13,484 nucleotides of DNA, taken from contig BAAFSQ010000270.1 in NCBI GenBank assembly GCA_054661495.1, positions 1 through 13,484 on the forward strand. The letters are read 5' to 3'. Every line of letters begins with the position of its first letter. Position 1 is the stretch's first letter. A program made the position numbers and the translations under genes. Positions 1 to 13,484 of this stretch are shown in pieces. The notes beneath the pieces were generated by a model. It saw only the letters and a list, made by a program, of their open reading frames with translations. It was not told the origin of the DNA and ran no database searches. This DNA comes from Zygophlyctis sp. KS116. Its lineage: Eukaryota; Fungi; Chytridiomycota.

Positions 1-99
1 CTCCTCTATAATATGTAAAATGGCAGACAGTCTAAGTACAGTCCCAGGAAGCTTAGATAGCTCTCCTGAGTAAACTTAATCAACTGAATCTTGGCGTTT

Positions 100-885
100 T
101 AAATTGATTAAGTCATAGGGTTAACTTCAAGGTTAAGGCGGTGAAAGATTTAGAAACACAAGTAAATGATATGTTCATCAGCAACTACTCATATACAGAC
201 TGCGAAGTATGCATGAAATGAAAGCCAAGACAACACGCTCATCATTTAAAGTAAAAAATGATGAGCGTGTTGTATACTATCTGGAGAGTCATTAGCCATG
301 GACTTAGGATTTATTGACGGAAGACCTTACTTAGCAATAACTGATGAGTTCTCTTGATGCTCAAAGATTTGGAGTTTAGGGAGGAAATCAGAGGCGCCAG
401 ATCTCATAATACAACATATTGAGTGGATCAAAAATCAATTCAACTATAAGGTCAAAAGATTGATTACAGATGGTGTAACCGAGTTCATAAACGTCACTTT
501 GAAGGGTTATTGTGATAAAAATGGATTAGTCATTAGCAAGTCAATGCCTTACACCCCAGAGCAAAATGGGATAGCGGAAAGAAAGAACAGAACATTAAAA
601 GAATGTGCACGAAGCGTCTTAATAGACAGTGGGTTAGGCATCGAATATTCGATGGACGCCATGTTATTTGCTACATTCATAAGGAACAGAAGTCCACGGA
701 AGGAGGCGGGTAAAACAGCAATTGAACTATTCACAGAAAAAAGGCCATCTTTCAAGTATATTCGTCCGTTTGGTTCTACGTGTTAGGTCTTAAAACACTG
801 GATCCCAAAGCAGTCAAGGGGATTATGAGAGCTCACATGGATAATGGTTACTTAGTCAAGATGGTGGACAAGAAACGTATAGAAT
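100..885 (+). pseudogene. Ty1/copia pol remnant: GAG-pre-integrase zinc motif and integrase core
   Basis: Manual translation gives LSHRVNFK...DCEVCMK (~109-218), then MDLGF...AITDEFS...KRLITDG.TEF...PYTPEQNGIAERKNRTL (D,D35E-type core, ORF 460..786) and IRPFG...LDPKAVKG. Stops and frameshifts present; boundaries approximate. Confidence 0.92.
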
Positions 886-1269
886 CTGCTCATGTGAAAT
901 TTCCCAAGAATACTGATCAAACTGGTAAAGAGAGTGATAATACTGAGGGAGAAAAAGAGGGAAAGGCGGATATCCGGGAGAAAAAAGAAGTAGCGGAAAC
1001 TTATTCAGATATATTTTTTGAAGAAGAAGAAGACAAAAGTAAATGTAAAGGTGAAGACAGTGAAAAAGAATCATTAAAAACACCAAGTAAAAGAAGAGAG
1101 GAAAAGGCACCGAACCAAAATCAACAAAGTGGAGTTATAAACCAGTCAATGATGGCGAAAAGGCTGATCAGGATATAAACGGCGATGTTGATGAATCAAA
1201 TATGCTTGGGGATCTACATGAGAGGAAAACAAGATCTCAAGCTCAGGCGAATAATGTGCAAAGAATTAA

Positions 1270-2310
1270 AGAAGAAGACCCATTAACTTATAAGGATGCA
1301 TTACTAAGTAAAAACAAGGAGAATTGGTTACTTGCAGTACAGAAAGAATTAAATGCATTAATTCAAAATGAAACGTTTGGGGAGGCACAGGATCTACCTA
1401 AGGATGCAAGACTGTTGGTGCTAGGTGTGTATTTAAGACAAAATATAATACAACCGGTAACATAATTAAACACAAAGCGAGAATAGTAGCTAAGGGCTAC
1501 ACTCAAAGAGAAGACATCGATTATGATTTGATATTTGCAGCAGTTGTTTCAATTGTTGGGATAAGGATATTATTATCAATATCCATGAAATTAGGTCTTA
1601 AATTGAGAAAATTGGACGTCTCAAACGCATATGTAAACTCAGAATTAGACAAGGAGATTTATATTGAAATACCTGAAGGTTATGAAAGAGAGTACTTAAA
1701 GGGTCAAGTTTTGTTACTAGAAAAGGCCTTGTATGGATTGAAACAATCGGGTTACTTATGGAATCAATTATTAACCAAGGTGTTTAGGATGGGATTTGTC
1801 AAGACGCGTTTGAACCATCTTTATTTGTTAGACGAGGAAATGGATTACAAATTCTAGCTGTATATGTAGATGATATTATATTGGCAACTCAATCAGATGA
1901 GGAGGCAGTGGAGATAGAACGAGCTATAGAATAAGAATTCAAAATTACGAAAGGAGACATATTGGGAATAAAAATCGACGAGAAAGAAGATAGTATCATG
2001 CTTAACCAAAAACAATACATTGAAGATAAGACGAAATTGTTTGAACTAGAATATGCAAGAAATGTTAGTGCGCCAATGGAACACGGTTTTAAGGCAGTTG
2101 AGAGTGATAGAGTAGTAGGAAAGAACAATTTAAAAATCATAGGAACATTAGGATATGCTGCAAAGACAACTAGACCCGATATACAATTTGCTTATTCATA
2201 CTTATCCAGATTTGCAAGTAATCCGACAATGGCACATTTGAACGCGGCTAAAAGAGTGTTAAATTATTTAAATTGGACTAAAGATTTAAGTTTGGAATAT
2301 AAAAGGAAGG
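1270..2310 (+). pseudogene. Ty1/copia reverse transcriptase (RVT_2-type), frameshifted
   Basis: DPLTYKDAL...W..AVQKEL, KARIVAKGYTQRE.IDY, LDVSNAYVN, KALYGLKQSG..WN, catalytic YVDD at 1863-1874, TRPDIQFA..YLSRF, AAKRVLNYL. Split across ORFs 1202, 1528 and 1962. Confidence 0.95.
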
Positions 2311-2800
2311 AAATACGATCGGAGCAAATTCGATGGGAACTGTAACAACTGTGGAAAGCCAGGCCACAAGAAAGTCACCTGTTGGGCTGAAGGTGGAGGA
2401 CAGGCCGGAAAAGGACCTCGCTCTAAGAAAAGTGAAGCAAATTACGGAAATGGTAAAGGCCAAAGATATGCATTAAACATTGAACGTGGGCAAAGACCGG
2501 AGACAGAAGGTCTAATATTGGATTCTGGTTGCTCGGATCATATGATTGGAGATTCACAACAGCAACAGATCACAGACATCGAGGAAATAGATGAAATTTC
2601 AGTGCGATTGGCAGATAACTCGATCAGAAAGGCGACGCAAAGAGGCAAGCTACAGATTATAAATGCAACTGGAGACACAGTAGTATTACAAAACACTCTG
2701 ATAGTACCAGGATAGTACCAGGTTAGTACAAGGGCTTGTATCAGTATCAAGATTGACTGAAAAGGGATGCAATGTAGCGTTTGTCAAAGGAGCAGCTGAA
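2311..2800 (+). pseudogene. Ty1/copia gag zinc knuckle plus aspartic protease block, out of normal domain order
   Basis: One open frame 2311-2715: KFDGNCNNCGKPGHKKVTCWAEGGG (CX2CX4HX4C at 2341-2382) then LILDSGCSDHM. After an 11-bp tandem duplication (atagtaccagg, 2701-2722) it continues as LVSVSRLTEKGCNVAF. Confidence 0.9.
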
Positions 2801-2804
2801 ATAG

Positions 2805-3120
2805 GTTCAGCGTGTGAAGCTGAGATATATGCAGGAGAACCTGATTTGGATCAAAGGAATTATCGAAGATTTGGGATTCGCGGTTAATGACACGATTAAG
2901 ATACATGAAGACAATCAAACTATGATAAGACTAAGTGAAAATGAAGCTTTAAACGAAAGATCAAAACATATAAGTGTTATATTAAATTTCATCAGATATC
3001 ATGTAAGACAGAAGAACGTGGAATTAAACTACATTGAATCAGAAAGAAATATTGCGGATACGTTTACAAAAGCGTTGGGAGGTAGTCAGTATGAAAGACT
3101 CAGAAATCAAGTCTTGCAGC
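2805..3120 (+). pseudogene. Ty1/copia RNase H, C-terminal part only
   Basis: SACEAEIYA, then WIKGIIEDLG...IHEDNQ...ERSKHI...FIR...NIADTFTKAL. The N-terminal catalytic segment (DADW.../RKST-type motif) is absent. Confidence 0.92.
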
Positions 3121-3132
3121 ATTCGGATGGAG

Positions 3133-3278
3133 TGTGGGAAGGAATGCAACAACCTTGATCTATATTCAGACATAAGATCTATATTTAGGAATTCTATATT
3201 TAGACATGGACTATAAATAGGGGTTTCTATAAATGAATTATACATCTGAAAAAGATAAAATCTGTTGAGCTAACAACA
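3133..3278 (+). mobile_element. Putative copia LTR between pol end and the next gag
   Basis: Starts TG just after the purine-rich ggatggag following RNase H, contains TATA-like ctataaatag, ends at an aaca, and is followed by a copia gag ATG at 3320. No second copy in the window, so the ends are approximate. Confidence 0.55.
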
Positions 3279-3319
3279 GATTAACAGTCGAAAGAAAGAA
3301 AGAAAGTCGAAACAAAACA

Positions 3320-3499
3320 ATGAAAGCAGAAGAGATTAAGAAGTTTAACGGAACTAACTGGTACGAGTTTGAGTCCGATATGATGTACTACTTGATGGCC
3401 AAGAAATTATGGCAAGTAGTGATGACGAAGGATAAGATTGGCTGTAAGACATTGGACTCTGAGGATGGTGAAGCCGAAGCACTAGGGTTAGGTTATTAG
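3320..3499 (+). pseudogene. Ty1/copia gag N-terminus, truncated (59 aa; not in the ORF track)
   Basis: MKAEEIKKFNGTNWYEFESDMMYYLMAKKLWQVV...EAEALGL matches the copia gag N-terminal pattern (KF.G.N...M..YL....LW..V). Confidence 0.82.
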
Positions 3500-3520
3500 G
3501 TTATCTAGGTGTTCATGGTC

Positions 3521-3566
3521 ATATTTAGAGAATATATTTAGTGAATATATTTAGAGAAGATATTTA
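3521..3566. repeat. 13-bp tandem repeat ATATTTAGAGAAT, about 3.5 copies
   Basis: Units start at 3521, 3534, 3547 and 3560 (partial), with single substitutions. Confidence 0.85.
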
Positions 3567-4115
3567 ATAAATGCGTGGTATTTATTCTGTCCTGTGACTT
3601 TTGAAAATGAATATTTTTATTAGAAAATATAAATAAATTTTTTTTAGACACGACTCGCTGTGACTCATGACTAAGAAAACTTACGCTGAGTCACGGACTG
3701 GAAAATTTTATCTAGGAAAATTTCTCTTCTCCATAGGATAATTTGCGGATAATTTTACCTCCAGTCACATATTTTTTTGCAAACTAGAAGAGTAGAATAA
3801 TCATACATAAACTAAACTAGAAAATATTAAACTAAGAAAATATTTATTGATTTCGCTGACGCTTTTTTCGTGCATCTATCCAAGTAGCTATAGAACGACC
3901 ATCCCGCTCCAGTTCCAAAGCTTCAATCGCATTTTCTAAAGTTTTAGTCTCCAGTCCTTTCTCTGTTGCAGACAGTCAACCGGCAAGCTTTTCGCCTGAT
4001 AAGCCCCAGTCAAAGCAGAATCGAGAACCCAATAAACCATTCTTTCAATTCGTGATTGGTCGACCATTGCATATGCCAAATATATGGCACCACGAGCTCG
4101 TCCTACGTGCGTGAC

Positions 4116-4142
4116 CTTTAATTATTAACTTTTTTGAGTTAC
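4116..4142 (-). other. 27-nt spliceosomal intron in the Crypton ORF
   Basis: GTAAC...TTAATAATTAAAG; contains an in-frame TAA; removal joins K|VTHVGR, the conserved K.TH..R motif. Confidence 0.78.
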
Positions 4143-4229
4143 CTTATTACAAGATATTTTAAAAGCTTCATATGCTTTTTTGATTAATTCTCTTTGTTTG
4201 GTATAAGTTTTTTCTTTCATACCATGTCC

Positions 4230-4258
4230 CTTAATATTAATTCATTTATTTCTCTTAC
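4230..4258 (-). other. 29-nt spliceosomal intron in the Crypton ORF
   Basis: GTAAG...TTAATATTAAG; removal restores the frame LLK|GHG. Confidence 0.75.
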
Positions 4259-4574
4259 CTTCAACAAGAATGTATTATACCAGTTTGCTCGCTCGGATAA
4301 AACCGGCCGTTGTTCCTTCTGGACATGAAAACGGTATAACAGGTGCAACGCGATAGCACTAATAGCACACAACTCGATGTCTTTATGTCGTTTTATTAAA
4401 GAAAAGAATCAACGTTACCTTAGCATACCTACCATCAGTGTCATTCTCTGCACTTGGCAGCCATACGCTGAACGAAATATGTTTTAGAATGAAGAAATAT
4501 TTTATCTTCAGTAATGTTTATAATTAAACAATTGAACCTTTAGTCGACAGATAATGAATTAGGGTTAAGAAATA

Positions 4575-5886
4575 TTGAACGAGCTGCAACTTGGGTAGAT
4601 AAAAATGAAGATTTTTTATCGATGCAACATATCTTTCAATGTGTTGGAATCTATTGCTTTTAAAAAATGATGATCTCAGGCAGTCCAGCGTTCGCAGGTT
4701 TGATTCCGACAGCAAAGCAATTAGGTGAAAGTAATTGGAATAAATGCAATCGAAATTTAAAACTTTAGGAATGAATATTTTGCTCTTCGGTCTGAACATC
4801 TTGTCAACTATATTATAATTGTGCCGAATTCCAAACCATTTTTTTACAGATCAGTGGATACAAGTGGAATAAAGTAAACCTTAGAAACTATTGCCAAGGA
4901 CATCATAGCAGTAACTGAACTGAGGAAATCGGCCCCCAAAAACTAGTATCAGTTGTCACTTATCATGCAAGTAATATGAGAGGTAATTTTGTTACAAATA
5001 AAATCTTTACAAGCCAGTGATAAAAATACGCCTCAAACACAAGTGAGTGCAGAGTTGGATGAAAAGCTCAACCTTCTATATTTAGATATCTATTTATAGA
5101 TCTATTTATAGAATCTGGTATAAAAGAGCTGCCGAGAGTACTTATAGCTTAATTTGTTTTTCTGAAAATATAAAGGAATCTCAATTCTTTCTTCTTCATT
5201 ACCTTGATTTTAACAAATTTATTATTTATTCACCTACCTGGGAGCGTGGAAAATAATCGAGGAAAAGTTACCCAATGTCAAATTAAAATTGCCAACATTT
5301 CTTGATTCTATTTCTGTTGTTAATATTATAAGAGGAAGGTGTCATTTGCTGTCTAAATTTAGAGAGTTAAAGCTTCCTTTAAATATAAAGAGATTTATTT
5401 CTCTCCCAGTTCCCACACGTTGGTATACTAAATTTAACTCTATATCAAATTTATTTGATAAAAAGAGATGTGTCAAGGACTAAAATACTTGCAGAATTAT
5501 TAGAGAATGACAAGTAGATCAATTTATCACGTTTTCTTTCAGGAAGATTACGCCTTAGTAGAGCATGTAAATAATCGCTGGAATTTTCTTCATACACAGT
5601 GTATGGGAATGGCTTACGTATTGAATCCTGCAAATATTGACCAATCTACGGTAGGGAACGATAGAGAAGGACTCTATCAAACTATTAATTAACCATATAT
5701 AAATTGTTAATGACGAGGAGAAACAACTCAATGCATAGGGAACTGATTGATCTTTGGAATAGCTTTCGTACTGGGGGCATTGAATTCTATGATTCAGGAC
5801 AAAGCGAAAGGTTATTGGATCCTCTATGGATGTGTAAAATATGCGCTCTTGCGGAAAATAGCCACTTAATTATATAGTGTACCAAT
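4575..5886 (+). pseudogene. hAT-superfamily transposase remnant (DUF659-like), heavily deleted and interrupted
   Basis: FYRCNISFNVLES.AFKK, EHLVNYIIIVPNSKPFFY..VDT, EIGPQKLVSVVT.HASNMR, AWKIIEEKLP, LPVPTRWY, RWNFLHTQCMGMAYVLNP, YW...G...Y.LLRKIA..LYSVP. It stops just before the expected S/T-SA.SER motif of the dimerisation domain. Confidence 0.85.
5018..5232 (+). mobile_element. LTR-like non-coding insert inside the hAT transposase
   Basis: Separates the adjacent hAT motifs SNMR and AWKIIEE; has TG...CA ends, three CTA(W)4TAG sites and TATAAAAG at 5119-5126. No target-site duplication found. Confidence 0.45.
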
Positions 5887-5894
5887 TTAGGGTT

Positions 5895-6279
5895 ATCTCC
5901 AAGGAAGCCCTTGCATTAGCTCTGGAGAATACGCGGATTGAGTTGGGCATCGTCAACGAAAGGTGGGCAGTAATCAGCCATATAAACAGTCTTGTCGAAC
6001 TAAAAGTTGAATAGTTACAGAAGAAAAAGATGTCCGTACCGTAAACTGGAATCAAGATTGACAACTGTTAAAGAAGAACTTAACGCTCGTATTATAAATT
6101 TACTCCAGGGAACAGAGGATGCTGATGGAAGGGCTACTTATTATAATTCCCTTCTACTTGTATCAAATTTTGAACTCCATGGTGCCTGTTCTGAAGCACA
6201 AAATCTGCCTGTAAATCAAGAACAAGCGACGCAGCATGAGAGAAAAATAAACCCTCGAGTTAAAGTCATTGTCCGATGA
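5895..6279 (+). pseudogene. Unassigned coding-like remnant, helical or coiled-coil composition
   Basis: ISKEALALALENTRIELGIVNERWAVISHINSLVELKVE*LQKK then, in another frame, KLESRLTTVKEELNARIINLLQG. No family recognised. Confidence 0.3.
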
Positions 6280-6464
6280 TTTAGATTTCGTCATTCTTGT
6301 ATACTTATTACTCATTTTTAAGTCTTTAATAACTAAAATGTATGCTGATGTTTTTTGAATAAATTCTTTATTACCTGATGTTTTAGAAGAAAAAATAAAA
6401 CATCAGTGTGGTACAGTCTTGCTTATAATGTCATCATGTGAACCTAAAGAATCATATTTTAACT

Positions 6465-6725
6465 CTCCCCCTGAAGATGAAGACCGAATTTAAATAAGCA
6501 TGTACAAAGTAAATGTCTACTAATATGGTATTTGACTTGAATATGTTTGTACTTTTATGGTCTTGAGGATTCCTCGAGTGTGCTATACACACTTGATTGT
6601 CTTCATACATAGTAATAGACTATTGCTCTATTCCAAGATCCATCAATAATTGTTTATTCCATAGTCCTTATTAGCAGCGGATACTGCAGCATAGTTCTCT
6701 GACTCAGCAGCTGATTGCGTATGGT
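6465..6725 (-). pseudogene. Ty1/copia RNase H C-terminal fragment with polypurine tract
   Basis: Minus strand: QSAAESENYAAVSAA...LW.KQLLMDLG...ITMYEDNQVCIA...NPQDHK..KHIQVKYH. PPT-like AGGGGGAG at 6465-6472 is followed by AGTT (TGTT would be expected at an LTR start). Confidence 0.85.
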
Positions 6726-6801
6726 AGTACTAGGAAATCGATTAATAGGGTTATTTCAGTTAATAATTTTTTTTTATCTTTTAGAGTTTCATCTATTACA
6801 T

Positions 6802-6825
6802 TGGTGGAGAACGCCGGCATCGATC
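6802..6825 (+). promoter_or_regulatory. Primer-binding site of the gypsy element, complementary to a tRNA-Ala 3' end
   Basis: TGGTGGAGAACGCCGGCATCGATC lies 1 nt after an LTR-type end (...TTACA, 6800). Its reverse complement GATCGATGCCGGCGTTCTCCACCA resembles the eukaryotic tRNA-Ala T-arm, acceptor stem and CCA. Confidence 0.85.
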
Positions 6826-6882
6826 AAAACAAGAAGAAAAATTTTAAAAGGTCCAAAAAAGTATTAAAACGAGAGAGGAAAA

Positions 6883-7716
6883 ATGCCTCCAAGAAAAAGT
6901 AAAAATAATGCTGCTTCCGGAACTACTGCTGGTATATCAGTTGCGGAGGGTTAGATCAGGTTGAATATTTAGCACCCCCTGAGGTCGCTGTGTTAACGAT
7001 CGTACCAAATTCCGCTGTTCAGAGCTCTACAGTACTTGCCCACAAGCCACTCAGGTCCGCTAACTGTTTCCCGTCTTACAGATCAGGGACTAATGCATAT
7101 AAATGGATTCAAGATATTACTTCTGCTTTTTACAGAAATAATATTATCAAAGTTGTTGACGGATCTCTTGCCAAACCGGCTGATTCTTTGATTTGCTGAA
7201 TCTGTTCTTATACTAGGATCATGGCTTGAAGGGGATACTCTTCGTTGGTATTTTAACGAGAAAAAGAAAGAAGAAACTCGGGAGTGGACATTTGACCTTT
7301 GGCTAGATCAATTACTTGAATCGTTTCCCGTTGCATCTACATCCCAAGAAAGTGAATATACAGTGTTTGGACTTGCTTGTTTACATCCTCAAGTAGATGA
7401 ATCTATAATGCAGTTCCACGTTCGATTTAACTCATACTTAAAAAAGATAGAAAAGAATATGTACACTGAAGGACTTATTAAAGACTGCTATTTAAAGACA
7501 CTTCGTACACATCGAGAACAGCTTTGGATGTTGATTGCAACAAATCCAACCTTAGCAAAATTAGATCAACTAATGAGGGAAGCTCTTCGTCTAGATAAGG
7601 TTCTCCAAGTGAGAGGAAAATCACAAGATCCTAAAGTAGAATTGATTCAGGATGACCCCTTCAAAGCCAAACTTTCTGATGAATCTCAGAAAATACAAGA
7701 TCTAGAAAAGCAACTA
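6883..7716 (+). pseudogene. Ty3/gypsy gag, 5' part
   Basis: Starts MPPRK downstream of the PBS; FPSY...NAYKWI, WLEGDTLRWY...W...LLESFP, Q.DESIMQFHVRF (retrotransposon capsid pattern). Ends QDLEKQL at the TA preceding the pogo TIR. Confidence 0.85.
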
Positions 7717-7745
7717 CCGTAATTCCGATGGCCTAACGAACGCGT
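7717..7745. repeat. 29-bp pogo terminal inverted repeat (3' end of the element)
   Basis: CCGTAATTCCGATGGCCTAACGAACGCGT preceded by TA (7715-7716); identical copy at 11043-11071. Confidence 0.9.
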
Positions 7746-7796
7746 TGGCGAAAAGAACAATTCCTTAAAAAATTTAAGGTAAAAGAATTACTTAAA

Positions 7797-8131
7797 ATGG
7801 ACTTCTCCCCTTCTGCCCAAGCGAGTCTCCTAATAGTGGGACTTAATAATCATAATTCGAATAACCAAAAAAATAATGTTGTGGCATTAAAGCCTGATAT
7901 TTTCTTAATGAAGATGGAAAAAATGAGTATTGTCTAAAGGTATTTGAAATCCGGGATGGAGTGGAAACTGAATTAATAGGCTATGTAGCTAGAGAATTTC
8001 TTCAATTAAGGGGAATCTATGAGAATAAATTGGCACAAGTAACCAAATTATATAGCGATTCAAGTAACTCACAAGAAAAGATGGTCTGTGCTCAAAGAAA
8101 TGGAGTTTGTCTTTGTAGATTAATAAATTAA
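7797..8131 (+). pseudogene. Second ORF inside the pogo element (~111 aa if one frameshift near 7900 is repaired); possible HIRAN-like domain
   Basis: MDFSPSAQASLLIVGLNN...VVALKPDIF / LNEDGKNEYCLKVFEIRDGVETELIGYVAREFLQLRGIYENKLAQVTKLYSDSSNSQEKMVCAQRNGVCLCRLIN*. The frame 7898-8131 is stop-free. The fold assignment is inference. Confidence 0.6.
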
Positions 8132-8133
8132 AT

Positions 8134-8654
8134 TCAATAATAACCACATTTCTCAAAAGTCTTGCGAATTGAATCTTCTGAAACTTCTTTAAAGCTTTCT
8201 GTTATCCAGAACGATAATTGCTGCCTTGTTATTTCCTTCCCATTTTGGACATTATCAGTCTCCATCATGAATTTCACCCAATATCTTTTTAAATAATCTT
8301 TAAAGGGCTTATTCACTCCAACGTCCAGCGGTTGTAACCGCGAAGTTGAACCCCCTGGCAAAATACTGACAATGCATGAAAGAGAGCGTATTGCCTTTAA
8401 TACATCAGGAACTTTATGAGAGGTATAATCATCCATAATAACATGAGAAATTCCTGGGTTTTGAGCAAGATATGGTTTTAAAACTAGATTTACCCATTTG
8501 AGCATTGATTCTGAATCATTCCAAGCTGCAGGTTGAAAACAATACCTGGCATTTGGAGCGTATCCATTTCCTATTGTGGCCTTTTTTTCATTTGTTTTTC
8601 CTACTTATTTAACCTTGAAGATATCCTACCAGGCTGTCCTTTAAATATAATCAG
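8134..8654 (-). pseudogene. pogo-like (Tc1/mariner superfamily, DDE_1) transposase, C-terminal half, DD35D
   Basis: LIIFKGQPG...Q.AAWND...W...VIMDDYTSH...LPGGSTSRLQPLDVGVNKPFKD...IRKTFEKCG; 35 residues between the second and third catalytic Asp. Confidence 0.93.
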
Positions 8655-8657
8655 TCT

Positions 8658-11042
8658 AAAGAAATCGATGCAAAATTCATAAAATAATCCAGAGATAGAA
8701 GATTGTCCAGTAAATTTATAGAGATGGAGTTTCTCTTGAAACGTTTGACATTGATGACACGATCGGCAGTAATGATCAATTTTCTTAGAGAGATAAGGGA
8801 ACCAAAATCGCATTGAAACCCATTTAATAACAACTTTTGAACTAGGATGTCCCATAGAATCATGAAAACCATAGAGTATTTTCTTTAATTCATCATCTGA
8901 TCGGATTACTTTTCTCGAGAAAGGGTGGCTTTTACGATAAAGCTCGTCATTTATAATTTCGAATGACGTAACTTGTTTCAAAGTATTTCTTGATATTGAT
9001 GTAACATGATCTCCACACAGATAGTTATAAATGACAGAATACATATCGATATTCGCAGTTTCTTCTAAGTTAAATGCACTATGACGGGAGAGAAAATCTG
9101 CTACAATGTTTTCTTTTCCATTCCGATGATTAATCTGAAAATCAAAGGAGAGTAGATAATTAATCCATCGAATAATACGTCCACTTGGTTCTTTAGAATT
9201 TAAAATTGAGGCGACTGCTGAATTATCAGTAAATACTATAAATTTTTGTATAATCAAATATTTTTGGAAGTGTTTAAATCCTGCAACAACGGCTAATGCT
9301 TCTTTTTCGTAATTCGAATAATTCTTCTCTGAAGAGTTCAACTTTCTAGAATAATACGAAATAGGTTTCATTTGGCAAGACCGAGAAACGAACGTAAGAG
9401 CTTCAGGTTGGTAGGGGCGATTAAGTCTAAAAGTGCAGAGAGTTTCGCGGGGGAAGGCTTAACTCCTTCAGCTGAAATGTGGTAACCCAGAAAGAGAAAT
9501 GACGACTGAAAAAATTGGCATTTCTTAAATTTCAATCATACATTGTGCAAGGCAAGAATTTGAAAAACGATGTTCAAATGTTGTATATGCTCGTCCATGG
9601 AATTACTGAAAATGCACAAATCATCCAAGTAAACGACAATAAATTCATATATATAAGGAGCAAAAAGTTGTTACATGAGTCTTAAGAAGTGAGCAGGAGC
9701 GTTAGAAAGTCCAAAAGGCATAACACGAAATCTAAACGTACCAAAGGGAGAAATAAAGAGGTAAAGTCTCGAGTATCTTCGGCAATCGGAATTTGCCAAA
9801 AACAATCGAGTGTGGTAATTATACGTTTACCAGACAATGAGTCAAGACAATCATCGATTCGCGGGATGGGGAATTTATCTTTTATCGTGATTGCATTAAG
9901 TTTCTTTTAGTTGATGCAGAAGCGGATGAGTTCAAGGGTTAGGAATAGGTTTAAATGAATATACCCTTATAAATCTGGAGGAATGGCAGGATTCTCTAGG
10001 ATATTCTTTGTTTGTTTCTCGCAAAGGCTATAACTGGAAATCGGCGGATCTTGCAAATAATCTTTAGTAACTGCATTTAATAAGAAAGTAGTAACCGGTT
10101 TCTCTTCCTGGTCGTTTTCTTCATCATCAATTTCAGAGTCTTCAGAACTATCTGACATAACTGAGTCCTCTAATAGATCTTTTAACTCAGCTTTTGTATA
10201 TAACTGCAGATTGACTCTTCTTCCATTGAAATTTATCGAAAATGAATCTTGTGAATAGACACCTAACATTATGTCACATGACATTTCTTCCAAGATCAAG
10301 AAATTGATTAACAAGCAGCAGCCATCGAAATGAACGTTTAAGTCTGCAGAATATTGAGCGCTACATGTCTTTCCATTTACCGGCTGAAGATAGATAGGTG
10401 TTTTTAATTTCTTAATAGCGTTCAGAGGGACAGCTAGTGACTTCAAACATGCGGCTGAAACGATACAAAACGTTGAACCACTATCGACATAAAGACCAAT
10501 TTTCTTATTACAGATCTCCGCTATAATGTGAGTTGGCTTTTGTGCTTTCTCTAGTGAAGAGACTTTCTTTCCTTTTTTCTGGTTTGGCAAACACTTAATA
10601 AATTCATTTATCATCCTAGGATTTGACTTAACTACTTCCCTGAGCGAAACATCCAACTTTGTATCCATAACTTTAGTCAGCAATGATGACTCTTCTTGGA
10701 ATCGAACAGACTTAGCTATTTTTTTAGAAGGAGGCGTGAATTTAGATCTTTTCATCGTTGGTGTACCATTCGTATCACTGGTCCCATTTATCAAGTCTAG
10801 GACCCTTACTCTCTTTGTATCAAAAGTGTCACTCGGGGTTTGAGAAGCTAAGTTCACGTTATTTGCATTTGTAGCTGGGGGTCTTCCTAGTGGTACGCTG
10901 TTTGATCCAGTCGCTGGTGAACGAGCCCAATAATCAGGATGGAACGTTTTATCACTTGCAATATGCCCTGTCTGATTGCACCGAAAGCATGTTCTTTCTT
11001 CTGTTCTTGTAGAACCTTTTTTCACCAATAAAGCTAACCCTA
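8658..11042 (-). pseudogene. Ty3/gypsy gag 3' part, protease, RT, RNase H and integrase N-terminus, with internal deletions
   Basis: CFRCNQTGH knuckle; LYVDSGST protease; RFCIN.KKLNAITIKDKFPIPRIDD, MPFGLSNAP and YLDD (9620-9631) RT; YYSRKL..EKNYS..EKEALA, FTDN, VADFLSR RNase H; HDSMGH...CHQCQ integrase zinc finger; ends at FCIDF. Confidence 0.95.
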
Positions 11043-11071
11043 CCGTAATTCCGATGGCCTAACGAACGCGT
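11043..11071. repeat. 29-bp pogo terminal inverted repeat (5' end of the element)
   Basis: Identical to 7717-7745, preceded by TA (11041-11042) and followed by the transposase ATG at 11123. Confidence 0.9.
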
Positions 11072-11122
11072 CGTAGCTTTTTTCAATTGTTTATTTACAC
11101 AAGAGTTCGTACGGCCATCGGA

Positions 11123-11345
11123 ATGGAAAATACTCCAGTACATAAGCGCCAAAGAAAGTATAATTTTGACACCTCCGTGAAAAAGAGATTGCTTATTCTA
11201 GTCCAAGAAAAACTTCATTATCAGCTGTATGTAGAGAATACAATATATCAAAGTCCACAGTATCTGGATGGAAGCATCAAATTGATTTAAACTTAGACTA
11301 TCCCAAAGACAATTTACATTACATCAAGGACCTAAATCTACTGGT
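11123..11345 (+). pseudogene. pogo transposase N-terminal helix-turn-helix, frameshifted and truncated
   Basis: MENTPVHKRQRKYNFDTSVKKRL... then, after a frameshift, SLSAVCREYNISKSTVSGWK, a typical pogo N-terminal HTH pattern. Right end approximate. Confidence 0.8.
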
Positions 11346-11649
11346 TATTGTATCGGAATTAGGAAAGCTCAAAATTGTGCATTAATTCGCCTTATTCCTT
11401 ATCGTATGCGTTCAAATGTCCCGGATATATCTTCTTTTTGGGATGTGGAGTGTGAAGTTGATAAATCTCTCAATCATCCTTCAACTCTTTATTCATTAGA
11501 TCTAATGCATTCTTGTGTATCAAAGCCTATCTATGTCATTAATCTCGTCATTCAAGATAACTTCCGATGCAATACGTCAGAAGAGGATTAGTTAATTTTA
11601 TAAAGAGATCTTCTTAGGATAGAAGATAAATAGAATTGATTGAATTTAG

Positions 11650-12565
11650 AGAAGCTCAACACAATTAAAAAACTTATTGAAGCTTATTGAAGATAAGAGC
11701 CAAGCAGCGATCAGATCTAGCCGTAACTCCATTGGATGTCTGAAAATGAGAAAAGGATCAGATCTTACCTCATTCTTCAACAAATTTCATGCTGCATATG
11801 TTCAGTTGATGGACGCAGGAGGAAAATTGACAGAATTGGAGCAGATTGAACTTTTTCTTCAAGCTCTTCCAAATTCCAAGTACTTGGCCGTCAAAGCTCA
11901 ATTTGATCTGTCTACTCAAGTTATAGTAAATGGAATCACAAAAGACAATGATCTCAAATTATCTTATATTTTTGAACGATTGAAAATGTTCGAATTGATC
12001 TCTGCAGATCAATCACAGGAGGCGGAATCTGATCAGGTTTTCAATACGCAAGAAAAAAAATCGATTTCAAAGTCTAGCAACCAGGGCAACAATAAACAGG
12101 GTGGCAAATTCAATGAATCCCTTGTATGTTTTAACTGCGGTGGTTTTGGACACAAACCGTTTCAATGTGCATCTCCCAAACGACCTCAGGACTTTTGTCC
12201 GCCTCATTTGAAGGAAATTATGGACAAGCGAAGTAAGAAACATAAATATGATACATCCAAAGTTTCTACTTTGGATGTATCATATTTATGTTTCTTTTAT
12301 TGACGACTGCAAATCAGAAAAGCAACTAAATAAGATAAATGTGTCTTATTTTGTTTCACCTGAAATGAGATCATCTATATCCACTATCATAGATAGTGGA
12401 GCGAATTGCAACATATTTAATAATTTAGATATGTTCATAAAATCAAAATTCTCTTATTACAAACAACCAAAATCATTACAAACCTATCAAGATAATACTT
12501 CTCCAGATACGATTAGAGAAGGACCTGCATTTATCTATACAAAGATAAATAATATTGAAGTAGGA
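11650..12565 (+). pseudogene. Ty1/copia gag (UBN2-like region and zinc knuckle) plus protease fragment
   Basis: LKMRKGSDLTSFFNKF...LMDAGG...FLQALP.SKY; CFNCGGFGHKPFQC; IIDSGANCNIFNN in the next frame. Confidence 0.88.
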
Positions 12566-12777
12566 AGTCCAGTGGGTTCAATCGATTTAAGATTTTCGTT
12601 CATTGCAAGTTGATTTATTTTTCTTAAAGATATAAAACGTCCACTTGAGCTCCCAGCTTTTTGTGATTTTTAAAATGAGCTATCAAAGTTTTAAATCGGA
12701 CAACTTTGACCAAGATCCAAAATACCACTGATTTGGCAGCCAGTCTTAGAGTCCGGAGAATTTCGCGTTCCGCGCAA

Positions 12778-13484
12778 GTCTACAAACCAAGTTCTCTTTC
12801 TTCTTCTCAAAACCTGGAGGTTGCTCCATGAAGATTTTTTCCTCTAATTTGCCATACAAGAAAGCTGTTACAACATCCATCTGCTGAACTTTCATCTTAA
12901 AATAAACAGCTAATGTTAAAAACAATCTTAACGAATTAAAATGAACCACTGGTGCAAAAGTCTCTTCATAATCTAACCCATATTCTTGAGTGAAACCTTT
13001 TGCTACCAATCTTGCCTTATATCTATCAGGCTTTCCTAGTCAACTAGTTTCCTATCTTTTGGTAATGGTACTAACTCCCAGACATTATTCTTATCTAATG
13101 ACTTCATTTCTTATTTCATAGCTTTCAGCCATTTATCAGAGTCTGAGGATTTCATTGCCTCATTATATGTTCTTGGACCTTTGTCCATTAACAAAACTCT
13201 TTCATTACGGTAATACGATGCTCTCTTTTCATTAATCGGTGGAGCATTGATATCCTTTACTGGGGGTGATTCTCTATCAACCATTGTATATTTACTTCCC
13301 ATGTAATCTCTTTCACCAAAGGGTTGATATTCACTAAAATTTTCATCTACTGATTCATAATCAGATTCATCTTGCATCTCTTCTGAAACGCCAAATTTTC
13401 AACTTCAGTCATCTTTGGTCCAATCCGACTAGTTATTGGAATTTCAAAGTTAACAGTAAGTTTTTCTGTATCACCTTTTGGGAA
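12778..13484 (-). pseudogene. Ty1/copia IN-RT linker and RT N-terminal half
   Basis: PRTYNEAM...KWLKAM.*EMKSL.KNNVWELVPLP, RYKARLVAKGFTQEYGLDYEETFAPV, QMDVVTAFLYGKLEE.IFMEQPPGF. Truncated at VCRL, before the LYGLKQ and YVDD motifs. Confidence 0.95.

Follow-up and report, generated by a model that had tools for sequence, protein, structure and literature searches.

The analyzed stretch of DNA (hereafter, the window) comprises 13,484 nucleotides of a Zygophlyctis sp. KS116 contig (BAAFSQ010000270.1, assembly GCA_054661495.1), has a GC content of about 35% and belongs to a 12.7-Mb assembly with very short introns. Within it, a 29-bp terminal inverted repeat (TIR) at 7717–7745 (plus strand) follows a TA target-site duplication at 7715–7716 and begins with CCGTA, as in all family members; it marks the ORF2 end of the element, the 3′ end of the transposase. 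An ATG at 7797, 51 nt after the TIR, opens a plus-strand gene of 111 codons (7797–8131; hereafter, ORF2), whose stop at 8129–8131 is separated by 2 nt from the stop (8136–8134) of a pogo transposase on the minus strand. The gene is absent from the list of open reading frames as it is split by a 1-base deletion in a T-run at about 7899–7903. All seven other genomic copies that we aligned carry one more base there, intact homologues of 103–111 aa exist, and the closest intact homologue outside the genome (P0005, 60% identical) is exactly 111 aa long; in our translations the window's copy was read through with an X at the break. The initial annotation had described this ORF, the extra base restoring 111 aa and the tail-to-tail arrangement within the TIRs, and the observation is confirmed.

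The last exon of the transposase (8134–8600, minus strand) matches the DDE_1 domain (PF03184, E 1.6e-14, with the exons searched separately) and has its second and third catalytic Asp at about 8433 and 8325, giving the DD35D spacing; the first Asp is lost from this copy but is present in L033, L039 and L044, three intact outside elements of 1.7–1.8 kb with both genes and perfect or near-perfect TIRs. A 29-nt GT..AG intron at 8601–8629 (minus strand) lies at the same position as a 26-nt intron in L033 and is absent in L039. It is followed by the last codons of the upstream exon (8630–8651, minus strand), and the blastn alignment to L033 ends at 8651, just before an inversion/deletion breakpoint. 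The second TIR, on the transposase 5′ side at 11043–11071 (plus strand), is preceded by a TA at 11041–11042 and is identical to the first (0.00 matches expected in shuffled sequences) but in direct, not inverted, orientation. It is followed by an inverted copy of the inner TIR at 11105–11124 (minus strand; 18 of 20 matches) just before the transposase ATG, a subterminal repeat also seen in the loci L024, L022 and L039, and by the frameshifted and truncated N terminus of the transposase (11123–11345, plus strand). This fragment showed only weak matches to DNA-binding domains, HTH_28 at E 7e-4 and CENP-B_N at E 0.03, below the cut-off, and HTH_Tnp_Tc5 was found only faintly in locus L041.

Gag-like ORFs of a Ty3/gypsy retrotransposon abut both TIRs, and reverse transcriptase, RNase H and integrase pieces fill 8652–9960. 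The alignment to L033 covers the window positions 7819–8651 (minus) and 11041–11338 (plus). The pogo element thus inserted at a TA between gag-like ORFs of the gypsy element; later, a block of about 2.7 kb (from about 8652 to about 11345), containing gypsy pol and gag parts and the pogo 5′ end, was inverted, which accounts for the direct orientation of the second TIR, and the middle of the transposase was lost. This copy is dead. Elsewhere in the window, perfect inverted repeats at 12235–12296 (29 nt with a 4-nt spacer) and 230–273 (18 nt with an 8-nt spacer) lie inside or beside retrotransposon fragments and may represent rearrangement or assembly junctions, and a 13-bp tandem repeat of about four units lies in an AT-rich stretch at 3521–3572.

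To study the association of the two genes, we searched the genome with a family profile and found nine matches, all of them in pogo elements or fragments, opposite in strand to transposase sequence and just inside a TIR where that end is preserved. Eight belong to the subfamily of the window's copy (56–67% identity), and most copies in this genome are broken. The ninth (E 2e-14) sits in a distant second pogo family on contig C236 (12596–13900; positions 3097–4403 of excerpt L023); its long-type ORF2 carries an inserted basic KKRGRP segment resembling an AT-hook, and a near-identical copy is found in a freshwater metagenome contig (L032). Pogo fragments without ORF2, on contigs C383, C615, C653 and C502, are all cut before the relevant end and are uninformative about loss of the gene. 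On contig C159, a mini-element of about 380 bp (9346–9724; positions 1347–1725 of excerpt L029) has both TIRs and holds short pieces of both the transposase and ORF2. In the same excerpt (3051–4894), a 31-bp inverted-repeat pair (87%) encloses a hAT-like transposase region and is flanked by pieces of another pogo transposase, probably reflecting a hAT element nested in a pogo.

A single-sequence search with the intact genomic ORF2 found no homologues, whereas a profile of the genome's own copies found 59 proteins among 1.8 billion representatives and the enlarged profile found 315. The named members are hypothetical proteins of the diatom Fragilaria crotonensis and the chytrid Chytridium lagenaria, and the nearest cluster in the ESM Atlas is eukaryotic, with diatoms the most common recorded phylum; a feature search of the Atlas gave no hit at 0.8 or above. 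A scan of metagenome contigs gave one locus, and no relative was found on viral contigs. We read the genomic context of twelve outside proteins, ranging from 98% to about 22% identity to P0005 and not including the Chytridium protein. All twelve face a convergent pogo transposase, nine with DDE_1 on record and three recognized by motif or identity, and the DD35D spacing was found in all outside elements with the domain. The stop-to-stop distances are –4 to 392 nt, and again 2 nt in L044. For eight of the twelve, both TIRs were seen, 26–30 bp long, starting TA|CCGTA and enclosing both genes in 1.7–3.0 kb; paired TIRs were present in 10 outside loci. Long-type clusters of 25–102 near-identical members (those of P0149, P0164 and P0139) on megabase-scale long-read contigs suggest a recently amplified family in some host. 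One database protein joins a sirtuin-like domain to a partial ORF2 domain and another holds two partial ORF2 domains (P0023 and P0031), either of which could be a transposon insertion artefact or a fusion.

We then studied the selection acting on ORF2 and its inheritance with the transposase. Between subfamilies, the median dN/dS of ORF2 was 0.29 (Nei–Gojobori, 25 unsaturated pairs) in comparison with 0.21 for the transposase, and third codon positions varied most (47% identical versus 69–75%), showing purifying selection; pairs of near-identical dead copies gave values of about 1, as predicted by neutral decay. The ORF2 and transposase distances correlated across 13 elements (Mantel rho 0.71, p 1e-4), and the two trees, built from family members only, recovered the same diatom-type clade, although the deeper nodes were weak. 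The evidence for expression is only a hint: a single unstranded contig of 171 nt from an estuary metatranscriptome matches 7933–8102 with three differences and covers ORF2 only.

The initial annotation had proposed a resemblance to the HIRAN beta-barrel. AlphaFold2 models of P0005 (pLDDT 90) and of the Fragilaria protein (pLDDT 94), which are 27% identical, have the same layout of a barrel and helices. Among 48,161 solved chains, the only ones scoring above Z 5.0 were Lactobacillus lp_0118 (3K2Y, a bacterial HIRAN, though this assignment is only weakly backed here), the HLTF HIRAN domain (4S0N/4XZG) and Rad5 (6L8O), with Z of 7.9, 7.6 and 6.2 for the first model and 8.1, 7.0 and 6.0 for the second (next 5.0 and 4.3), over 87–94 aligned residues at an rmsd of 2.9–4.8. 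Foldseek placed HLTF HIRAN first for P0005 (probability 0.99, TM about 0.5, E 0.05), and HIRAN clusters were returned from the Atlas and viral libraries. The scores are moderate, however: the Foldseek E-values are at least 0.05, and a Z under 8 can reflect a common barrel. The shared motif A-I-x-V...(I/V)-G-(Y/F)-(V/L)-x-R aligns with HIRAN, but the support from sequence is otherwise weak. None of 55 members hit the Pfam HIRAN profile (PF08797), searches of Pfam, PHROGs and PDB sequences gave nothing relevant, and hhalign against six phage HIRANs gave a probability of only 7–20% over 27–38 columns, confined to the motif. The host's own Rad5-type HIRAN gene (contig C7) was too diverged to serve as a bridge.

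In HLTF, D94 holds the 3′-OH, while Y72 and Y93 pinch the last two bases (PMC5773155, PMC4666394). We mapped this pocket by sequence register, not by coordinates, with the register at Y72 the less secure, and found the Asn-Pro-Tyr-Asp loop carrying N91, Y93 and D94 to be replaced by a long beta-hairpin in ORF2. No Tyr is conserved, the D94 column is Glu in 81% of the long subfamily and Asn in 80% of the short subfamily to which the window's copy belongs, and the adjacent column holds a Glu conserved at 87–100%. About 90% of the members add a Cys/His insert, C-x2-H-x2-3-C, after the first strand and a distal Cys. The two covary perfectly, 147 members having both and 15 lacking both, which suggests a single putative zinc site lost in the window's subfamily, though the counts are not phylogenetically independent. 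The C-terminal helix is basic (on average 4.1 K/R against 1.4 D/E), and 91 of 106 long tails carry a basic cluster resembling a nuclear localization signal.

The interpretation given in the initial annotation is partly supported. A second element-borne gene, its conserved tail-to-tail linkage to DDE_1 transposases, a predicted HIRAN-like fold and stramenopile (diatom) homologues were upheld, and purifying selection on ORF2, which had been named beforehand as a test, was found, but the binding of free 3′-OH ends in the manner of HLTF is not supported so far. Its statement that Tc1/mariner elements normally encode only a transposase has known exceptions in the ciliate TBE and Tec elements (PMC7325037); we found none described for pogo.

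Our analyses establish that ORF2 is a permanent gene of a pogo (DD35D) lineage, encoded from the other end and convergent on the transposase, kept by purifying selection and inherited with it across fungus-like hosts and diatoms, and this much is close to certain. That it folds as a HIRAN-like six-stranded barrel is a prediction that we consider likely. The rest is inference, including any binding of DNA or of 3′-OH ends, which is unproven and for which no biochemical data exist. The gene was probably captured from a HIRAN gene and remodeled, and it is probably transcribed inward from its own TIR end, as mudrB is in maize MuDR. The protein would act in the nucleus as a transposition helper that binds DNA ends or single/double-strand junctions made by the transposase, at the excised element or the donor break, protecting them or steering repair so that copies are gained; the binding would occur through a remodeled surface and not the tyrosine/aspartate pocket of HLTF. 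We give this helper role a probability of about 0.45. Most pogo elements transpose with the transposase alone, so the helper is not generally essential.

The alternatives for the role of ORF2 are each less likely. The protein could be a regulator or an anti-silencing factor that binds the DNA or RNA of the element, or host silencing factors, to keep the element expressed or to tune the transposase dose, with no part in the DNA-breaking step. The loss of the 3′-OH pocket is consistent with this, OB-like barrels also bind RNA, SmpB appears among the weaker fold matches (Z 3.2–3.5), convergent transcription would make double-stranded RNA if either transcript read through, and the one RNA contig covers ORF2 only. 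Anti-silencing proteins tend to be fast-evolving and host-specific, however, whereas ORF2 is conserved from fungus-like hosts to diatoms at a rate near that of the transposase. About equally doubtful is a target-selection factor that binds forks, nicks, chromatin or a host protein and brings the transpososome there, like the Myb/SANT partner of PIF/Harbinger. HIRAN proteins act at stalled forks (PMC4666394), and the basic helix and the putative zinc knuckle could bind DNA or protein. Among the true TIR ends of the window and the loci L022–L058, C precedes the duplicated TA in about 21 of 31 despite AT-rich hosts, and T in most others, implying a preferred C-TA-G site; this also explains the telomere-like unit at the 11040 junction of the window as a target site. 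A short bias of this kind is what a DDE transposase alone can give, as in IS630 elements, and the flanks show no single gene or repeat target.

A convergent resemblance, with ORF2 a common small beta-barrel serving an unrelated role such as a zinc-dependent adaptor or a small enzyme, is improbable. The moderate fold scores, an identity of 8–16% and the lack of a significant sequence link would allow it, but three independent HIRAN structures take the top places for two diverged models, and the one conserved sequence motif falls on the conserved motif of HIRAN. A chance or passenger ORF is refuted by the more than 300 homologous proteins, the purifying selection between subfamilies, the fixed position and orientation in every context read and the codivergence with the transposase, despite the broken state of most copies in this genome. 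We also rejected an antisense shadow ORF, as ORF2 does not overlap the transposase; an assembly chimera, as the same layout occurs in many independent assemblies; and a host gene captured in one copy only, given the codivergence.

Pogo elements are treated as one-gene transposons, and one of them, Passer, is being developed as a gene-transfer tool. A conserved second gene in a widespread but apparently undescribed group of elements in chytrid, diatom and uncultured aquatic hosts changes that picture, gives an identity to several hundred hypothetical proteins and serves as a marker for an overlooked lineage, while intact elements such as L033, L039 and L044 make the helper question directly testable. 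The farthest-reaching reading, possible but less likely than not, is that a eukaryotic cut-and-paste lineage long ago captured a HIRAN DNA-end-recognition domain from the repair machinery, rebuilt it with a zinc knuckle and uses it as a dedicated partner that handles the transposase-made ends and steers donor-break repair or target choice. This would be the first described accessory protein of any pogo element and, as far as we could find, the first HIRAN-fold protein in a eukaryotic transposon, and would extend HIRAN-fold biology beyond fork repair. Our literature searches, which did not extend to Repbase or most subscription journals, found no paper joining HIRAN and transposons or describing a second pogo gene.

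Among known systems, the element agrees with the DD35D groups of the pogo superfamily (Passer, Fot-like; PMC7386202, PMC7325037) in its DDE_1 transposase, TIRs of 40 bp or less, TA duplication, length of 1.7–3.0 kb and stramenopile and fungal hosts, and may share their N-terminal HTH, matched only weakly here; it is a pogo by transposase, TIR and target duplication. It differs in TIRs starting CCGTA and in the second, convergent, nontransposase gene found inside the TIRs; the survey sections consulted (PMC7386202, section 8; PMC7325037, section 10) describe only ORFs encoding transposases. ORF2 shares with the HIRAN domain (PF08797) the predicted six-stranded barrel with flanking helices, as the best structural match in all libraries, the AIxV...GYVxR-type motif and the stand-alone size of about 100 residues seen in bacteria and phages. 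It differs in having no Pfam hit, in the hairpin replacing the Asn-Pro-Tyr-Asp loop, in lacking a conserved tyrosine sandwich, in an extra C-terminal helix and, in most members, the C-x2-H-x2-3-C insert and distal Cys, and in being encoded by a eukaryotic transposon; it should be called HIRAN-like and not a member of PF08797. The ciliate TBE and Tec elements (PMC7325037) are likewise multi-ORF Tc1/mariner elements but are DD34E/DD35E with three ORFs (zinc-finger protein, recombinase) and longer TIRs, and they are not known to encode a homologue of ORF2. In the inferred helper role, the element would work like the two-gene cut-and-paste elements MuDR (mudrA/mudrB), PIF/Harbinger and CACTA, which combine a transposase with a small helper gene. 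MuDR also has two convergent genes transcribed inward from the TIRs, while these elements belong to different transposase superfamilies and their helpers have unrelated folds, Myb/SANT in Harbinger.
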